A DNA stretch of 64,000 nt from the NCBI GenBank assembly GCA_038887515.1, contig JAWAKK010000001.1, positions 64,001 through 128,000 of the forward strand, given 5' to 3'. Below are positions 1 through 64,000 of this stretch, in pieces (position 1 is the first letter of the stretch; every line of letters begins with the position of its first letter). This DNA comes from Candidatus Nezhaarchaeales archaeon (lineage in GTDB: Archaea > Thermoproteota > Methanomethylicia > Nezhaarchaeales > WYZ-LMO8). The notes beneath the pieces are model-generated. The model did not search any database and had not been told where the DNA came from. It was given only the letters and a program-made list of their open reading frames with translations. The translations under genes were made by a program, and so were the position numbers.

Positions 1-1757
1 TACTAACAAGGACCAAGAACCAGAGCGATGTATACTGTAGGGAGCTTCGAGTGTTGAGAGATAAGTGTGGAATACGGATGGTAACTTCGATATTCGTTAA
101 CAAGCAAGACATGTGCCCCATACTTAGGAAGAAGCGGTTGAACATCTCGTACCGTGATTTTTTGGTGCTCTGTAGAACCCTACGAAGAGGGTTAGGAGGG
201 GAAGTTTGCGAGAATTACTACAACACGTTTTTAAATTGGTATCCTACGAAGAAGGCTAGGAAAGTGGTGGACAAACTAGCTGAGCTCGGTGTTTCAAGCG
301 CTGACACCGTATACGAAATGGCGGACAGTGAAGGAGTATGTCCCTACGAGATCACCAAACTGCTATCTTACAAAGCTCATGTAATCATTGGGAATTACAA
401 TTACGCCATCGTAGATCCCATTAGAGAAAGCCTATTAGGTAAAATAGGGCTTGAGGTTGAAGATTTAAACTGCGTCTTTGATGAGGCTCATACCCTCCCA
501 TTGTATGCAAGCGAGCTATTATCTGATGAATTATCATTGACTACTGTCCAAAGAGCTCTTGGAGAAGCTGACGAATTTAATGTTGATGATATAGGTATTC
601 TGCAAGCACTTGAAGACTTTATGAAGAACATGGAAACACTTCTAATAAACGAAAGTGCAATAAACGAGGAGAAATTGATCGAACACAGCAATCTTGTTTT
701 GGTCCTGGTTGAGGTTGCAAAGCTCAAGTCTCCCTCGGCGCTCAAGTCTCTGCTGACTAATTTAGAAGAAGAAAGTGAGAGTATAAGACTCCAAAGATCT
801 CGAGAAGGGAAACCCCCTGTCTCATATATTGGTAGGGTCGCCTCCTTCCTAAAACTCTGGGTTGAGACTGAAGAAAAGAAGTTCGCAAAGTATGCAATGA
901 TTGAAAGTTACGGTCCCAATAAAAGGTTTAAACTGGGAGTAAGGTGTTTAGACCCTTCTGTAGCCTGCAAGATTATCAATAGTTTCAGGTCATGCATATT
1001 AATGTCTGGAACCTTATGGGAACCCGATTACTACGTTGATGTGCTAGGGCTGGATTCGAAGAGGGTTAAGTTTCTAGAGCTACCATCACCATTTCCCGAA
1101 GAGAACATGATGGTTATAGTTGACACGGCTGTAACGACTAAGTACGAAATGAGGAGTAACGTTGAGTGGGATAAAATGGCATCAAGGCTTGTAGACATTA
1201 TAAAGGCGATAAGCGGCAGAGTAGCTATCTTCTTTCCCTCTTACGAGATTATGAACGTCATTGCCAATAGACTAAAGGATAAGATAGATTTACCTATACT
1301 TTGCGAGACTAGAAATACGAAGATTTCTGAAGTTAAAGAATTTGTCGTAAAGAACAGAAAGTGCGTTCTATTAGGAGTAGCTAGGGGAAAGATTAGCGAA
1401 GGAGTAGAGATAGTGTCCGAGGGCAAGTCTATGCTTGACGTAGTCATCCTTGCAGGCCTACCATATCCCAAGAACACAGAGCTTCACCAAGCATTGACCA
1501 AGTACTTTGAGGAGAAGTTTGGAGATCAAGCTTTCAAGTATGCAACCATAATGCCTTGTTCGATAGCCATAGCTCAATCAGCTGGAAGGCTTATAAGGGG
1601 ACCTGAAGATAGAGGGTTATTGATTTTAATGGATTCTAGGGCTGCTAGATCTTTTAAGCGCTACCTGCCGCGCGACTGGGTTAAGAGGATGAAACACCAT
1701 TTAAGTTTAAAAGCTATAATCAAAGATATAGAAAACTTCATGAAAGGAAAACGGTAG
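1..1757 (+). CDS. xpd: XPD/Rad3 (DinG-family) Fe-S ATP-dependent DNA helicase, 5'-truncated by the window edge
   Basis: Frame is open from position 3 (LTRTKNQ, motif Ia-like). Fe-S Cys pattern MCP...C...C...CPY, GNYNY, DEAH box, SGTL, FFPSY, GKISEG, GLPYP, QSAGRLIR. Confidence 0.9.
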   Translation, partial: LTRTKNQSDVYCRELRVLRDKCGIRMVTSIFVNKQDMCPILRKKRLNISYRDFLVLCRTLRRGLGGEVCENYYNTFLNWYPTKKARKVVDKLAELGVSSADTVYEMADSEGVCPYEITKLLSYKAHVIIGNYNYAIVDPIRESLLGKIGLEVEDLNCVFDEAHTLPLYASELLSDELSLTTVQRALGEADEFNVDDIGILQALEDFMKNMETLLINESAINEEKLIEHSNLVLVLVEVAKLKSPSALKSLLTNLEEESESIRLQRSREGKPPVSYIGRVASFLKLWVETEEKKFAKYAMIESYGPNKRFKLGVRCLDPSVACKIINSFRSCILMSGTLWEPDYYVDVLGLDSKRVKFLELPSPFPEENMMVIVDTAVTTKYEMRSNVEWDKMASRLVDIIKAISGRVAIFFPSYEIMNVIANRLKDKIDLPILCETRNTKISEVKEFVVKNRKCVLLGVARGKISEGVEIVSEGKSMLDVVILAGLPYPKNTELHQALTKYFEEKFGDQAFKYATIMPCSIAIAQSAGRLIRGPEDRGLLILMDSRAARSFKRYLPRDWVKRMKHHLSLKAIIKDIENFMKGKR

Positions 1758-1794
1758 AAAAACACTTCGTACACTTTATGTATGGTCGAGGGAT

Positions 1795-2844
1795 ATGCTC
1801 AGAGACCGAGACGCTCCTGTGACGAAGGAAGGCATAATAATGAGGGTCTACGGCTATGATCATCCCTCTGACAGATATATATGTGATGTTGAGTATGCCC
1901 CTGAAACGATATATAAAAGCGATATACCTAAAGCCTTGAGGGATGGAGGCGGTAGCAGGTATTACAAGTTCTATGAAGATGAAGGATTGAAGTTCGTATT
2001 ATCAAAGTATCCTCAATATTCATTCTACGTTCCATACCTTAAGAGTAGCGTTGTAGCTGTCAGCGAAAAACAATTACTAGAGGTGCGCAAACCCCAAGAT
2101 GGCTTAGCTATGTTACTAGATAAAGGGGATTTGATGTCACGTGCCTCTCGTGAAATTTTGGAGTCAATATTGGAGACCTCAAAATTAAAGGTTAACGACT
2201 TCGGAGTCTTCGGTTCTCTTCTTCATAACTTTTACAGGATTGAAATGAGTGACCTTGACTTCACAATTTACGGTAGTAAGGAACTTACAGAGCTGAGAGA
2301 TGCTTTGACTGAGCTTTATAAAGCTGGCACCTTAACAAATGAGTTTGACGCAGTGGATGAATCTCGTTTCGCGAGATGGCGTTTCAGGAAGTATAGTACA
2401 AGAGAATACGTTTGGCACCAACGTAGAAAGGTCGTTTATGGGATTTTAGACTCCAAGAGCTTAAGACGAAAAATAAAGTTCGAATTCGAACCCGTGTTAA
2501 AGTGGGACGAAGTAGTAAATGAATACGAAAACATAGTCGACGTTGAAGTTCTAGGCTTTGTAGAAGCCGTCGTGAGAGTTTTGGATGACCGCCATTCTCC
2601 ATTCATACCATCAAAGTACTACATAGAAGTCATCGAGGTTAAATCATCGCTACCAATAAAGGTTGAACCAGCTAGGATAGTATCTTACGTCGAGGAATTT
2701 AGAATGCAACTCTTTAAGGACGAAATCGGATTTGTTGCTGGCTGGCTTGAACAAGTCCATACAAGGAACTCTACGTTTCAACAAATCGTACTAACTAGGA
2801 AAGAAGGATACTACGATCAAGTCTTGAAATGTTTAAAGACTTAA
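1795..2844 (+). CDS. Predicted nucleotidyltransferase (Pol-beta superfamily, archaeal COG1665-like)
   Basis: GVFGS-x10-SDLDF nucleotidyltransferase motif; 349 aa with an OB-like C-terminus. Confidence 0.7.
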   Translation: MLRDRDAPVTKEGIIMRVYGYDHPSDRYICDVEYAPETIYKSDIPKALRDGGGSRYYKFYEDEGLKFVLSKYPQYSFYVPYLKSSVVAVSEKQLLEVRKPQDGLAMLLDKGDLMSRASREILESILETSKLKVNDFGVFGSLLHNFYRIEMSDLDFTIYGSKELTELRDALTELYKAGTLTNEFDAVDESRFARWRFRKYSTREYVWHQRRKVVYGILDSKSLRRKIKFEFEPVLKWDEVVNEYENIVDVEVLGFVEAVVRVLDDRHSPFIPSKYYIEVIEVKSSLPIKVEPARIVSYVEEFRMQLFKDEIGFVAGWLEQVHTRNSTFQQIVLTRKEGYYDQVLKCLKT

Positions 2845-3122
2845 CGGGCTTGGATCAAAGGCTTCCTGACCGTTGCCGTCGTATTATCGGCGATGCCCAA
2901 CTTCTTCATCTGTTCCGAGTTGAGCCAGACTTCGTTGACTGGCACGCCGTCACTGATGACCGCGTTAAATTCGTATCTTTTCTTTCCAGCCAAGACTACC
3001 TCGAGCTTATCGGTTATACCCAGAAATTCGGCGGTCTTGGAATTTATTCTAGCACTCCCTTCTTCAACTTCATCCTTCTTCCTAAGCTTTAATCTCTTCT
3101 CAGTCACTTTGCTCATGGACAT
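2841..3122 (-). CDS. Small stand-alone double-psi beta-barrel-like protein (CDC48/VAT-N-like)
   Basis: Two internally similar halves (ARINSKTAEFLGI / VWLNSEQMKKLGI); directly downstream of glyS. Confidence 0.6.
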   Translation of the reverse strand: MSMSKVTEKRLKLRKKDEVEEGSARINSKTAEFLGITDKLEVVLAGKKRYEFNAVISDGVPVNEVWLNSEQMKKLGIADNTTATVRKPLIQAR

Positions 3123-3152
3123 CGCCTACAACATAGTTTACTATACGTAAAA

Positions 3153-4901
3153 TTAAGTCTTTTCGATATATTCAACTAGCTCTTTTATGGGACCCTTTGC
3201 TTCCCTTCTTCTAACATACGCTTCAACTATGTCTGGTAGCTCTCTTATCTGGCACCTTACTTGTTTCCACGTATCCCTGTCTCGTATGGTTACGGTGTCG
3301 TCCTTTAGTGTCTGGTAATCTATGGTGACTGCAATTGGAATACCTACTTCATCTGCTCTCGCATATCTCCTCCCTATCGACCCTGAATCATCGTAATCAA
3401 CTATGAGACCTCGGAGCTTTAATATATTGTAGACCTCTCTAGCCTTTTCCGGAAGACCGTCCCGATTCACCAATGGTAAGACTATAACCTCTATTGGAGC
3501 TATGTCTGGAGGGAACGATAACACTACTCTGCCATCTTTCTCCCTATATGCGTACTCCATTGCTGCATAAACGAGTCTCTCAGCTCCAAAGGAGGGCTCA
3601 GCAACGAACGGGATAAACTTTCTACCCTTAACCCTCTTCTTTTCTTTTTTAAACTCAATGTGCTTCGGGTAAATCCTAAATTTACCCATCTCAAAGAACC
3701 CTTTGGTTTTTATTTCTTCTAGAACCCTTTCTCCGGGCATCATTCTCAATGCATTTATTACCGTGTTCGTCTCTTGACCGTAATCCTCCCTTATCGTATC
3801 TAATATAGGCCTTAATTCAACCTCTTCAACTTCAACCTCGGAGGACATTTGTTTATATACCCTTAAATCTTCTCCGCTCAAGGCCATATGACCTCTCAGG
3901 TCGTAATCCGTCCTAAATGCGTGACCTGAAACTTCGACCCAGCCCCACTTCTCAAGCTTTACGACTTGATCGTAAACTTGAGAAGCGTAGTGAGCCCTTT
4001 CATGAGGTAGCTTAGCTATGAACATTTGCTTATCCTTTGCGATTCCTAATTCTTGAATGAAGTTTTGAGCTAGAACCATGAAGTAAGCAAGCCACTCGTT
4101 CGCTATGAATCCTTGCTTAAGAGCCTCCTCGACTGTTACTTCTATTGGGGTTATATCTTTCTTCGAAACTCTCTCCTCAGGGACGAGCCTTAAGAGCTCG
4201 CTTCTATTAAGCAACGGACAATAGGGATCTTGGGGGTCGTAGAAGAACTCGAGCTCCATTATTGTAAATTCTCTTAGCCTTATAGGCCCCTGTCTAGGGG
4301 ATATTTCGTTTCTCATTACCTTGCCTATCTGAGCTATCCCTAACGGCAATCTATTTCTCATAGACTCATAGACTCTGCTAAAAGTTGTAAACATTCCTTG
4401 AGCAGCCTCAGGCCTTGCAAAACCTACGTTTTCACTATATGGACCTATAGTAGTCTGAAATAGCAAGTTGAATTTCTTAACCGTACCAAGGCGACCTCCA
4501 CACTCAGGGCATTTGACATTCCTTTCGGCTATTATGGATGTTAGTTGTTCTTCGCTTAACCCTTCAAGTCCTGAAAGTCCTGTTTCTTCCTCTATTACAT
4601 GATCTGCCCTAAACTTTCTTCCACACTCTAGGCATTCAACCATGTAGTCTGTGAAGTGATTTACGTGACCTGAAGCCTCAAAGACCTTATACGGTGTTAT
4701 TATCGGTGTCTCTATTTCAACGACGATCTCTTGATTCTTTAAGACGAACCAGTAGCGCCACTTCTCTTCGATTTTTCTTTTAAGTAGTTTACCTAGGGGG
4801 CCAAAGTCCAAAAAGCCGCTTACGCCTCCATATATCTCTGCCGAGGTCCAGAAGAATCCTCTCCTTCTAGCCAGTTCCATTACCTTGTCGGCAACACTCA
4901 T
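3153..4901 (-). CDS. glyS: Glycine--tRNA ligase (alpha2 type)
   Basis: RRGFF...EIYGG, RPEAAQG, RNEISPRQG..RLREF, EPSFGAER, SIGRRYARADEVG. Confidence 0.97.
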   Translation of the reverse strand: MSVADKVMELARRRGFFWTSAEIYGGVSGFLDFGPLGKLLKRKIEEKWRYWFVLKNQEIVVEIETPIITPYKVFEASGHVNHFTDYMVECLECGRKFRADHVIEEETGLSGLEGLSEEQLTSIIAERNVKCPECGGRLGTVKKFNLLFQTTIGPYSENVGFARPEAAQGMFTTFSRVYESMRNRLPLGIAQIGKVMRNEISPRQGPIRLREFTIMELEFFYDPQDPYCPLLNRSELLRLVPEERVSKKDITPIEVTVEEALKQGFIANEWLAYFMVLAQNFIQELGIAKDKQMFIAKLPHERAHYASQVYDQVVKLEKWGWVEVSGHAFRTDYDLRGHMALSGEDLRVYKQMSSEVEVEEVELRPILDTIREDYGQETNTVINALRMMPGERVLEEIKTKGFFEMGKFRIYPKHIEFKKEKKRVKGRKFIPFVAEPSFGAERLVYAAMEYAYREKDGRVVLSFPPDIAPIEVIVLPLVNRDGLPEKAREVYNILKLRGLIVDYDDSGSIGRRYARADEVGIPIAVTIDYQTLKDDTVTIRDRDTWKQVRCQIRELPDIVEAYVRRREAKGPIKELVEYIEKT

Positions 4902-4977
4902 TTAGCAACACTCTCTCCGAGAGTCCTAAAACGTAAAGCTTTTAGCTGTAACGATAATATAAAAACTCTCTCAATCC

Positions 4978-5958
4978 TTACGGAATGGCAATAGCATTTA
5001 TTCTCAGTCTCTTCTTAATCTCGTGAGCGAACTCGATGCCATAACCATCTCTACTGTTATCTACTATCACTACTTCTGGCCTACTATCTTCGACATAGGC
5101 TAGTAGGTGGTAAAAGTCGCTATGGCTACTAAGCGAGACTCTATACATATTACGGGCAACTTTTCTGTGAGTAACCTTAAATTCCCATCCAGTTAGATGT
5201 ATTTTTAACCCCTTGACTTTCTCCTCAAGCCTTGAGGCATGCTTAAAGAATATATACCCGCTTTCTCTCTTAGAGATTTCAACACCCTCCATTGAGGATG
5301 CGTTCACCAAATCTCGAACCTTAAGATCATGTTTAATACATGCCATAGTTAGTTCGTACATCTTTCCTTCGGCTAGAAATGGTGCACGAATTCCGTTCTT
5401 CTGTAATACTTCCATTACTTCTTGGATTTTTCCATAAAATCCATATACGTGAATTGGTTGCTTTTCAACTTCGTTACTAACTAGTTTCATCAAAGCATCG
5501 TAGACTTCATCTATTGGCGGTCTGATACACCTTGGGTGTCCGTAGGTTGCCTCTATTATTAATATGTCAGCTTCGATCACTGGTGCCCCTGGAAGCCTAA
5601 AGTCACCTGTGTACAAGACTCTGTATCCTTGCTCGTCTTCGACTAAGACTTGGGCTGAGCCAGGTATGTGATGCGCCGGGTATAACATCATTACGTTGCC
5701 ACCGACTATAACCGGTTCTCCGAACCTTAGCGGCATGATTTTACTAGCTTCACTCCCATACAACACGCTTAACATATCTCTAGTTGTTGGAGTAGCGTAA
5801 ACAACCTTACATTTTTTTAAGCTGTTTTTTAGGCCGAAGGTGTGGTCGTAGTGGGCATGAGTTACAATTCTGACGTCTTTCCCGTCTTCATGTGCATCGC
5901 AGACTACGTGGTCACCTATCACTATAGCCTTATTCCTAGTCACCAGCGCGCTAAGCAA
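4978..5958 (-). CDS. MBL-fold (beta-CASP-like) metallo-hydrolase/nuclease
   Basis: THAHYDH, HHIPGSAQ, YTGDF, IEATYG, LSSHSD motifs; TTG start. Confidence 0.8.
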   Translation of the reverse strand: MLSALVTRNKAIVIGDHVVCDAHEDGKDVRIVTHAHYDHTFGLKNSLKKCKVVYATPTTRDMLSVLYGSEASKIMPLRFGEPVIVGGNVMMLYPAHHIPGSAQVLVEDEQGYRVLYTGDFRLPGAPVIEADILIIEATYGHPRCIRPPIDEVYDALMKLVSNEVEKQPIHVYGFYGKIQEVMEVLQKNGIRAPFLAEGKMYELTMACIKHDLKVRDLVNASSMEGVEISKRESGYIFFKHASRLEEKVKGLKIHLTGWEFKVTHRKVARNMYRVSLSSHSDFYHLLAYVEDSRPEVVIVDNSRDGYGIEFAHEIKKRLRINAIAIP

Positions 5959-6014
5959 TTAACGCACCGAGCTATCCCTCTAGTTATACCCTCACTTTAA
6001 AAGATTGTAGTCTC

Positions 6015-6410
6015 TTACTTTATTACAGGTCTAAACTTGTAGGTATAACAAATCATGCCCCCCTCAAGCTGTTCCGGTAACCTTCTTATAGTCAGTTCAA
6101 CTTCCATGCCCTCTTTGACGTCATTTACATCGACGTCAGTTATCTGAGCCACAATCCTTGTCCCGTCTTCTAACTCTACGATACCCACAACGTAGGGGAT
6201 GGAGGCTTCATAACCTTTAGGCGCAGAATACACGACTGTATACTCTATCAGCTTACCCTTGTCAGGTAACTTGTATTCCTCCATTTTTACGGAGTTGCAA
6301 TAAGGACATACAAAGCGTGGTGGGAAGAATACTTTTTTGCATATTGGACACTTATTACCTATGAGCCTATACCTTTGAAGCCTAGTCCTCCAATACGCCG
6401 AGGTCGACAT
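6015..6410 (-). CDS. DUF35 Zn-ribbon/OB-fold protein (scaffold of the thiolase-HMG-CoA synthase complex)
   Basis: CPIC..FFPPRFVCPYC plus OB fold. Likely ATG start at 6410 overlaps the thiolase stop (TGATG). Confidence 0.9.
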   Translation of the reverse strand: MSTSAYWRTRLQRYRLIGNKCPICKKVFFPPRFVCPYCNSVKMEEYKLPDKGKLIEYTVVYSAPKGYEASIPYVVGIVELEDGTRIVAQITDVDVNDVKEGMEVELTIRRLPEQLEGGMICYTYKFRPVIK

Positions 6411-7573
6411 CAGCAACACGCCTCGAAAATGTTTATAACAGCTATAGAATTGAAGGCGCAACTAGAATGCGTTAGACCTACTCTTGCACCTTTCACCTGA
6501 TTTGTACCAGCATTACCTGTTAGTTGTAGAAAAGTCTCAACGGCTTGATATACACCGACAGCGCCGAGAGGGGCTCCTCGAGCCTTAAGCCCGCCGAAGG
6601 TGTTTACGGGGATAGAGCCTTTTAGCCCTACTTCACCTTCCCTCAAAATCTTTGCTCCCTCACCTGGGCCGCACAACCCTAGTTTCTCAAGAGCGATAAC
6701 TCCCATCACGGAATAGTCATCATAAAGCTCCACGAAGCTTAGATCTGATGGTCTTATACCGGCATTAGTGTATGCTCTTTGCGAGGCTTCTGTCAGGGCT
6801 TTCATCGTCAGCAGATCTTCTCTCTCCATCAGATTAAGGTTGTCTCGAGCTATCTCAGACGCAATAATCCTCACGTGAGGTAAGCCTAATTCCTTAGCTT
6901 TTTCATGCGAGCACATAAGTATTGCAGCGGCACCATCACAAGGAGATATCGCTTCAAGGACCTTTATAGGCTCCGCTAGTGTTGGAGATTTCATTACTGC
7001 TTCGAGAGGTAACCTAAATGGATACTGGGCGTGGCCACAGGTAGAGGCATGTTCATGATCTATAACAGACATCAAGGCTACGTCTTCCTGCTTTACGTTG
7101 AATCGCCTCAAGTACGTCTTGTATATTAACGCTGCAAGGCTATGAATTGTTATACCAGTATATTTTAGGTGTTCTAGATCTTCAACAGACGTCATTGCGG
7201 AGACGACTTCTTGAGGGGAGGCGTCGCTCATTTTTTCAACGCCGCAAACAAGCACTAAATCCCTTATACCGTGGGCTATATCTTTAAACGCTTCGTGGAT
7301 AGCTAGTGCCCCTGACGCTCCTCCAGCATCTATGGAGATTGTGAATTTATCGTATAAACCTAAACTGTCAGCCATTACGTTAGCAATATTCGTTTGCTCT
7401 TGGAGATAACCAGCAAATACATTTGCCACGTATACTCCGTCGAGAGACCCTACGCTGAGGCCCACATTTTCGAGCGCTTTAAGCGCGACTTCTACGAACA
7501 AACCTTTAAGGGACTTTTCCCAATGTTCTGACACTTTTGTGTAACCCACAGATATTACTGCGACTTCTTTCAT
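6410..7573 (-). CDS. Acetoacetyl-CoA thiolase-family protein (SCP2/archaeal type), catalytic residues substituted
   Basis: GVEKM, DGAAA, NTFGGLKARG motifs; lies between HMG-CoA synthase and DUF35. Catalytic Cys and both His positions are altered (see findings). Confidence 0.85.
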   Translation of the reverse strand: MKEVAVISVGYTKVSEHWEKSLKGLFVEVALKALENVGLSVGSLDGVYVANVFAGYLQEQTNIANVMADSLGLYDKFTISIDAGGASGALAIHEAFKDIAHGIRDLVLVCGVEKMSDASPQEVVSAMTSVEDLEHLKYTGITIHSLAALIYKTYLRRFNVKQEDVALMSVIDHEHASTCGHAQYPFRLPLEAVMKSPTLAEPIKVLEAISPCDGAAAILMCSHEKAKELGLPHVRIIASEIARDNLNLMEREDLLTMKALTEASQRAYTNAGIRPSDLSFVELYDDYSVMGVIALEKLGLCGPGEGAKILREGEVGLKGSIPVNTFGGLKARGAPLGAVGVYQAVETFLQLTGNAGTNQVKGARVGLTHSSCAFNSIAVINIFEACC

Positions 7574-7584
7574 GGCTCAGCACT

Positions 7585-8631
7585 TCAAACTAGTATTTTG
7601 TTCCTGAACTTAGCGTAAAGAGAGTAGTCTACCTCTTTCTTTCTAGATAAAAATGCTGATACCCTGGGCGCTCTCTCTCTTTTCTCCTCTATAGCGTCCT
7701 GAACCACAAAGCTGAAGGCATCGCTTCCAGCTCCAGAACCATAAGAAACTAACAATATCCTGTCACCAGGTTTGGCTATGTCAAGGATCGCTGCTAGCCC
7801 TATCATTGAAGATCCAGAGTACGTGTTTCCTATCATTGAGCACACTATGCTCGGCTTCACTTTCTCCTCAGGTATGCCGAGGTGCTGTGCAACCTTTAAT
7901 GGAAACTTAGGATTAGGCTGATGGAAGACTGCGTAGCTAAAATCATTAGGTCTTAACCCGAGATCAGCCATTAAACCTTTAGCAGCCATAGTTGTATGTC
8001 TAAAGTAAGCTGGTTCGGCGGTAAACCGGCTCATGTGGTGGGGATATAGCTCTCCATCCCTTCTCCAAAAGTCTGGCGTGTCGGTTACGAAAGAGTAGCT
8101 ACCCTCGACATACGCTATGGTCTCGTGACTTCTTTTAGCAAATATAAATGCCCCACCACCTGAGCCGGCCGTATACTCTAGGGCATCGGCTGGCCGGCTT
8201 TGGGCCGTGTCAACGCCTATGGACATGGCGTAGGCGACCATACCTGAAGCAACCAAACCTATCGAAGCTTGAAAGGCCTCCGTCCCTGCTTTGCAGGCGA
8301 ATTCGTAGTCTGCAGCCAAGACGTTAGGTGTTGCCCCAATGACTTCTGCAACTATAGTACTACAAGGCTTAACGGCGTAAGGCTTAGACTCAGTCCCTAC
8401 GTAAACAGCCCCTATATCCTCTGGTTTAATGTTAGCTCTTCTAATAGCGTACCTAGCTGCTTCAATTGCTATGGTAACGGCATCTTCATCAGGCCCTGCG
8501 ACGGCCTTCTCCTCTACTGGCAGATGGTCGTAGAATTTACCCCAAACACGGGCTATCTCAGAAGCCTTAATCCTATACAACGGGATGTAAACACCATAAC
8601 CTATTATTCCTACATCATCGTTAGGTCTCAA
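7585..8631 (-). CDS. Hydroxymethylglutaryl-CoA synthase (archaeal type)
   Basis: [21 protein letters not shown] (catalytic Cys), [30 protein letters not shown]. Confidence 0.95.
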
Positions 8632-8684
8632 TGCTTAGCCCCCTTAAAAGAAGGGGTTTGAAAGCATTTATTTACGGACTAAAG

Positions 8685-8698
8685 ATATATACTTTTCG
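8685..8698 (-). promoter_or_regulatory. Putative BRE-TATA promoter of the HMGS-thiolase-DUF35 operon
   Basis: Minus strand reads CGAAAAG-TATATAT, about 55 nt upstream of the HMGS start. Confidence 0.5.
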
Positions 8699-8857
8699 TT
8701 ATGTGTCTAAAATTTTTACATTAAACGTCGAAAAGACCTCTTGAATCACTTAAAATGGAGTAATATGGAACAATCCTTCTGTTTTTATAATTTTTCTTTC
8801 GTCTTTAAAAAGATAACTTTAAAGAAACCTTTCTATTTATAAACTCCACTGCTAAAA

Positions 8858-9634
8858 GTGATCTTAATGAACATCTCTAAAAAAATAATATTTTTGATGA
8901 CTCTTCCGATGATCTTTGTCTTAGTAGCCTTCATAATGTCGTCATTTATAACTCAACCCGAGAGACCTGAGACGAACGTGACGCCTCCATTTTATGTCGG
9001 TGAACGCATGACGTACGAGGTAAGACTCGTCAACTCCTCAGGTGCTTATGTACTGTACAAATTGAACTTGAGTGTTACTGAAATCTCTACGATAAATGGT
9101 AGAGCATGTTTTGTTCTAAGGGGGGAGTACTTAGGCTACGATTTCGTCATTTACAGTTTCGTCACAAAGGATAATCTCACCCTTCTGAAAACCCTCATGG
9201 AGTCTCCTGTCGGCTCTGCCACAATAACTTACGACTATGAAAAGAGAAAGTGTGAAATATTTGTTTTGACAAATAAAGACCCCTCACCGCAAAGGGCTGA
9301 AGCCGACATAAAGCCATACCTCCAAGATCCCCTCAGCACAGTTTACTACATTAGAAGCTTGCCATTAAGCGAAGGTTACTGGTGTACCTTTAACCAGATA
9401 GACGTAATGAGCGGATTAACGTCAGTTATCAAGGTTTCAGTGAGAGGTCTCTCAAACATCAGTACTGCTGTAGGAGCCTTTGACTGTTATGAAATTTCTC
9501 TTGAAGCTAGAGGTTCGAAGACTATCGTTTACATAACCACAACTGGCTTTAAAGTTCCAGTAAAGGTCGAAGTACCGTACGGAAGAGATACGTTCCAAGT
9601 GTGGGAGCTCATAGAATACTCTTCAACCTCATGA
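8858..9634 (+). CDS. Membrane-anchored/exported DUF3108-like beta-rich protein
   Basis: N-terminal hydrophobic helix; GE.MTYEV, QDPLSTVYYIR, TAVGAFDCY motifs typical of DUF3108. Confidence 0.6.
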   Translation: MILMNISKKIIFLMTLPMIFVLVAFIMSSFITQPERPETNVTPPFYVGERMTYEVRLVNSSGAYVLYKLNLSVTEISTINGRACFVLRGEYLGYDFVIYSFVTKDNLTLLKTLMESPVGSATITYDYEKRKCEIFVLTNKDPSPQRAEADIKPYLQDPLSTVYYIRSLPLSEGYWCTFNQIDVMSGLTSVIKVSVRGLSNISTAVGAFDCYEISLEARGSKTIVYITTTGFKVPVKVEVPYGRDTFQVWELIEYSSTS

Positions 9635-11497
9635 AAGCCTGATGCCCAGCCTTTCTAGCTCGCTAATAACAAAGTGTAGGCCTAAGCTCTCTAACTTGGA
9701 TTTAGTCGGTCTACCATTAGAGTCCCATCCTCTGAACCTATAATAGTTATCTAACAATCTAGAGTAGCCTTCTCTGTCGAGCTTTACTCCCTTAAATGGG
9801 CCTGAAGGTAGTCCCTCCTCGAACCACCTAGGTGGAGGATAGTCCCATGAACGGTCCATGAATGGATATTCTCTTAGCCAAATGCACCTCGTTAAGTTGT
9901 AGACCCTCTCAGCTACTAACAGTAGATCCGTGAATCGATAATTTATGCCAGTAACAGCTACATAAAGTCTTTCATAGTAATCTAAAGGTAACGAAAGCTC
10001 AACCCAAGGTAGTCTACAGCAAGTTAACATATCGAAGAGCGACCTAACGTGCTGTAGGTATATGACCCATTCGGCCTTGTCAGACGTATACAACGTTCTA
10101 CCAACTTTAATGTCGTAAGTTATAGCCCAAGCCCTATTATGATGAGCCCCTATATCACACGTACCGTAGGCTAGGGCCATGGCTGGAGCAGCCCTACTTT
10201 CATAAGCTGATATTTCAAGACCTTTGACATGCATGGCTATCTTAATAGCTTCTTTGCCAAGCTTTTCAGCTACTCTTTTAGTTCCTTGAGCTAGCAAATC
10301 TCCAATTTTTCTCCTATAAGCAATGTCCTCTACGAGTCTAAGTATTCCTTCAACATCACCATAGTCAGCATCGACCTCCTTCAGTAATCCTCTTCTCTTG
10401 CACTCGATAGCAAATGCAACTACGCTACCCGTCGATATGCTATCTAAGCCAAGCTCATCACAGACCCTATTTAGCTTGACTACTTCTTCTATATTATTGA
10501 GAGCACAGTTGCTGCCAATCATAGCTGCTGTTTCATACTCGGGCCCCTCTACTAATGTTCCCGCAAACTTTCCTTCCTTAACTTTAGATATTTGTCCACA
10601 AGGCATCGCACAACCAAAGCAACCATGATTTCCTATCTTAACTTTGCCTTCCATAACATCTCCACTTATCATATCGGCCCTTTCGTAGACTGCCTCACTC
10701 ATGTTTCTTGTTGGTAACGCTGAATTCTCGTTGCTCCATAGTATTAATTGCATGGTTCCCTGTCGAATCCAAGCTTTTTGAGCCTCGCTCCTAAAGCAAT
10801 ACTCGTACGCTTCTTGTGCGACCTCTATCATTGCATCGCAATCATAGATAGGTATATCCATGGAGCCTGAGGCGACAATAGCCTTAACTTTTTTGGACCC
10901 TAATACAGCACCAATACCTGTTCTACCGGCTTGCCTTCCAAAATCCGAAGTTATGCAGGCAAAGTATACTTTATTTTCTCCGGCAGGACCTATAGTTAAA
11001 CATGATAAGGAGCCTGCTTTAATGTCTCGTTTGATTACCTCTTCAGCTTCTATTGAACCCAAACCCCATAAATGCTTTGCCTTCTCAATACTTACTTCAC
11101 CATCAAAGATCTTTATGTAGACCGGATCCGGACTAGCTCCTTCTATGATAATAGCGTCGAAACCTGCTTGCTTAAGCTCTACACCAAACCTTCCACCTAC
11201 ATTACTATCTCCATAAGCTCCTGTCAATGGACTCTTAGAGCATAACGTAGTCTTGCCCGTTCCAGTAAAGTACACTCCAGTTAAAGGTCCCGTCGCTATT
11301 ACGACTTTGTTTTCTGGGGAGAATGGATCTACACCCCTTGGGACTTCGTCCCATATGATCTTGGCCCCCCAACCTCTTCCACCGATATAATTCATTATAA
11401 GCTCACGGCTCAGCTCTTGAACGCATATCTTCCTTCTTGTAAGGTCGATCCTGGCTATCCTATTCATGTAACCTCCTTTTAAAGTCATGTACTCCAC
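9629..11497 (-). CDS. aor: Tungsten-containing aldehyde:ferredoxin oxidoreductase family protein
   Basis: YIGGRG, KSPLTG, IGPAGEN, AGRTG.GAV.GSKK.KA, CFGCAMPC, EGPEYET, DELGLDSIS, YYRFRGWD..GRPT. Confidence 0.95.
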   Translation of the reverse strand: MEYMTLKGGYMNRIARIDLTRRKICVQELSRELIMNYIGGRGWGAKIIWDEVPRGVDPFSPENKVVIATGPLTGVYFTGTGKTTLCSKSPLTGAYGDSNVGGRFGVELKQAGFDAIIIEGASPDPVYIKIFDGEVSIEKAKHLWGLGSIEAEEVIKRDIKAGSLSCLTIGPAGENKVYFACITSDFGRQAGRTGIGAVLGSKKVKAIVASGSMDIPIYDCDAMIEVAQEAYEYCFRSEAQKAWIRQGTMQLILWSNENSALPTRNMSEAVYERADMISGDVMEGKVKIGNHGCFGCAMPCGQISKVKEGKFAGTLVEGPEYETAAMIGSNCALNNIEEVVKLNRVCDELGLDSISTGSVVAFAIECKRRGLLKEVDADYGDVEGILRLVEDIAYRRKIGDLLAQGTKRVAEKLGKEAIKIAMHVKGLEISAYESRAAPAMALAYGTCDIGAHHNRAWAITYDIKVGRTLYTSDKAEWVIYLQHVRSLFDMLTCCRLPWVELSLPLDYYERLYVAVTGINYRFTDLLLVAERVYNLTRCIWLREYPFMDRSWDYPPPRWFEEGLPSGPFKGVKLDREGYSRLLDNYYRFRGWDSNGRPTKSKLESLGLHFVISELERLGIRLS

Positions 11498-11509
11498 CCC
11501 TCTACTGCT

Positions 11510-11914
11510 TCAAACAACCTTAAGTGCCTTCATAGGACACATTTTAACGCATTGAGGTTCTCCGCCACAAAGATCGCAAATAAGGGGTCTTTTAACATCT
11601 TCGTGAAAGAATATTGCTTCATAAGTACATGCAAAAGCACAGGCTTTACATAACGTGCAAAGAGACTCGTCAACTTCAATCCAACGACCGTTGAACCTTA
11701 GAGCGCCCGAGGGACATACTCTAACGCAGGCTTTCTCCTCGCAAACCCTACAAACTCTAACTTGAGATCTGGCATCGCTGGAAGAAACTAGGAACCCTAC
11801 CCGTATCATGGACTTCTTTGGATTGTTAGCCTTGAAATGCCTTAAAGCGCAAGTAAGTTCGCATACACCGCATGCGGCACATTTTTCTTCGAGTACCTCG
11901 ATTCTCATATTCAA
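11510..11914 (-). CDS. 4Fe-4S ferredoxin-like subunit (four clusters) associated with AOR
   Basis: Four Cys groups (CAACGVC..C, CRVC...C...C, CTLCKAC...C, CDLC....C...C); immediately upstream of aor. Start is TTG 11914 or ATG 11908. Confidence 0.9.
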   Translation of the reverse strand: MNMRIEVLEEKCAACGVCELTCALRHFKANNPKKSMIRVGFLVSSSDARSQVRVCRVCEEKACVRVCPSGALRFNGRWIEVDESLCTLCKACAFACTYEAIFFHEDVKRPLICDLCGGEPQCVKMCPMKALKVV

Positions 11915-12023
11915 GAGCCTCTTGCTAGGAGATAAGAAAGTTCATTAAGCCAGCTTAAAGACTTTTCCCTAGGTCTCAGCGATATTGTTAAGAGTCAGCT
12001 CATCACTATCAAAGTGAAACTCT

Positions 12024-12326
12024 ATGAAGAACGAGAGAATAACGATAACGCCGGAACTTCTTGATTACCTTTCAGAACTAGCAAAGCTTAAGTTAACTGA
12101 TAAAGAGAAGGAAACCTTCTTGAGAGATCTAAATAGGATACTAGAATATTTCAGCATCATAGATGAAGTTGAAGTAGCGGATGTAGAACCTGCCTTTCAT
12201 GTGCTTGGCCTATCGAACGTCATGAGAGAAGACGAGGTTGGTGGAGACGCTTTGACGCAAGACGAGGCACTAGCGAACGCTAGCCATAAAGAAGAAGGTT
12301 ATATCAAAGCCCCTAGGATGGTGTGA
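12024..12326 (+). CDS. gatC: Asp/Glu-tRNA amidotransferase subunit C
   Basis: LAKL.L, NVMRED, GYIKAPR; first gene of gatCAB. Confidence 0.93.
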   Translation: MKNERITITPELLDYLSELAKLKLTDKEKETFLRDLNRILEYFSIIDEVEVADVEPAFHVLGLSNVMREDEVGGDALTQDEALANASHKEEGYIKAPRMV

Positions 12327-12329
12327 ACT

Positions 12330-13784
12330 ATGGTTAATGTTCTTCATTTGACGGCGAAACAGATAGCTGAACTAGTTTCTAATGGTTCAGTGAGCCCCAT
12401 CGACATTGTACAGACATATTTGGATAGAGCGAAGAAACTTAACCCCAAAATAAATGCTTTCATAACCATAGCCGAAGACTATGCGAAGAAAAGTGCAGAG
12501 GAACTTGAAAGGTCATTGAAAAAGGGCTTTAAAGGCAAGCTAACCGGGGTTCCTATAGCAGTAAAAGACGTCATATCGACAAAAAGTCTAGAGACCACAT
12601 GTGCCTCGAAGATTTTGAAAGGCTACGTCCCTCCCTACGATGCTACGGTTATAAGGAAGCTCAAGGCTGAAGGGGCGATAATAATTGGAAAGACGAATAT
12701 GGACGAGTTCGCTATGGGTTCTTCAACTGAGTTGAGCGCATACGGGCCCACGAGGAATCCATGGAACTTAGATAGAGTCGCTGGAGGATCGTCTGGTGGA
12801 AGTGGGGCATCAGTAGCAGCAAGAATGGTGCCCACCGCATTAGGGTCAGATACTGGAGGCTCAATAAGATGTCCAGCTGCTTTCTGTAACATAGTCGGTT
12901 TAAAGCCCACATACGGCACTATCAGTAGGTACGGCTTAATATCGTATGCTTGTAGCCTAGAGCAGATAGGTCCCATGACTATGAACGTAGAGGATTGCGC
13001 ACTATTGATGGAAGTTATTTCCGGTAGAGACTTCTTTGACTCAACTTTGATAGACTACAAGTTTCGGTGGGTGCCGCAAGAAGTAAGGGGTCTAAAGATA
13101 GCAGTACCCAAAGAATTCTTTGCCCATGGAACAGATGAAAGGGTTGCAGATAGAGTTTGGAACATAATAAAGCTATTGGAATCTCACGGAGCAACATATG
13201 ACGAAGTTTCCATTCCACTAGCCCGCTATGCACTTGCATGTTATTACATAATAGCAATGTCCGAGGCAAGTTCAAACTTGGCTCGATACGATGGTGTGAG
13301 ATATGGTGTGCCTTGTGATCTCACAATGCCTTGGTTCGACTCATTCTCAAAGGTTAGAGGTGAGTGTTTTGGAACCGAAGTCAAGCGAAGGATAATACTG
13401 GGTTGCTTCGCTCTATCGGCAGGCTACTATGGTAGGTATTACCTGAAGGCTTTAAAGCTTAGAGCCATGATAAGGGATCAAATACTCCTAATACTAAAGG
13501 ACTTCGACGTAATAGCAACGCCAACAACGCCTTTTCCGCCATTTAAAATAGGCGAGAGGATAGAAGATCCTCTAAGTCTTTATATGGCTGACGTTGATAC
13601 AGTCATAGCCAATTTGGCAGGCGTTCCTGCAATATCCGTTCCAGCGGGCTTCGTCGATGGACTTCCGGTCGGAGTACAATTTATGGCTAATTACTGTTGT
13701 GAAAACCTCTTACTGGATTTAGCTAGATGCATCCAAGATGAAACAAGATTTCACCTTAAGATCCCGGAGGAAGCGATCATATGA
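12330..13784 (+). CDS. gatA: Asp/Glu-tRNA amidotransferase subunit A
   Basis: Amidase signature GGSSGGS...GSDTGGSIR, GKTNMDEFAMGS, EASSNLARYDG. Confidence 0.97.
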   Translation: MVNVLHLTAKQIAELVSNGSVSPIDIVQTYLDRAKKLNPKINAFITIAEDYAKKSAEELERSLKKGFKGKLTGVPIAVKDVISTKSLETTCASKILKGYVPPYDATVIRKLKAEGAIIIGKTNMDEFAMGSSTELSAYGPTRNPWNLDRVAGGSSGGSGASVAARMVPTALGSDTGGSIRCPAAFCNIVGLKPTYGTISRYGLISYACSLEQIGPMTMNVEDCALLMEVISGRDFFDSTLIDYKFRWVPQEVRGLKIAVPKEFFAHGTDERVADRVWNIIKLLESHGATYDEVSIPLARYALACYYIIAMSEASSNLARYDGVRYGVPCDLTMPWFDSFSKVRGECFGTEVKRRIILGCFALSAGYYGRYYLKALKLRAMIRDQILLILKDFDVIATPTTPFPPFKIGERIEDPLSLYMADVDTVIANLAGVPAISVPAGFVDGLPVGVQFMANYCCENLLLDLARCIQDETRFHLKIPEEAII

Positions 13785-15229
13785 AAGAGTTCAAGGTGAA
13801 GATAGGACTAGAATGCCATTGCCAAATGACTAGCTTGAAGACTAAGCTCTTTTGTAGGTGTCAAGCCGACTATAGGGGAAAGTCGCCAAACAATAACGTC
13901 TGCCCCACATGTCTAGGACTTCCAGGCTCTCTTCCCTATCTAAATAAGAGGGCGGTCGAAGAGGCGATTAAGGTAGCGTTAGCATTAAACTGTAAGATAA
14001 ACAGAAAAATGATTTTTTACAGGAAGAACTACTTCTACCCTGATCTAAGTAAGAACTTTCAGATCTCTCAATACGATTATCCACTTGCGGTAGATGGACG
14101 GATAGCGATAAGTGTTAATGGTGTTGAGAAGAACATCAGGATAAGGCGCGTGCACATAGAAGAGGATCCTGGGAGACTTGTATATAAGGGGGGTATAGAA
14201 TCTTCACCCTACACCTTAGTCGACTACAATAGGATGGGAGTTGCTCTCCTCGAAATCGTAACCGAGCCAGACATAGAGACGCCGACCGAAGCTAAAATAT
14301 TCCTTCAAGAACTAAGATCCATATTGGAACATTTAGAAGTCTCTGATGGAAGTCTAGAGGGATCTATGAGATGCGATGCCAACATATCTCTTGATGGTGG
14401 CAGTAGGGTAGAGATAAAGAACATATCCTCATTTAAGGAGGTGGAGAAAGCTCTATCCTATGAGATAATAAGGCAGCGAAACTTGCTAAGAAGGGGGATG
14501 CAAGTAAGAAGAGAGACAAGGCACTGGGACGAGGTTAGGAAGATAACCGTCGCTCTTAGAGCGAAAGAAGAAGAGATGGATTACAGATACTTCCCAGAAC
14601 CGGATTTAGTACCAATAGAAATAACTGACGAAACTATAGAAAAAATTAAGGCATGTTTACCAGAACTACCAGCAAATAGGCGCCTCAGGTTAATTAAGCA
14701 ATATAATCTAAGAGATTATGAAGCACGAGTCTTAACTTCTGATAAACAGTTAGCGGACTTCTTTGAAAAATTGGTATCGCTCCATGGAAATCCTAAGGTG
14801 GATTGCAACCTTGTAATAAATGAGCTATTGAGGTTGTTAAACGAGAAAAACATAGAGGTCAGGGACCTCAAATTCACACCACTGGAAGTCGCAGAACTAT
14901 TGAAGATGGTTGATGATGGAACGATAAGCTGGAAGACCGCGAAGTACGTGTTGAGGAAGATGGTCGATACTGGTGAACATCCCAGAAAAATAGTCGAAGT
15001 TGAGGGTATGAAGAGGATAGCAAGCGTCGAGGAGATAGAGAAGTACGTAGACAAGGTCTTCAAACGTTGTGAAGGAGACGTAAAAGAAGCATTAAGAGAT
15101 CCCAAGGTTATACATAGACTTGTAGGTGAGGTGTTAAGAGAAACAAATATGCTTGCTGACCCTAAGATAACTTTTCAAGTGGTCTCGAAGCGAATTGAAA
15201 GACTAAAACAAGCTTCTCAAAAAGGCTAA
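13781..15229 (+). CDS. gatB: Asp/Glu-tRNA amidotransferase subunit B
   Basis: IGLE.H, RKNYFYPDL, HIEEDPG, DYNR.G..LLEIVTEPD, DYRYFPEPDL. Confidence 0.97.
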   Translation: MKEFKVKIGLECHCQMTSLKTKLFCRCQADYRGKSPNNNVCPTCLGLPGSLPYLNKRAVEEAIKVALALNCKINRKMIFYRKNYFYPDLSKNFQISQYDYPLAVDGRIAISVNGVEKNIRIRRVHIEEDPGRLVYKGGIESSPYTLVDYNRMGVALLEIVTEPDIETPTEAKIFLQELRSILEHLEVSDGSLEGSMRCDANISLDGGSRVEIKNISSFKEVEKALSYEIIRQRNLLRRGMQVRRETRHWDEVRKITVALRAKEEEMDYRYFPEPDLVPIEITDETIEKIKACLPELPANRRLRLIKQYNLRDYEARVLTSDKQLADFFEKLVSLHGNPKVDCNLVINELLRLLNEKNIEVRDLKFTPLEVAELLKMVDDGTISWKTAKYVLRKMVDTGEHPRKIVEVEGMKRIASVEEIEKYVDKVFKRCEGDVKEALRDPKVIHRLVGEVLRETNMLADPKITFQVVSKRIERLKQASQKG

Positions 15230-15404
15230 GAACCTAGTAGCGGGCTTTAAGAGAAGCTGTCATCGGGCGTATTTGTGTAAACCAATAATTATGTTATTAT
15301 GCTGTTAAACCTAAAGTATCTAAGGAGCAATATTTACTTCATGTCCTTAGTAAGTAAAGTTCATCACAACAGATTATTGGTTGTCGGATTTATTTCCGAT
15401 CCAG

Positions 15405-15461
15405 GGGCTCAGCATGGTAGCTCTAATCATCCTTCATCGCTTTTAACCTACATCATAGCCC
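15405..15461 (-). ncRNA. C/D-box methylation guide sRNA
   Basis: Minus strand: GGGC-T-ATGATGT(C)-aggttaaaagcg-ATGA(D')-agg-ATGATTA(C')-gagctaccatg-CTGA(D)-GCCC. 57 nt, two 11-12 nt guides, 4-bp terminal stem, in a 370-nt intergenic gap. Confidence 0.75.
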
Positions 15462-15599
15462 AGACGTAGCTGCCTACTACTATAAGCCCTTTAGGGATTG
15501 CTAAGCGTTTATGCCGAGTGCTACCTTCATAACACTGATGGTACCGTGATTAATTAAAGCTGTTAGCCAATCTCCGATATTGCGATACATAGGCTACGG

Positions 15600-16670
15600 T
15601 TACTTCATCCTTTCGACGACGAGTCTTGCCAGATCCCTTAATATGTCTCTTACGTCGGAGCTTATATCGGCTTCGTCAAGAACTGATGAACCTTTTCTTG
15701 CAAGGTTTAGTGCCAATTCCCGAGTGTAGTCGAGAGCTCCCGTCATCCTTATTACATCTTTTACTTCCTCTATATCCTCTCTGGATGCAAGATCATTACC
15801 AAGGGTTCTCTCCAATATCTTCCTCTGTCCAGGAGAAGCCCACTCCCATGCCTTAATGACCAAGAGTGTCCTCTTACCCTCTCTTATGTCTGAGCCTACG
15901 GGCTTGCCTACGACAGCCTCGTCTCCAAAGACCCCTAAGATATCATCTTGCAATTGAAATGCTATACCTACTGGAATGGCATAGTTAGAATAAACATTCA
16001 ATAATTCTTCATCCGCTCTCGCTAAGACCCCACCTATGCGCAATGGTCCGTCAATGGTGTATATTGCTGTTTTAAGCTTATGGACTTCCAAGACATCTTC
16101 CTCTTTGATGGCGTTTATGGGCTCTTTCTTCAAAGTAATATCAAGTATCTGCCCATAACCAGTCTTCTCTACGACGTCTTGCATTAATTCTATCGCCTTT
16201 AAAACAACGTCGTATTCAAAATTTGACTGTAAAATTGCTTGTACTGCATACGTAGCAGCAAGATCTCCAGCTATTATAGCCATGCTATAACCATAATGCG
16301 TAGAATCTTCATATCCATAAAGCTTTAAATGAATATCCGTAAATGTCTTCCAAACCGTGGGTCTGCCCCTTCTAATTTCGTCTCGATCCATCACGTCGTC
16401 GTGAATTAACAAATAGGAGTGAGCCAACTCGATAGCTATAGATGCTCTTACTATTCTGCTATCAACAACCCCCTTAGAACCTGCATAGCCCAATATCATT
16501 AGCGAAGGTCTAATTCTCTTGCCTCCACTTAACGTAAACCTAGCTATCTCTTCGACAACTCGCCGTCTCCTTTCGTCGCTAAGAGATTCAATTTTAGTCT
16601 TCAAGAAGTTTGCCAACTCTTCCTCTATTTGATGCCCATATCTTTCGATGAAGTCTTCAAAGGGTCTCAT
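15600..16670 (-). CDS. idsA: Geranylgeranyl diphosphate synthase (trans-prenyltransferase)
   Basis: GGKRIRP, LIHDDVMD...RRG, GQILD, KTA, FQLQDDILG, DIREGK. Confidence 0.93.
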   Translation of the reverse strand: MRPFEDFIERYGHQIEEELANFLKTKIESLSDERRRRVVEEIARFTLSGGKRIRPSLMILGYAGSKGVVDSRIVRASIAIELAHSYLLIHDDVMDRDEIRRGRPTVWKTFTDIHLKLYGYEDSTHYGYSMAIIAGDLAATYAVQAILQSNFEYDVVLKAIELMQDVVEKTGYGQILDITLKKEPINAIKEEDVLEVHKLKTAIYTIDGPLRIGGVLARADEELLNVYSNYAIPVGIAFQLQDDILGVFGDEAVVGKPVGSDIREGKRTLLVIKAWEWASPGQRKILERTLGNDLASREDIEEVKDVIRMTGALDYTRELALNLARKGSSVLDEADISSDVRDILRDLARLVVERMK

Positions 16671-16739
16671 GGTTAACTTTAATACTGAAAATTTTTAATT
16701 AAAGCTTTTCGAGGTTGTCATTGAGGCTCGATTAAGATC

Positions 16740-19577
16740 ATGGTTGAAAATGCCTTTGACCTATTAAGCGAGGAGATAAGGAGAGAGCTTATTAGCTTAG
16801 GCCTTACGAAGCCGACGGAGCCCCAACAGAGGGCCATCCCCCTAATTTTAAGTGGAAAGAACGTCCTCATAGTGTCTCCGACAGGAACTGGCAAGACGGA
16901 GGCAGCAGTTTTACCGATATTCGATTTGATGAAAGTGTTGAAGGAGAGACATGAAGCTCAGGGGATACTATGCATCTATGTAACACCTCTCAGAGCTCTC
17001 AATAGGGACTTATGGGGTAGATTATCGAAGCTAGCCGAGAGAATAGGACTAGTGATTGAGGTTAGACATGGAGACACGCCGCAACACACTAGGAGGAAAC
17101 AGGCTCAGCGGCCACCAGATATGTTGATAACTACTCCCGAGTCTCTGCAAGCGATACTCATAGGCAAAGTGATGAAGAGAAGTTTGTCGAACGTCAGATG
17201 GGTCATAATAGATGAAATACATGAGCTCGTGGTCGACAAGAGAGGGGTTCAATTGTCCCTAGCCCTTGAAAGGTTGAAGAAGATATCCAGCAGACAATTG
17301 CAAAGGATAGGGCTTTCAGCTACTGTTGGCTCGGTAGACTTAGTTGGGAAGTTTCTTGTCGGTAGTGATGGTGACGTCGACGTAGTTTACATCCCTACAT
17401 CTAGGGAGATGCAAATAACTGTAGATTCCATTTCTTGCGAAAATGGAGAGCTCGCCTCAAAACTTCAAGTACCTCCTCCTATAGCATCAGCAATAGCTAA
17501 AGTAGCAGATGAGATAAGTCGGCACGAGAGCGTTCTTGTATTTACAAACACAAGAGAGAGCGCCGAACTGCTTGCTTCACGCCTAACGCTAATAGCTGGC
17601 GACATTAAAGTCAAAGTACATCACGGCTCGCTCTCAAGAGAGGAGAGAATTCAAGCAGAGAACGACTTTAAAAGCGGTTTGGTTAAAGCCCTCGTATGCA
17701 CATCCTCTCTTGAACTTGGAATAGACATAGGCTCTGTCGACTTCATAGTCCAGTTTACATCGCCCAGACAATCGACGCCACTAGTGCAAAGAGTAGGACG
17801 CTCTGGTCATAGAGTGGGTGGTGTGGCAAGAGGTCTCGTAGTGTCCTATTCATCTGACGACATCATAGAATCTGCAGTCTTGGCTAGGAGAGCAATGAGT
17901 GGAGAACTTGAAGAGATAAAAGTTCATGAATGTGCATTTGATGTTTTGGCCCATCAAATAGTAGGTCTCGTAATTGATGAAGGCTCAGTAGACGTCGATG
18001 AAGCTCTTAGAATAGTTAGAGGTGCGTATCCCTATAAGGATCTAACTCGCGAAGCTTTCTTCGAGACTATAAAGTTCCTCTGCGATAGGGGGATCATAAA
18101 ACTCGCGGGTTCAAGACTTAAACGAGCCGGCAGACAAACCATAGAGTTTTACCTACAAAATTTATCAATGATACCTGATGTGAGGAAGTACGACGTAAGA
18201 GCCCTACCCGATAAGCATAGAGTTGGATCCCTCGACGAAGAGTTCGTAGCTACTAAGGCTGAAGGCTCGCCAAGTATAATCTTAGGAGGTAGGGTTTGGA
18301 GGATCGTTGGTGTCGAAGAGTTGACGGTTTATGTAGAGCCCTCCGACGACATCTTTGGAGCCATACCGGCCTGGGTTGGGGAACTCATACCAGTTCAAAT
18401 CGAAGTAGCTCTCGAAGTCGCTTCGATAAGAAGGAGGATCGAAGAACTGTATAACAAAGGATGCGATGTGAGAGAAGCCCTCAGGGGGTATCCTTTAAAT
18501 GATAGAGCCCTTGAGGCAGCATTAGAGGATGTTATAGAACATCTAGGGCGAGGATTACCGTTACCCCACGATAGAAGGATAGTTGTTGAAGGTCTTGGGA
18601 ATTACATCGTAATTCATGCATGCTTAGGATCTAAAGCCAATGAATTACTTGGCCTCATATTATCTTCGATGCTCTCTAGCTCTCTAGCTCTAACAGTCCG
18701 CTATAGAGCGGATCAGTATAGGGTCCTGATAATTTCGCCTCGAAGTATAAGAGCTAGCTTTGTAGCTAAAATGTTGAGCGAGCTTAGACCAGAGGACGTC
18801 GAGGTACTGGCCATAAACCTTATTCCGTCTTCTGACATATACCTTTGGAGACTATTTCACGTAGCAAAGCGTATGGGAGTTGTAGATAAGAACGCTGAAG
18901 TCAAAGCCTTTTCCAAAGCCTATAAGTTCTTACTCGGAACGATAGTCGATAGGGCTGCTAGAATGGAGGTTTTAATAGATAAACTTGACGTTGAGGGGCT
19001 TAAGCGAACATTAGAGCTAATTGCGAAAGGAAAAGTAGAAGTCGTTTGGTTTGAAAGTGAAGGGCAAGCATCGCCCATGGCTATGCCGATACTCAACAAG
19101 TATATTCCAATAGAAGCACATCTCCTTAAGGTCTCTGATAAGACTTTGGATGAAATGGTCTATGAAAGACTCATGGAGAGGACCGTGAAGCTAGTGTGTA
19201 TGTACTGTGGTGGTTGGACGACCGTAAGAAAAGTCAGGTATGTGCCTGACGACGTAAGATGCCCTAAATGTGGAGCCAGGTATATAGCTGTCACATGGCC
19301 AGGAGATAACAAAATCGAGAAGCTACTTAAAAAGATGTTTTCGGGTAAGCTCAATAAGCAGGAGATGGACGATGTTAGGAGATATAAGATGTCGGCAGGA
19401 TTAGTCTTGACCTACGGCAAGAAAGCAGTTATGGTTCTAGCTGCTAGAGGTGTCGGTCCCCACACAGCATCAAGAATACTCGCTAAAGATGCTAGGGGCG
19501 ATGGTACGCTATTTAAGGACATACTAGAAGCCGAGAAGACTTATATTAGGACTAGGATGTACTGGTCAGACGCTTAA
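16740..19577 (+). CDS. lhr: Lhr-family SF2 helicase with C-terminal Zn-finger/HhH-like extension
   Basis: PTGTGKT, PLRALN, TTPESL, DEIH, SAT, HHGSLS, TSSLELGIDIG, QRVGRSGH; C-terminal CMYC...CPKC. Confidence 0.93.
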   Translation: MVENAFDLLSEEIRRELISLGLTKPTEPQQRAIPLILSGKNVLIVSPTGTGKTEAAVLPIFDLMKVLKERHEAQGILCIYVTPLRALNRDLWGRLSKLAERIGLVIEVRHGDTPQHTRRKQAQRPPDMLITTPESLQAILIGKVMKRSLSNVRWVIIDEIHELVVDKRGVQLSLALERLKKISSRQLQRIGLSATVGSVDLVGKFLVGSDGDVDVVYIPTSREMQITVDSISCENGELASKLQVPPPIASAIAKVADEISRHESVLVFTNTRESAELLASRLTLIAGDIKVKVHHGSLSREERIQAENDFKSGLVKALVCTSSLELGIDIGSVDFIVQFTSPRQSTPLVQRVGRSGHRVGGVARGLVVSYSSDDIIESAVLARRAMSGELEEIKVHECAFDVLAHQIVGLVIDEGSVDVDEALRIVRGAYPYKDLTREAFFETIKFLCDRGIIKLAGSRLKRAGRQTIEFYLQNLSMIPDVRKYDVRALPDKHRVGSLDEEFVATKAEGSPSIILGGRVWRIVGVEELTVYVEPSDDIFGAIPAWVGELIPVQIEVALEVASIRRRIEELYNKGCDVREALRGYPLNDRALEAALEDVIEHLGRGLPLPHDRRIVVEGLGNYIVIHACLGSKANELLGLILSSMLSSSLALTVRYRADQYRVLIISPRSIRASFVAKMLSELRPEDVEVLAINLIPSSDIYLWRLFHVAKRMGVVDKNAEVKAFSKAYKFLLGTIVDRAARMEVLIDKLDVEGLKRTLELIAKGKVEVVWFESEGQASPMAMPILNKYIPIEAHLLKVSDKTLDEMVYERLMERTVKLVCMYCGGWTTVRKVRYVPDDVRCPKCGARYIAVTWPGDNKIEKLLKKMFSGKLNKQEMDDVRRYKMSAGLVLTYGKKAVMVLAARGVGPHTASRILAKDARGDGTLFKDILEAEKTYIRTRMYWSDA

Positions 19578-19696
19578 TTTGCATGACCAAATTTATCAAA
19601 GGGCTGCAAGGTCCCAGTATACCTTTAGATCTCGCCCCTTTTAAATAAACGAAGTAAAAAGTACAGCGAAGCTTTGAACTCCATGAAGTAACGTGA

Positions 19697-19725
19697 CTGA
19701 GAACATAAAAGCTGAGAACATAAAA
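19697..19725 (+). repeat. 14-bp tandem direct repeat CTGAGAACATAAAA x2
   Basis: Exact copies at 19697-19710 and 19712-19725, upstream of the HerA-like gene. Confidence 0.85.
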
Positions 19726-19789
19726 TTTAGGAGTATTTGTATGGTTAACTACAATAGATGCCCTAAACGTCATAGAGCTGGGAGATAAG

Positions 19790-22700
19790 TTGGAGAAGGA
19801 TAGGTCGGAAACATCCTACGCTAAGGCTGTAGGCATAATTGAAGGTAAAACTACTACCAATAGCTTTAGGATTAAGGTCTTGTCCAGCGATGTAGGGAAA
19901 AATTCCTTTCTTGAAGTAGCTCATGAAGGCTCATATTATGTCTGTGGAATTAAAGAGCTCTACCGAACTGAGGACGGCGTCTATGCAGAATGCTTCGTCA
20001 TCGGTCAAGGACCCAAGCTACCCTTTACTCCTGGAAGCCCAGTTTACATAGCTAGAGAGGAACATGTAAGAAAAGCATTAAGGCTAAGTGATGACCCCTC
20101 AACCGGGATATACGTCGGCAAGCTGAAAGGATTAGAATGTAGAATTTGGCTTCCAATAAAGAAGCTCGGGAGAATATTCATAGTCGGAAAACCCGGTTCA
20201 GGTAAGTCTTACACTGCAGGGGTCTTCATAGAGGAATTACTGAAGAAAGGGATACCGCTACTAGTAATAGACGTTCACGGCGAGTACTCAAGTTTGAAGG
20301 TGATGGGTGACGTAACTTCCGAAGAGTTTGATGTATATCCTAAATCTTATGCGGAAAACGTTGTAGAGTTCGGAAATCTCAAAGTTAATCCTGGTGCTGA
20401 CCTCTCGCTTGACATCTTAGAAGCAGCTAGGCCTGAAGACTTGATAGTTCCAGGCCAATGTACAATAATAAATCTTAGGGGCCTACTCAAAGAGGAGCAG
20501 ATATCTCTAGTATCTTTTCTCCTCGAGAAAGTCTTTCAAGCAGTCATGGAAGGTAGGTTGAGGCCCTTTTATTGTGTTCTTGACGAGGCCCATAGATTTG
20601 CTGGAAGAGAGAGGACTAAGGCAACTGATGTTATTAGAAGGTTTGCACAGGAGGGTAGGAAATTTGGTGCAGGACTAGTCGTTATAACTCAAAGACCCCA
20701 ACTACTTGATACGACCGTTAGAGGACTCGTGGGTACATGGGTAATTCATAGACTCTCAGACCCTAATGACATGAGGATAACGTTGGAAAGTGGAGGGCTT
20801 GAAAGTGAGTGGGAAAACGTTATTGCTTGGCTCGAAAGCGGCGAAGCCGTCATAACGGGCGAAGCCGTTGAGAAGATACCGATAATAGTTAGGATTAGAC
20901 CCCGAGAAACAAAGCATGGAGGTGAAGGCTTTAATCCATTGGACTACGCAGCTAAGCCTAGCGACACTTCGGTTACGAAGATTCTTGAAAAGCTCTCTAA
21001 GACCGTAGTGCGCGACTTAGATAAACTTCAAAAACAACCCATTTCAGCTGTAGGCCTTCCCCAAACTTTTTTACCAATAGTCGTTGACGAGTCGGAAATC
21101 TTAACAAAGATCAAAGGCAAGTTACCCAATTTAAATGTCGACATGGTATCGTTAGAGATAAACTACATGCCTGCTCTATACTGTGAAGTTGAGGCGAGGG
21201 TTGAAAGGCAAAACCCTTACGTGAAGTTCTCAGATTCCATTCAGAGGCTAATACCAATCGGAGTAGAGGTTGGAGAGATAAATTGGGATAGCTCCCAAGC
21301 ATATGGCGTAGAATTAAAGGATTTAGAGTCTATCGAACTCCTCCCATCACCCCCACAACCGGGCCTTTATCAAAAAACATGCTTTAATATTGCAGACTCA
21401 AAGGCCGTCAAGAAAGTTAAAGAAGAATTGTTGGCCTACACCGCTACAAAGCTTGTAAAAACGCTCTACTATAGCAAGAAATTAGGTAGGTTTTCGCTGA
21501 CGAGCGATAGGCAAGCCTTCTTGTCAGAGTGCCTTAAGGAGATAGCTGAGATAGAACAAAACGAGGAGAGAAGTCTTGAAGAAAGTTACCTTAAATCTAT
21601 TGCTGAAATAGACAAAGCAATAGAAAGGTACAACGAAAGGCTTCGAAGGCTCAGCGAACAATACAATATTTTAAACTACGAATACGAGCAACTGCGCGAA
21701 CAATTAAAGGAAGCTAAGAAGCAGAAGAAATCCATACTAAAGCTTTCAAAACAGCTAGAGCTTAGAAAAAATAAGATAGAAGCCATTAGGGATGAAATAT
21801 TGAAGATAAACACTCAGATAAGAACATTAAACGATAAAAAACGAGCAATAGAGACGGAGCACAAGGAAAAAGTTAGGGAATTGAGAATAAAAATAGATTC
21901 GCTTAAAAAGTTTGACGTGAAGTCGCTAGTGATCCAACCCGAGCTTGAGGAGCTCTCGGTAAATAGCTTTCAACTCACGTGGGTTCCCATATATAAAGCT
22001 AAAGTGGTCATAGCGGGTGAAAATACGTCCAAAGAAATCGGAGTATGGTGGAACGCCTTAAATGGTAAGGGATTCTACGGTTCGTGTGTTATATGCGATG
22101 CAGAAATAAGGGACCTATCAAACATGGCCATATGTGAAGTATGTTTTAATCCCATGTGTACGGCGCATATACTTGAATGCTATGCCTGTAGGGCACGCAT
22201 ATGTGCTAAGGACTCTTGGACTTGCGAATCATGTTCAAGGACTTTGTGCTTAAAAGAACCTCCATCTAGATGCAAATCTTGCGAAGCATTGTTGTGCAGG
22301 GAATGTGCTAAGAAATGTGTAGCCTGCGGAGGTGAGATAGCCTATTGTTCAAAACATCTAAAGAATTGCCCCGTATGTGGTGTAACGCTGTGCGATGAAC
22401 ACTTTAAAACTCATGTTACGAAATGTAGCATTTGCTCCAAGACTATATGCGAAGCGCTGTCCGACAGATGCTCCATATGCAATGAGCCTCTGTGTAAAAC
22501 TTGTTCAAATATATGTGCCGAGTGCGGTAAGACAATTTGCAGACGACACAGCTGGAGATGCAAAAGCTGCGGTAGGACATTTTGTATAAATGAGGAAAAG
22601 AAAACGTGTAGTGTATGCGGCGAGGATATGTGCTCATCGCATTCAAACTTCTGCGAGTTATGCGGCAAAGTAGCCTGTAAGAATCACACTTATCGATGTA

Positions 22701-22801
22701 CTTCTTGTGGTAAGCTCATATGCAAGGACTGTGTAGGTGAATCTAAGGGTTTTCTCCGGAGAAAAATGCTTTGTGTTGAGTGTGCGAGTAAGGAAAGTTG
22801 A
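19790..22801 (+). CDS. HerA/FtsK-family ATPase (HAS barrel + DUF87) fused to a coiled coil and a tandem Cys/His zinc-finger array
   Basis: Walker A GKPGSGKS, IDVHGEY, Walker B VLDEAH, EGRKFG, TQRP; long heptad-rich segment; 13 CxxC-x4(6)-C-xx-(H/C/other) units. Confidence 0.85.
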   Translation: MEKDRSETSYAKAVGIIEGKTTTNSFRIKVLSSDVGKNSFLEVAHEGSYYVCGIKELYRTEDGVYAECFVIGQGPKLPFTPGSPVYIAREEHVRKALRLSDDPSTGIYVGKLKGLECRIWLPIKKLGRIFIVGKPGSGKSYTAGVFIEELLKKGIPLLVIDVHGEYSSLKVMGDVTSEEFDVYPKSYAENVVEFGNLKVNPGADLSLDILEAARPEDLIVPGQCTIINLRGLLKEEQISLVSFLLEKVFQAVMEGRLRPFYCVLDEAHRFAGRERTKATDVIRRFAQEGRKFGAGLVVITQRPQLLDTTVRGLVGTWVIHRLSDPNDMRITLESGGLESEWENVIAWLESGEAVITGEAVEKIPIIVRIRPRETKHGGEGFNPLDYAAKPSDTSVTKILEKLSKTVVRDLDKLQKQPISAVGLPQTFLPIVVDESEILTKIKGKLPNLNVDMVSLEINYMPALYCEVEARVERQNPYVKFSDSIQRLIPIGVEVGEINWDSSQAYGVELKDLESIELLPSPPQPGLYQKTCFNIADSKAVKKVKEELLAYTATKLVKTLYYSKKLGRFSLTSDRQAFLSECLKEIAEIEQNEERSLEESYLKSIAEIDKAIERYNERLRRLSEQYNILNYEYEQLREQLKEAKKQKKSILKLSKQLELRKNKIEAIRDEILKINTQIRTLNDKKRAIETEHKEKVRELRIKIDSLKKFDVKSLVIQPELEELSVNSFQLTWVPIYKAKVVIAGENTSKEIGVWWNALNGKGFYGSCVICDAEIRDLSNMAICEVCFNPMCTAHILECYACRARICAKDSWTCESCSRTLCLKEPPSRCKSCEALLCRECAKKCVACGGEIAYCSKHLKNCPVCGVTLCDEHFKTHVTKCSICSKTICEALSDRCSICNEPLCKTCSNICAECGKTICRRHSWRCKSCGRTFCINEEKKTCSVCGEDMCSSHSNFCELCGKVACKNHTYRCTSCGKLICKDCVGESKGFLRRKMLCVECASKES

Positions 22802-22805
22802 AAAG

Positions 22806-23600
22806 CTACGAGCCAAATCTCCTCTGTCGCTTCTGATAAGTTCTAATGGCCCTAAGCAAGTCTATATACCTGAATTCAGGCCAATACGCGTCGAGAAAGC
22901 AGAGCTCACTGTAAGCCGATTGCCAAAGCAGAAACCCACTCAACCTTTCTTCACCCGATGTCCTTATTATCAAATCTGGGTGAGGATTCGGAAGATGAGA
23001 AGTATACAAGAACCTCTCGAAAAGTTCTTCATTTATTTCTTCAGGCTTAACCTTTCCCTCAAGTACTAAACTTGTTAATTGCTTTATAGCATCTATTATT
23101 TCCGCCCTTCCACCGTAGGCTACCGCTATATTCAAGTAATAGTTCGAGTATTTCGCGGTAATTTCTTCAAGTTTGTAAAGAAGTTTTTGAATGTGGGACG
23201 GTAATAGCCAAATTCTTCCTAAGGCCTTGATCCTAACACCATTTCTCTGTATACGCTCATCGTTCAAAGCCCTTAACAATGTTTCCTCAACAACTTTCAT
23301 TACTGCTTCAATTTCATCGGATTTTCGTTTGAAGTTTTCAGTCGAAAATACATATATGGTTAAGGTCTTAATTCCAAGCCTTAAACACCAATCTAATAGT
23401 TTCTCGACGTTTTTAGCTCCAATTCTATAACCCTCCTCTAATGGTACCCTCCTTTTCTGTGACCAACGCCTGTTACCATCAAGTATAACTCCTATGTGCT
23501 GAGGTAAAGACCTATAGTTGGCCTTTACAGCTCTTTCAAGCCACTTTTCGTATAATTTGTAAACTCCTAGGTACCTTAAGACTCTTTCAAACCAGCTCAT
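22806..23600 (-). CDS. uppS: cis-prenyltransferase (polyprenyl diphosphate synthase)
   Basis: HIGVILDGNRRW, FSTENFKR, YGGRAEI, DLIIRTSGEERLSGFLLWQSAYSE, RRFG. Confidence 0.96.
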   Translation of the reverse strand: MSWFERVLRYLGVYKLYEKWLERAVKANYRSLPQHIGVILDGNRRWSQKRRVPLEEGYRIGAKNVEKLLDWCLRLGIKTLTIYVFSTENFKRKSDEIEAVMKVVEETLLRALNDERIQRNGVRIKALGRIWLLPSHIQKLLYKLEEITAKYSNYYLNIAVAYGGRAEIIDAIKQLTSLVLEGKVKPEEINEELFERFLYTSHLPNPHPDLIIRTSGEERLSGFLLWQSAYSELCFLDAYWPEFRYIDLLRAIRTYQKRQRRFGS

Positions 23601-24031
23601 TGGCTACGTCGCCTAGCCCTTCTCATGCTTACTTCTTTTAAGCTCTCCTTATTAAACGGTTTACCTGATTCAAGAATCTCCCGGGGAAACTTTTCAAGCC
23701 ACTTTTTCATAAATTCAAGCTCTTCGTTTGGATCCATAATTCGTTGGTCGTCGGGTAACATGTGTGGAATCTCATCTATTATTGGATACCACCGTTGACA
23801 GCCTTCACATATGATGAGCCCTTCTACTACTTCCTTTGAGAAGCAGTCGAGACAGAGATCGTCTGTCGGCTTTACATCTTCAACTCGACCATTCTTTAGA
23901 GCACAGTAGAGAGGACACTTTGATGGTAGTTCCTTCGGCTTTTCCCTTTCTTCAATTACAAACGTTATTAGCTTTAATGGGAATTTCTTACACATAGGAC
24001 ACGCGAGCAAGTCCATAAGTCTTAGCTTCAA
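23597..24031 (-). CDS. trm112: Trm112-family methyltransferase activator
   Basis: LMDLLACPMCK.FPL...EGLIIC..C.RWYPIIDEIP.MLPD. Confidence 0.85.
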   Translation of the reverse strand: MKLRLMDLLACPMCKKFPLKLITFVIEEREKPKELPSKCPLYCALKNGRVEDVKPTDDLCLDCFSKEVVEGLIICEGCQRWYPIIDEIPHMLPDDQRIMDPNEELEFMKKWLEKFPREILESGKPFNKESLKEVSMRRARRRSQ

Positions 24032-24100
24032 TCTTAACCCCCTCGTTACTCAGCTAGTCTTATTCAAATAAATAACCTTCTTCTACTATATACTCTCAAG

Positions 24101-25375
24101 GTGCTTGCGGTGGGCATAACGACTCTATGCGTGTTCGAAGATGAGGGTTGGGAAGCCCTTCTTCCAATCACGTACACTAAAGCCGTTTACGAGCTTACAT
24201 GCGGGTCAAAGACCCTACTTAAAAGGGCTATTGAGACTTTAAATCCTCAAAAAGTCCTATTGATAGCTAGAGAATATCTTAGAGACAAATTGGCTGAAAG
24301 AACTACCTTCATAGTTAACGAACCAGATGTAGAAGGTGAGGTTCTTTTCCTAAATGGAAGACTCCTCTTAGACCCTGAAGCTACCTCAATTATTCGTTCC
24401 ATTAAGGTCGGAGAGGCTTTGTCATGTAAGGGCTCTCTCGCAGCTATGAAGCTTCGAGAAGGGGTAGCACGAGGAGTGATAGTAAACAAGATTTTTGAAC
24501 CTAAACTCGTTAAATCGTTTGCAGAGGTAAGGGAAGTAAACTTAAGGTTCGTTAGGCACCCCTGGGATCTAGTAGAGCTTACGCCGAAACTCCTTGACGA
24601 AGTGTCGACATTGGGAGAGGGTTATGGAGGAGACGATATCAAAATTATCGGAGACCCTAAGATGCTAAGGGTTGCCGGTGAGCTTAATATTGAGGGTCTA
24701 GTGGTGGCGAATGTTAGGAAGGGGCCAATTTACATAGGAAGTGGCTGTCAAATAGAAGGCTATACCGTTATTAAGGGACCAACGTACATAGGTAACAATT
24801 GTGTAATTAAGAGTGCTTACATTGGGTCGGGGTGCTACATAGGTGATATGTGTAGAATAGGTGTTGGAAGCGAGTTGGAAGAGACGATAATTTCAGGCTT
24901 TACAAACAAGCAGCATTTAGGCTTCATAGCTCACTCGTATATAGGTGAGTGGGTGAACATAGGAGCCGGGACAAACGTCTCTGACTTAAAGAATACCTAC
25001 GGTACCGTAAGAGTCTACATAGGCGATTCAAAAATCGATACAGGCCTTATAAAGCTTGGATGTTTTATGGGCGATTACGTAAAGACAAGCATAGGAACGC
25101 AGATGTATTCGGGTAAAAAGATAGGCCCCTTCTCGCACGTACATGGCTTCATATACGATGATGTACCTCCCTTTACAATATGGGCTAAGAGCCTAGGCTT
25201 TGAACCCGTCGAGCTAAGGCTTGAATCTGCAATAGAAACTCAGAAAAGGATGTACGAGAGGAGGGGCTTCTCGCAAACAAAGGCCGATATAGAGCTTATA
25301 AAAAAACTTTTTGAATTAACAGCAAAAGAAAGAGCTAAAAGTGGAGTTAATAAAGAGCCTTTTAAACTAGGCTAA
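24101..25375 (+). CDS. GlmU-like putative sugar nucleotidyl/acyltransferase with left-handed beta-helix
   Basis: FED....LLPITY N-domain; hexapeptide repeats; NKQHLGFIAHSYIGEWVNIGAGT. Confidence 0.8.
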   Translation: MLAVGITTLCVFEDEGWEALLPITYTKAVYELTCGSKTLLKRAIETLNPQKVLLIAREYLRDKLAERTTFIVNEPDVEGEVLFLNGRLLLDPEATSIIRSIKVGEALSCKGSLAAMKLREGVARGVIVNKIFEPKLVKSFAEVREVNLRFVRHPWDLVELTPKLLDEVSTLGEGYGGDDIKIIGDPKMLRVAGELNIEGLVVANVRKGPIYIGSGCQIEGYTVIKGPTYIGNNCVIKSAYIGSGCYIGDMCRIGVGSELEETIISGFTNKQHLGFIAHSYIGEWVNIGAGTNVSDLKNTYGTVRVYIGDSKIDTGLIKLGCFMGDYVKTSIGTQMYSGKKIGPFSHVHGFIYDDVPPFTIWAKSLGFEPVELRLESAIETQKRMYERRGFSQTKADIELIKKLFELTAKERAKSGVNKEPFKLG

Positions 25376-25572
25376 AGTGGTCATCAATAAAACTTCTTAC
25401 TAATAAACGTAATTAAACGAGTTAACAATTTATGTTATCATACATTCTCCAGTATTGAACTAAAGTTGGCAGGAGCATTTCTTAGGCAACTTAAGTTTAT
25501 AGAGCGTTTAAAATAAACCCTTTAGTAGAGGTATAATGACTTTCGATTCATACAGTCTTTTTCTGCGAAGCC

Positions 25573-25590
25573 TATCATAGACTTGTGATA
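25573..25590. promoter_or_regulatory. Inverted repeat TATCA-N8-TGATA upstream of the second aor
   Basis: TATCATAGACTTGTGATA lies just upstream of an A/T box (AAGCTTAAAAA) and 44 nt before the ATG. Confidence 0.35.
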
Positions 25591-25633
25591 AAGCTTAAAA
25601 AAGGTACCCCCCAAACTATAGGGGAGAATTTCC

Positions 25634-27493
25634 ATGCCGCCCAAATTTTACGGTTACACTGGGAAAATTTTATGGATAAATCTATCAAAACGAGAATTTA
25701 AGAAACTTGACCTCGACGAGAATCTGGCGAGGAACTACATAGGGGCTAGAGGGTTCGGCATTAAGATTTTATGGGATCACTTAAAACCAGGCATAGACCC
25801 TTTTGCTCCTGAAAATAAGTTTATAATTACGTTGGGACCATTAGCTTGTACCGGCGTACAGGCTGCTAGTAGGTCCTTTGCGGCCTTCAAGTCTCCATTA
25901 ACTAACACGTATTTTAGATGTACTGCTGGTGGTTCCGCAGGTGCTGAGATAAAATTGGCTGGCTATGATGTAGTCGTAGTCGATGGCAGAGCAGAAAAAC
26001 CAACTTACGTCTACATTAATAATGATAGAGTGGAGTTCCGCGATGCTTCCCACGTATGGGGATTGACGACGGATTTAGCTGTCGAGTACTTAAGAGATGA
26101 AACGGACAAGAGTGCGGGCATCTTTGTTATAGGTCCTGCTGGAGAAAGATTGGTAAGGTTTGCATGCATTCAAACTCACGATCAAAGAAGCTTCGGGAGG
26201 GGTGGCGGAGGCGCCGTCTGGGGTGCCAAGAACTTAAAGGCAATAGTTGTCAAGGGAAGCAAGAGGCCGGAGATCTATGATGAGGAAAAGTTCCGCTCCC
26301 TCCTCAAAGAGGAGCTAGAGATCTTTAAATCCCATCCGTTTGTGCGAGCTTTTCACGGCTTAGGGACTGCTGGAGTAACGTATTTGTTCTATACTTTGGG
26401 ACACTTCCCAACTTATAATTTTAAGCAGCTCGAATTACCAAATGTAGAGAGGTTTAAGCCTGAGGTTCTCGAGAAGTACGTCATAAAGCGCAAAGGTTGC
26501 TATGGATGCATGATAGCTTGTTGGCAATACATGAAAGTAGACAGGGGACCCTTTGCTGGAGTAGCGTGGGATAAGCCTGAATATGAAACTTTGTGGTCAT
26601 TTGGAGGCAACCTAGGTATAACGAACTTAGAGGGAATAATAGTAGCTAACATGTTATGTGATAAGTATGGCATTGATACCATGTCGGCGGGCTCTGTAAT
26701 AGGTTTCGTTTACGAACTTTACGAAAAGGGCATTCTAAGTAAGAGCGAACTTGACGGGTTGGAACCGAAGTGGGGAGACATAGAGCCAGCGCTTGAGCTC
26801 GTTAGGAAAATTGCGTTGAGGGAAGGCGTTGGAAACTTACTTGCCGAAGGCGTTAAGAGAGCAGCAGAAATTATTGGTAGGGGGGCCGAGAGATTCGCCT
26901 TTCACATTAAAGGCCTGGAAATGCCAGGGTACGACCCTCGGGCGGCAAAGGCACACGGATTAAACCTCTCCACATCGAATATAGGTGCTAGCCACATGAT
27001 TGGATGGAACTACTTTGAGATCTTTGGAGTACCGAAGAAAGTAGATCCGTTCGCTGTTGAGGGTAAGGGTGAATTATGTAAGTACGTACAAGACGAAGCT
27101 GCTTTACTGGACTCCGTAGGTTTATGTCAGTTCCCTGCTTCAAATGGTCTGCCGCCTTTAGAATTACTGGCTAAGTTATTGTACGCTGCTACTGGAATCG
27201 AAGAATTCAAAGACGCCAAGTATCTGCTCCTTGTTGGAGAAAGGGTATATAACCTCGAAAGAGCCTTCAACGTTAGAGAAGGATTTGAAAGAGAACACGA
27301 TACGATGCCTGAAAGGATAGTTTACGAAAAAGTCCCCAGACCACCAGCTATGGGCCAAATTTTCGAGTTGGATAGGTTACTAGAAGATTACTATAGAGCC
27401 CGCGGATGGAGTACTAAGACAGGTAAGCCGTCTAAGAAGAAGCTGGAGGAGCTTGGACTCTCGGAGGTTGCTGATACCATAGGGGCAGAGTGA
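25634..27493 (+). CDS. aor: Second tungsten aldehyde:ferredoxin oxidoreductase family protein
   Basis: GYTGKIL, YIGARG, KSPLT, IGPAGE, GRGG.GAV.GAKNLKA, CYGCMIAC, PEYET, DKYGIDTMS, YYRARGW. Confidence 0.93.
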   Translation: MPPKFYGYTGKILWINLSKREFKKLDLDENLARNYIGARGFGIKILWDHLKPGIDPFAPENKFIITLGPLACTGVQAASRSFAAFKSPLTNTYFRCTAGGSAGAEIKLAGYDVVVVDGRAEKPTYVYINNDRVEFRDASHVWGLTTDLAVEYLRDETDKSAGIFVIGPAGERLVRFACIQTHDQRSFGRGGGGAVWGAKNLKAIVVKGSKRPEIYDEEKFRSLLKEELEIFKSHPFVRAFHGLGTAGVTYLFYTLGHFPTYNFKQLELPNVERFKPEVLEKYVIKRKGCYGCMIACWQYMKVDRGPFAGVAWDKPEYETLWSFGGNLGITNLEGIIVANMLCDKYGIDTMSAGSVIGFVYELYEKGILSKSELDGLEPKWGDIEPALELVRKIALREGVGNLLAEGVKRAAEIIGRGAERFAFHIKGLEMPGYDPRAAKAHGLNLSTSNIGASHMIGWNYFEIFGVPKKVDPFAVEGKGELCKYVQDEAALLDSVGLCQFPASNGLPPLELLAKLLYAATGIEEFKDAKYLLLVGERVYNLERAFNVREGFEREHDTMPERIVYEKVPRPPAMGQIFELDRLLEDYYRARGWSTKTGKPSKKKLEELGLSEVADTIGAE

Positions 27494-27501
27494 ATAATGT
27501 C

Positions 27502-27771
27502 ATGCGAGTGTTGGTAGAATTCTTGGGAGAGGTGCGAAGATTAACCGGTAGGTCTATTGCTTGGATAGAGTTGCCTGAAGAAGCTTCTTTACATACACTT
27601 TTTTATAAAATATCGGATCTCTTTGGAAAAGATGTTTATGAATCTATGGTTCACAAATTTTTCGAAAAGCAACTTTTCGTATTTGTGAATGGAATTTCGG
27701 TGGGTGGGCTTGAACACAAGCTTAAAAACATGGATAGAGTTCTCTTTACAACGTTAGCTTACGGGGGATAA
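27502..27771 (+). CDS. MoaD/ThiS-family ubiquitin-like sulfur carrier (SAMP-like)
   Basis: Beta-grasp pattern, FVNG, C-terminal GG; follows aor. ATG 27502 preferred over GTG 27490. Confidence 0.8.
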   Translation: MRVLVEFLGEVRRLTGRSIAWIELPEEASLHTLFYKISDLFGKDVYESMVHKFFEKQLFVFVNGISVGGLEHKLKNMDRVLFTTLAYGG

Positions 27772-27838
27772 AGACCTCTGTCTCGAGGCTTTGTACGAAA
27801 GGTTATTACAGCCTTTGCCAAGAGTTTTTGATTGAAAC

Positions 27839-28102
27839 TCATAGTTCTTCTTCGTTTGCGTCATAGTCCTTGCACTTAACGACATTAAGGACATCGTATA
27901 TTATTCCCTTCGTCACCATCTCTTCATAGGTTCTCCAAACCCGCTTAATTGTGAGATATGATGTTTTGAAACCTTCGGCTTCGAGTTTAGCTTTAACCTT
28001 ATCGTAAAAGCTCTCTGGTTTAACGTAGCTCTCATCTGCTAGAACCTTCATTATCGTCCTAATTACGTCGGAAGTATGAGGATATCCTTTTTTCCTCTTC
28101 AT
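27839..28102 (-). CDS. Small hypothetical protein (possible winged helix)
   Basis: 87-aa ORF overlapping the radical SAM stop; basic and helical composition. Confidence 0.55.
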   Translation of the reverse strand: MKRKKGYPHTSDVIRTIMKVLADESYVKPESFYDKVKAKLEAEGFKTSYLTIKRVWRTYEEMVTKGIIYDVLNVVKCKDYDANEEEL

Positions 28103-28869
28103 ATTAATTCCTCCGGAATCCTATTTGGATCATAAGATATTTTGGGCTTTACACCGCTCTTCGTAAGTCTTTTAATTACATGAGGATACATGAAGACGTA
28201 TTCTTCTTCAATTTCGTTAGCTATCCTGACGTCTATCTCTAAGAGTTTTTCCCTTATCTTGTTGTAGCCTTCTCTATCGCTAAATGAGAGCATTACGGCT
28301 GGGTGGCAGGACACCCCGTAATCTAAAAGGTTCTTTAAAGCTCGAAGTTGCAAATTGAACTGCTCTGGTAATGCTCCGGTTAACAGCGAAAACTCTTCTT
28401 CACTGGTACCCTTAATGGATACCCTCACGCGCACCTTATTGAACTTTGAGAGCGCGTGCGCATAGCTTTTATCGCTTCCTATGAGTATACCATTGGTCTC
28501 AAGTATGAAGTTTAAGTGTCCGTCAGCTTCGACGAGTTCTATTACTTTTAATAGGTGCTCTTTGCCTATCGTTGGCTCATTACCACTTATCCTTATTTGG
28601 CGATAGCCATGCTTTAAAGCGCAGTCCTTAAGTGCGTTGTAGACCTCTTCGGGAGTATAGAACTTTCCTATTTGTTCTGGAAAGTCTCGGGGAGCTCCAC
28701 TCCAACAAAAAATACACCTTAAATTACATCCACAACAGTCTGCAGTCGCTATCCCATCATACCACTTACCGCCTCTTGCGATTCTATAATATTTCCTGCT
28801 TATACCTTTAATAACGATCTTTTCGATAGCCTCCGACATCCTTAATGCGTCAAAAGGCATTACTACCAA
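28099..28869 (-). CDS. Radical SAM protein (COG5014-like)
   Basis: GCNLRCIFCW (CxxxCxxC), RISGNEP, FILETNG, RVSIKG. Confidence 0.85.
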   Translation of the reverse strand: MVVMPFDALRMSEAIEKIVIKGISRKYYRIARGGKWYDGIATADCCGCNLRCIFCWSGAPRDFPEQIGKFYTPEEVYNALKDCALKHGYRQIRISGNEPTIGKEHLLKVIELVEADGHLNFILETNGILIGSDKSYAHALSKFNKVRVRVSIKGTSEEEFSLLTGALPEQFNLQLRALKNLLDYGVSCHPAVMLSFSDREGYNKIREKLLEIDVRIANEIEEEYVFMYPHVIKRLTKSGVKPKISYDPNRIPEELI

Positions 28870-28894
28870 GCTTAGTAATATAAGAGGGGTAGTT

Positions 28895-29908
28895 ATGAAG
28901 CTTGTGAAGTTACGATTTAAAAGTGGCGACGTAAAGAGTTATAATCTTGACCTTACACTTAAACCATCGTTCGTTTCATCGCTCTACGATAAGGAAGATT
29001 TGTTTTATTGGGTTAAACGAGTAGGTCTATATGCTAACTTATTATCTCTTAGGCAGAGAAATGATTCGTTGGAGGCCTACATAAAATACGAAGTTGACGA
29101 CAGAATTCGTGAAGTAATCCTTCACGAGTCAGGGCTATGGGACGAAAGCCCAGCGTCGAGAATCTCTAAGCTAAATGCTCCGTTGAAGGAGCATATCAAA
29201 GCTCTTACAGAAGTCTTTCCTGGAGTTAGGCTCTCAATAGCCCCTCACGATTTTGATTGTATACTTGTAGCTTCTATCCTTTCACGAAGGACGAACTACG
29301 AAGTCTTCGTACGTAAATGGGTCAAAAATATTTGGGACTTGTGGCGTTGCGACCTAAAATTGATAGCCAACCTCTCGCCTAGCGACATTAAGAATGTTGG
29401 CACAAGCTATCAATTATTGAACCTAATTAAGACACTAAGGGATTACGTGAATATGAGCTATAGGAGAGATAAGATAGAGGATGTTAGAAGAGCGTTGATG
29501 CTATGTTGGGGGGTAGGACCTAAAATCGCTGATGCAGTTCTCCTTTTTACAACGAAATCTTCTTGGATAGTTCCATGCGATACTCATCTGTGGAGGGTTT
29601 CCAGAAGGCTAGGATGGGCAAGTCAAGAAGATAGGCTACCGACTAAAACCCTATGCTTAAGCTACTACTGCGATGAATGTGTAGACAAGTACGGGCCATG
29701 CTTAAGGGAGACCATTAAGAGTCTATTTCCGGATTTCGGGGGATGGATTCAGACACTCGCTTACCTTTTCGGGTCGTCGATATGCCTAAGTCGTAAACCA
29801 AAATGTTACCTATGCCATCCAACATTAAAAGAATGCTGTGAAATGATAGAAACGCGAAACAAGCTATCCCTACTGAAAACTGGAGCCCAAGTCGGTTTAA
29901 AAACATAG
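28895..29908 (+). CDS. HhH-GPD base-excision DNA glycosylase with Cys-rich (Fe-S) C-terminus
   Basis: LM.CWGVGPKIAD, VPCDTH, C-terminal C.SRKPKCYLC......C. Confidence 0.8.
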   Translation: MKLVKLRFKSGDVKSYNLDLTLKPSFVSSLYDKEDLFYWVKRVGLYANLLSLRQRNDSLEAYIKYEVDDRIREVILHESGLWDESPASRISKLNAPLKEHIKALTEVFPGVRLSIAPHDFDCILVASILSRRTNYEVFVRKWVKNIWDLWRCDLKLIANLSPSDIKNVGTSYQLLNLIKTLRDYVNMSYRRDKIEDVRRALMLCWGVGPKIADAVLLFTTKSSWIVPCDTHLWRVSRRLGWASQEDRLPTKTLCLSYYCDECVDKYGPCLRETIKSLFPDFGGWIQTLAYLFGSSICLSRKPKCYLCHPTLKECCEMIETRNKLSLLKTGAQVGLKT

Positions 29909-30156
29909 TAGCATAACTAGAAAATAACCGTTCCGAAGTCTAATCGTCCATGCATCTAAGCTAACCTGAGACGAATAAGTTTAAGGTAAGGCCGGCGCAG
30001 ACTTACTTGGACTAAGCAAAAACACTTCTCTCAGACATCAAGATAGGCATCGGTCTTAAATATCAAAGTAGAGTTTAAGAGGTTGTACGGCAACTTAAAT
30101 CTAGCAAGCTGTTTAATAATTTCCCGAAATTTACTGGCTTTAAGGCCGCATAATGC

Positions 30157-31632
30157 TTGGGGTGGAGGAAATTGTCGTCGAAGGGGATTCCACTTAGGCA
30201 AATAGACGAGTACACTTGGGAGGTCCCTAAGGATTACAAGCCTGGCATGAGAGTCCCAGCTAGAATATACGCTGACAAGGTATTACTGAATAAAATGCTT
30301 GAAGATCTAACAATAGCACAAGCAGTCAACGTGGCTCACCTACCAGGAATATATAAGTGGTCCATAACTTTACCGGATGGACATCAAGGTTATGGTTTCC
30401 CTATAGGAGGGGTGGCAGCTCTCGACGCAGAAGAGGGCGTTATAAGTCCAGGTGGAATAGGCTACGATATAAACTGCGGCGTTAGGGTATTGACCACAAA
30501 CCTGATGTATAAGGACGTAAAACCTGTTCTAGAGGACCTTATAACGACAATCTTTAACTTAGTACCTTCGGGCCTAGGCTCAACGACGAAGGCCGTCAAA
30601 TTGACGAGAGGCGAGCTCGACGAAGTTCTGGCAGAGGGAGTAAGGTGGGCTCTAAGACACGGCTATGGCTGGGAAGTGGACGCTGAGTTCTGTGAAGAAG
30701 AAGGATGTATGAAGTCGGCAGACCCCTCGAAAGTTTCCTCTAGAGCTAAAGATAGAGGGTTTGACCAATTAGGGACTTTAGGAAGTGGTAACCACTTCCT
30801 TGAGGTACAAGTGGTGGACAAAATCTTTGATGAGGAAGTTGCAAAGACCTTTGGAATCTACGAAGAGGGCCAAGTAACTGTAATGATACATACTGGAAGC
30901 AGGGGTCTGGGACATCAAGTGTGTAGTGACTACCTTCGAGTTATGGAGATGGCGGTCAAGAAGTACAGAATATCAATACCGGACCGTGAACTTGTATGTG
31001 CTCCAGCAACTTCTAAGGAAGCCGAAGAATACTTTGCAGCCATGTCAGCGGCGGCAAACTTTGCTTGGTGCAATAGGCAGATGATAACTCATTGGGTTAG
31101 GGAAGCGTTTAAGAAAACATTCAAGCGAGGTGCTGAGGAGTTAGGGTTAAACTTAGTGTATGATGTAGCCCACAACATCTGCAAAATCGAAGAACACCTA
31201 GTCGACGGCACTAAAAAGAAGGTCTTCGTACACAGAAAGGGAGCTACTCGAGCCTTTCCTCCTAACCATCCAGAAATACCATCTAAATACAGGTCGGTCG
31301 GACAACCGGTATTAATCCCGGGCTCTATGGGCACTAGCTCGTGGATACTTGTCGGCAACCCTAAGGCTATGCAAATAACCTTTGGTTCAACGGCTCACGG
31401 AGCTGGCAGAATGATGTCAAGAGAAGAAGCCTTGAGGACTGTTAAGGGGTCTGAAGTCAAGTCCGAGCTGGAGCATAAAGGTATTGCGGTTAGAGCTGCC
31501 AGTATAAGGGTACTAGCCGAGGAATGGGATAGAGCATACAAGGATGTCGACAGAGTCGCCGAAGTAAGTCATAGGGTAGGTATAGTAACGAAAGTGGCTA
31601 GACTTAGACCGATTGCTGTCGCAAAAGGTTAA
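30157..31632 (+). CDS. rtcB: RNA-splicing ligase RtcB
   Basis: PDGHQGYGFPIGG, GYDINCG, GTLGSGNHF, HTGSRG, DVAHN, HRKGAT, PGSMG, HGAGR. True start may be the TTG at 30172 after GGAGG. Confidence 0.97.
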   Translation: MGWRKLSSKGIPLRQIDEYTWEVPKDYKPGMRVPARIYADKVLLNKMLEDLTIAQAVNVAHLPGIYKWSITLPDGHQGYGFPIGGVAALDAEEGVISPGGIGYDINCGVRVLTTNLMYKDVKPVLEDLITTIFNLVPSGLGSTTKAVKLTRGELDEVLAEGVRWALRHGYGWEVDAEFCEEEGCMKSADPSKVSSRAKDRGFDQLGTLGSGNHFLEVQVVDKIFDEEVAKTFGIYEEGQVTVMIHTGSRGLGHQVCSDYLRVMEMAVKKYRISIPDRELVCAPATSKEAEEYFAAMSAAANFAWCNRQMITHWVREAFKKTFKRGAEELGLNLVYDVAHNICKIEEHLVDGTKKKVFVHRKGATRAFPPNHPEIPSKYRSVGQPVLIPGSMGTSSWILVGNPKAMQITFGSTAHGAGRMMSREEALRTVKGSEVKSELEHKGIAVRAASIRVLAEEWDRAYKDVDRVAEVSHRVGIVTKVARLRPIAVAKG

Positions 31633-31640
31633 CCCATCAG

Positions 31641-32501
31641 CTACCTCTTTGCAAGGTCGACAGCATATTCAACAATCTTTCTAGCTATATCAACGCCAGT
31701 GGCTGGGGCAGCATTCCTAAACTCAGTTACACTATTTAGTTCATGAACTAATAGACCTCTCTCGCTCTCCAGACAGTCAACGCCTACTACGTGTGCCCCC
31801 ACAGCTTTAGCAGCTTTTACGCTGAGCTCTCTAAGCTCATCACTAATCTCCAGTTTAACGGCTCTACCTCCAAGAGCTGTATTTGACCTCCATTCGCCAG
31901 GAGCAGCATAACGGTATATGGCTGCTATTGCTTCATCGCCTACGACGAAGCACCTAATATCCCTATTAGGCTTCTTAATATATTCTTGAACGTAAAATAC
32001 CTGGTATAAGGGATACAAGAGCTCTCGGTGTTCAATTACTACTTTTGCCGTCTCTACGTCCTTAACTAGTGATACAAGTCTTCCCCAGCTACCAACTACA
32101 GGTTTTAGGATTGCTGGATAGCCTAATACGTCTAGTGCTTTTAGGGCACCGTCGCGGGTGAAGGCAACAAAGGTTTTTGGTGTCGGAATACCGGCTTTCG
32201 TTAACGCTAACGATGTTAAAAGCTTATCGCCACATATAAACGTTGTAGAGAACGGATTTATGACAGGTACCCCAGTATTTTCGATAATTGCAGTCAGGTA
32301 TAGGCTCCTGTAATGTCCAACGCACCTCTGAATAACTACATCTCCTTTAAGAACTTCGGGGTTTACATCGCCCTTCGTTATGTCTATGAAGGAGTCCTTT
32401 ATGTCTACTAGGCTAACTTCTACTCCTAAATCTTCTCCAGCTCTTTGTAGAGCCTTCTCTTCAGCTCTGATCCTATCGTACGTTATCACTATCTTTACCA
32501 A
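31641..32501 (-). CDS. lysX: LysW--alpha-aminoadipate ligase (ATP-grasp, RimK family)
   Basis: KPVVGSWGR, QEYI.KP.RDIRCF, WRSNTALGG, EFRNA; adjacent to lysW. Confidence 0.9.
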   Translation of the reverse strand: MVKIVITYDRIRAEEKALQRAGEDLGVEVSLVDIKDSFIDITKGDVNPEVLKGDVVIQRCVGHYRSLYLTAIIENTGVPVINPFSTTFICGDKLLTSLALTKAGIPTPKTFVAFTRDGALKALDVLGYPAILKPVVGSWGRLVSLVKDVETAKVVIEHRELLYPLYQVFYVQEYIKKPNRDIRCFVVGDEAIAAIYRYAAPGEWRSNTALGGRAVKLEISDELRELSVKAAKAVGAHVVGVDCLESERGLLVHELNSVTEFRNAAPATGVDIARKIVEYAVDLAKR

Positions 32502-32505
32502 GCTT

Positions 32506-32676
32506 TTACTCTCCCCAATCTTCCTTCACTGTCTCCGCTTGCTTTAACTTAAGCTGCCCATTTTCGAAGTAGACCTCGTATTCTTGTCCGCAATCAGGGC
32601 AACTCACTATCTCTCCACTTATTGCATCGTCTGGAACGTTAATTTCACCTTCACAATCTGGACATTTAAGCTTCAT
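32506..32676 (-). CDS. lysW: Amino-group carrier protein LysW (56 aa; absent from ORF track)
   Basis: Manual translation MKLKCPDCEGEINVPDDAISGEIVSCPDCGQEYEVYFENGQLKLKQAETVKEDWGE*: two CxxC motifs and the diagnostic EDWGE terminus. Confidence 0.96.
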   Translation of the reverse strand: MKLKCPDCEGEINVPDDAISGEIVSCPDCGQEYEVYFENGQLKLKQAETVKEDWGE

Positions 32677-32745
32677 TTAGACCTTAACCCCCATTATAAG
32701 CGAAGCATAACTTTAAGCTTTAGGCTTATTAAAATTTCTCCCAGA

Positions 32746-33174
32746 TTACCATTCCTTCAGGACCATCATGGTATTCGTTGACTTAACCCCTCTTATCTTT
32801 CTTAAATAATCAATACATTTGTTTAAATCGCTTATGTTAGATGACGATAGTACCACTACGAGGTCGTATATTCCTGTTACTTCATACACTTTTTCTACCC
32901 CCTCAATTTCTTTGACGTTGCTTGAAACCTCAGAAGTATCAGTCGAAGTATCAGCCGTTATGAGGGTTATCGCCTTGACTGCTGCTGGTCGATAGACCTC
33001 GATGGTGAAGCGCTTTATGATACCCATTTTAATCAATTTATCAACCCTCTTCCTTACACCAGCCTCCGATAAGCCCACTTTCTTTGCTATCTCCGTATAG
33101 GGAGTCCTAGAATCCTTAATTAGAATGTCCAATATCGCGCTATCTACGTCATCTAGATAAGACAATATTCGCAC
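32746..33174 (-). CDS. lysM: Lrp/AsnC-family regulator LysM
   Basis: DSRTPYTEIAKKVGLSEAGVRKRV HTH, EVTG.YD RAM domain; directly upstream of lysW as in Sulfolobales. Confidence 0.85.
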   Translation of the reverse strand: MRILSYLDDVDSAILDILIKDSRTPYTEIAKKVGLSEAGVRKRVDKLIKMGIIKRFTIEVYRPAAVKAITLITADTSTDTSEVSSNVKEIEGVEKVYEVTGIYDLVVVLSSSNISDLNKCIDYLRKIRGVKSTNTMMVLKEW

Positions 33175-33180
33175 CCTCTA

Positions 33181-33195
33181 GTGCGATTATCGTAA
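33181..33195. promoter_or_regulatory. Semi-palindrome GTGCGATTATCGTAA, candidate LysM/Lrp site
   Basis: Imperfect inverted repeat with an A/T centre, just upstream of the lysM start. Confidence 0.35.
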
Positions 33196-33228
33196 TTAAG
33201 AGCCCCTAAAAATCCGCAGACGCTTACG

Positions 33229-34338
33229 TTAAAAAGTTTTACTTTTAATGTGCTCTATCCATAGCAGAGTTCTCGACAGGACGTTTATTGACTTCAGGTA
33301 TTCCTCAATACTTACTCTTTCCCAAGGTGTATGATCTAGACTTGAATCCCCAGGGCCGTAGGCAGCCATCTCTGTTCGATTCCATTTGGACGCCGCTACA
33401 TTAATATCACTTGTCCCAGTCTTGTACACAAAGCCCGGCTTAGTTCCAAGTTCTTCAGAAACTGCTCTACTAAATGCTCTTGCAACAGTAGTAGTCCTAC
33501 TTGAAACATAGGCTTCGACACACTCCCCCCAATCGACTTTCACTTTAATGCTCCTGGTGTTCGCAAAATTACTCGTAGCTTCCATCACAATTTTAATTAC
33601 GTCCTTACATTTGATCGTCGGCGGTATTCTAACATTGAACCTAAAGTTGCACTTCGATGGGACGAGCGTAGATGTTCCGCCACCACTTACTGATGTCAGG
33701 CAGTACGTTAATGAATAGAACTTGCTATCTTCCTTATGGTAAACATTAAAAGCTCTTTTCAGTTCCTCCCATAGAAGCCACGCTTCTTCAATAGAGTTTT
33801 TAAATAGCCACGGGCTAGCAGAATGCCCTCCATCGGTCTCAACAGAGACGTTGAAAGTTATGCTTCCTTTATACCCCAACACTAAGCACGAGACTCCACT
33901 AGGCTCTCCAAATATTGCTATGTCCGGCTCTTCGATCGTATCCATTAAGTGGTACATACCTTTACTCGATCCTTCTTCTTCAACCACGCCTGCTACTATT
34001 ACGTTGAGGTTATTGGCTCCAAGGCTAACATACTTCTTGGCAGCCAATACGAGCGTGGCCAAGGGGCCCTTCGCATCTACAGCACCTCTCCCCCATATTT
34101 CTCCATCTTCAACCTTAATTGGTATGAAGCCAGGGACTGTGTCCATGTGCCCACACAGCAGTATTCTAGGACCCCTACCTTCTACCTCCCCAATAACGTT
34201 CCCCGCAGCGTCTATGTATGCTTTAAAGCCTAAATCCTTCATCTTCGAGTAGAGCAATCTAGCTAGCTCAGCTTCTTGGCCGGTTGGACTGTAAACCCTT
34301 AAAATATCTAGTAAAAAATCCACTTCAAAGCTTGACAT
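33229..34338 (-). CDS. lysK: [LysW]-lysine/ornithine hydrolase (M20 peptidase)
   Basis: CGHMDTV, GRGAVDAKGP, EEE, GEPS, GHSA, KTGTSD, YGPGDS.LDHT..E. Confidence 0.92.
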   Translation of the reverse strand: MSSFEVDFLLDILRVYSPTGQEAELARLLYSKMKDLGFKAYIDAAGNVIGEVEGRGPRILLCGHMDTVPGFIPIKVEDGEIWGRGAVDAKGPLATLVLAAKKYVSLGANNLNVIVAGVVEEEGSSKGMYHLMDTIEEPDIAIFGEPSGVSCLVLGYKGSITFNVSVETDGGHSASPWLFKNSIEEAWLLWEELKRAFNVYHKEDSKFYSLTYCLTSVSGGGTSTLVPSKCNFRFNVRIPPTIKCKDVIKIVMEATSNFANTRSIKVKVDWGECVEAYVSSRTTTVARAFSRAVSEELGTKPGFVYKTGTSDINVAASKWNRTEMAAYGPGDSSLDHTPWERVSIEEYLKSINVLSRTLLWIEHIKSKTF

Positions 34339-35506
34339 TGCTTAACACTCTTTCAAGGGAGTGAACCACTATGTTGACTTCATCCTTTGTTAAACAAAGT
34401 GGAGGCAAGAACCTAATGGTTGTTCTCCCTGAGTAAGGAGCCAAGACTCCTTCATTTATTAGAGAGAGCAGAGACTCTTTGACGTCAATTCTAAGTTCTA
34501 CGGCTTGCATGAACCCCATCCCCCTAACGTCTCTTATGATTTTGAACTTCTCCTTAAGTTCTTTAAGCGTATCAAACATGTACCTACCAGTTAAATTACA
34601 ATTTTCAAGTAATCCGTCCTCAAGTATGGCGTCAAGAGTCGCCGTAGCTGCTGCACACGCTAGTGGGCTACCTCCGAAAGTAGTTGTATGTTCGCCCACT
34701 CTCATCTTAGATGCCACCTCCTCTCTTGCAGCTGTAGCGCCCATCGGGATTCCACTAGCTATACCCTTTGCCATACACATGATGTCCGGCTCTACTCCCC
34801 AATGTTCGCAGGCCCAAAGCTTGCCTGTTCTACCAAAGCCTGTTTGAACTTCGTCAACTATTAATAAGATATTTCTTCTAAGGCATTCTTCTCTTACTTG
34901 AGGTAAGAAATCACTTGGAGGGAGTATCACTCCGCTCTCGCCTTGGATTGGTTCAACGATTACTGCCGCAACATCATCGGTCATAGACTCTTTCAACTTT
35001 TCAATATTGCCGTAGGGAACAAACTTAACAAAACGAGGGAGAGGCTCAAATGGCTCTCTATACTTTTGGTCCCACGTGAGGGTCAAGGCTCCGAGGGTTT
35101 TTCCATGATAGCCTCTCATCATGGATATTATGGTTCTCTTGCCTGTAGCCTTCCAAGCCATCTTTATAGCCGCTTCAACAGCCTCAGCTCCACTATTGCA
35201 TAAGTAGACCCTTGTCAATCCTTTAGGCAAGACTCTAACTAACTTTTCAAGATATTTAGCCCTGACATCATTGTAATATGAACCATGACATGCTATAAGT
35301 ATCTCACATTGTTCCTTTATAGCCTTAACGACCCTTGGATTGCAGTGACCTACGAGCGCAGCGCCATAACCAGCTACACAATCTATATATTCTCTACCGT
35401 TTTCATCCCATACCCTAGCGCCAAGACCTCTGACGATTGTGACTGGGAACTTTTGATACGTGGGGACTAAGTAGGAGTCTTCTAGATGTTTATAATTAAT
35501 TGTCAA
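34325..35506 (-). CDS. lysJ: [LysW]-aminoadipate semialdehyde/glutamate semialdehyde transaminase
   Basis: NSGAEA, YHGKT, EPIQGESG, DEVQTGFGRTG, AKG, TTFGG.PL. Confidence 0.93.
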   Translation of the reverse strand: MTINYKHLEDSYLVPTYQKFPVTIVRGLGARVWDENGREYIDCVAGYGAALVGHCNPRVVKAIKEQCEILIACHGSYYNDVRAKYLEKLVRVLPKGLTRVYLCNSGAEAVEAAIKMAWKATGKRTIISMMRGYHGKTLGALTLTWDQKYREPFEPLPRFVKFVPYGNIEKLKESMTDDVAAVIVEPIQGESGVILPPSDFLPQVREECLRRNILLIVDEVQTGFGRTGKLWACEHWGVEPDIMCMAKGIASGIPMGATAAREEVASKMRVGEHTTTFGGSPLACAAATATLDAILEDGLLENCNLTGRYMFDTLKELKEKFKIIRDVRGMGFMQAVELRIDVKESLLSLINEGVLAPYSGRTTIRFLPPLCLTKDEVNIVVHSLERVLSNVKL

Positions 35507-36317
35507 TGGTAACCACCGTGCCCCTACCCATTAGCGCATTCGTAATGGGCTTTTCTTTAAGCCCCGAAGCAATGATGACTTCTTTAACACCTCCTTCCAA
35601 AGCCTCAATGGCGGCGTAAAGTTTCGTTATCATACCTGCACCTACAAGCTTCAGCGCCGACTTGGCCTTACTTAAGTCCATTTTTTCCACCAGCTTATCG
35701 TTCAATAAGACTCCTTCGACATCTGTTAATAGTATCAAAGCTTCAGCTTTCAGCGCTTTAGCTATGTTGGCTGCAGCCCTATCGCCGTCAACGTTTAGGA
35801 CCTCATATTCGTCTCCGATCGCTACGGGGGCGATTACAGGTGTCAGACCTTTATCCAATAGAACGCTTAAGATTTCAGCGTCAACGCTTACGATTCTCCC
35901 AGTATATCCTCCCTCTATTGCTCTTTTCCTCCCCCTCTCATCTATTATGATAAGCTTCTTCTTGCGTTCAGCTCTAAGCATTCCAACATCTACACCTGAT
36001 ATTCCCACAGCCCTAACGCCTGCCTTAAGAAGAGAAACTACGACCTCTTTGTTTATCTTGCCTGCCATTACCATCATGTAAATTTCAGCGGTCTCTTTAT
36101 CGGTATACCTGCTTCTGAAACCTTCGGGCGACATAATGAAAACCTGTGGCTTTCCGAGCTTTTCGGCTATTGCTGTTACTACATCTCCTCCACCATGAAC
36201 TACCACTACTTTCTCTTTAGTTGAAACTTCAGCTATGTCCTTGGCAAGTCTGTCGAGAACTTCTTTATTAGCTACCAGGTCCCCTCCAAACTTTACTATT
36301 ACGACCAAAGGGACCAC
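35496..36317 (-). CDS. lysZ: [LysW]-aminoadipate/glutamate kinase
   Basis: VKFGG, VHGGG, SPEGFRSRYT, GGYTGRI, NVDGDRAA, GAGM..K. Confidence 0.93.
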   Translation of the reverse strand: MVPLVVIVKFGGDLVANKEVLDRLAKDIAEVSTKEKVVVVHGGGDVVTAIAEKLGKPQVFIMSPEGFRSRYTDKETAEIYMMVMAGKINKEVVVSLLKAGVRAVGISGVDVGMLRAERKKKLIIIDERGRKRAIEGGYTGRIVSVDAEILSVLLDKGLTPVIAPVAIGDEYEVLNVDGDRAAANIAKALKAEALILLTDVEGVLLNDKLVEKMDLSKAKSALKLVGAGMITKLYAAIEALEGGVKEVIIASGLKEKPITNALMGRGTVVTIDN

Positions 36318-37376
36318 CTATATTGGATGGAAACCGCAGAAGTCTAAACCGGTTCTCTCGTCTACTCCTATTAGAATGTTGAAGCATTGAACGGCTTGTC
36401 CAGCTGCTCCCTTCATTAAGTTATCTATTGCTCCTAACGCAACTATACGATTAATGTGCGGATCTATTTCAAAGCCTACGTCACAGAAGTTGGTTCCTAT
36501 GACGACTTTGGGATCTGGGAGTCTGTAGATCCCCTTCTTATCCTTCACTATCCTAATGAATGGCTCCTTGGCGTACATCTCTCTATACATCTTCCATAGA
36601 TCTACAAGCTTCAATTCCCTATTGATATATACGTGACAGGTGGCTAAGATGCCTCGAACTATGTTAACTGCATGGGCTGACATTGCTGCCCTTACAGGTC
36701 TCCTAGCCAACAATGAAAGCTCTTGCTCTATTTCGCCGGTATGCCTATGGCCGACAGGGGCGTAAGGTCTGACAACTCCAAATCTTTCAGCATGCATTGT
36801 AGCTTGCGAAGGACTCGTCCCAGCACCTGAAGACCCTATTTTGACGTCAACTACTATGTGTTCAACGTCTACAGCGTCACTTTTAACCAGAGGGGCCAAT
36901 GCAAGTATTGACGCCGTCGACATACAACCTGGGCACGCTACTATTCTTGTCCTCCTTATTTCCTCTCGATGTAGCTCCGGTAAGCCGTAAACTGCCTCCT
37001 TTAGCAATTCTGGTACTGGGTGCCTCCAATTATACCACTTCTCGTAGAGCTGGGGATCTCTAAACCTAAAGTCGGCACTTAGATCTATTACTTTAATGCC
37101 AGTTTCTACGAGTTGAGCGGTTAACTTGGCTGACTGTTTGTGTGGAACCGCCAAGAATACTACATCGCAGTTCTCTGTTAACCTCTTAAAGTCTGGCGGC
37201 GTAAAAACTAGATCAGTTATCTTTCTCAAATTAGCGTGAACCCTGAAGACGTACTCGCCAGCGTACTTTGTCGACGTTGCAACCGTTACTTCAACGTTCG
37301 GGTGATGAAGAAGTAAGCGGAGTAGCTCTCCGCCTACAAAGCCTGAAGCCCCGACAATACCAACCCTTTTCTTCAT
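36318..37376 (-). CDS. lysY: [LysW]-phosphate reductase / N-acetyl-gamma-glutamyl-phosphate reductase
   Basis: GASGFVGGE, DLSADFR, YGLPE, PGC, GSSGAG, HRH..E, DNLMKGAAGQA. Confidence 0.94.
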   Translation of the reverse strand: MKKRVGIVGASGFVGGELLRLLLHHPNVEVTVATSTKYAGEYVFRVHANLRKITDLVFTPPDFKRLTENCDVVFLAVPHKQSAKLTAQLVETGIKVIDLSADFRFRDPQLYEKWYNWRHPVPELLKEAVYGLPELHREEIRRTRIVACPGCMSTASILALAPLVKSDAVDVEHIVVDVKIGSSGAGTSPSQATMHAERFGVVRPYAPVGHRHTGEIEQELSLLARRPVRAAMSAHAVNIVRGILATCHVYINRELKLVDLWKMYREMYAKEPFIRIVKDKKGIYRLPDPKVVIGTNFCDVGFEIDPHINRIVALGAIDNLMKGAAGQAVQCFNILIGVDERTGLDFCGFHPI

Positions 37377-38218
37377 TTCTTTGCCTCCCTAATCAAGTAA
37401 TCTGCAATTTTACCAGCTATATCTACACCTGTCGCTGAATATGCACCTTTAAATTCAACTGTTGTATTTATTTCGTTAATAAGCAACCCTCTCTTACTCT
37501 CTAAACAATCAACTCCAACTACTTCCCCGTTGATCGCCTTTGCTGCCTTCAAAACTAACTCGCACTGTTCTTCATTTAGGAGACATGCTTCAGCTCTCCC
37601 TCCGAGAGCTATGTTCGTCCTCCACTCTCCTATGGGAGCATAACGATATATCGATGTAATAACTTCGTCACCTATCACTAGCGACCTTATGTCTCTTGAG
37701 GGCTTATCCACATATTCTTGAATATAAAATATATTATGAAGTACCGGTTCTAAGTATTCTCTATGTTCAAATATTGCCTTAGCATGCTCGTAATCTCTTA
37801 GCAAGGCTAACAATCTACCCCAGCTGCCTACCACTGGTTTAACAACCGCTGGCAGACCAATTTCGTTTAGGGCCTGCAATGCTCCTTCTGTGGTAAATGC
37901 AACGACAAATTTAGGTATAGGTATCTTGGCCTTAGCCAATTCAAGCGACGTAAGAAGTTTATCTCCTCCGATCAGCAACGTTCGAAACGAATTGACAACC
38001 CTTACGCCTTCCGCCTCCAAGATGGCTGCCCAATAAAGCCCTCTAAAGTGGCTTAGACACCTGTTTAAAACTATGTCACCAAGATCTCTGACCTTTCCAT
38101 AAACTGCTACCTTGACCTTTGCGTCTACCATTTCAACGTCTATACCTCTACCTCTTAGAGCATCTAGTATTGCCTTCTCCTCCCATCTTAACCTATCATA
38201 GAGCAAGGATATCTTCAA
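37373..38218 (-). CDS. argX: Second LysW ligase (ArgX-like, LysW--glutamate ligase candidate)
   Basis: ATP-grasp paralog of lysX (KPVVGSWGR, WRTNIALGG, EFKG); directly follows argH. Confidence 0.7.
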   Translation of the reverse strand: MKISLLYDRLRWEEKAILDALRGRGIDVEMVDAKVKVAVYGKVRDLGDIVLNRCLSHFRGLYWAAILEAEGVRVVNSFRTLLIGGDKLLTSLELAKAKIPIPKFVVAFTTEGALQALNEIGLPAVVKPVVGSWGRLLALLRDYEHAKAIFEHREYLEPVLHNIFYIQEYVDKPSRDIRSLVIGDEVITSIYRYAPIGEWRTNIALGGRAEACLLNEEQCELVLKAAKAINGEVVGVDCLESKRGLLINEINTTVEFKGAYSATGVDIAGKIADYLIREAKK

Positions 38219-38219
38219 C

Positions 38220-39686
38220 TCACGACACCTCGAGATTCTTAGCTTCGCTCTCGAGCAAGAGGTCTATGCCCTCAACAATAATCTTCAAGTTGCGTATCTT
38301 GTCTTCATCCTTTAACAGCTTGAGCTTACGGTTATTGATCATATCCCTAACAGAGTCGTGTGAGGGTCCTCCACGAGCTCGGTATTTAGCCACGCACTTT
38401 TCAACGTTCAGAGAATCCTTAATGAGCTTCTCATCTACTTTTATTGGAAAGCCCTCAAGCATTGAAGCTTGCTCAATCATTTGAGGGGTTATTTCGCGGG
38501 GGGACAGACCTCTATTCACAGCATCTTTTACGACTCTGCCTACTATCCTATGAGCTACTCTAAACGGTACATTAAATTGTCTTACAAGCTCGTTTGCAAG
38601 CTCCGTAGCGGTAGAAAAACCGAGCTCGGCGGCTTCATGCATTCTCTTTTCATTGAACTGTAGCCCCTCAACAGCCCCCCTCATGACCCTAAGGGACCTT
38701 AACGTCTCTTCGACGGATAGCCATATCAAAGGTGTAACTTCTTGCAAATCCAAGTTATAGCTCAACGGTAACCTCTTTAGGATACTCAAAGCCGAGAAAA
38801 ACATCCCTACGACTTGAGAAGCCCTTGCCCTAGCCACTTCCGCTACTACGGGGTTCTTCTTTTGCGGCATTATGCTACTGGTTGAAGAATATTTATCCGG
38901 TAATTCTACAAAACCGAACTCCCATGTACTCCACAGCACCAACTCTTCGGCTAACTCGCTTAAGTGTACCATTATCATGGCCGAAGCAAAAGCTATATCA
39001 ATCATAAAGTCTCTGTCGGAGACCGCATCAATTGTGTTTTCTTGTACCCTCGAGAACCCCAAAAGCTTGGCTACATATTCTCTATCTATATTAAAGCTAC
39101 TGCCGGCAAGCGCAGCACTCCCCATCGGGCTTTCGTCGAGCCTTTCGTAAACCTCAAACAACCTATTGATATCTCTATCGAACTTGTCGTGATATGCCAA
39201 AAGGTAATGTGCAAGCGTGACCGGCTGCGCATGTTGAAGATGCGTGTAGCCCGGCATCACAGTATTGACATGCCTCTCGCATTGAATAAGTAATGCCTCC
39301 TTGAACTTTAAAAGCTCATACATCATTTCAATTATAAACCTCTTAGCTGTAATTCTCAAGGCTGTTGCTACTTGATCATTCCTGCTCTTACCTGTATGTA
39401 GTTTTCCGCCTATCTCCACTCCAACTTCTCTAATTACTTCATCTTCAATGCACATGTGTACATCTTCAAGATCCTTCTTTAACTCAAATCCTTGAAGAAG
39501 CTTTTTCAATACTTGGTAAAGCACTTTACCATCAGCTAAATTTATGATTCCTTGTTTGACAAGCATTAATAGATGTGCTATGTTTACCCTTACTACATCT
39601 AAGGCTATTCTATCGTCAAAGAATATTGACGATGTGTATTGAGTTGCTTCATTACTTGGCATTTCGACCCTTGTTCCCCACATCAT
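38220..39686 (-). CDS. argH: Argininosuccinate lyase
   Basis: EDVH, GKLHTGKSRNDQ, PGYTHLQHAQP, SSIMPQKKNP. ATG at 39686/39683 overlaps the argG end. Confidence 0.96.
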   Translation of the reverse strand: MMWGTRVEMPSNEATQYTSSIFFDDRIALDVVRVNIAHLLMLVKQGIINLADGKVLYQVLKKLLQGFELKKDLEDVHMCIEDEVIREVGVEIGGKLHTGKSRNDQVATALRITAKRFIIEMMYELLKFKEALLIQCERHVNTVMPGYTHLQHAQPVTLAHYLLAYHDKFDRDINRLFEVYERLDESPMGSAALAGSSFNIDREYVAKLLGFSRVQENTIDAVSDRDFMIDIAFASAMIMVHLSELAEELVLWSTWEFGFVELPDKYSSTSSIMPQKKNPVVAEVARARASQVVGMFFSALSILKRLPLSYNLDLQEVTPLIWLSVEETLRSLRVMRGAVEGLQFNEKRMHEAAELGFSTATELANELVRQFNVPFRVAHRIVGRVVKDAVNRGLSPREITPQMIEQASMLEGFPIKVDEKLIKDSLNVEKCVAKYRARGGPSHDSVRDMINNRKLKLLKDEDKIRNLKIIVEGIDLLLESEAKNLEVS

Positions 39687-40875
39687 GCTCACTGCGACCA
39701 CCTCTCGACCTAGCAAGGTATGTTTGCAAACCCCAAAGCTCTATGAAACCCTTAGCAAGTTTCTGATCGAACTTGCTCCATTCCTCATAAGTTGCGAGAT
39801 CAAGCTCGTAGAGGGACTTGATAGACCTTCTACCGACTACAATAACCATGCCCTTGTAAAGCTTTAACTTAACGTCCCCTTCGACTCTCTCTTGGGTCTT
39901 ATCTATAAAGGCTTCAAGACCTTCACGAAGAGGATCGCACCATAAGCCCTCGTATACAAGTCTGCTCCACTTATCATCAACCATCGATTTGAACTCCAAT
40001 TCATGCTTAGTTAAGGTCATTTTTTCAAGATCCTTATGGGCCTCAATTATACAAATTGCAGCAGGTGCCTCGTAGACTTCTCTACTCTTTATGCCAACGA
40101 CACGGTCTTCTATATGGTCTATTCTACCAACACCATGTAGCCCAGCGAACCTATTCAGGGAGATTATTAAGTCCTTTAAATCCATCTTGACGCCATTAAG
40201 CGCAGTGGGCACCCCCCTTTCAAACGTTAAGGTCACGTAAGCGGGCTCGTTAGGAGCTTTAACTGGGTCTATCGTCCATTCAAATGCGTCTTCAGGAGGT
40301 TCCGCATAGGGATCGTCAAGGGGGCCACACTCTATGGATCTCCCCCACAAGTTTTGGTCTATGCTGTAAGGTTTACTTTTTATTGATATAGGGATACCCC
40401 TTTCTCTGGCATACTCAACCTCCTTATCCCTACTTAATTCCCATTCTCGTACTGGGGCTATGATCTTCAAGTGAGGGGCTAATGCTTTAACGGTAACTTC
40501 TATCCTAACTTGATCATTCCCTTTGCCAGTACATCCATGAGCTACCGCATCCGCCTTCTCCTTCAAAGCCACTTCAACAAGTTTTTCGGCAATAAGTGGT
40601 CTAGAGAGAGCGCTATGAAGCGGATACTTACCTTCATAAAGTGCGTTCGCTTTTATTGCTCGTGCAACAAACCTGTTGACGAAATCGTCTATAGCATTTA
40701 TCGAGTAGTGCTTGTATACTCCTAGGTCCTTAGCTTTTTTCTCTATCGCCTTAAGGTCCTCCATCTGTCCAACATCTAGTGTCACAGTTATTACGTCAGC
40801 ATCGTACTTTTCCTGCAACCATTTAATTGCGACTGATGTATCTAACCCTCCTGAATACGCCAATACTACCTTCAT
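39652..40875 (-). CDS. argG: Argininosuccinate synthase
   Basis: LAYSGGLDTS, HGCTGKGNDQVR, SIDQNLWGRSIE, KSREVYEAPA. Confidence 0.97.
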   Translation of the reverse strand: MKVVLAYSGGLDTSVAIKWLQEKYDADVITVTLDVGQMEDLKAIEKKAKDLGVYKHYSINAIDDFVNRFVARAIKANALYEGKYPLHSALSRPLIAEKLVEVALKEKADAVAHGCTGKGNDQVRIEVTVKALAPHLKIIAPVREWELSRDKEVEYARERGIPISIKSKPYSIDQNLWGRSIECGPLDDPYAEPPEDAFEWTIDPVKAPNEPAYVTLTFERGVPTALNGVKMDLKDLIISLNRFAGLHGVGRIDHIEDRVVGIKSREVYEAPAAICIIEAHKDLEKMTLTKHELEFKSMVDDKWSRLVYEGLWCDPLREGLEAFIDKTQERVEGDVKLKLYKGMVIVVGRRSIKSLYELDLATYEEWSKFDQKLAKGFIELWGLQTYLARSRGGRSEHDVGNKGRNAK

Positions 40876-40921
40876 AACTCTCTACACTCAATCAGAGATA
40901 GAGAGTAGCTTAAAAGATGTC

Positions 40922-40937
40922 TTATATAAACGTTTCT
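40922..40937 (-). promoter_or_regulatory. Putative BRE-TATA promoter of the arg/lys operon
   Basis: Minus strand reads AGAAACG-TTTATATAA, about 47 nt upstream of argG. Confidence 0.5.
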
Positions 40938-41049
40938 TTCTTTTAAACTATCCTTATATTTTAAATTAATAAAATTTAGGAATCCTCAAAGGTCTGACTG
41001 AAAATACTTAAGACTAAGCTACCCCAACAACTTTAAATGGCGATCCTAT

Positions 41050-41376
41050 ATGAAGGGATGCCACCTCGTCGTTCTAATAACTTTCCCCTCAAAAGAAGAG
41101 GCTTTCAAAGCATCGAAGAGGCTCGTTGAAGAGGGCCTAGCTGCTTGCGTAAATGTTGTAGAGAATGTTCATTCCTTCTTCATATTCGAAGGCAAATTCG
41201 AGGAATGCAATGAATCTTTGGCAGTAATTAAGACCAAGCTTGACGTCTTGCCAAAGCTTATAGAAGTAGTGCGATCTATCCATTCGTATAGCGTCCCTGA
41301 AATAATCGCTCTACCAATAATTGCCGGTTATGATGATTACTTAAAATGGATTGACGAAAGTTTAGGGTGTAGGTAG
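41050..41376 (+). CDS. cutA: Divalent-cation tolerance protein CutA
   Basis: LAACVN, IKT, HSYSVPEII, Y.KWI. Confidence 0.92.
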   Translation: MKGCHLVVLITFPSKEEAFKASKRLVEEGLAACVNVVENVHSFFIFEGKFEECNESLAVIKTKLDVLPKLIEVVRSIHSYSVPEIIALPIIAGYDDYLKWIDESLGCR

Positions 41377-42159
41377 TTGCCGATTAGGGGTCTAATAATA
41401 GACTTGGATGGTTGCGTCTACATAGGAGATAAGCCCATATACGGGGTACAAGAAGCATTGCAAAAACTTAGATCTAAAGGCATAAAGGTACTCTTCTTAA
41501 CAAATAATTCAACTAAGACGCCTCAAGAGTACCTCAGTAAGCTTGAGAGCATGAACATTAAAGCATCCCTTCAGGAAATCTTAACCTCAAGCGTTATAGC
41601 AGCATCATACGTAAAACGTGTTTACGGTCCTTCAAGGGTATATGTGGTGGGCACAAGAGCTTTAGAAGAAGTATTAAAGTTCTACGGCCACGAAGTTGTT
41701 GACGCGGGTTCCGAGGTCGTGATAGCTGGACTCGACTTTAACTTCAACTATCAAAAGCTTTCAAGGGCCTCGAAAGAGATAAGAAGAGGCGCTAGGTTCA
41801 TAGCTACTAATGCTGATGCCACCATACCGATGGAAGAAGACGTTATGCCCGGTGCAGGCCCAATAGTTAAGGCCATAGAGGTTGCGTCCGGAGTAAAACC
41901 GTTAATTGTTGGGAAACCATCGAAAATAGCTATTAAAGAAGCCCTTAGGCTTTTAAAACTTAGGCCGGAGGAGGTTTTGATTGTAGGAGACAGACCGGAA
42001 ACGGATATAAAGATGGGTAAAAAGTTCAATTGTTTGACGGCTTTAGTTTTGACCGGTGTAATTAAGAAAGAAAGTTTAGAAAGTATGCCAAAGTCACTTA
42101 AACCAAACTTAGTCGTTGACAGCTTGAGAGACTTGGTCGACAAAATTGACGATCTCTAA
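41377..42159 (+). CDS. HAD-IIA (NagD-like) phosphatase
   Basis: DLDGC, LTNNS, ATNAD, GKPS, VGDR.ETDI, VLTG. Confidence 0.92.
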   Translation: MPIRGLIIDLDGCVYIGDKPIYGVQEALQKLRSKGIKVLFLTNNSTKTPQEYLSKLESMNIKASLQEILTSSVIAASYVKRVYGPSRVYVVGTRALEEVLKFYGHEVVDAGSEVVIAGLDFNFNYQKLSRASKEIRRGARFIATNADATIPMEEDVMPGAGPIVKAIEVASGVKPLIVGKPSKIAIKEALRLLKLRPEEVLIVGDRPETDIKMGKKFNCLTALVLTGVIKKESLESMPKSLKPNLVVDSLRDLVDKIDDL

Positions 42160-42644
42160 TTGCTTTTTTTAGGTGTACTCACACCGATTTCATAGACATA
42201 TATTTTGTGGTCACACCAATAATCCTTTACGCTCTCGACATGAATTGGTTTCCAGCCAGGTACCTCAAAGTCGTGAGATACTACCCTAGCACCAATCCTT
42301 AATTCTTTTTCAAGTTTAGGCTTTAACTTCTCATTGACGCTCGTCAGTAGGTATAATGTCACAACGCTAGCCTCGCTTATGTCTACTTGGAAAAAGTCAC
42401 CATTAATCACTTTAACCCTCCCCTCGAGACCATCCATTTTAACCTTTTTCAATATCTGCTCATAAAGATCCTTTCTTATTTCAACACCAACGGCCTTAGC
42501 CCCGAACTCCCTTGCCGCCATAACTATTATCCTACCATCACCTGCACCTAAATCGTACACCACATCGTTAGGGCCAACATTAGCTAGCTCAAGCATCCTT
42601 CGAACAACGTGCTCTGGAGTAGATACAAAGGGGACGTCGACCAC
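42156..42644 (-). CDS. Protein-lysine N-methyltransferase (crenarchaeal aKMT-like)
   Basis: VPFV.TP..VVRRML, YDLGAGDGR, DISEASVVTLYLL..VNEKLKPKLEKEL..GARVVSHDF. Confidence 0.8.
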   Translation of the reverse strand: MVDVPFVSTPEHVVRRMLELANVGPNDVVYDLGAGDGRIIVMAAREFGAKAVGVEIRKDLYEQILKKVKMDGLEGRVKVINGDFFQVDISEASVVTLYLLTSVNEKLKPKLEKELRIGARVVSHDFEVPGWKPIHVESVKDYWCDHKIYVYEIGVSTPKKSN

Positions 42645-42799
42645 TCTAACCCCCTTCTTAGGGGAGGGGATCGTGCCTAAATTTATTTTGTTCCGTTTTT
42701 TAAATGGACGCTTTAATGGATCTCAAAGGTGCTGCGATGTTCTTCCAAGTCAATAGAGAAGAAGGGGACAAAGTTAAAAGTGACCACTGTTAATCCTTC

Positions 42800-43228
42800 T
42801 TGAGGGTTGAGAAATTGATGTACCAACCTGACCGTACGCTCCTTAAGAGTCTGGTAGAGTGGGTCGAAAGCCAGAAGAAAGCCCTTGAAGGTGCCAAGGA
42901 GTCACTAAAAGAGCTAGAAGGGGCTGATAGGCTAATGTTGATATTGGCTTCTAGGAATGCTTGTTACCATATAGCTAGGACCATTAGAGGGTTCGACAGC
43001 TGGCTTCAAAACCCCATGGTTATAGGACTTATGCCGCCAGAAATGGTCAAAGAAGTTCAAGAGAAACTCTATGAGATAATGTTCATGTTAATGGAGTTCG
43101 ATATAAAGCACACAAGCGAGTTTGTCGAGCTACTATCGAAACTTATGGATGAAGGAAAGTTGCCAAAAGTACTTTTCGAAAAACCTGAAAGAAAGGAGGA
43201 AGGGCGAAGGCTTCCGTACATGTTCTAG
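42800..43228 (+). CDS. Conserved hypothetical protein (DUF2153-like)
   Basis: W...QK, ADRL.LI...R.A..HI.RTI.GFD.WLQNP, FDIKHTS. Confidence 0.75.
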   Translation: MRVEKLMYQPDRTLLKSLVEWVESQKKALEGAKESLKELEGADRLMLILASRNACYHIARTIRGFDSWLQNPMVIGLMPPEMVKEVQEKLYEIMFMLMEFDIKHTSEFVELLSKLMDEGKLPKVLFEKPERKEEGRRLPYMF

Positions 43229-44094
43229 AGATTTTTTATACATTCGCTAAAGGCAAAAACTTGGTCTGAGACTTCAAAGATAGGAAGACCAACAATGATT
43301 GATACGCCATGGTTTACTACCTCCCTAATTTTATTTATGACGTCTTCTTTAGTGCCATAGATGCTAAGTCTTGAAACAGCCTCTTGCAGAACTTCCATGA
43401 GTTTTGGTGGCAGATCTGTTACCTTAAGATTAGAAGGCAGGGCATAACCAAGTTCAACCAGCTTCTTCTTCAACCAACTCCTCCTTAAAACATAGTCTGC
43501 CATCGCTGTCACTACATCCCTTACCGGTTTATCTATAGCGTAGGGTACATAAATAGCGCACTCGAATCCTCGTTTAGAATAATTCTCGATAAAGTCCAGC
43601 TTCTCTCTATCGTATAAAAAGAAAAGAGTTACTTCAGGGTAAGAGCTTACTATATCGCTTAAGCGCTTCTCTATCCCTTCAATCCCTAGAAAAATCTTTG
43701 AAACTCTTCCGTACGACTGATCTAAGACCCTCCTTATGGACTTATAAGATTTTTGAAGAGCTTCGTCGCCTTCAAGGTAAATGCTGTTTCCAGCTACCAC
43801 GCACAATCCAGCGTTTCCAGCTTCTTCAATTACCGGAATGTAAAGCCTCAATAACTGATCTACATCCTTGCGCCTCGTAGCTATGGTTATAAAGGTCTTA
43901 ACGTTAGGAAAAAGTCCAAGTAACTCTTCTAACTCACTTGGAGAAACATCATTTATCCTCCACTCGGAATCTATCACGTGAATTTTTAAACCAGCTTGAG
44001 AAATTAGCTTTGTAGTCTCTAAGGTCTTTGTTATCTGTTCGTTGATGCTGAGACCGAACCTACTCCTTTTAGTCGCTTTCCCCCCCACAAACAT
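43225..44094 (-). CDS. Hypothetical protein, weak luciferase-like/Mer-like TIM-barrel features
   Basis: C-terminal LSIYGT.EDV..KI......GV pattern of the LLM family; the remainder is divergent. Confidence 0.5.
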   Translation of the reverse strand: MFVGGKATKRSRFGLSINEQITKTLETTKLISQAGLKIHVIDSEWRINDVSPSELEELLGLFPNVKTFITIATRRKDVDQLLRLYIPVIEEAGNAGLCVVAGNSIYLEGDEALQKSYKSIRRVLDQSYGRVSKIFLGIEGIEKRLSDIVSSYPEVTLFFLYDREKLDFIENYSKRGFECAIYVPYAIDKPVRDVVTAMADYVLRRSWLKKKLVELGYALPSNLKVTDLPPKLMEVLQEAVSRLSIYGTKEDVINKIREVVNHGVSIIVGLPIFEVSDQVFAFSECIKNL

Positions 44095-44156
44095 TCACAC
44101 AACACCTGAAGTCGAGCTTCTTAGAGACAACTTTAACTCGAAGATTTAAAATTAGT

Positions 44157-45068
44157 TTGGGGGTCGTAAAGTTGAACGTTATGGACTTCTATGTTGTGAG
44201 GGTACCATATAGGTTCTTTGAACTTCAAAATGATATTGATGAAGCTAAGCTAGTGCTACTTGGCTTCCCTTATGATTCAACTTCGAGCTTTAGAGTCGGC
44301 TCTCGCTTTGCCCCTCAATATTTAAGGATATATTCATCGGCCATTGAAGGCTACGTCTGGGAGTTAGGGGTTGAAGTATCCGAAACAAAAATTGCCGATG
44401 TTGGAGACATTATGGTAGTCCACGGAGACACTCTCACAAGCTTAAAGCGGCTTAGTGAAGTTGTCAAGACCTTAAATTCCATGGGAAAGAAGGTAGGTGT
44501 TGTGGGGGGCGAGCATACATTAACCCTAGGCTCAGCACTTAGTTGCAATCCTAAATCGCTTTTGATTTTTGACGCTCACTTAGATTTTAGAGACGAATAC
44601 CCCTACGGACAGAGATTGAGCCACGCTACCTGGCTTAAAAGACTTGTAGAAAGAGAGCCAAAGTATAACGTCATAGTCGTAGGAGTAAGGGCAGTATCAA
44701 AAGAGGAGTTGAAGAGTTTAAGGGGATCGGATTTAAAGTTTTTGACCTTTAGGCAGATACAAAAAGAGGGGTTAAAGACCTTTGAGGACGTTCTAAGCAC
44801 TACTTCAGATCCCTTATATGTTAGCGTCGACGTCGACGTATTAGATCCAGCATATGCACCAGGTGTTTCGACTCCAGAACCTCTTGGCTTAACTCTTCGA
44901 GAGTTACTCGATGGACTTTGGAGCGTGAAAGGTAGGGAGATCATAGGCTTTGACGTTGTAGAGGTTTGTCCTCCATATGACAACGGCTCTACCTGTACCT
45001 CAGCTTGCAAGATATTGATGGATCTATCTATGATGTCGTTAACGAGCTTTAATTTTCCTAACTATTAA
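44157..45068 (+). CDS. speB: Agmatinase
   Basis: G.PYD.TSSFR.GSRFAP, GGEH, DAHLD, SHAT, DVDVLDPAYAPG, DVVEV.P. Confidence 0.92.
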   Translation: MGVVKLNVMDFYVVRVPYRFFELQNDIDEAKLVLLGFPYDSTSSFRVGSRFAPQYLRIYSSAIEGYVWELGVEVSETKIADVGDIMVVHGDTLTSLKRLSEVVKTLNSMGKKVGVVGGEHTLTLGSALSCNPKSLLIFDAHLDFRDEYPYGQRLSHATWLKRLVEREPKYNVIVVGVRAVSKEELKSLRGSDLKFLTFRQIQKEGLKTFEDVLSTTSDPLYVSVDVDVLDPAYAPGVSTPEPLGLTLRELLDGLWSVKGREIIGFDVVEVCPPYDNGSTCTSACKILMDLSMMSLTSFNFPNY

Positions 45069-45185
45069 AGGTGGTATTTTAAACATGATCCTAGCATCGC
45101 AGTAGGGACACCTAACGCCAAGGCTTTTTATCATCTCTTCTAAGGAGAAGACATTACCACAGCGTATACATTTATACTGTACCAT
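45039..45185 (-). CDS. rpoP: DNA-directed RNA polymerase subunit P (Rpo12; absent from ORF track)
   Basis: Manual translation MVQYKCIRCGNVFSLEEMIKSLGVRCPYCDARIMFKIPPLIVRKIKAR*: Zn ribbon YKC.RC...RCPYC..RI..K...KAR. Alternative ATG at 45197. Confidence 0.9.
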   Translation of the reverse strand: MVQYKCIRCGNVFSLEEMIKSLGVRCPYCDARIMFKIPPLIVRKIKAR

Positions 45186-45288
45186 TATTGACACCATGAG
45201 TCGACGTTTTGTAATCTATCCTCTATGTATAGGATAACCTTTATAAACTCACCTAATCTTCAATCACAGAAGGAGCTGATAGAAGTTA

Positions 45289-45597
45289 ATGAGCGAAACA
45301 TGCCCTGTATGTGGGCTACCGAAAGACCTTTGCGTTTGTGAAGCTATCGATCGCGAGCAACAGATCATAAGGATATACCTTGAGAAACGCAAGTGGGGTA
45401 GGGAAGTCACAATTATAGAAGGCATAGATGAGAGGAGTTGTGACCTTAAGAGCATAGCTGGTAAGCTCAAAACCCTTTGTGCTTGTGGTGGAACAGCGAA
45501 GAACGGGAAAATAGAGCTACAAGGTGATCATAGGCAGAAGGCCAGAGAGACGCTCATAAGCATGGGCTTTCCGCCAGAGAACATAAGCGTTGAATGA
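45289..45597 (+). CDS. Translation initiation factor aIF-1 (SUI1)
   Basis: [40 protein letters not shown]. Confidence 0.95.
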
Positions 45598-45637
45598 TCA
45601 TAACAGCTGTAGGCGTACCATGAGAATTAGGGTACGA

Positions 45638-46165
45638 TTACTTGTGAATGTACTTGTCGTTCTTAACTATTTCTTTTATTCTCTCTACCCCTCCTATCCT
45701 CTTTATAACTTCGGCTACAGCCTTTGGAACATACATTTCCCAACCACCATTCTCTATCATTAGTCTCCGTATGTGTGTAGCATCATATTTATCTCGTTCA
45801 AAGAATGGGATTTCTTTAACTTCAACTCCCGCCTCTACGAAGAGCCTCTTCGTTAAAGGAGAGTTTGTATAAACTCTTGAGAAAGGGGGACAGTATTGTT
45901 TAACTACTTGGACCCACAAGGCGTGCTGTCCTATGTCTGGTATTGGAATAATTATGCACCTATCAGAGAGCCCCTCTTCCTCTAAGGTTGCTAAGATCAT
46001 CTCTACCCTCTCACCTACCGTGAACGGATTATCGAGAGTATGGCTATATTGCGCAGATCCTATTCCAATGATTAGCTTCCTTTCCTGTTGCAGTATCCAC
46101 TTAGTAGCAGCTAAATGACCCAAATGGTATGGCTGAAATCTACCTATGAATAGCGCCATAGACAT
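45638..46165 (-). CDS. nadM: Nicotinamide-nucleotide adenylyltransferase
   Basis: FIGRFQPYHLGH, GIGSAQ.SH...NPFT.GER. Confidence 0.93.
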   Translation of the reverse strand: MSMALFIGRFQPYHLGHLAATKWILQQERKLIIGIGSAQYSHTLDNPFTVGERVEMILATLEEEGLSDRCIIIPIPDIGQHALWVQVVKQYCPPFSRVYTNSPLTKRLFVEAGVEVKEIPFFERDKYDATHIRRLMIENGGWEMYVPKAVAEVIKRIGGVERIKEIVKNDKYIHK

Positions 46166-46258
46166 GCTTCATCACGTAAATGGCCCTATAATTACTAGCT
46201 TTCGTTCATAAATTAATTATGGTAACGTGTTGCATTATTTCAGTACGACAGCTATGTA

Positions 46259-47044
46259 TTAAAGGGGTGGTAGTAAAGCTTCTCCTGGTCTTATGGATTT
46301 AAGCAAGTTGAGAAGCTCTTGCTGACTAATGGCCTTAGATATTGCTAATGGTACACCTTCATTCTTCGCTATTATAACAGCTAATTTGTCTACAGTCTTA
46401 GCTCCGTGGAGTACTATCAGACCCGGCTTCAAACTACCTAAACCGGCTTGCATAGCTTTAAGTGCTACTAGAGGCGACCTTCCAGTACTAACTCTAACGA
46501 ATATTGCTGCTCTCTGGGAGGTTGAACCATAAAGTTTAAGGTAGTCACTTGATGGGACCTCTAAGACCAACTTAATGCTATCTACTACTGTGTAGCCGAG
46601 TAACGGTTTGAACTCTGTATCTTCACCTACTATGAGTTCGGCTTTTATATGTTTACAGAATTCTCCTAAGCTTATGGGTTCTACGAAGTCCCTTATATCA
46701 ATGATAGCTTCTCGTAATGCCTCAGATCCCGTGTATAATCTTCTTAATGGCTCTGTTATCCTTCCTCCTCTTTCATCATCTATCTTAATGAGGGCTGAAA
46801 CTACTTTCCTTACAAACCCTATACCAGGGGACTTCCTTCTCCCACTTTCGTAGTCTGATATAACAGAAGGCGAAACCTTCAAAAAGTGGGCTAACTCGGT
46901 TGTGGAGACCATAAACCTCTGGCGCCAGCTCCTAAGAGCCTGCCCTACGTCGTCTGAGAATATTATTTCGCCTGCTATCCTTACAGCTAGCTCCCGCTGA
47001 CTTGTTGTTAACTCAATTCCAGTCATTGCCGTCATTAAAACCAT
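46259..47044 (-). CDS. Archaeal XRE-type HTH transcriptional regulator (COG1709-like)
   Basis: IAGEIIFS, WR..F, SPSVISDYESGRRKSPG, GYTVVDS, RA.IF..VSTGRSP.VA. Start may be ATG 47026. Confidence 0.85.
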   Translation of the reverse strand: MVLMTAMTGIELTTSQRELAVRIAGEIIFSDDVGQALRSWRQRFMVSTTELAHFLKVSPSVISDYESGRRKSPGIGFVRKVVSALIKIDDERGGRITEPLRRLYTGSEALREAIIDIRDFVEPISLGEFCKHIKAELIVGEDTEFKPLLGYTVVDSIKLVLEVPSSDYLKLYGSTSQRAAIFVRVSTGRSPLVALKAMQAGLGSLKPGLIVLHGAKTVDKLAVIIAKNEGVPLAISKAISQQELLNLLKSIRPGEALLPPL

Positions 47045-47093
47045 CTACGCAACACGTTTTTAGCTCTTCTCCTCTACGAAAAATTAGAAATTC

Positions 47094-47813
47094 ATGAAGA
47101 AGATCGAAGAAAAAGCGCGGGCCAAAATGAGGGACATCATCGAGACCTATGATGCGATAGCGGAGGGCTTCTCTAACACTCGTCGTTATCCTTGGATTGA
47201 GATAGTCCATCTACTTGGCGAAATATCGAATAAAACACTTTTGGACATTGGATGTGGAAATGGAAGGCACTTAGTAGAACTCGCTAAAGGAGCAAGCATA
47301 GCAGTAGGCATAGACTTGTCAAAGAAGCTAATTAAGATAGCTAAGACTCGAATATCTAGGCTAGGAGTTACGCATAAAGCAATGCTCGTCTTAGGCGACA
47401 TGCTCTTTATGCCCTTTAGACCTGAAAGCTTCGATTCCATCGCATGCATAGCGGTGATGCATCACGTGCCGACCAAAAATTTGAGACAGCTAGCTGTTTC
47501 AGAAATAGCTAGAGTTCTTAGGAGTGGCGGGCTAGCAGTCATATCGGCTTGGTACAGATGGCAGAAGAAATTTGTCTTTGATGTTCTAAAAAGCTTCTTC
47601 ATGAAGCTCGTGGGCGTAGTATTTGAATTTGGGGACACTTACATTTCTTGGAAGTCGAAGGGAAAGATATTCAAAAGGTTCTTCCACATATTTACAATAA
47701 GCGAGATGAAGGACTTAATAAATATCGAGGCCTTCGAATTTAAAGACTTAAAACTAGTTGCCATCGGGAGTAAGAGGTTAATGAACGTTGTAGCAGTAGT
47801 TGCTAAGCGTTAA
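47094..47813 (+). CDS. Trm9/ALKBH8-like SAM-dependent methyltransferase (tRNA cm5U34 methyltransferase candidate)
   Basis: YDAIA..FSNTR..PW, LDIGCGNGR, IAVMHH, EIARVL..GG...I.AW, RFFHIF...E; order matches the remembered Trm9/ALKBH8 motifs. Confidence 0.7.
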   Translation: MKKIEEKARAKMRDIIETYDAIAEGFSNTRRYPWIEIVHLLGEISNKTLLDIGCGNGRHLVELAKGASIAVGIDLSKKLIKIAKTRISRLGVTHKAMLVLGDMLFMPFRPESFDSIACIAVMHHVPTKNLRQLAVSEIARVLRSGGLAVISAWYRWQKKFVFDVLKSFFMKLVGVVFEFGDTYISWKSKGKIFKRFFHIFTISEMKDLINIEAFEFKDLKLVAIGSKRLMNVVAVVAKR

Positions 47814-47845
47814 CGCTAATACTAACTTCTTCGAAATATCACTTT

Positions 47846-48502
47846 GTGAGCAATATGTCTATAACAATAGCTTGGCATGGGCACGCCTGCTTTGAAATTA
47901 AAAACCACGTAACGATAGTGGTAGACCCTCATGATGGTACATCCATTGGGATAAAACCCCCGTCGGCTAAGGCTGACTTAGTCTTGATATCTCATAAACA
48001 CTTCGATCATGCTAATGGCTTAATGTTTGTCAAGAAAAATGGCACCGTAGTAATAGATAAGCCGGGTAATTATGAAGTCAAGGGAGTGAAAGTGGTGGGG
48101 ATACCCACCTATCACGATGAATGTCGAGGAGCTAAACGTGGATTAAATACAGTTTACCTCTTTGAATATGATGAAGTTAGGTTCTGTCATTTAGGCGACT
48201 TGGGGCATGTGTTAAGTGAAGATCAAGCCCGTTTCTTAAGACCAGTAGACGTCCTCATGATTCCTGTCGGAGGAACCTTTACTATAGACGCAAAGCAAGC
48301 TAATGAAATTATGAACTTACTATCACCGAGAATAGCAATACCGATGCACTATAAGACGCCTGGACTAAATCTACCGATAGTTGGCGTTGAAGGTTTTATT
48401 GCTGGAAAGACGAATGTAGAACGCTCACAGTCAAATACATACAGGGTATCTAAAGAGACTCTGCCTAGTAAGTTAAAAATAGTTGTGTTAAGTCCACTGT
48501 AA
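47846..48502 (+). CDS. MBL-fold Zn-dependent hydrolase (COG2220-like)
   Basis: WHGHACF, DP, SHKHFDH, HLGDLGH, IPVGG, IPMHY. Confidence 0.85.
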   Translation: MSNMSITIAWHGHACFEIKNHVTIVVDPHDGTSIGIKPPSAKADLVLISHKHFDHANGLMFVKKNGTVVIDKPGNYEVKGVKVVGIPTYHDECRGAKRGLNTVYLFEYDEVRFCHLGDLGHVLSEDQARFLRPVDVLMIPVGGTFTIDAKQANEIMNLLSPRIAIPMHYKTPGLNLPIVGVEGFIAGKTNVERSQSNTYRVSKETLPSKLKIVVLSPL

Positions 48503-48643
48503 CCGACTTAAGTCTCTTATGTGATGTGACTCTTAGGGGATCTAGTGCATGGTCTTTGGGCTAACGTGTTTCATAAAGGTTGCCACAAGAATTTCTCGAA
48601 CCTCAATAACCGAAGATGGTTCAGAAGAAGTGCGAGTTGATGC

Positions 48644-48961
48644 ATGTTGTCGACCATAATAATATCGCCTGAATTCGATATAATACTCGATCCTGAAAAT
48701 ATGGTGATAGGTGAAGCTAGAAGCGACTTAGCTTTACTAGACGTTACGCCCATAGACAAGAAGATTGGCGAGCTCAATGACATAATAGATGTACTGTTCT
48801 GGTCTTTCGATCCAAAAGTATCGACTTCAACGACGCCTAGATCCGGGAAAAGGGGGTTGCCGTTAAAGGTTTACTACTTGCCAGACATGATACTAGGCTT
48901 CCTCGTAGGCTTAGCGCTGTTCAGCCTAATAATAGCGATGCACTTTACATTAACTCTATGA
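48644..48961 (+). CDS. mtrB: Tetrahydromethanopterin S-methyltransferase subunit B
   Basis: I.PEF.I.LDP...VIG, I.EL....D.L..S.DP, G..G, C-terminal TM GFLVG; directly upstream of mtrA. Confidence 0.75.
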   Translation: MLSTIIISPEFDIILDPENMVIGEARSDLALLDVTPIDKKIGELNDIIDVLFWSFDPKVSTSTTPRSGKRGLPLKVYYLPDMILGFLVGLALFSLIIAMHFTLTL

Positions 48962-48994
48962 ATGCTAACGCAAAAATATTAAAGAGTGAGGTAA

Positions 48995-49768
48995 ATGTTC
49001 GTGAGAACCCTTCAAAAAATGAAAGTTGAGCTGGCACCAAATTGGCCCGTAGCGGTTGGAGACTACGTAGTTGGAGATCCTAAAGGTTGTGTTGCGATAT
49101 GTACGTTGGGGTCTGAAGGGATATGCTCATTCCTAGTAAAAATGCCGGGAGTCGCAATAGTTGGACCTTGTAAAACTGAGAACGTAGGTTTAGAGAAAAT
49201 AATATTAAACGTAATATCAAATCCAAACATTAGGTTTTTAATAGTATGCGGAATCGAAGTTACAGGCCACTTACCAGGTCTCTCCTTTAAAGCTCTTTAC
49301 GAAAACGGCATAGAGCCGGCAACTAAGAGAATCAAGGAAGCACCTGGAGCAATACCTTATATAGAACACTTGACCGTTGAAGCTGTGGAACGTTTTCAAA
49401 AACAGGTACAATTTATAGACATGATAGGGGTTGAAGACATAAACATAATTAAAGCTAAAGTCGAAGAACTCGTAACACAAGATCCAGGAGCTTACCCTGA
49501 GCCTCCATTTATCGTAGATATCGAGAAAAAAGAGACGAGAGAAACCACTATACCTAAGTTAATTTTGGTTCCATCAATCACACCATCACTGTCAACCCTA
49601 TCGGCATTAATGAGTGACGTAAAGCGTAGAGTGCAATTAATAGAAAGAGAAAGGAAAATTATAACTGCTGTAGAAGTTACAAGAGCTTGGAGTATAGTAG
49701 CGGGGATATTACTTGCCTTCTTGCTCTTTGGTCTACTAGCACTTGTAGTGATTTTAGGAGGAACATAA
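48995..49768 (+). CDS. mtrA: MtrA corrinoid domain fused to an MtrF-type membrane tail
   Basis: WP...GDY.VG, CTLGS, CKTENVGLEK, NPNIRF, EVTGH (His ligand, codon 49268-49270), GAIPY, RFQ.QV, DPGA. Tail DVKRRVQLIER.RKI..AV..TR matches the MtrF pattern. Confidence 0.9.
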   Translation: MFVRTLQKMKVELAPNWPVAVGDYVVGDPKGCVAICTLGSEGICSFLVKMPGVAIVGPCKTENVGLEKIILNVISNPNIRFLIVCGIEVTGHLPGLSFKALYENGIEPATKRIKEAPGAIPYIEHLTVEAVERFQKQVQFIDMIGVEDINIIKAKVEELVTQDPGAYPEPPFIVDIEKKETRETTIPKLILVPSITPSLSTLSALMSDVKRRVQLIERERKIITAVEVTRAWSIVAGILLAFLLFGLLALVVILGGT

Positions 49769-49769
49769 A

Positions 49770-49973
49770 GTGTCTTCCAAAAGAACCAAGGAAGCGTATA
49801 CAGCTGAAATTGCTTACATCGAAGCTAGAATTAACGATATAACGACGAGAATACAAATGATCGGAGAGAAAGGTAGGTTCACCACGGGGTTTTATCGGGG
49901 CTTCTTTAAAGGCTTCATAATTGGATTGATGGTATCGATAGTGTTACTAACATCAATATTGATAGTTATGTGA
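49770..49973 (+). CDS. Stand-alone MtrA-type C-terminal stalk helix/membrane anchor (sits at the mtrF position)
   Basis: EIA.IEARI..I..RI..IG....F..G.Y.G...G..IGL matches the remembered MtrA C-terminus; single TM helix; GTG start 1 nt after the previous stop. Confidence 0.7.
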   Translation: MSSKRTKEAYTAEIAYIEARINDITTRIQMIGEKGRFTTGFYRGFFKGFIIGLMVSIVLLTSILIVM

Positions 49974-49988
49974 GAGGCGCAAAGTAAT

Positions 49989-50216
49989 ATGTCGCTCGAT
50001 GAGGAAGAATTTAGAGTACCGACAGTTATAGCTCCACCGGAAATCGTTCAACTACATTCAAAGCTTAATGCAATAAACGAAAAAGTGAACTTCACGCTCA
50101 GCGAAGTAGCTCACAAAGAAGGTCTAAGAATGGGTAGCTATATAGGTTTCCTTTACGGTTTCTTAACAGGCTCTATGATAATGTTAGTACTTAAGTTTGT
50201 ACTTAGGATCCTGTGA
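49989..50216 (+). CDS. mtrG: Tetrahydromethanopterin S-methyltransferase subunit G
   Basis: VP.V, KL..I.EKV.FT..E.....G...G..IG.LYG...G. Confidence 0.85.
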   Translation: MSLDEEEFRVPTVIAPPEIVQLHSKLNAINEKVNFTLSEVAHKEGLRMGSYIGFLYGFLTGSMIMLVLKFVLRIL

Positions 50217-50257
50217 GGAGCTGAAATTAGCGTTTTATAGACCCAGCGATGAACTAT

Positions 50258-51763
50258 TCATTCCTCGCATTCGTTTCTTGTCGAACTTTCATTACTACGC
50301 TTAACTTTACGCTCCAGTTTTTGAAACTTTGCCCTTAAGCTCAATATACAGCCCATCCCCCTATTACCTCCTAGAGGATTCTGCGGCGTCCCCAAGGAAT
50401 GTAAACACCTAGCCATTACATTAGCCCCCAAGGCTAAGCCGTCTTCAACGAACACGACTCTTCTATTGACGTCGTCGTTAAATACGCCAAGCTCGTCAAC
50501 ATACTTAAGTATTAAGTAAGGCTTTAGACCTGTTATTCCTGCCCTTCCAGTTATACCTATGGTGTAATTATCATTTATTAAACCGTGCGCTATTAAGGTC
50601 TCCAGGACTCTTTTAGCTATAAGAGCTGAAGTATAATCCAGTATCGCTAAGAGCGTCTTGCCTCCATATTGACTGTAGAACTCGTGACCTAGTGACCGCA
50701 ATTTAGGTAAGTAACTTCCATTATCCCCTACATCGCATCCTATCAGTAATACTCCTTGCTCGCACGCTAACTTTGCATTAATGGGTATCATGCCCACGCG
50801 TACTGCACTTGGAAGGACTTTCCTTACGTCTATGTACTTATGCACTTCATAAGCTAATTCCTCGCACTTCTCAGCATCTATGACGTCTTTGGTCTTAATG
50901 TACTCTGAAAACTCTAAAGCTGACGTCGCGACTTCGGTACCTTGAATTAAAGCATCACAAATAGCTCCAGAGAGACCACATATACTGCCTATAGTCTTGG
51001 CGTAAGGAAGTTCATCATTTGTAACCCTTCCTTTAAAGGTAGTCCCAAAATCCATGGATATTATAGGGTTTCTACAATCTACATCAGTCCACTTAGCTCC
51101 AACCTTTATACCGGCAGTCGAAAGCTCAGCTTCCATCTCATTTGCCATTATCTCACCTCCACTCTTGGGAGGTAGGCAGCCAGCAATCGCTCCATCAAAA
51201 AAGACTACATCAAGTTTTGAATATTCTTTTAAATCATCTGGAAGAGAGTTCTTAGATAAAGGTGCTATCATTTTTGACGGACTTATACCAGCTGCCAGAC
51301 AACCCTTGGCTAATGCCCTTATAACCGAGCCGACTTCTTCTGGTGTTCCAAAGCTAGCGCTAATACCTGTTGATTGCACTACAAAATGTAAATCTTTATC
51401 CCTATCTAGTCCAGCTTCCCTAACGCAAGATACGAGGAAATCCCTGATAAACTCGATTACTGCCATTTCGCTTAGCATCTTCCCCCACAAGGTATAGCCT
51501 AGTAAGCGCTCGTTGGGGTGGGGTCTTCTGATGTTTCGTGTTAGTTCGACTGCCCTCCTTACTAGGTAAATTTTTCCAGTTTTTAAATCAGTAGTAGTTA
51601 TGATGCACTTAGTAGTGGTGTTGCCAAGCTCAATTGATGCGACAGTGAAGAGTTGCCCAGTCCCTCTAGTTGTTACTTTCACAGGATCAATGAACATGCC
51701 GCGCGCAATTCTAGGGTTATACTTGCCGATTTTACCCTTTCTCTTTAAAAATTTAAGCCTCAT
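50258..51763 (-). CDS. Methanogenesis marker protein 14 (DUF2114-like)
   Basis: VASIELGNTTTKCI, DLHFVV.STG, ANEME.EL.TAGIK, D.RNP..S.DFGTT..GR, GITGRAGITG.KP, FVEDGLA.GA..MARC..SLGTP.NP.GG; downstream of mtrH. Confidence 0.85.
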   Translation of the reverse strand: MRLKFLKRKGKIGKYNPRIARGMFIDPVKVTTRGTGQLFTVASIELGNTTTKCIITTTDLKTGKIYLVRRAVELTRNIRRPHPNERLLGYTLWGKMLSEMAVIEFIRDFLVSCVREAGLDRDKDLHFVVQSTGISASFGTPEEVGSVIRALAKGCLAAGISPSKMIAPLSKNSLPDDLKEYSKLDVVFFDGAIAGCLPPKSGGEIMANEMEAELSTAGIKVGAKWTDVDCRNPIISMDFGTTFKGRVTNDELPYAKTIGSICGLSGAICDALIQGTEVATSALEFSEYIKTKDVIDAEKCEELAYEVHKYIDVRKVLPSAVRVGMIPINAKLACEQGVLLIGCDVGDNGSYLPKLRSLGHEFYSQYGGKTLLAILDYTSALIAKRVLETLIAHGLINDNYTIGITGRAGITGLKPYLILKYVDELGVFNDDVNRRVVFVEDGLALGANVMARCLHSLGTPQNPLGGNRGMGCILSLRAKFQKLERKVKRSNESSTRNECEE

Positions 51764-51767
51764 AGTT

Positions 51768-52715
51768 TTAGCCTACAAGTCTTCGATATGGATGATCTTC
51801 ACTTATGGGGAGTCCAAGCTCAAGGTGGGTTGTATCCGTCACAATAGCGTCAGCCATGGCTACTACTGGAAAAACGAATTCTGCATTCTCTATGGGTCCA
51901 TAGAGTACGAAGTTGCCACCGATAATTACTTGAAGGATGTTGCTAGCTATATCGCAGAATCTAAATATCTCTCTACCTCGGGGATGCTCTTTCTTAATTC
52001 TCTTAAGCCACGGCCAGGCCGATATAACGTTATGTAAACTGCTCCCTGTCGGGTAACCGAACTTTGACTTAATGACATACGTTGATGCTAGGGCAGCTCC
52101 TGCACCAGCTCCTAAAGTAGTTACTGCGACATCGATCAATGTAGCCTTGACTCCACACTCATTGGCAATATTAAGTAACCCATTTTTAACAACGCCTCCT
52201 CCGCTCGTTAGTATTGTAACCTTACCCCTTATCGAGGGGTCGGCCGGATTAAACGCCAAAATAACGCTATTAGGCATTTTTAGTTCTCTTAGAACATTAA
52301 ACTCTTCTTCAGTTATTGAAACGTTTATTGAGTTATATACGGCTTTATCGATAAGCCCAACCTCTTTGGCATATTTTGCGCCTTCAATCCTAACTCTAGG
52401 TTCTGTAGAATCTATTAGAAATGGAGATGGGGTGACTGATGCTACAAAATCTATGTACTTCTTCATTGCCTCGACGCTTTCGGAGAATATTTGGACCATG
52501 CAAGGGTTACCGGTTATATCGGACATTTCCTCTTGCTTCTTTATTAACGCCTCGGCTTTGTCTTTATCAAAAAGGCCTTTCCTATGGTCACTTACTATTT
52601 TATGTCCTCCATAAAATATTGTTCCAGCTAAGACCGTAGGGTTTTCGCCTGGTTGTCCTCCTATCTTAACTTTCCCTACTTGGTAAACGTACTGCTCTCT
52701 AGCGAATAGATATAT
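51768..52715 (-). CDS. mtrH: Tetrahydromethanopterin S-methyltransferase subunit H (315 aa; apparent ATA start)
   Basis: Frame extends 63 codons upstream of the track's ATG and contains F..EQ.V......KIGGQPGENPTVLAGTIFY..HKIV.D..KG.FD; also FLIDST, YNSIN, HNV.SAW.W, YGPIENA, HP. Confidence 0.9.
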   Translation of the reverse strand: MYLFAREQYVYQVGKVKIGGQPGENPTVLAGTIFYGGHKIVSDHRKGLFDKDKAEALIKKQEEMSDITGNPCMVQIFSESVEAMKKYIDFVASVTPSPFLIDSTEPRVRIEGAKYAKEVGLIDKAVYNSINVSITEEEFNVLRELKMPNSVILAFNPADPSIRGKVTILTSGGGVVKNGLLNIANECGVKATLIDVAVTTLGAGAGAALASTYVIKSKFGYPTGSSLHNVISAWPWLKRIKKEHPRGREIFRFCDIASNILQVIIGGNFVLYGPIENAEFVFPVVAMADAIVTDTTHLELGLPISEDHPYRRLVG

Positions 52716-53100
52716 TGCAATTACACCTCCAACTAGACAACTTCACTTTTAAGATCCAAGTAACTCTTTAAGCTTTACGTGACTTAACAGTAAAGAATGA
52801 TTAGAATAATTGAAAATTAATTTAGAACACTAAGAAGCCACCTTTATCATAGGGGTCCTTCCAGTTAAGAGATTGTAAGGTTGGGAGATGTTATATTTAA
52901 ATTCGAAGTTACACTTCTAACAGATTCAGGTTAAGCGACGTTCCCGTCTAAATCTTGCCGAAGTCATGTAATCAAGGCAACTTTATGGCTTAAACCAAGG
53001 AGCATTGCCTGTCCCTAAATCGCTCTCGCCTTACGTTTATGGTTCCCCCGACAGTCTTATATACCTCTAACGTAAAAAGAATTGAGGGTTTTTACTAAAT

Positions 53101-54228
53101 ATGGTAGATGAGCTTAACGCGGCTCTAGTGCTAGAAGACGGCTCTATTTTCCTTGGAAGAGGGTTTGGCTTCCCAAAGAAAGTGATCGGAGAAGTTGTGT
53201 TCACTACAGGTATGGTGGGCTATCCAGAATCGATAACTGATCCATCGTATCGAGGCCAGATATTATGTTTTACTTATCCTCTAATTGGGAATTATGGAGT
53301 TCCAAACCCCAATATTAGAGATACTTGGGGACTACCATTACATTTTGAATCTGATAAACCTCAAGTACTAGGAATAATAATCCATGAACTATGCAATAGC
53401 CCTAGCCATTGGGCAAGCGTTAAGAGCCTTCACCAATGGTTGTACGAAGAAGGAATACCCGGAATGTATGGTATAGACACTAGAAAGTTAACTAAGAAGC
53501 TGAGAGTTAAGGGAGTGATGATGGGGGCCCTCGAAGTAAGTGAAGGCGAAGTAAACGTCGACAAGCTCTTTTCACTACTTGAAAGGGCACAAAGATATGA
53601 ACGGCTAGACTTAGTGGGCGAAGTCACAATAAAAGAGCCTATAGTTTATGATAATAGAGGGCCAACAGTTGTAGTAATAGATTGCGGCGTAAAATATGGA
53701 ATAATAAGGAACCTGTTGAGGAGAGGTTTGACGGTCGTAAGGTCACCTAGAGACTCTAGTGCCGATGACGTCTTAAAGTTCGAGCCTAAAGGAATTCTAG
53801 TAAGCAATGGTCCTGGGAACCCCGAAATTAATGTTAAAACTATCAACACAATAAGAGACCTCATAGAAGTAGGAATCCCCATGCTAGGGATATGCCTTGG
53901 AAACCAGATGATAGCTCTAGCCCTAGGAGCATCGACATTTAAAATGAAGTTTGGCCATAGAGGACAGAATAAGCCGTCCATAGACATGGAATCTGGAATA
54001 TGTTATGTAACTAGCCAAAACCATGGATTCGCCGTCCGCGAAGACACATTAAAAGAATCGGGCTTATCACTATGGTTCCTCAACGCTGATGACATGACCG
54101 TAGAGGGATTAAAGCATAGGAAAAAACCAGTAATTGCAGTTCAATTTCATCCAGAAGCGTCGCCCGGTCCCTATGATACCGAGTTCGTCTTTGACATGTT
54201 TGTTAACATCATGGGAGTTGAAAGCTGA
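53101..54228 (+). CDS. carA: Carbamoyl-phosphate synthase small chain
   Basis: GEVVFTTGMVGYPE..TDPSY, GIDTR, SNGPG, GICLG.Q, SQNHG, QFHPE. Confidence 0.97.
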   Translation: MVDELNAALVLEDGSIFLGRGFGFPKKVIGEVVFTTGMVGYPESITDPSYRGQILCFTYPLIGNYGVPNPNIRDTWGLPLHFESDKPQVLGIIIHELCNSPSHWASVKSLHQWLYEEGIPGMYGIDTRKLTKKLRVKGVMMGALEVSEGEVNVDKLFSLLERAQRYERLDLVGEVTIKEPIVYDNRGPTVVVIDCGVKYGIIRNLLRRGLTVVRSPRDSSADDVLKFEPKGILVSNGPGNPEINVKTINTIRDLIEVGIPMLGICLGNQMIALALGASTFKMKFGHRGQNKPSIDMESGICYVTSQNHGFAVREDTLKESGLSLWFLNADDMTVEGLKHRKKPVIAVQFHPEASPGPYDTEFVFDMFVNIMGVES

Positions 54229-57200
54229 TGAGCAAAGAGACCGTTAAGAAGGTCTTAATACTAGGTTCAGGGGCAATAAAGATAGGTGAAGCAGGGGAAT
54301 TCGATTATAGCGGCTCTCAAGCTCTCAAAGCCGTTAGAGAGGAGGGCATTGAAACCGTCCTCGTGAATCCAAACATAGCCACGATACAAACAGACCCTAA
54401 GTTGGCTGGGAAGGTGTACTTAATCCCCGTCTTGCCGGATTTTGTGGCTGAAGTAATAGAAAAGGAGAGGCCTGACGGCATAATGTTGGGCTTTGGAGGC
54501 CAAACAGCTCTAAACTGTGGAGTTCAGCTGTACAATATGGGTGTATTGCAGAAATATGGAGTTAAAGTTTTGGGGACGTCTGTTGAAAGCATAAAGAAGT
54601 GTTCTGATAGACTCTTATTCAAAGAGACCATCGAGTCAGCCGGATTGCCGATGCCTTGTAGCAAGGCGGCTTATAGCATTGAGGAGGCCGTAGAGGTCGC
54701 AAAGGACATAGGCTACCCGGTGATGGTAAGGGTTGCTTATACTTTAGGTGGCAAAGCTTCCGGAATTGCGAGAAATGAGAAAGAGCTTGTGGAGATAGTT
54801 AGAAGAGGTATCGCTCACAGCTTAATAGGGCAAGTGTTGATTGAAGAGTGCATAGCTACGTGGAAGCAGATAGAGTACGAAGTTATGAGAGACAAGTACG
54901 GAGACAGCGTGACCGTATGTAACATGGAAAACATACTTGGCATGAAGGTTCACACAGGAGACAATATAGTGGTAGCGCCGTCTCAGACGATAACTAATAG
55001 GGAGTATCACATTTTGAGGATCGCCTCTATAAAGGCCGCTGAAACACTCCAGATAATAGGGGAATGTAATGTTCAATTGGCCTTAGACCCCACATCGGAA
55101 AAATTCTACATTATAGAGATGAACCCCCGACTATCTAGGAGTTCGGCGTTGGCATCTAAAGCTACTGGTTATCCTCTTGCCTACATGGCAGCGAAACTTG
55201 CCCTAGGCTATAGGCTTCATGAACTTATAAACAAAGTGACTGGAAAAACTACGGCTTGCTTCGAGCCAGCTTTAGATTACGTAGTTCTGAAGTTCCCGAG
55301 ATGGGACTTCCAGAAGTTCGAAGGGGTCGATAGAAGACTTGGAACACAGATGAAGTCTGTTGGAGAAGTAATGGCGATAGGACGTTGTTTTGAAGAAGCT
55401 CTTCAAAAGGCTATTAGGATGCTTGATATAGGGAAGCCAGGCCTGGTTGCAAGTAGCATAAGTGATCGAAACCTTCTAAGACAAAAACTTATCGAAATGA
55501 CGGACGAAATATTATTTGACGTGGCCGCAGCCCTTAAAGCAGGCATGACGGTAGAGGAAATACATGAATTATCTTCTATAGATCCATGGTTCATAGAGAA
55601 GATAAAGAACATAGTCGATATGGAGGAGAAGTTAAGATCGCTCAGAGGTAAGCAGCTTGATGAACTCATCGACATCATAAGAGAGGCTAAGAGACTAGGC
55701 TTCTCGGACAAACAGATAGCCATGTGCCTTGGTTTAACGGAAGACGATGTCAGGAACTTCAGGTACAAGAAGGGTTTGATCCCCGCAGTCAAGCAGATAG
55801 ATACGCTTGCAGCCGAGTGGCCTGCTCAAACAAACTATCTGTACGTGACTTATGGAGGAGAAGAAGACGACGTAGAATTTAAGAAAGACGTGAAAAAAGT
55901 CATAGTGTTAGGCGCGGGCACATATCGGATTGGTAGTTCTGTCGAATTCGATTGGTGTACCATGAACATGGTGTGGGCCCTTAAGGAAAGGGGATTAGAC
56001 GAGGTTATAGTAATAAATTGCAATCCTGAAACGGTGTCCACCGATTACGACATGAGTGATAAGCTATACTTTGAAGAACTGACCCTCGAAAGAGTGCTCG
56101 ACATATGCTATAAGGAGAACCCGTGGGGAGTAATCACGTGCGTTGGAGGACAAATACCGAACAACTTAGCTCCAAAACTCGAGAAACTCGGCATTAGAAT
56201 ACTCGGCACAGCTGGAGAGGATGTAGATAGAGCTGAGGATAGAGCTAAATTTAGTAAACTCTTAGACGAGCTTGGAATATCACAACCTCCATGGGCTAAG
56301 TTCGCCTCAATAGAAGAGGCCGAAGATTTTGCGCGGCGGGTTGGTTATCCCGTACTCGTTAGACCCTCTTATGTTCTAAGTGGCGCAGCTATGAGAGTTG
56401 CATGGACCCCTGAGCAGCTTAGGGAATTTCTAAGGAAAGCGACGAGCGTAAGCCAAGAACATCCAGTTGTGATAAGCAAGTTCATAGAAGACGCCATAGA
56501 GGTGGAGGTTGACGCCGTATCGGATGGTGAGACGACGGTCATAGGGGCAGTTATAGAGCACGTCGAGCGTGCAGGAGTTCATTCTGGAGATGCGACGATG
56601 GTGATACCACCTCAAAGGTTAAGTTCTAATATAATAAAGACAATAAAGGACTATACGAAACGAATAGCGAAGGCCCTTAAGATTAAGGGACCCTTCAACA
56701 TACAGTTCCTCGTTAAGGAAGGAAACGTCTACGTCATAGAGTGTAACTTGAGAGCTTCAAGGTCTATGCCCTTCACCTCAAAGGTTAAAGCTGTTAACTT
56801 AATGAAACTCGCCTCTTACGCTCTGGTTGGTGAGAAGATACCTTGGAAGGGGGACGAGGAACCTCCACCTTTAGCGGTAGGAGTAAAGGTACCACAATTC
56901 TCTTTCATGCAACTTGAAGGGGCGGACCCGGTATTAGGGGTTGAAATGCAATCAACTGGTGAAGTTGCATGCTTAGGCGAAACGTTTACAGAAGCTTTCT
57001 ACAAAGCTCTTCTCGCTGCTGGTTTTAAGATACCCGTTAGCGGAGGGAACATCCTAATAACCGTCGGTGGCGTAGAACTTAAGAAGAAAATACTCCCATT
57101 AGTCAAGTATTTTAGAGCTCTTGGCTTTAACATCCTCGCCACTGAACACACGGCTGACTTCTTAAGAGAGGAGGGCTTCAATGACGTGAAGGTATTGTAC

Positions 57201-57488
57201 AAGGTTAGAGAAGTTAGCAGAAAACCGAATATAATGGACGCCATACTTAAGAGGGAAATAGACTTAGTCATAAATATACCATCATCGATAACTCTTGATA
57301 AGTACGCCGAGATGTTAAGGGACGAATACATCATAAGGAGAAAATCAGTTGAGCTAGGTATACCAGTTGTGACAACGTTAGAAATGGCATACGCGCTCTT
57401 GAAGGTAGTTACATGGCGTATGCTCGGTAAGCCAACGGTCTACTCGCTTAACGAGTACATGGATAGAGCAGTAATTAAGGTGTGGTAA
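54228..57488 (+). CDS. carB: Carbamoyl-phosphate synthase large chain
   Basis: GSG.I.IG.A.EFDYSG, EMNPR.SRSSALASKATG, MKSVGEVM, NCNPETVSTDYD, RPSYVLSG, MGS domain. Confidence 0.97.
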   Translation: MSKETVKKVLILGSGAIKIGEAGEFDYSGSQALKAVREEGIETVLVNPNIATIQTDPKLAGKVYLIPVLPDFVAEVIEKERPDGIMLGFGGQTALNCGVQLYNMGVLQKYGVKVLGTSVESIKKCSDRLLFKETIESAGLPMPCSKAAYSIEEAVEVAKDIGYPVMVRVAYTLGGKASGIARNEKELVEIVRRGIAHSLIGQVLIEECIATWKQIEYEVMRDKYGDSVTVCNMENILGMKVHTGDNIVVAPSQTITNREYHILRIASIKAAETLQIIGECNVQLALDPTSEKFYIIEMNPRLSRSSALASKATGYPLAYMAAKLALGYRLHELINKVTGKTTACFEPALDYVVLKFPRWDFQKFEGVDRRLGTQMKSVGEVMAIGRCFEEALQKAIRMLDIGKPGLVASSISDRNLLRQKLIEMTDEILFDVAAALKAGMTVEEIHELSSIDPWFIEKIKNIVDMEEKLRSLRGKQLDELIDIIREAKRLGFSDKQIAMCLGLTEDDVRNFRYKKGLIPAVKQIDTLAAEWPAQTNYLYVTYGGEEDDVEFKKDVKKVIVLGAGTYRIGSSVEFDWCTMNMVWALKERGLDEVIVINCNPETVSTDYDMSDKLYFEELTLERVLDICYKENPWGVITCVGGQIPNNLAPKLEKLGIRILGTAGEDVDRAEDRAKFSKLLDELGISQPPWAKFASIEEAEDFARRVGYPVLVRPSYVLSGAAMRVAWTPEQLREFLRKATSVSQEHPVVISKFIEDAIEVEVDAVSDGETTVIGAVIEHVERAGVHSGDATMVIPPQRLSSNIIKTIKDYTKRIAKALKIKGPFNIQFLVKEGNVYVIECNLRASRSMPFTSKVKAVNLMKLASYALVGEKIPWKGDEEPPPLAVGVKVPQFSFMQLEGADPVLGVEMQSTGEVACLGETFTEAFYKALLAAGFKIPVSGGNILITVGGVELKKKILPLVKYFRALGFNILATEHTADFLREEGFNDVKVLYKVREVSRKPNIMDAILKREIDLVINIPSSITLDKYAEMLRDEYIIRRKSVELGIPVVTTLEMAYALLKVVTWRMLGKPTVYSLNEYMDRAVIKVW

Positions 57489-57558
57489 ACAGTTCCTCAG
57501 AATTTTTAAATTACCCTAAAATTCTTATCAGTTAAGCTGAGCCTAGGAGAAGGATCCC

Positions 57559-58866
57559 ATGAAATTCCACCTTCAATGCATAGAGTGTGGGGCTGAATAT
57601 TCTCCGTCACAAATCGTCTATTCTTGTCTAAAGTGCGGCGACTTATTAGATGTAGTTTACGACTATTCTGAGCTTACGGGCGTGAATCTTAGAGAGCTTT
57701 GGTCGGAAAGAGCCTTTGGCGTTTGGCGCTATCGCGAGCTTCTTCCAGTATTATCGAATAATCCTGTCACACTTAAGGAAGGTGGTACAAGGCTTCAATT
57801 GTGCGATAGGCTTGGGGAGATGCTTAAACTTCCCAACATTTACGTTAAGAACGAAGGCGATAACCCTACGGGCTCATTTAAGGATAGAGGGATGACCGTA
57901 GGCGTTACAAGGGCAAAGGAGCTGGGGTCAAAAGTTGTCATATGCGCTTCAACTGGAAACACGTCTGCATCTCTTGCGGCATACGCAGCTAAGGCAGGAC
58001 TTCACTGCATAGTTTTAGTACCTTCGGGCAAAGTCGCTTTAGGAAAACTTGCTCAAGCTATAGTCCACGGAGCTCACGTAATCCTAGTGAAGGAAAACTT
58101 TGATTATGCCCTTAGGGTCGTTAGAAAGCTCTGTTCAATATATCCACTTTACCTCCTCAATTCTATAAACCCTTACAGGCTCGAAGGACAGAGAACGCTT
58201 GCCTACGAAGTGTATGAGCAACTTGGATGCAGACCCCCTGATGTAGTTATAGTCCCTGTAGGCAACGCTGGTAACATAAGCGCCATATGGAAGGGATTTA
58301 AAGAGCTTAAGCTACTAGGCTTAACCGACAGCACCCCGAGAATGATTGGAGTTCAAGCAGAAGGAGCGGCACCATTAGCTAAGACCTTAAAAGAAAACAG
58401 TAACGAGCTGATAAGGGTTCCAAACCCGGAGACTGTTGCAACAGCTATAAGGATAGGGGCACCAGTTAACTGGAAAAAAGCTTTAAGGGCCATCAAGGAG
58501 TCAAAGGGTACCATAATTACGGTATCCGATGACGAGATACTGCATGCTCAAAGGCTTCTGGCTTCAAGGGAAGGTATATTTGTTGAACCTGCTAGCGCAG
58601 CATCTATAGCCGGTCTGATTAGCGTAATAAATCAAGGTTTCTTAGATAAAGGAGAGGTTGTGGTATGCGTTGCTACAGGACATGGATTGAAGGACTCCGA
58701 GGTAGTCTTTAAGAGCAACGTTAAGCCTGTAGAACTTCAAAGTGCTGACGAAATAGATAACTTCGTCAAATCGCTCCTGAATAATCATTATCTCTCAAAC
58801 ACCTCTACGCCTACAATTCTAGGCTTGCAGACAGCAATCAAGCATTCAACCCCCTCACACTCATAA
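57559..58866 (+). CDS. thrC: Threonine synthase
   Basis: N-terminal Zn ribbon, NPTGSFKDRG, ASTGNT, NS.NPYRLEGQ, PVGNAGN, EPASA, TGHGLKD. Confidence 0.95.
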   Translation: MKFHLQCIECGAEYSPSQIVYSCLKCGDLLDVVYDYSELTGVNLRELWSERAFGVWRYRELLPVLSNNPVTLKEGGTRLQLCDRLGEMLKLPNIYVKNEGDNPTGSFKDRGMTVGVTRAKELGSKVVICASTGNTSASLAAYAAKAGLHCIVLVPSGKVALGKLAQAIVHGAHVILVKENFDYALRVVRKLCSIYPLYLLNSINPYRLEGQRTLAYEVYEQLGCRPPDVVIVPVGNAGNISAIWKGFKELKLLGLTDSTPRMIGVQAEGAAPLAKTLKENSNELIRVPNPETVATAIRIGAPVNWKKALRAIKESKGTIITVSDDEILHAQRLLASREGIFVEPASAASIAGLISVINQGFLDKGEVVVCVATGHGLKDSEVVFKSNVKPVELQSADEIDNFVKSLLNNHYLSNTSTPTILGLQTAIKHSTPSHS

Positions 58867-59723
58867 GCTCTTTTCATTGCTTTCGCTACGTCCCACGAAT
58901 TGTTTTTTCTCGCATCAGTAACCGCTATAACTGTCGGACCAGCACCGCTAAGAGTTGCCCCTAGAGCCCCCGCTTCAATTGCTGCCTCCTTAGCCTTTAA
59001 GAACCCTGGGTACACTTTTGCTCTTGCCGCCTCAACTATTGTGTCGGAACTGACTGCCCTACCTATGAGCTCAAGATCCCCCTTAAATATCCCTATTATA
59101 AGCATAGAAAAGGAAGCCATAGATTCTACGTGTTCTCGAAGATTTATGTTCTTAGGAAGTACTGCACGCGCCCTTTCGGTAGTTTTCTTCACATTTGTGG
59201 GTATTGCTAAGGCGAATTCTAAGTGAGGAGGCGGTAGAAGCTTTTCGACCCTTAGAGGACTATAGCTTAAGATAGCTACGAATCCTCCAAGTATTGAAGG
59301 TGCTACATTGTCCGCGTGAGCTACACCCGATGATGCGACCTCGCCTAGGGCAGCGACCTCTATAAGATCAAGCGAGCTTAGCCTTAGGTCCAAGGCTTTA
59401 GCTAATGCGGCCGCCGTGGCAGCTGCAGTTGCTGCACTACTTCCTAATCCAACTCCTTGAGGTATACCCTTCCTAATTTTGATGATCGGGCGTCCTTCTA
59501 TGCCTTTCCTCCTCAATAGTTCTTTTGCGACTAAACCGGCGCTATTCCTCTCAGGGTCTACGGGAATTTGAGAAGCCTCCACTCCCTCAACCTCTATTTC
59601 TATGCCACTCCCTTTTCTAACCTCGACTTCAACTTCATCGTAGGCTAGGTCAAGCGCTACTCCGATAACGTCAAATCCTGGCCCTAAATTTGCTGAAGTA
59701 GCAGGAGCCCTTGCAACAATCAT
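58788..59723 (-). CDS. thrB: Homoserine kinase
   Basis: PATSANLGPGFD, IP...GLGSSAA, HADNVAP, LSGAGPT. Confidence 0.95.
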   Translation of the reverse strand: MIVARAPATSANLGPGFDVIGVALDLAYDEVEVEVRKGSGIEIEVEGVEASQIPVDPERNSAGLVAKELLRRKGIEGRPIIKIRKGIPQGVGLGSSAATAAATAAALAKALDLRLSSLDLIEVAALGEVASSGVAHADNVAPSILGGFVAILSYSPLRVEKLLPPPHLEFALAIPTNVKKTTERARAVLPKNINLREHVESMASFSMLIIGIFKGDLELIGRAVSSDTIVEAARAKVYPGFLKAKEAAIEAGALGATLSGAGPTVIAVTDARKNNSWDVAKAMKRAYECEGVECLIAVCKPRIVGVEVFER

Positions 59724-60476
59724 TTACTCGACACCCCTCAAGACCCTCTCCACAATTCTCTTAGGGACGCCAAAGACTTCCTTAGCGATCAAAGAGATAA
59801 GTTCATCGGATGGAGCCATGCGTTCTGCCTTGGTTCTTAAGCACATAGACAATTTTAAAGCTTCTTTCTCGTTCCTACTCTTAACCTTTCTCAACGCTAT
59901 CTTCTCAGCTATCCTTAACGCTATGTAAAACTTTATGAACGAGCGAAAACCCCTTTCATATTCTTTAAACTCTTCAGCTAAAGCTTTGTGAATTTTTAGG
60001 AGCTTCTCTTCATCTTCGAAGCCCAAAACAACAGCTGTTAACAATAGTCTCAGGACTCTAAATATAGTATTCTTACTTACATCACCAGCAACTTCTCGAA
60101 TCGCATCTGATGGTTTGGAACCGTTAAGCAATTTTTGAAGAATTTTTTCGCATTTAATCTCAAGCGAAAAAATTTGACTTAAAGTCTGGTGCTCGTCAAT
60201 TTCTATACCTAAGCCATATTTACCCACAATATAAACCATTGCTAATTCCTTATCGTATAGGTTTTTTGACGTCCATCCTCTTATGGGACCTATACCGCGT
60301 TTTCTATAAGCTTCGCTGAGTCTCTCGACTGTCTCGCTTCTGGTAACAATAGAGCCTGCGAGCATTAAGCTTAAAACATCATTACATGCATCTACGTGAA
60401 GCCTGTATGCCCTATTCATCGGCATTTTGCTCGCACCGGCAACATCTACTAGCTTATTAAGCAAAAATACATTCAA
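59724..60476 (-). CDS. Conserved hypothetical protein (DUF2192-like)
   Basis: R...V..L...Y...GI.P.RG.....LYDKE.A.VY.VGKYGLG, F..FYIA..IAE.IA. True start probably ATG 60419/60425. Confidence 0.7.
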   Translation of the reverse strand: MNVFLLNKLVDVAGASKMPMNRAYRLHVDACNDVLSLMLAGSIVTRSETVERLSEAYRKRGIGPIRGWTSKNLYDKELAMVYIVGKYGLGIEIDEHQTLSQIFSLEIKCEKILQKLLNGSKPSDAIREVAGDVSKNTIFRVLRLLLTAVVLGFEDEEKLLKIHKALAEEFKEYERGFRSFIKFYIALRIAEKIALRKVKSRNEKEALKLSMCLRTKAERMAPSDELISLIAKEVFGVPKRIVERVLRGVE

Positions 60477-60711
60477 AAATAAAAGGGTATAGCAATCTTA
60501 ACTCGAATCAACCTTCATTTTTATCATGTAGGTCTAACATTTAAGGAAGAATACATTATAGTTGTTCCATTTAAAACAATGCTCACGATTTTAGCGTTGC
60601 TTCCTTAACCTTAAGCCAAGACGTAAGTATCAAAAACGGGGGTTAAGAAAAGCTTAGAAGAACCCGGTACGAGTTACTAATGTGTCAAGGTAGTTAAATG
60701 GTGATAGTTCG

Positions 60712-61173
60712 TTGTCAGGGCACGTATATGTCCCATGGAAGCAGGTAAGCAGGTGGACGTGTATCAGGTGTGGTCAATGTTGTCGCGAATTTCTCGTGCC
60801 GCTACTCACCCACGAAGCCTTGAAAATGTACAAATCCTTTGGCCCCATAATAGTCCAAGTCAACGGAAAGATAGCTTTAGCTAAAAAGCCCGACGGCTCT
60901 TGCATCTTCCTAAGTTACGAGAGCGGCGTTGCAAAATGCGAAATATACTTCGAGAGACCAGGGGTTTGTAGGATATATCCATTCTATATAAAGGTGGGCT
61001 CTTCAGGAAGCAACGACGCGTTGTACGCTGACGAGTTGGGCTTTAAGTATGAAGTCTATGTTGATACTAGATGTCCCGGTTCTTATAGAGGACTACTTAT
61101 AGAACCTATTCTCCCTAAAGTCATTGAAACATGGAAGAGATTCTATGGTTGGTGGGTTTTAAGTAGGCGCTAA
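60712..61173 (+). CDS. YkgJ-family Cys-cluster (CxxCxxCC) protein
   Basis: C..CGQCC, C.FL, C.IY..RP.VCR.YPF, CPG. Confidence 0.85.
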   Translation: MSGHVYVPWKQVSRWTCIRCGQCCREFLVPLLTHEALKMYKSFGPIIVQVNGKIALAKKPDGSCIFLSYESGVAKCEIYFERPGVCRIYPFYIKVGSSGSNDALYADELGFKYEVYVDTRCPGSYRGLLIEPILPKVIETWKRFYGWWVLSRR

Positions 61174-61665
61174 ACCTTCATACATGTAGGAGCCTTTATA
61201 CAAATTCTCCGGCTTTGATTCAAGCCTTATAAATACTAATTGCATGATCCTAGCATTCCGCTCAAGGATTATACCGTAAGGATTTTCTACGAGGAGTAAA
61301 CCTTCTCCTCTACCTTCGTAGCCTGGGTCCCATAGAGCACTGATTATCGTAGCACCCATCCTCATAAGGCTGGAGCGGGGAAGGCCTACTGCGACACAGT
61401 CGCTTGGGACCTTTACTACCTCGTTGTACCTGACTTTATAGGCACCTTTTTCTAAGAAAAGTACTCCATGATCGTCAAACTCAAGTCTCTCGATTTCAGG
61501 TAATCTTCTCGAGGAATTTGAGAAACCCAGTACTCCATACCCCTTAAACCTATAAACCTCACTTACTGTAAGATCTATCCCGGCCGGCTGAACTTGAACC
61601 ACTTCGTCCAAGAGATTGTGGATGGCGCCCGACTTTAAAATGTACAGTCCTGGCAACACGGCCAC
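61159..61665 (-). CDS. Trimeric dUTPase / dCTP deaminase-family protein
   Basis: QVQPAGIDL, PRSSL.R.G, WDPGYEG, ARI.QLVF, Y.G.Y. Confidence 0.85.
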   Translation of the reverse strand: MAVLPGLYILKSGAIHNLLDEVVQVQPAGIDLTVSEVYRFKGYGVLGFSNSSRRLPEIERLEFDDHGVLFLEKGAYKVRYNEVVKVPSDCVAVGLPRSSLMRMGATIISALWDPGYEGRGEGLLLVENPYGIILERNARIMQLVFIRLESKPENLYKGSYMYEGLAPT

Positions 61666-61910
61666 AAAGTTTCACCTCTACATTATTATTACCTTAAAGT
61701 GAACTTCTAATAGTTAAGAACTAAGCGGCGTCTCTCCTAAAAAGAGATATAATTCAGACGCCGACTGAATGCGAAGTAGCCTTTTTCCTAAGGAACGAGG
61801 TTGATATCGCTACTAGATCTGCTAGATGTGCTCAGCTTATGTATGGAGGTACATGTCGTTAGCTATAAAATTACTATAGATTCTATGCTATTATAAGCAA
61901 GGGGGTTTGC

Positions 61911-63047
61911 TTGTCGCAAAAAATTGGAATTGTTTACAGCGATGCGTACTTGAAATATAACTTTGGCAGGGACCATCCATTTAATCCCTATCGCTTTAGG
62001 TTATTTTTCGACTTAATCAAGTATTATGGGCTTCTCGACAGGCTAGAGCACATAGAGCCACGGATGGCATCTGAAAGCGAGCTCGAGCTAGCTCATGATC
62101 GAGATTACATACATAAGGTGAAGAGGTTAAGTGAAGAAGGTCACGGTTTTCTCGATTTCGGAGATACTCCAGCATTTAGGGGGATGTTTGAAGCGTCAAG
62201 CTACCTCGTAGGAGGGACTCTGAGCGCTGTCGATGCTATAATGAGTGGAAGGTGCGATCACGCATTTAACCCTGGAGGAGGCTTCCATCACGCAGCCCGT
62301 AATAGAGGGGCAGGTTTTTGCGTCTTCAATGATATTGCAATAGCAATATTGTACCTTCTCGAGAAGTGGAAAGTCAATAGAGTTATGTTAGTGGACATGG
62401 ATGCCCATCACGGAGATGGAACGCAGTGGATCTTATACTCAGAGCCAAGGGCACTTAAGGTAGATTTTCACGAGTCTGGCATGTACCTCTATCCTGGAAC
62501 AGGCTTCGTAGATGAGATAGGTGAGGGAGAAGGTCGCGGCTTTATGGTTAATGTACCGTTACCCCCTAAGACCCACGACAAAGCATATCTATATGCCTTT
62601 AATGAGATAGTTCCAACGCTAGCTGAGGAGTACAAGCCGGATGTAATAATTCATCAATGCGGAGTAGACGCGCATTTTGAAGATCCACTCGCGCACTTAG
62701 CTCTCACGACAAGTGCTTACGCAGAGTTATCTAAATTGATGCATGAAGTGGCACACAAAGTAGCTAATGGAAGGTACGTAATGGTAGGCGGTGGAGGCTA
62801 CAACGTTGGGACGGTCGCCAGATCATGGACTATAATGATATCTAAGATTTTGGGGGTTGACTTACCAGATACGTTACCCCAAGGGTGGATGGTTGAATTT
62901 AAGAACTTAATGGGCTACGATCCCCCCACATCTCTTTACGATAAATCGAGACCTATTATGAGCGAAGGAGTTTGGAGGTCAATTATGGCCGACGTCGAAA
63001 AAATCGTTAGAGACGTAAAAAAGAGGTTCTCCCACTTTTTTAGATGA
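61911..63047 (+). CDS. Class I HDAC / AcuC-family deacetylase
   Basis: HPF.P.R, GGFHHA...GAGFC.FND, DMDAHHGDG, YPGTG, NVPL, GVDAH..DPL, GGGGY. Confidence 0.92.
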   Translation: MSQKIGIVYSDAYLKYNFGRDHPFNPYRFRLFFDLIKYYGLLDRLEHIEPRMASESELELAHDRDYIHKVKRLSEEGHGFLDFGDTPAFRGMFEASSYLVGGTLSAVDAIMSGRCDHAFNPGGGFHHAARNRGAGFCVFNDIAIAILYLLEKWKVNRVMLVDMDAHHGDGTQWILYSEPRALKVDFHESGMYLYPGTGFVDEIGEGEGRGFMVNVPLPPKTHDKAYLYAFNEIVPTLAEEYKPDVIIHQCGVDAHFEDPLAHLALTTSAYAELSKLMHEVAHKVANGRYVMVGGGGYNVGTVARSWTIMISKILGVDLPDTLPQGWMVEFKNLMGYDPPTSLYDKSRPIMSEGVWRSIMADVEKIVRDVKKRFSHFFR

Positions 63048-63053
63048 TAACCA

Positions 63054-64000
63054 TCATTCTATGAGGGGCCCTATGACGGTATGCCCAGCTAGCTTATTTA
63101 CTCTTTCAACCTGTTCGTCAACGTATCTTTGTACTTCAGCTATCTCGTCATCGTTTAAATGTCTAAATCTACCTTGCATCATCAAGTAATCTCTTACCGG
63201 TCTCCTCTTAGGGACTGGGACCGTAACTCTAAAGTTATTCTCTTCAATTTCGTAGAGGATCCACATGCCCGTGAGCACACCTAGCCTTGCGACCTCTATC
63301 GTTTTACTGGGGTCGAATCTCCATCCTGTAGGGCATGGAGCCAAAACATGTATGTACGCTGGCCCCTCTATTTCGGCTGCCTTTTTGACCTTATTTGCGA
63401 AATCTATTGGATGAGATATGCTTGCAACTGCAACATATGGTATTCCATGCGCTGCAACTATTGACGCCATATCCTTCTTGAATTGAAACTTCCCCCTCCA
63501 CTTAGTTCCAACGGGTGTAGTGGTGGTCCAAGCCTTGAAGGGAGTTGTTCCGCTACGTTGAATTCCCGTGTTCATGTAAGCTTCGTTATCCATACATATG
63601 TAGACGAAGTCGTGTCCCCTCTCAAGAGCACCACTTAAGGCTTGAAAGCCTATATCAGCCGTTCCACCGTCGCCAGCTAGAACGACTACATTAATCTCTC
63701 TATCAGCGAACTTCAGCCCTCTTTTCTTCAAAGCCTTTATCCCAACCTCGATACCGCTGGCAACAGCCGCAGCATTCTCAAAAGCTACGTGAATCCAAGG
63801 AACCTTCCAAGCTGTCTCGGGATAAACTGACGTGCTAACTTCTAAACATCCAGTTGGAGTTACAATTATGCAATAGGGGCCAAGAACTTTTGTTACAAGC
63901 CTAGCTATTACGCCTTCGGGGCACCCTTGACATAATCTATGCCCAGCACTGAAATATTCGGTTTTAGGCAGATCTCTTATGCTCTTAAACGTCTTGCTCT
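63054..64000 (-). CDS. porB: Pyruvate/2-oxoacid:ferredoxin oxidoreductase beta subunit, 5'-truncated by the window edge
   Basis: Frame is open to the window end (GHRLCQGC, TGCLEV, YP.TAW, FENAAA); GDGGT.DIG, DNEAYMNTGIQRS, PCPTGW. Confidence 0.93.
   Translation of the reverse strand, partial: SKTFKSIRDLPKTEYFSAGHRLCQGCPEGVIARLVTKVLGPYCIIVTPTGCLEVSTSVYPETAWKVPWIHVAFENAAAVASGIEVGIKALKKRGLKFADREINVVVLAGDGGTADIGFQALSGALERGHDFVYICMDNEAYMNTGIQRSGTTPFKAWTTTTPVGTKWRGKFQFKKDMASIVAAHGIPYVAVASISHPIDFANKVKKAAEIEGPAYIHVLAPCPTGWRFDPSKTIEVARLGVLTGMWILYEIEENNFRVTVPVPKRRPVRDYLMMQGRFRHLNDDEIAEVQRYVDEQVERVNKLAGHTVIGPLIE

What the first reader, a model, noticed from the sequence alone, without database searches (positions are those of the whole stretch)
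48644..52715. 'Stalk-only' Mtr module: mtrB-A/F-anchor-G plus mtrH and marker 14, with no mtrE/D/C
Seen in the sequence: mtrB is preceded only by a 140-nt gap and an unrelated MBL hydrolase, and no polytopic MtrE/D/C gene occurs in the 64 kb. Established: the canonical operon is mtrEDCBAFGH; MtrA/B/F/G single-helix subunits form the central stalk, MtrCDE bind CoM and translocate Na+, and MtrH transfers the methyl group from methyl-H4MPT to the MtrA corrinoid. Inference: this locus encodes only the membrane-tethered methyl-H4MPT:corrinoid half. Either mtrCDE are a separate operon elsewhere, or the organism runs a non-ion-pumping, membrane-anchored methyl shuttle with a different partner, or the pathway is being lost. 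All retained genes are intact, including the MtrA His ligand.
Basis: partly seen in the sequence, partly recalled or inferred. Interest (0 to 1): 0.8.

Follow-up and report, generated by a model that had tools for sequence, protein, structure and literature searches.

The report
Mtr methyltransferase without its ion pump
A hot-spring archaeon that has lost methane production has also cleanly deleted the ion-pumping part of its Mtr enzyme, yet natural selection still preserves the membrane stalk, the vitamin-B12 carrier, its methyltransferase and a probable helper ATPase; the gene pattern was published in 2025.

Summary
Window 48644-52715 holds mtrB, mtrA, mtrF and mtrG on the + strand and marker 14 plus mtrH on the - strand. 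No MtrC/D/E, McrA or McrB was found in the 94%-complete genome.

This is a lineage trait, not an assembly gap. Four further genomes of the genus show the same MBL-mtrB junction (141-230 nt) where three relatives carry 2.7 kb of mtrEDC.

The presence/absence pattern is already in print (Sci Adv 2025, PMC12700198: three Methanonezhaarchaeceae species clusters lack MtrCDE after MCR loss).

New here:
- The deletion lies at one syntenic site.
- Stalk-gene dN/dS is 0.18-0.24, against 0.09 in intact relatives. Constraint is relaxed about twofold but still strong, so this is not a decaying remnant.
- Constraint persists on the MtrA corrinoid domain and the MtrH-docking N-terminus of MtrB.
- The H4MPT methyl branch and CdhC are present.

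Marker 14 is an ASKHA-fold ATPase. It co-occurs only with canonical MtrA (11 of 11 against 0 of 390 genomes). It is modelled on MtrA's cobamide face (ipSAE 0.62, best control 0.00). This scan had already proposed that activase idea on Thorarchaeota DNA.

The methyl acceptor is unknown and expression could not be tested.

The parts
48503..48643 (+). 141-nt junction between the MBL hydrolase stop and the mtrB start. This is the site where relatives carry mtrE-D-C.
   Evidence: the gap is 141 nt here and 219-230 nt in G001-G004, against 2712-2716 nt holding mtrEDC in G005, G006 and G009; the G001-G004 spacers align with each other and hold a TATA-like TTTAAATA or similar box. The G000 spacer is shorter and only partly alignable. 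The promoter reading rests on eye inspection only.
48644..48961 (+). mtrB, 105 aa. It has the N-terminal MtrH-docking segment and one TM helix. Its C-terminal tail is 14-19 aa shorter than in relatives.
   Evidence: The N-terminal 44 columns stay 0.81 identical among deletion genomes (0.83 among intact ones). The rest falls to 0.43 against 0.73.
48995..49768 (+). mtrA, 257 aa: corrinoid domain with His92 ligand, linker, and C-terminal stalk/TM helix.
   Evidence: Match to PDB 8q3v_A at E = 7.9e-57 over residues 13-250. G-H is invariant in alignment A2.
49770..49973 (+). mtrF, 67 aa, GTG start, single TM helix.
   Evidence: PF09472, 23.7 bits, cut-off 22. (also matches the MtrA C-terminus model). 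47-78% identical copies lie at the same place in 7 relatives.
49989..50216 (+). mtrG, 75 aa, single TM helix.
   Evidence: 52 bits; TIGR01149, 52.1 bits, cut-off 50.65.
50258..51763 (-). Methanogenesis marker 14 (DUF2114), 501 aa. It is an ASKHA-fold ATPase that starts 4 nt after the mtrH stop. It is a candidate MtrA cobamide (re)activase.
   Evidence: AF2 model at pLDDT 89. ASKHA matches at Z 12.9-17.8. Co-occurrence with canonical MtrA. Complex model with MtrA.
51768..52715 (-). mtrH, 315 aa if read from ATA 52715. This is the methyl-H4MPT:cob(I)amide methyltransferase.
   Evidence: 419.1 bits; 429.9 bits; start codon. It is 79-81% identical to relatives over all 315 residues.
52725..52730 (-). 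GGAGGT Shine-Dalgarno-like motif 9 nt upstream of the ATA start of mtrH.
   Evidence: Read directly.

Best explanation
In a subgroup of one Nezhaarchaeales genus that has lost methyl-coenzyme M reductase, the three polytopic subunit genes mtrE-D-C were excised from the head of the mtr operon. These subunits form the CoM-methylating, Na+-translocating part of the complex.

What remains is kept by purifying selection:
- the single-helix stalk subunits MtrA, MtrB, MtrF and MtrG;
- soluble MtrH;
- marker 14.

The likely product is a membrane-anchored stalk that docks MtrH through the conserved N-terminus of MtrB and carries the mobile cobamide domain of MtrA. It can still exchange a methyl group between methyl-H4MPT and Co(I)-MtrA. 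The organism makes methyl-H4MPT through an intact Ftr-Mch-Mtd-Mer branch. The module can no longer methylate CoM or pump Na+.

Marker 14, an ASKHA ATPase, most likely binds the cobamide face of MtrA and keeps the cofactor active.

What is shown:
- gene content and the deletion architecture;
- selection on the retained genes;
- the marker 14 fold and its co-occurrence with canonical MtrA.

What is inferred:
- assembly of the stalk and methyl transfer;
- the activase role of marker 14;
- any downstream acceptor, which is unknown.
For: 1. Lineage trait, not an assembly gap.
- G000-G004 have MtrA but no MtrE or McrA. G005 and G006, of the same genus, have all three.
- MtrC was found in 0 of 4 and MtrD over cut-off in 0 of 4 of G001-G004, with G005 positive for both.
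- McrB was found in 0 of 5 of G000-G004.

2. Same site.
- The order NMNAT-HTH-SAM MTase-MBL-[mtrEDC]-mtrBAFG-(marker 14, mtrH)-carA is collinear in all 8 loci examined.
- The MBL-to-mtrB gap is 141-230 nt in the five deletion genomes and 2712-2716 nt in the three intact ones.

3. Selection, for MtrB+A+F+G over 514-515 codons.
- NG86 dN/dS is 0.183-0.239 in 6 of 6 pairs among G001-G004 (YN00 0.110-0.216).
- The intact pair G005-G006 gives 0.086 (YN00 0.124).
- Stalk dN is 1.7-2.6 times flank dN in deletion pairs and 1.07 times in the intact pair.

4. Constraint is regional.
- MtrB N-terminus: 0.81 identity among deletion genomes, 0.83 among intact ones.
- MtrA corrinoid domain: 0.82 against 0.91.
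- MtrG TM helix: 0.82 against 0.84.
- Relaxed parts: rest of MtrB 0.43 against 0.73; MtrF 0.60 against 0.80.
- The MtrB N-terminus is the predicted MtrH-docking segment (PMC10998594, passages).

5. The substrate exists in G000.
- Mer 471 bits, Mch, Ftr, Mtd and CdhC are all present.

6. Marker 14.
- Present in 10 of 61 relatives, the same 10 that have canonical MtrA. Present in 0 of 31 f5 genomes, 30 of which have McrA.
- In 401 genomes of the phylum it occurs in 11, exactly the 11 with MtrA at 215 bits or more. None of the 71 genomes with weaker MtrA-like hits has it.
- It lies within 6 kb of mtrA in 41 of 73 mtr loci, in two different arrangements.
- Complex model with MtrA residues 1-183: ipSAE 0.62, best control 0.00. 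That mark was reached by 58 of 80 solved complexes and 2 of 110 mismatched pairs. Runs agree in at least 83% of contacts and partner pLDDT is at least 85. These counts hold only roughly, because my own alignments were used.
- The interface uses the invariant marker 14 helix 141-173 and MtrA residues 59-66, 88-90 (including the His ligand) and 116-123.
- No marker 14 structure is in the PDB by sequence, so the pass is unlikely to come from memory.
Against: - Constraint is relaxed. Stalk branches are 3-5 times flank length in deletion lineages and about 1 times in intact ones. This fits a module on its way out.
- In G000, mtrH has ATA at the conserved start codon. G000 MtrB has lost its C-terminal tail.
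- The marker 14 copy in G003 carries two frameshifts. This is in a draft contig, close to its end, so it may be an error.
- dS is saturated for every pair that includes G000, so no dN/dS exists for the window's own branch.
- Whether the deletion happened once is unresolved. AU p = 0.324 for one clade and 0.11 for the alternative.
- A sister family (f3, 4 of 4 genomes) lives without any Mtr, so the module is dispensable in this order.
- No methyl acceptor was identified.
- The MtrA face used in the complex model is also the MtrH- and MtrCDE-binding face, so its conservation has another explanation.
Confidence: 0.6

Rival explanations
1. The module is a transitional relic. After MCR loss, the remaining mtr genes have no present role and are simply an intermediate stage on the way to complete loss. 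This is the reading offered in the 2025 paper.
For: [quoted passage not shown]
- The stalk evolves 2-5 times faster in deletion lineages.
- mtrH has an ATA start in G000.
- Marker 14 is frameshifted in G003.
- The sister family f3 has no Mtr at all (0 of 4 genomes).
Against: - dN/dS is 0.18-0.24 in 6 of 6 pairs that diverged after the shared deletion, at dS 0.7-0.95.
- All four stalk ORFs are open in 5 of 5 deletion genomes.
- Constraint is concentrated on the functional surfaces.
- The putative activase is retained in 5 of 5 deletion genomes.
Confidence: 0.2
2. The module has an anabolic role: MtrH loads MtrA with methyl groups from methyl-H4MPT for a core (folate-independent) methionine synthase.
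For: - Price et al. 2021 (PMC7857596, passages) predict that MesA takes methyl groups from MtrA.
- G000 has a single core synthase (C3:60952-61932; NF002119 109 bits; PF01717 E = 8.7e-11) with an H-x-C zinc motif.
- In many f5 genomes a MesA-like gene lies directly beside an MtrH-like gene (coordinates).
Against: - Proteins with equal scores to the same model occur in 4 of 4 f3 genomes that have neither MtrA nor MtrH. The synthase therefore does not need MtrA in close kin.
- All scores are far below the family cut-off of 258 bits.
- The G000 synthase gene is not linked to mtr.
- The CoFeSP of the Wood-Ljungdahl pathway is an available alternative donor (CdhC present).
Confidence: 0.15
3. Assembly or binning artefact: mtrEDC and mcr exist in these organisms but were not assembled or binned.
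For: G000 is 94% complete. G001-G004 are 69-88% complete.
Against: - The MBL-mtrB junction is contiguous sequence in five separate assemblies.
- Five gene families (MtrC, MtrD, MtrE, McrA, McrB) are missing together in 5 of 5 genomes.
- Both other genomes of the genus have them.
Confidence: 0.03
4. A non-homologous membrane partner has replaced MtrCDE, so the stalk still feeds a different membrane-bound methyl acceptor or ion-coupled reaction.
For: - TM helices of the stalk subunits stay open and partly conserved (MtrG TM 0.82).
- Faster change of the membrane-proximal parts of MtrB, MtrF and MtrA could be adaptation to a new partner.
Against: - No new gene occupies the deletion site or the operon in any of the 5 genomes.
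- No candidate partner was found, although no genome-wide comparison was made.
Confidence: 0.05

Closest known systems
MtrCDE-lacking species clusters of 'Methanonezhaarchaeceae' (Sci Adv 2025, PMC12700198; section 8 read)
   Same: The same family-level pattern: MCR lost, MtrCDE missing, the other Mtr subunits kept, and the Wood-Ljungdahl pathway conserved. The window's genome very probably belongs to one of the three clusters reported.
   Different: The paper gives presence/absence only, plus one interpretive sentence. It does not describe the deletion site, the selection on the stalk, the regional constraint, the mtrH start codon or the marker 14 link. Its supplementary tables could not be seen.
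Canonical Mtr(ABCDEFGH)3 of methanogens (PDB 8Q3V; PMC10998594, passages read)
   Same: MtrA (E = 7.9e-57 to 8q3v_A, His ligand kept), MtrB, MtrF, MtrG and MtrH are orthologous, in the same order, and form the central stalk plus the MtrH half-reaction.
   Different: There is no MtrC/D/E. That removes the CoM site, the Na+ path and the metallocluster newly reported in MtrCDE (bioRxiv 10.64898/2026.07.03.736320, abstract and section 6 read). There is also no MCR to use methyl-CoM.
Soluble MtrAH remnants of non-methanogens (Thorarchaeia, 'Jinzhaarchaeceae'; PMC9635834 passages, PMC12700198)
   Same: MtrA and MtrH are kept after loss of methanogenesis, with the WLP retained. According to earlier notes of this scan, marker 14 travels with them.
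   Different: Here the membrane anchor and all three other stalk subunits are kept. In my sample, genomes with only a divergent MtrA-like protein, two of them (G010, G024) with an adjacent MtrH-like gene, lack marker 14.
Complete Mtr without MCR (Bathyarchaeia o__B25, PMC9635834 passages; G017)
   Same: Mtr genes are retained in an MCR-less archaeon with marker 14 adjacent (L113, L112).
   Different: Those lineages keep MtrCDE and so could still pump ions. This one cannot.
RACo / AcsV reductive activases of corrinoid proteins (PDB 3ZYY, 4C1N)
   Same: ASKHA ATPase domain, and a proposed action on a protein-bound corrinoid. G000 encodes a true RACo elsewhere.
   Different: Marker 14 has no 2Fe-2S ferredoxin domain. 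It matches RACo no better than other ASKHA proteins (Foldseek ranks 14 and 29, TMq about 0.3). Its chemistry is untested.

Membership tests
Energy-converting Mtr complex (MtrABCDEFGH) | Corrinoid subunit MtrA with histidine cobalt ligand and C-terminal membrane helix | tested here: met
   222 bits; aligned over residues 13-250 to 8q3v_A; G-H invariant in 48 of 48 sequences.
Energy-converting Mtr complex (MtrABCDEFGH) | MtrH, the methyl-H4MPT-binding methyltransferase | tested here: met
   TIGR01114 429.9 bits (cut-off 271.4). Caveat: ATA at the start position.
Energy-converting Mtr complex (MtrABCDEFGH) | Stalk subunits MtrB, MtrF and MtrG | tested here: met
   MtrB by TIGR04166 is 48.2 bits against a cut-off of 50, but Pfam gives 44.1 against 27. 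Orthologous copies are syntenic in 7 relatives.
Energy-converting Mtr complex (MtrABCDEFGH) | Integral membrane subunits MtrC, MtrD and MtrE (CoM methylation and Na+ translocation) | tested here: not met
   no hit at E <= 1 in the genome (93.99% complete); none over cut-off in G001-G004. The syntenic site is empty.
Energy-converting Mtr complex (MtrABCDEFGH) | Na+ pumping coupled to methyl transfer | not testable with these tools
   Absence is inferred from the lack of MtrCDE.
MtrCDE-less Mtr of MCR-less Methanonezhaarchaeceae (PMC12700198) | MCR absent, MtrCDE absent, other Mtr subunits present, WLP present | tested here: met
   (absences). (presences). (Mer, CdhC, Mch, Ftr, Mtd). Fwd was not searched.
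MtrCDE-less Mtr of MCR-less Methanonezhaarchaeceae (PMC12700198) | Membership of that family (f__WYZ-LMO8) | tested here: inconclusive
   Sources name near relatives of the proteins 'Candidatus Nezhaarchaeales/Nezhaarchaeota'. The Mtr patterns of handles f1, f2 and f3 match the paper's three families. No taxonomy tool was run on the genome.
Soluble MtrAH-only remnant | MtrA and MtrH without membrane subunits | tested here: not met
   MtrB, MtrF, MtrG and the MtrA TM helix are present.
ASKHA (actin/Hsp70/sugar-kinase) ATPases, for marker 14 | Two-lobed ASKHA fold with phosphate-binding motifs | tested here: met
   Model at pLDDT 89. Z 17.8 (rmsd 3.3, 250 aligned) to 9b78_A, and many ASKHA chains at Z 12.9-17.8. 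ELGNTTTK and DFGTT motifs are fully or nearly invariant, and the invariant GxTGRA core lies in 48 sequences.
RACo/RamA-type corrinoid reductive activases, for marker 14 | Iron-sulfur electron-input domain fused to the ASKHA domain | tested here: not met
   only DUF2114 hits, with no Fer2 or RACo domains. Invariant Cys453 and Cys472 exist, but cluster binding is untested.
EutA/DdrA-type B12-enzyme reactivases, for marker 14 | Specific structural or sequence kinship beyond the ASKHA fold | tested here: inconclusive
   EutA clusters are the nearest by language-model features at 0.81-0.83, below the 0.9 lead level. DdrA 2d0o_A scores Z 12.9, lower than many unrelated ASKHA proteins.

The most novel reading that the evidence does not exclude
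The stalk-only module is a working, self-maintained enzyme. A trimeric MtrA-B-F-G stalk with docked MtrH and its own ATP-dependent cobamide activase (marker 14) has been uncoupled from ion pumping. It now hands methyl groups from methyl-H4MPT to an acceptor other than coenzyme M, such as the core methionine synthase or a new membrane partner. That would make it a natural minimal system in which the unknown activation machinery of Mtr, and the function of a universal 'methanogenesis marker', could be worked out.
Probability: 0.35. Interest if true: 0.7.

Novelty: already known. Interest (0 to 1): 0.5.

Why it matters
Mtr is the only membrane energy-conserving step of CO2-reducing methanogenesis. 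How its parts can be separated is relevant both to the evolution of methanogenesis loss and to the mechanism of the enzyme.

This lineage is a natural dissection of the complex. The pump and the CoM site are gone, while the stalk, the B12 carrier, MtrH and marker 14 stay under selection.

That argues against the remnants being junk, and it raises a testable question about what MtrAH-type remnants do in the many non-methanogens that carry them.

The strict co-occurrence and modelled contact of marker 14 with MtrA point to a candidate for the long-missing helper that keeps Mtr's cobamide active. That idea is already tied to Mtr in print ('m26', if the mapping in earlier scan notes is right) and was already proposed by this scan on Thorarchaeota DNA. 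Here it gains a second, independent lineage.

Tried and rejected
1. Expression. One DNA run held the stretch (X1, probably the source of this DNA). Two metatranscriptomes of the same study were laid on 47000-54500, and 0 reads of 12.9 million read per run (about 3% of each run) laid. No RNA holder was listed. This is no test of expression.

2. Marker 14 folded from a single sequence gave a useless model (pLDDT 37). It was repeated with 48 sequences.

3. Sequence searches of marker 14 against PDB chains found nothing. phmmer gave a best E of 0.49. The profile of A1 gave 0 hits at E <= 10.

4. ComA as a proxy for CoM biosynthesis gave 0 of 5 genomes, including both MCR-positive ones, so it is uninformative.

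5. MesA-MtrA phylogenetic profile. The core methionine synthase is also present in 4 of 4 Mtr-less f3 genomes, so it gives no specific support.

6. MtaA-type (URO-D) methyltransferases as alternative acceptors gave no consistent pattern. G000 has one partial-domain protein in a soluble corrinoid cluster, G003 has two, G001 and G005 have none, and G006 has one.

7. One literature search was wasted on the term 'Mmp14', which hit the human protease. The repeat found only 2 papers naming marker 14, neither functional. A search for an Mtr activase (MtrA + reductive activation + ATP + corrinoid + methyltransferase) gave 3 papers by listing only, none on an Mtr activase by title.

8. Single against multiple origin of the deletion: AU tests reject neither.

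9. The single complex job went to marker 14 with MtrA.

10. Not searched: Fwd, Hdr, F430 and CoB genes. No genome-wide gene-content comparison was made.

Full report
**What is in the window.**
- The + strand carries four genes:
  - mtrB, 48644-48961, 105 aa.
  - mtrA, 48995-49768, 257 aa.
  - mtrF, 49770-49973, 67 aa, GTG start.
  - mtrG, 49989-50216, 75 aa.
- The - strand carries mtrH (52715-51768), followed 4 nt later by methanogenesis marker 14 / DUF2114 (51763-50258, 501 aa).
- Scores over curated cut-offs:
  - mtrH TIGR01114: 429.9 bits against 271.4.
  - Marker 14 TIGR03285: 566.8 against 274.
  - mtrG: 52.1 against 50.65.
  - Pfam MtrA 222.3, MtrB 44.1 and MtrF 23.7 bits, each over its Pfam cut-off.
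- MtrA by TIGR01111 (239.9 against 249.15) and MtrB by TIGR04166 (48.2 against 50) fall just under the NCBIfam cut-offs.
- MtrA aligns over residues 13-250 with chain A of the Methanothermobacter marburgensis Mtr structure (8q3v_A, E = 7.9e-57). Its His92 sits at the position of the His84 cobalt ligand. That Gly-His is invariant in 48 of 48 MtrA sequences.
- The Pfam MtrF hit on the C-terminus of MtrA only reflects the known likeness of the two helices. mtrF is a separate gene.
- Upstream of mtrB there are 141 nt and then an MBL-fold hydrolase.

**One flaw in mtrH.**
- mtrH has no ATG, GTG or TTG between the upstream stop and Met64.
- The codon aligned with the ATG of G005, G006 and G009 and the GTG of G001 and G002 is ATA. 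It lies 9 nt after a GGAGGT.

**The missing genes are really missing.**
- The window lies in a genome of 1.29 Mb in 9 contigs, 93.99% complete.
- In that genome no MtrE, MtrD or MtrC match exists at E <= 1. There is also no McrA or McrB.
- Among 61 related genomes, MtrA was found in 12, MtrE in 5 and McrA in 35.
- The window's genus splits into two groups:
  - G000-G004 have MtrA but neither MtrE nor McrA.
  - G005 and G006 have all three.
- MtrC (0 of 4) and MtrD (0 of 4 over cut-off, with two chance-level hits of 19.7 and 15.6 bits) are also missing in G001-G004. G005 is positive for both.
- McrB is missing in 5 of 5 of G000-G004.

**A clean excision at one place.**
- tblastn of the window's proteins on the fetched loci shows one collinear neighbourhood in all eight genomes: NMNAT, HTH regulator, SAM methyltransferase, MBL hydrolase, then mtrBAFG, then marker 14 and mtrH on the other strand, then carA.
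- From the MBL stop to the mtrB start:
  - 141 nt in G000.
  - 224, 230, 224 and 219 nt in G001-G004.
  - 2716, 2714 and 2712 nt in G005, G006 and G009, where the space holds mtrE, mtrD and mtrC.
- The G001-G004 spacers align with one another and carry a TATA-like box. The G000 spacer is shorter and shares only short motifs (by eye).
- A Shine-Dalgarno-like run before mtrB is kept in G001 and G004.
- A tree of five flanking proteins gives three lineages in the genus: G000; G005 plus G006; and G001-G004. Their order is unresolved.
- AU tests reject neither a single deletion clade (p = 0.324) nor G000 grouping with the intact pair (p = 0.11). One or two deletion events are both possible.
- Among the best 80 mtrA loci of the species-representative genome collection:
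  - 73 have other mtr genes beside mtrA.
  - 6 of those 73 have too little upstream sequence to judge.
  - Of the remaining 67, only four (L108-L111) lack E/D/C.
  - Those four have the contig lengths of the four sister contigs already fetched, so they are not additional cases.
- This survey covers the 80 best of at least 573 matches, so it is not exhaustive.

**Already in print.**
- The 2025 paper on cultivation of Methanonezhaarchaeia (PMC12700198; section 8 read in full) reports for Methanonezhaarchaeceae:
  - five of nine species clusters encode full MTR;
  - one lacks it;
[quoted passage not shown] - It also reports that Jinzhaarchaeceae keep only MtrA and MtrH, that Muzhaarchaeceae have none, and that the Wood-Ljungdahl pathway is conserved.
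- My handles f2 (MtrA-like plus an MtrH-like neighbour only) and f3 (no Mtr) show the same patterns. Equating them with those families is my inference.
- Adam et al. 2022 (PMC9635834, passages) describe MtrAH and whole-Mtr remnants in non-methanogens.
Supplementary tables of both papers could not be seen.

**Is it decaying? No, but it is relaxed.**
- The four genomes G001-G004 share the deletion and have since diverged, with dS 0.72-0.95 in the stalk genes.
- For MtrB+A+F+G (514-515 codons), dN/dS in the six pairs is 0.183-0.239 by NG86 and 0.110-0.216 by YN00.
- The intact pair G005-G006 gives 0.086 and 0.124.
- Flanking genes give 0.111-0.173 (NG86) in the deletion pairs and 0.077 in the intact pair.
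- Stalk dN is 1.7-2.6 times flank dN in the deletion pairs and 1.07 times in the intact pair.
- On protein trees the stalk branches are about 3-5 times their flank lengths in deletion lineages (G000 terminal branch 0.56 against 0.20). They are about 1 times in G005, G006 and G009.
- All four stalk ORFs are open in 5 of 5 deletion genomes.
- Rows dropped or unusable:
  - the G003 marker 14 copy (frameshifted);
  - the G005 HTH gene (my extraction failed);
  - all pairs with G000, where dS is saturated.
- Because of that saturation there is no dN/dS for the window's own branch.

**Where the constraint sits.**
- Among deletion genomes the first 44 alignment columns of MtrB are 0.81 identical, against 0.83 among intact genomes. 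The rest of MtrB is 0.43 against 0.73.
- Other regions, deletion against intact:
  - MtrA corrinoid domain: 0.82 against 0.91.
  - MtrA stalk/TM part: 0.52 against 0.69.
  - MtrF: 0.60 against 0.80.
  - MtrG cytoplasmic part: 0.59 against 0.75.
  - MtrG TM helix: 0.82 against 0.84.
- The Mtr structure paper (PMC10998594, passages) describes the stalk as a trimer of the MtrA C-terminal helix with MtrB, MtrF and MtrG. [quoted passage not shown]
- The parts that serve the MtrH-MtrA half-reaction are the ones still held. That fits a working half-complex better than neutral decay.

**Metabolic setting.**
- G000 encodes four H4MPT methyl-branch enzymes, all between 37 and 46 kb of contig C1, and CdhC:
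  - Ftr.
  - Mtd.
  - Mch.
  - Mer, 471 bits.
  - CdhC.
- Methyl-H4MPT is therefore made and consumed.
- Outside the window, at C1:240375-249315, lies a soluble corrinoid methyltransferase set:
  - a second MtrH-family protein (NF002142, 264 bits);
  - a RACo/AcsV activase;
  - an MtaC-type corrinoid protein;
  - a URO-D-like methyltransferase;
  - a sodium:solute symporter;
  - B12 uptake genes beside them.
- The organism thus has a separate route for feeding methyl groups to H4MPT. The canonical MtrH-MtrA pair is not needed for that.

**Marker 14.**
- With 48 homologues it folds confidently (pLDDT 89, pTM 0.89).
- It is an ASKHA-fold protein: Z 17.8 to CoaX 9b78_A (rmsd 3.3, 250 aligned), with many other ASKHA chains at Z 12.9-17.8. 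These include activator ATPases (9gai_C, 4eht_A), EutJ and DdrA.
- Foldseek agrees but gives low TM scores, with RACo at ranks 14 and 29. No subfamily can be named.
- The motifs ELGNTTTK and DFGTT, the GxTGRA core, and Cys453 and Cys472 are invariant or nearly so.
- Its distribution follows canonical Mtr, not MCR:
  - It occurs in 10 of 61 relatives, the same 10 that have MtrA at 215 bits or more.
  - It occurs in 0 of 31 f5 genomes, 30 of which have McrA.
  - In a sample of 401 genomes of the phylum it occurs in 11, again exactly those with canonical MtrA.
  - None of the 71 genomes with weaker MtrA-like hits has it.
  - These genomes are kin, representing perhaps three or four independent lineages.
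- Across 73 mtr loci it lies within 6 kb in 41:
  - 23 times divergent, directly upstream of mtrE;
  - 14 times directly after mtrH;
  - 4 times in other positions.
- A complex model of marker 14 with MtrA residues 1-183 scored ipSAE 0.62 (runs 0.54-0.66) against a best control of 0.00.
  - That mark was reached by 58 of 80 solved complexes and 2 of 110 mismatched pairs.
  - Runs agree in at least 83% of contacts, and partner pLDDT is at least 85.
  - The counts hold only roughly, because my own alignments were used.
- The contact joins the conserved marker 14 helix 141-173 to MtrA residues 59-66, 88-90 (with the His ligand) and 116-123. This is the cobamide face.
- This supports binding but does not show it. 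That face is also where MtrH and MtrCDE bind.
- Earlier notes of this scan had already proposed marker 14 as an MtrA cobamide activase, from Thorarchaeota DNA. They equate it with marker 'm26' of Adam et al.
- The paper does say that m26 'is tied to Mtr'. I could not verify the mapping of m26 to DUF2114.
- Only 2 papers in the searchable library name marker 14, and neither gives a function.

**What takes the methyl group.**
- This is unknown.
- Price et al. 2021 predicted that MtrA donates methyl groups to core methionine synthase MesA (PMC7857596, passages).
- G000 has one such core synthase.
- Proteins that match the same model with equal scores occur in 4 of 4 f3 genomes that have no Mtr. 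The profile therefore gives no specific support.
- URO-D-type methyltransferases show no consistent pattern among the deletion genomes.

**Verdict.**
- The finding is real and correctly read, but the pattern was published in December 2025.
  - The deletion is a clean, syntenic excision.
  - The leftover stalk, MtrH and marker 14 remain under purifying selection, concentrated on the MtrH-MtrA half-reaction surfaces.
  - The substrate pathway is intact.
  - Marker 14 tracks canonical MtrA strictly and is modelled on its cobamide face.
- Against full function in this particular genome stand the ATA start of mtrH, the shortened MtrB tail and the roughly threefold faster stalk evolution.
- Expression could not be tested.

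Noticed in passing
G000 contig C1:238012-249315 (outside the window; locus L104): A soluble corrinoid methyltransferase cluster. It holds B12 ABC-transport genes, a second MtrH-family protein (300 aa), a RACo/AcsV reductive activase (637 aa), an MtaC-type corrinoid protein (221 aa), a 444-aa protein with a URO-D-like C-terminal half, a CocE/NonD hydrolase and a sodium:solute symporter. It looks like a substrate:H4MPT methyl-transfer system of unknown substrate. Similar pieces occur in G006.
   Followed up: partly
window 52713-52730 (- strand): mtrH has ATA at the conserved start position, 9 nt after GGAGGT. Relatives have ATG (G005, G006, G009) or GTG (G001, G002). This is either a rare start codon, lowered expression or early decay.
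   Followed up: partly
L026 (G003 contig C42) 22-1038: The marker 14 copy of G003 is broken by two compensating frameshifts about 120 nt apart (3 in-frame stops in the main frame), in a short draft contig and close to its end. It could be real decay or an assembly error.
   Followed up: partly
Loci of family f5, e.g. G042:C1:170645-172371, G047:C37:51680-53367, G032:C13:27590-29301: In many MCR-positive, Mtr-less f5 genomes a MesA-like core methionine synthase (about 220-260 bits to NF002119) lies directly beside an MtrH-like gene (about 90-135 bits to TIGR01114). This gene pair fits the idea that MtrH-family enzymes and corrinoids feed core methionine synthases.
   Followed up: no
L106-L185 (80 mtrA loci of species-representative genomes): Marker 14 sits next to the mtr operon in two alternative arrangements. 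It is divergent upstream of mtrE in 23 loci, many titled Methanophagales or ANME-1. It is directly downstream of mtrH in 14 loci, including Methanobrevibacter- or Methanosphaera-titled ones and the Thermoproteota ones.
   Followed up: partly
Phylum sample, family f10 (e.g. G262:C1:1238682-1239098): 48 of 56 genomes of one family in the phylum carry a short (about 155-190 aa), anchorless MtrA-like protein (61-101 bits) without marker 14. Seven Methanobrevibacter-type loci (L166, L168, L170, L177, L180, L181, L185) likewise hold a solitary mtrA-like gene.
   Followed up: no
G000 contig C1:37778-45633 (upstream of the window): Ftr, Mtd, Mer and Mch lie clustered within 8 kb, about 20 kb before the window start. 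The same grouping is seen in G003 (C4) and G005 (C1:919-927 kb).
   Followed up: no
G017 (L031/L113): A 2.8-Mb genome of another family in the class has a complete mtrEDCBAFGH plus marker 14 but no McrA hit (93% complete). This is a further case of whole Mtr without MCR.
   Followed up: no

Follow-up and report, generated by a model that had tools for sequence, protein, structure and literature searches.

A probable helix swap in the Mtr stalk: an MtrA corrinoid domain on an MtrF-type helix beside a separate MtrA-type anchor gene, in a Nezhaarchaeales genome and across a large archaeal group

The window analysed here is a stretch of 64,000 nucleotides from the genome of Candidatus Nezhaarchaeales archaeon (assembly GCA_038887515.1, contig JAWAKK010000001.1), which is 1.29 Mb in size and 94% complete. 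Its mtr genes and their neighbours are laid out as follows, in window coordinates:

47846–48502, plus strand: gene for an MBL-fold hydrolase (Pfam Lactamase_B_3, 164.7 bits)
48644–48961, plus strand: mtrB, stalk helix subunit, 105 aa (PF05440, 44.1 bits)
48995–49768, plus strand: gene for a 257-aa protein, MtrA corrinoid domain plus MtrF-type helix by profile
48995–49546, plus strand: within it, the MtrA corrinoid-binding domain, residues 1–184 (PF04208, TIGR01111)
49547–49768, plus strand: within it, linker and predicted MtrF-type stalk/membrane helix, residues 185–257, a 73-aa tail (MtrF models)
49757–49761, plus strand: GGAGG, a Shine-Dalgarno-like motif for the 67-aa gene, within the end of the 257-aa gene (read from the sequence)
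49770–49973, plus strand: gene for a 67-aa protein, GTG start; predicted stand-alone MtrA-type C-terminal anchor helix, equivalent to MtrAc (TIGR01111)
49989–50216, plus strand: mtrG, stalk helix subunit, 75 aa (PF04210, 52 bits; TIGR01149, 52.1 bits)
50258–51763, minus strand: methanogenesis marker 14 (DUF2114), adjoining mtrH (PF09887, 580 bits; TIGR03285, 566.8 bits)
51768–52745, minus strand: mtrH, methyl-H4MPT:corrinoid methyltransferase subunit (TIGR01114)

The two reading frames of 257 and 67 codons lie exactly where the initial annotation had placed them. The first ends with a TAA stop at 49766–49768, and the GGAGG motif is separated by 8 nt from the GTG of the second, for which it is a putative ribosome-binding site. 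The ATG-started part of mtrH (51768–52526) scores 321.6 bits against TIGR01114; the conserved N-terminus extends in frame upstream of that ATG, over a segment with no ATG, GTG or TTG. Marker 14 occupies the same position in Ca. Nezhaarchaeota WYZ-LMO8.

The larger part of the 257-aa protein is an MtrA corrinoid domain. Residues 11–183 match PF04208 over profile positions 2–172 of 173 with 222.3 bits, and residues 1–184 alone score 223.8 bits against TIGR01111, for which the whole protein reaches 239.9, under the cut-off of 249.15. Residue H92, which is invariant in two alignments (A1, 11 rows; A3, 25 rows), corresponds in position to His84 of a Methanothermobacter-like MtrA (locus L084); His84 is the cobalt-linked residue of M. 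marburgensis MtrA (PMC10998594). The tail taken alone matches all three MtrF models (NF009776, 41.3 bits with a cut-off of 64; TIGR02507, 31.7 with a cut-off of 25; PF09472, 37.2 with a cut-off of 22), and the MtrA model TIGR01111 finds nothing in it at E ≤ 10. Among solved structures its best match is the MtrF chain 8q3v_F (31.1 bits), with MtrF chain 9qtp_P at 22, and no MtrA chain of the PDB is matched at E ≤ 10. Our own helix HMMs, which were trained on 24 distinct Methanobacteria loci only, score the tail at 36.6 bits as F type and 6.5 as A type; the corresponding HMM for B gives 42.8 bits on the mtrB of the window. These comparisons confirm, at the level of sequence, an MtrA corrinoid domain followed by what is predicted to be an MtrF-type helix.

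The 67-aa protein gives the reciprocal picture. It matches TIGR01111 positions 184–235 with 39.4 bits, higher than any of the MtrF models, of which it passes only the PF09472 cut-off (NF009776, 28.2 with a cut-off of 64; TIGR02507, 18.4 with a cut-off of 25; PF09472, 23.7 with a cut-off of 22). Against solved chains it scores 31.2 bits with MtrA 8q3v_A (residues 184–233) and 24.2 with MtrA 9qtq_A, compared with 18.9 for MtrF 8q3v_F and 14.7 for MtrF 9qtp_P, and our HMMs type it as A (49.1) over F (22.4). At the positions that form the threefold-axis layers of 8Q3V (P185, A188, A192, N196, T199 and M203) it carries A, A, A, D, T and M, four of the six being identical in a count by eye. A search of protein representatives with the 67-aa protein returned six matches at E ≤ 0.001, four of them small proteins of 67–72 aa and two unrelated proteins of about 480 aa, which is too few for typing. 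The prediction in the initial annotation that pipelines would apply ordinary labels is borne out: in NCBI records the small gene's relatives are called 'subunit F' and those of the 257-aa protein 'subunit A', and a 120-aa member of the latter's cluster carries the name 'subunit F, partial'. The profile evidence nonetheless confirms the 67-aa protein as a probable MtrA-type C-terminal anchor, although the database label of its relatives is MtrF. Run separately on the two segments, curated HMMs, solved chains and the Methanobacteria HMMs agree on the swap that the initial annotation had claimed, in which the corrinoid protein bears the F-type helix and the A-type anchor is encoded separately; this is the converse of the outcome it had named as contrary, a small protein nearer MtrF and a tail nearer MtrA. 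A structure prediction of the four-helix complex (MtrB 28–105, tail 188–257, MtrG and the 67-aa partner, alignments supplied) scored 0.06 against a mark of 0.32 and counts neither way.

The initial annotation had treated the arrangement as a peculiarity of this DNA; instead it is standard in a large clade. Candidate mtr operon stretches numbered 589, of which 80 were kept. Among 185 distinct mtrA loci, the order mtrB, A-domain plus F-helix, A-anchor, mtrG was found in 62. These comprise all 15 Thermoproteota loci with an mtr operon (labelled Nezha-, Bathy-, Hecatellales or Methanomethylicia) and 47 loci from ANME-1, Methanoliparia and allied lineages. Our HMMs type the tail as F and the small gene as A in all 62, whilst in a further 62 loci outside Methanobacteria they recover the canonical arrangement, with an A-type tail (margin 19–53 bits) and an F-type small gene (14–48 bits). 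The reciprocal margins are about 27–30 bits in the window and have medians of 28–29 bits across the 15 Thermoproteota loci, where the margin of A over F for the small gene runs from 15 to 40 bits (median 28). For the 47 remaining loci that margin is only 2–19 bits (median 12), with a tie between A and F in one of them, L150. A large archaeal group normally has this layout, and in this genome the swap is inherited and ordinary for its clade.

The initial annotation had also proposed that the position of the cobamide arm can change with all four helices left in place, and the wider sample bears this out. Helices of B, F, A and G type are all kept in 62 of 62 swapped loci, and between the DPGA motif and the membrane helix the tether measures a median of 58 residues in 60 swapped proteins, against a median of 59 in 100 canonical ones and 59 residues in the window. 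Its stronger statement, that all four helices are required, is not supported in full, given one possible exception in Methanococci. The one-contig genome G406 has mtrB, A-domain plus F and mtrG in this order, and the A-type anchor was not found anywhere in it; the duplicated domain may have been collapsed during assembly. In a second Methanococci locus with A–F only (G434) the anchor was found on another contig, at its very end, so that a break in the assembly is indicated. Dispensability of the A-type helix was considered on the strength of such loci and set aside, being undecidable from the one unverified case of G406. Fusions of MtrA to MtrF, which the initial annotation had placed in both Methanomicrobiales and Methanococcales, do occur in the latter; the fusion of Methanomicrobiales is A–G as reported in the literature (PMC4632066), and we counted it in 12 loci.

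Residues that mark the two helix types follow the swap. Of 60 swapped small genes, 59 have the A-type glycine G213 and all have G225, and both glycines occur in all 82 canonical tails; A188, A192 and an aspartate at 196 are found in 55, 56 and 57 of the 60 small genes, whilst positions 199 and 203 vary in swapped small genes and canonical tails alike. In 60 swapped tails the F-type residues P8 (60), Y22 (52), R29 (57), G44 (59) and G48 (60) are retained. The window itself departs at two of these, with R in place of Y22 and S in place of G44, as read off the alignment with the solved MtrF chain and numbered after the L084 MtrF. In a tree of 163 helix units all F-type rows are separated, with an SH-aLRT of 99, from 74 rows of A type, which comprise 36 canonical tails, 27 small genes of swapped loci and 11 rows from Methanococci. 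Quick AU tests on the 163 rows rejected neither alternative topology (p 0.41 for the small gene grouped with the tail, p 0.49 for pairing by position). Because these used a quickly searched free tree, with the constrained trees only 5.5 and 0.3 lnL below it, the comparison was redone with full ML searches in IQ-TREE. On 88 rows the swap topology is ahead of either alternative by 34–35 lnL and both are rejected (p-AU 0.012 and 0.018); on 163 rows it is ahead by 28–35 lnL, yet neither rival is rejected (p 0.099 and 0.22). The helices are short (66 aligned columns), and the two types are similar to one another. The trees favour the swap on both sets, with AU rejection of the alternatives confined to the smaller. 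In a tree of MtrA domains the layout is uniform within a Thermoproteota clade (15 rows, support 99) and within an ANME-1/Methanoliparia clade (40 rows, support 84). The tree does not place these two clades relative to each other, and one common origin of the swap was not drawn from it. Connectase (PF09894), which cuts MtrA at KDPGA (PMC7980362), was also considered and set aside as a means of shifting the domain between anchors. It is absent from the 15 genomes of this order and from five other swapped-type genomes that were searched, an absence that is not distinctive because the family is also scarce in Halobacteriota (13 of 151 genomes).

The two genes are best explained as complementary halves of an exchange of helices within the Mtr stalk, and we regard this as very probable. 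The 257-aa protein would consist of the cobamide-carrying MtrA domain, a linker of ordinary length and an MtrF-type helix, and the 67-aa protein would be the C-terminal anchor of MtrA, MtrAc. With an F-type tail and a separate MtrAc, each of the four helix types (A, B, F and G) would therefore still be represented once in the stalk. In the solved complex the core of the stalk, on the threefold axis, is a bundle of three MtrAc helices; a short beta-sheet also joins the N-terminal segments of MtrA and MtrF, which places the two attachment points side by side (PMC10998594). We infer that the helices assemble into a stalk that differs only in where the cobamide arm is attached, which would have moved from the central helix to its neighbour. 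The layout is inherited and clade-wide in Mtr of the Thermoproteota type, and ANME-1 and Methanoliparia share it. In the solved complexes of M. marburgensis (8Q3V) and M. mazei (9QTQ/9QTP), canonical MtrA and MtrF have the same two helix types by sequence and the same tether length; unlike the window, they carry the corrinoid domain on the central MtrAc helix, with MtrF as a free subunit of 68–72 aa.

One half of this arrangement is already in print. An operon of the same type, EDCB[AF]FGH, has been described from the same lineages (TACK, Methanoliparia and ANME-1), with an F-type helix fused to MtrA and followed by a small helix gene and mtrG (PNAS Nexus 2023, PMC9982363). As given in that account, the operon includes mtrE, mtrD and mtrC, all three of which are missing from the window, and the small gene is read as the original mtrF and the fused helix as its duplicate, which would leave a stalk with two F-type helices and no A-type. 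Besides the operon notation of its authors, this interpretation can call on the place of the small gene, which is that of mtrF, on its score over the Pfam MtrF threshold (23.7 against 22), on its NCBI name, and on the survival of the corresponding topology in the 163-row and quick tests. We consider it quite unlikely, since for the small gene every A-type reference outscores the F-type reference of the same source, the corresponding topology falls 35 lnL short on the 88-row and the 163-row set and is rejected on the former, and the stalk would be left without the helix that builds the trimeric core in 8Q3V. Still less likely is that position records orthology, with the tail a true MtrA anchor and the small gene a true MtrF that have drifted towards one another by chance or co-evolution. 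The A and F helices are indeed related and short, and pairing by position also survives on 163 rows and in the quick test. Against it stand the reciprocal bit-score margins of the window and of the Thermoproteota loci, the retention of type-specific residues in 57–60 of 60 sequences and a topology that is 28–34 lnL worse and rejected on 88 rows; opposite drift of both genes across 62 loci would moreover be unparsimonious. What is new here is the identity of the small gene as the MtrA anchor, and hence a swap rather than a duplication; our literature searches found no published account of the small gene in this role.

Two further arrangements bear comparison. The mtrA-2a gene of Methanococcales and Methanocella arvoryzae is an MtrA–MtrF fusion (G3 2015, PMC4632066), of which 11 loci were counted in this analysis. 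As in the window, the corrinoid domain sits on an MtrF-type helix; there, however, a full-length mtrA-1 with its own anchor lies upstream and two corrinoid domains are present, whereas the window has only one, with the A-type anchor downstream as a separate gene. Seven distinct Methanothermococcus loci have the order mtrB, A-anchor-only gene, A-domain plus F, mtrG: the parts are the same, since the only corrinoid domain is joined to the F-type helix and a separate gene encodes the A-type anchor, but the order of the two genes is reversed and the anchor gene, at 106–127 aa, retains part of the linker. This layout would arise most simply if the first domain had been lost after the duplication seen in Methanococcales. 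Literature searches directed at other subjects turned up no published account of it.

The relatives of the small gene that NCBI names 'subunit F' are by sequence the core MtrA anchor, and the label needs correction. The stalk to be expected in Thermoproteota, ANME-1 and Methanoliparia is A, B, F, G rather than B, F, F, G, which points structural biologists to the location of the cobamide arm in these enzymes, and alignments paired by position or by name will mix non-orthologous helices. ANME-1 and Methanoliparia have been reported to share their Mtr with TACK lineages (PMC9982363), and the swap, as a rare genomic change, backs that published view. More tentatively, and with the odds somewhat against it, the swap may be a single ancient event that marks one of two basic forms of Mtr, that of Thermoproteota, ANME-1, Methanoliparia and allies as opposed to that of Methanobacteria, Methanococci and most Halobacteriota, with the arm on a peripheral helix that touches MtrE. 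In that event the position of the arm could alter the coupling of methyl transfer to the ion path, and the 'MtrF' genes and 'MtrA' tails of the whole clade would be wrongly matched up, both in annotation and in trees built from concatenated Mtr subunits.

The genome studied here has also lost mtrEDC and mcrA. The fusion, said by the initial annotation to be the only corrinoid domain in the window, carries the single MtrA domain of the whole genome. In this 94%-complete genome the profiles PF04211, PF04207 and PF04206 have no match at E ≤ 1, MtrE, MtrD, MtrC and McrA were not found, and a complete Na+-translocating Mtr complex is not encoded. Synteny displays the loss directly: in Ca. Nezhaarchaeota WYZ-LMO8 (L003) the MBL-fold hydrolase gene is followed by mtrE, mtrD, mtrC and mtrB, whilst in the window and four sister species (L022–L025) it directly precedes mtrB and marks the left edge of the missing mtrEDC. 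Without these three subunits the stalk cannot be part of a sodium pump in this genome. One might then suppose that mtrB, the A–F fusion, the anchor and mtrG are here a decaying, functionless remnant of the loss of mcr and mtrEDC. The five species without mtrEDC have lower HMM scores (B, 32–43 bits; F-type tail, 17–51) than four relatives with mtrC or MtrE in the locus or genome (B, 72–76 in three, the fourth being cut at a contig end; F, 43–56), the F helix of the window lacks Y22 and G44, and loss of MtrCDE has been called a possible intermediate stage in losing methanogenesis (PMC12700198). Nevertheless we think this unlikely for the present genome: five species-level genomes carry all four genes in intact form, mtrH and marker 14 remain alongside, and the mtr genes of the species without mtrEDC are under purifying selection. 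Between these species dN/dS, a rough estimate as dS is saturated in several pairs, is 0.07–0.12 for the corrinoid domain, 0.16–0.19 for the A-type gene and 0.24–0.46 for the F-type tail (0.16–0.55 for the helices overall), well under 1 throughout. The products of mtrB, the A–F fusion, the anchor gene and mtrG, together with MtrH, would most likely form a methyl-H4MPT:cob(I)amide methyltransferase anchored in the membrane that has ceased to pump Na+. Species clusters of Methanonezhaarchaeceae without MtrCDE and MCR have been reported (Sci Adv 2025, PMC12700198); the nature of the helices goes unmentioned in the part of that source that we drew on and is typed here, and this genome fits the clusters, with MtrE, MtrD, MtrC and McrA absent and mtrA, mtrB, mtrG and mtrH kept.

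The mtr genes of the window lie within 47846-52745, a stretch with the following content:

from 47846: MBL-fold hydrolase gene, the first of the stretch, preceding mtrB
between the hydrolase gene and the 257-aa gene: mtrB, 105 aa
48995-49768: 257-aa gene, MtrA corrinoid domain plus tail
49770-49973: 67-aa gene, GTG start
after the 67-aa gene: mtrG, 75 aa
50258-51763, minus strand: methanogenesis marker 14 (DUF2114), beside mtrH
ending the stretch at 52745, minus strand, the other strand from mtrB-mtrG: mtrH

A single base separates the TAA of the 257-aa gene from the start of the 67-aa gene, and a GGAGG 8 nt 5′ of the GTG sits within the larger gene. The genome holding the window is 1.29 Mb (completeness 94%). 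Of its named relatives, Ca. Nezhaarchaeota WYZ-LMO8 comes nearest, with 72% identity in the 257-aa protein, followed by a Guaymas ‘Thermoprotei’ MAG with 69%.

The initial annotation held that the corrinoid domain rides on an MtrF tail whilst the MtrA anchor persists as the separate 67-aa gene. In the 257-aa protein, residues 1-184 match the MtrA corrinoid domain (PF04208) at 222.3 bits. The protein's 73-aa tail, searched alone, matched only MtrF models (NF009776, 41.3 bits; TIGR02507, 31.7; PF09472, 37.2); TIGR01111, which models full-length MtrA, gave no match at E<=10. The 67-aa protein aligned with TIGR01111 positions 184-235 at 39.4 bits, against 28.2, 18.4 and 23.7 for the three MtrF models. 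In the Protein Data Bank, it scored 31.2 bits with MtrA of M. marburgensis (8q3v_A, residues 184-233) and 24.2 with MtrA of M. mazei (9qtq_A), and lower with both MtrF chains (18.9 and 14.7); the tail matched the two MtrF chains (31.1 and 22 bits) and none of the MtrA chains. Two independent solved complexes thus agree with the curated profiles on both helices. Four HMMs of our own (A-tail, F, G and B), trained on loci from Methanobacteria only, the group that includes the 8Q3V organism, gave the tail 36.6 for F against 6.5 for A, and the 67-aa protein 49.1 for A against 22.4 for F. Both helices had therefore been typed correctly, and the pattern that would have refuted the proposal, a 67-aa protein closer to MtrF and a tail closer to MtrA, was not found.

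For the distribution of this arrangement, mtrA loci were gathered from the window's phylum, Methanococci, Methanobacteria, Halobacteriota and one-genome-per-species contigs (the best 80 of 589 candidate stretches), their helices were typed by the Methanobacteria HMMs, and repeats were removed.

Gene layouts of the 185 distinct mtrA loci.
mtrB, A-domain with A-helix, F, G: 91 loci (29 Methanobacteria, 62 outside); 12 loci of this layout have a second A-domain on G
mtrB, A-domain with F-helix, A-type small gene, G: 62 loci (15 Thermoproteota, 47 others)
small gene tied between A and F: 1 locus (L150)
full mtrA plus A-F fusion: 11 loci (Methanococci)
anchor-only gene, then A-F fusion: 7 distinct loci (Methanococci, titled Methanothermococcus)
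A-F fusion, anchor absent nearby: 2 loci (Methanococci)
MtrA-domain homologues without a typed helix, plus one partial locus: 11 loci (various)

The swap is thus no novelty of the window: this genome inherited a layout that a large clade shares (62 of the 185 distinct loci). The Thermoproteota loci carry Nezha-, Bathyarchaeia-, Hecatellales- and Methanomethylicia-type labels; the other 47 belong to ANME-1/Methanophagales, Methanoliparia, Ca. Methanoxibalbensis and some MAGs labelled Methanosarcinales. For the 62 canonical loci from outside Methanobacteria, the typing margins were 19-53 bits for an A-type tail and 14-48 bits for an F-type small gene. In Thermoproteota they were 4-40 bits (median 29) for an F-type tail and 15-40 (median 28) for an A-type small gene; tails of the ANME-1 group were F by 24-37 bits, their small genes A by only 2-19 (median 12). 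The Methanothermococcus loci (L005:3659-4717, L008:3593-4726, also L073-L076) have the same parts as the window in reversed order: mtrB is followed by a 106-127-aa gene containing only the MtrA linker end and an A-type anchor, then by a 241-244-aa gene of A-domain and F-helix, then by mtrG. Complete archaeal mtr operons also occur on contigs of MAGs titled Nitrosotalea, Desulfobacteria, Acidiferrales, Bacteroidaceae and Bathyarchaeia (L150, L166, L172, L184, L142, L155); by MtrA they fall with ANME-1, Bog-38-like or Methanobrevibacter sequences, and these contigs are probably mis-binned or mislabelled.

Type-specific residues show the same pattern as the HMM typing. The A-type G213 and G225 are present in 82/82 canonical tails and in 59/60 and 60/60 swapped small genes, respectively; the F-type P8, R29, G44 and G48 occur in 77/89, 89/89, 88/89 and 89/89 canonical MtrF proteins and in 60/60, 57/60, 59/60 and 60/60 swapped tails.

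Orthology by type was weighed against two alternatives, one joining the small gene with the tail and one following gene position. In a 66-column tree of 163 helix units, a branch with an SH-aLRT of 99 split A from F: it grouped 36 canonical A tails with 27 swapped small genes and 11 Methanococci A-type units, apart from all F-type units. Quick AU tests rejected neither alternative (p 0.41 and 0.49), so full IQ-TREE searches were run under the three constraints. With 88 rows (22 per group) orthology by type was best, the small gene joined with the tail being 35.1 lnL worse (p-AU 0.012) and orthology by position 33.7 worse (p-AU 0.018). The type tree was again best with 163 rows, where the joined topology was 35.5 lnL worse (p-AU 0.099), the positional one was 28.4 worse (p-AU 0.22), and both stayed unrejected at 0.05. 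Trees on 66 columns favour the swap without settling it, and the profile and pairwise scores bear the main weight. In a tree of the MtrA domain (116 rows), Thermoproteota (15 rows, support 99) and ANME-1/Methanoliparia (40 rows, support 84) are two clades, each uniformly of the swapped type, for which a single origin is possible.

The fusion and its distribution are already known: the available part of PMC9982363 (PNAS Nexus 2023) uses the fusion in support of transfer from TACK and reads the small gene of these operons as mtrF. PMC4632066 (G3 2015) describes two kinds of fusion: A-F beside a full mtrA, in Methanococcales and in Methanocella arvoryzae, and A-G in Methanomicrobiales. As the initial annotation foresaw, database names follow the ordinary mtrA and mtrF reading: at NCBI the small gene's relatives are ‘subunit F’ and those of the 257-aa protein ‘subunit A’, with a 120-aa member of the latter's cluster named ‘subunit F, partial’. 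What appears new relative to print concerns the so-called mtrF of these operons: by consistent profile evidence it is the MtrA anchor, and the change is then a swap that would preserve the four-helix stalk. The relabelling is a useful correction. No such statement was found in the parts of the full-text literature available, including PMC9635834, PMC12700198, PMC10998594 and bioRxiv 2021.08.02.454722, whose supplements may bear on the point. The first proposal thus stands as to the swap and both helices, with its fusion half in print since 2023.

According to PMC10998594 on the 8Q3V structure, the cytoplasmic stalk has a three-helix core made of MtrAc (residues 178-238) and ringed by MtrB, MtrF and MtrG; MtrA and MtrF pair through short N-terminal segments in a beta-sheet, and a disordered linker carries the corrinoid domain. 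Since these strands are paired, a linker transferred from the A-type helix to the F-type one would have its foot on the neighbouring strand. The tether length is kept: measured from DPGA to where the membrane helix begins, its median is 58 residues across 60 swapped proteins (59 for the window) versus 59 across 100 canonical ones. The linker is less acidic in the swapped proteins (acidic fraction 0.20 versus 0.33). As the trimer's core, the A-type helix would be retained in swapped stalks, and its presence in 62/62 swapped loci and the seven Methanothermococcus-type loci fits that role. A possible exception is the one-contig Methanococci genome G406, which has mtrB, A-F and mtrG (L057, G406:C1, ~1049651-1050352) and no A-type helix at E<=1 genome-wide: either its Mtr lacks this helix or near-identical duplicated domains were collapsed in assembly. 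A second anchor-less A-F locus, in genome G434, was rejected as an assembly break. The QDPGA at 49478-49492 (residues 162-166 of the 257-aa protein) is a kept Connectase recognition site (KDPGA; PMC7980362). Connectase (PF09894) itself was not found in the window genome, in 15/15 genomes of the order or in 5 other swapped-type genomes, which is not distinctive because only 13/151 Halobacteriota genomes have one.

The window genome (94% complete) gave no match to MtrE, MtrD, MtrC or McrA, and its remaining mtr genes are intact. In WYZ-LMO8 (L003) mtrE, mtrD, mtrC and mtrB come after the hydrolase gene; in the window and four sister species (L022-L025) mtrB is the very next gene (gap 48503-48643 in the window). 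Within the genus, McrA and MtrE are both present in two genomes and both absent in five, including the window's (completeness 69-94%). This is exactly what PMC12700198 reports: three Methanonezhaarchaeceae species clusters without MtrCDE, in lineages that have lost MCR. The loss in this family has been in print since 2025. By Nei-Gojobori estimates, with dS partly saturated and a single pair with mtrE and mcrA (L003-L018) for comparison, dN/dS in mtrEDC-less species versus that pair was 0.07-0.12 versus 0.04 for the corrinoid domain, 0.16-0.19 versus 0.16 for the A-type gene, 0.23-0.32 versus 0.05 for mtrG, 0.24-0.46 versus 0.12 for the F-type tail and 0.29-0.55 versus 0.20 for mtrB. Selection in mtrEDC-less species persists yet is relaxed, the A-type gene excepted. 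The relaxed parts include the B and F helices, both of which touch MtrE in 8Q3V; the lower HMM scores of B and F-type in the five species without mtrEDC fit relaxed constraint there, as do two residues of the window's F-type helix (49574-49768), R at Y22 (Y22 in 52/60 swapped tails) and S at G44 (59/60).

On the minus strand, the conserved N-terminus of mtrH (~66 residues, matching L003) lies at 52527-52745, in frame upstream of the first ATG, in an open frame without ATG, GTG or TTG. The pair of marker 14 and mtrH is retained in the window genome, which is without MCR.
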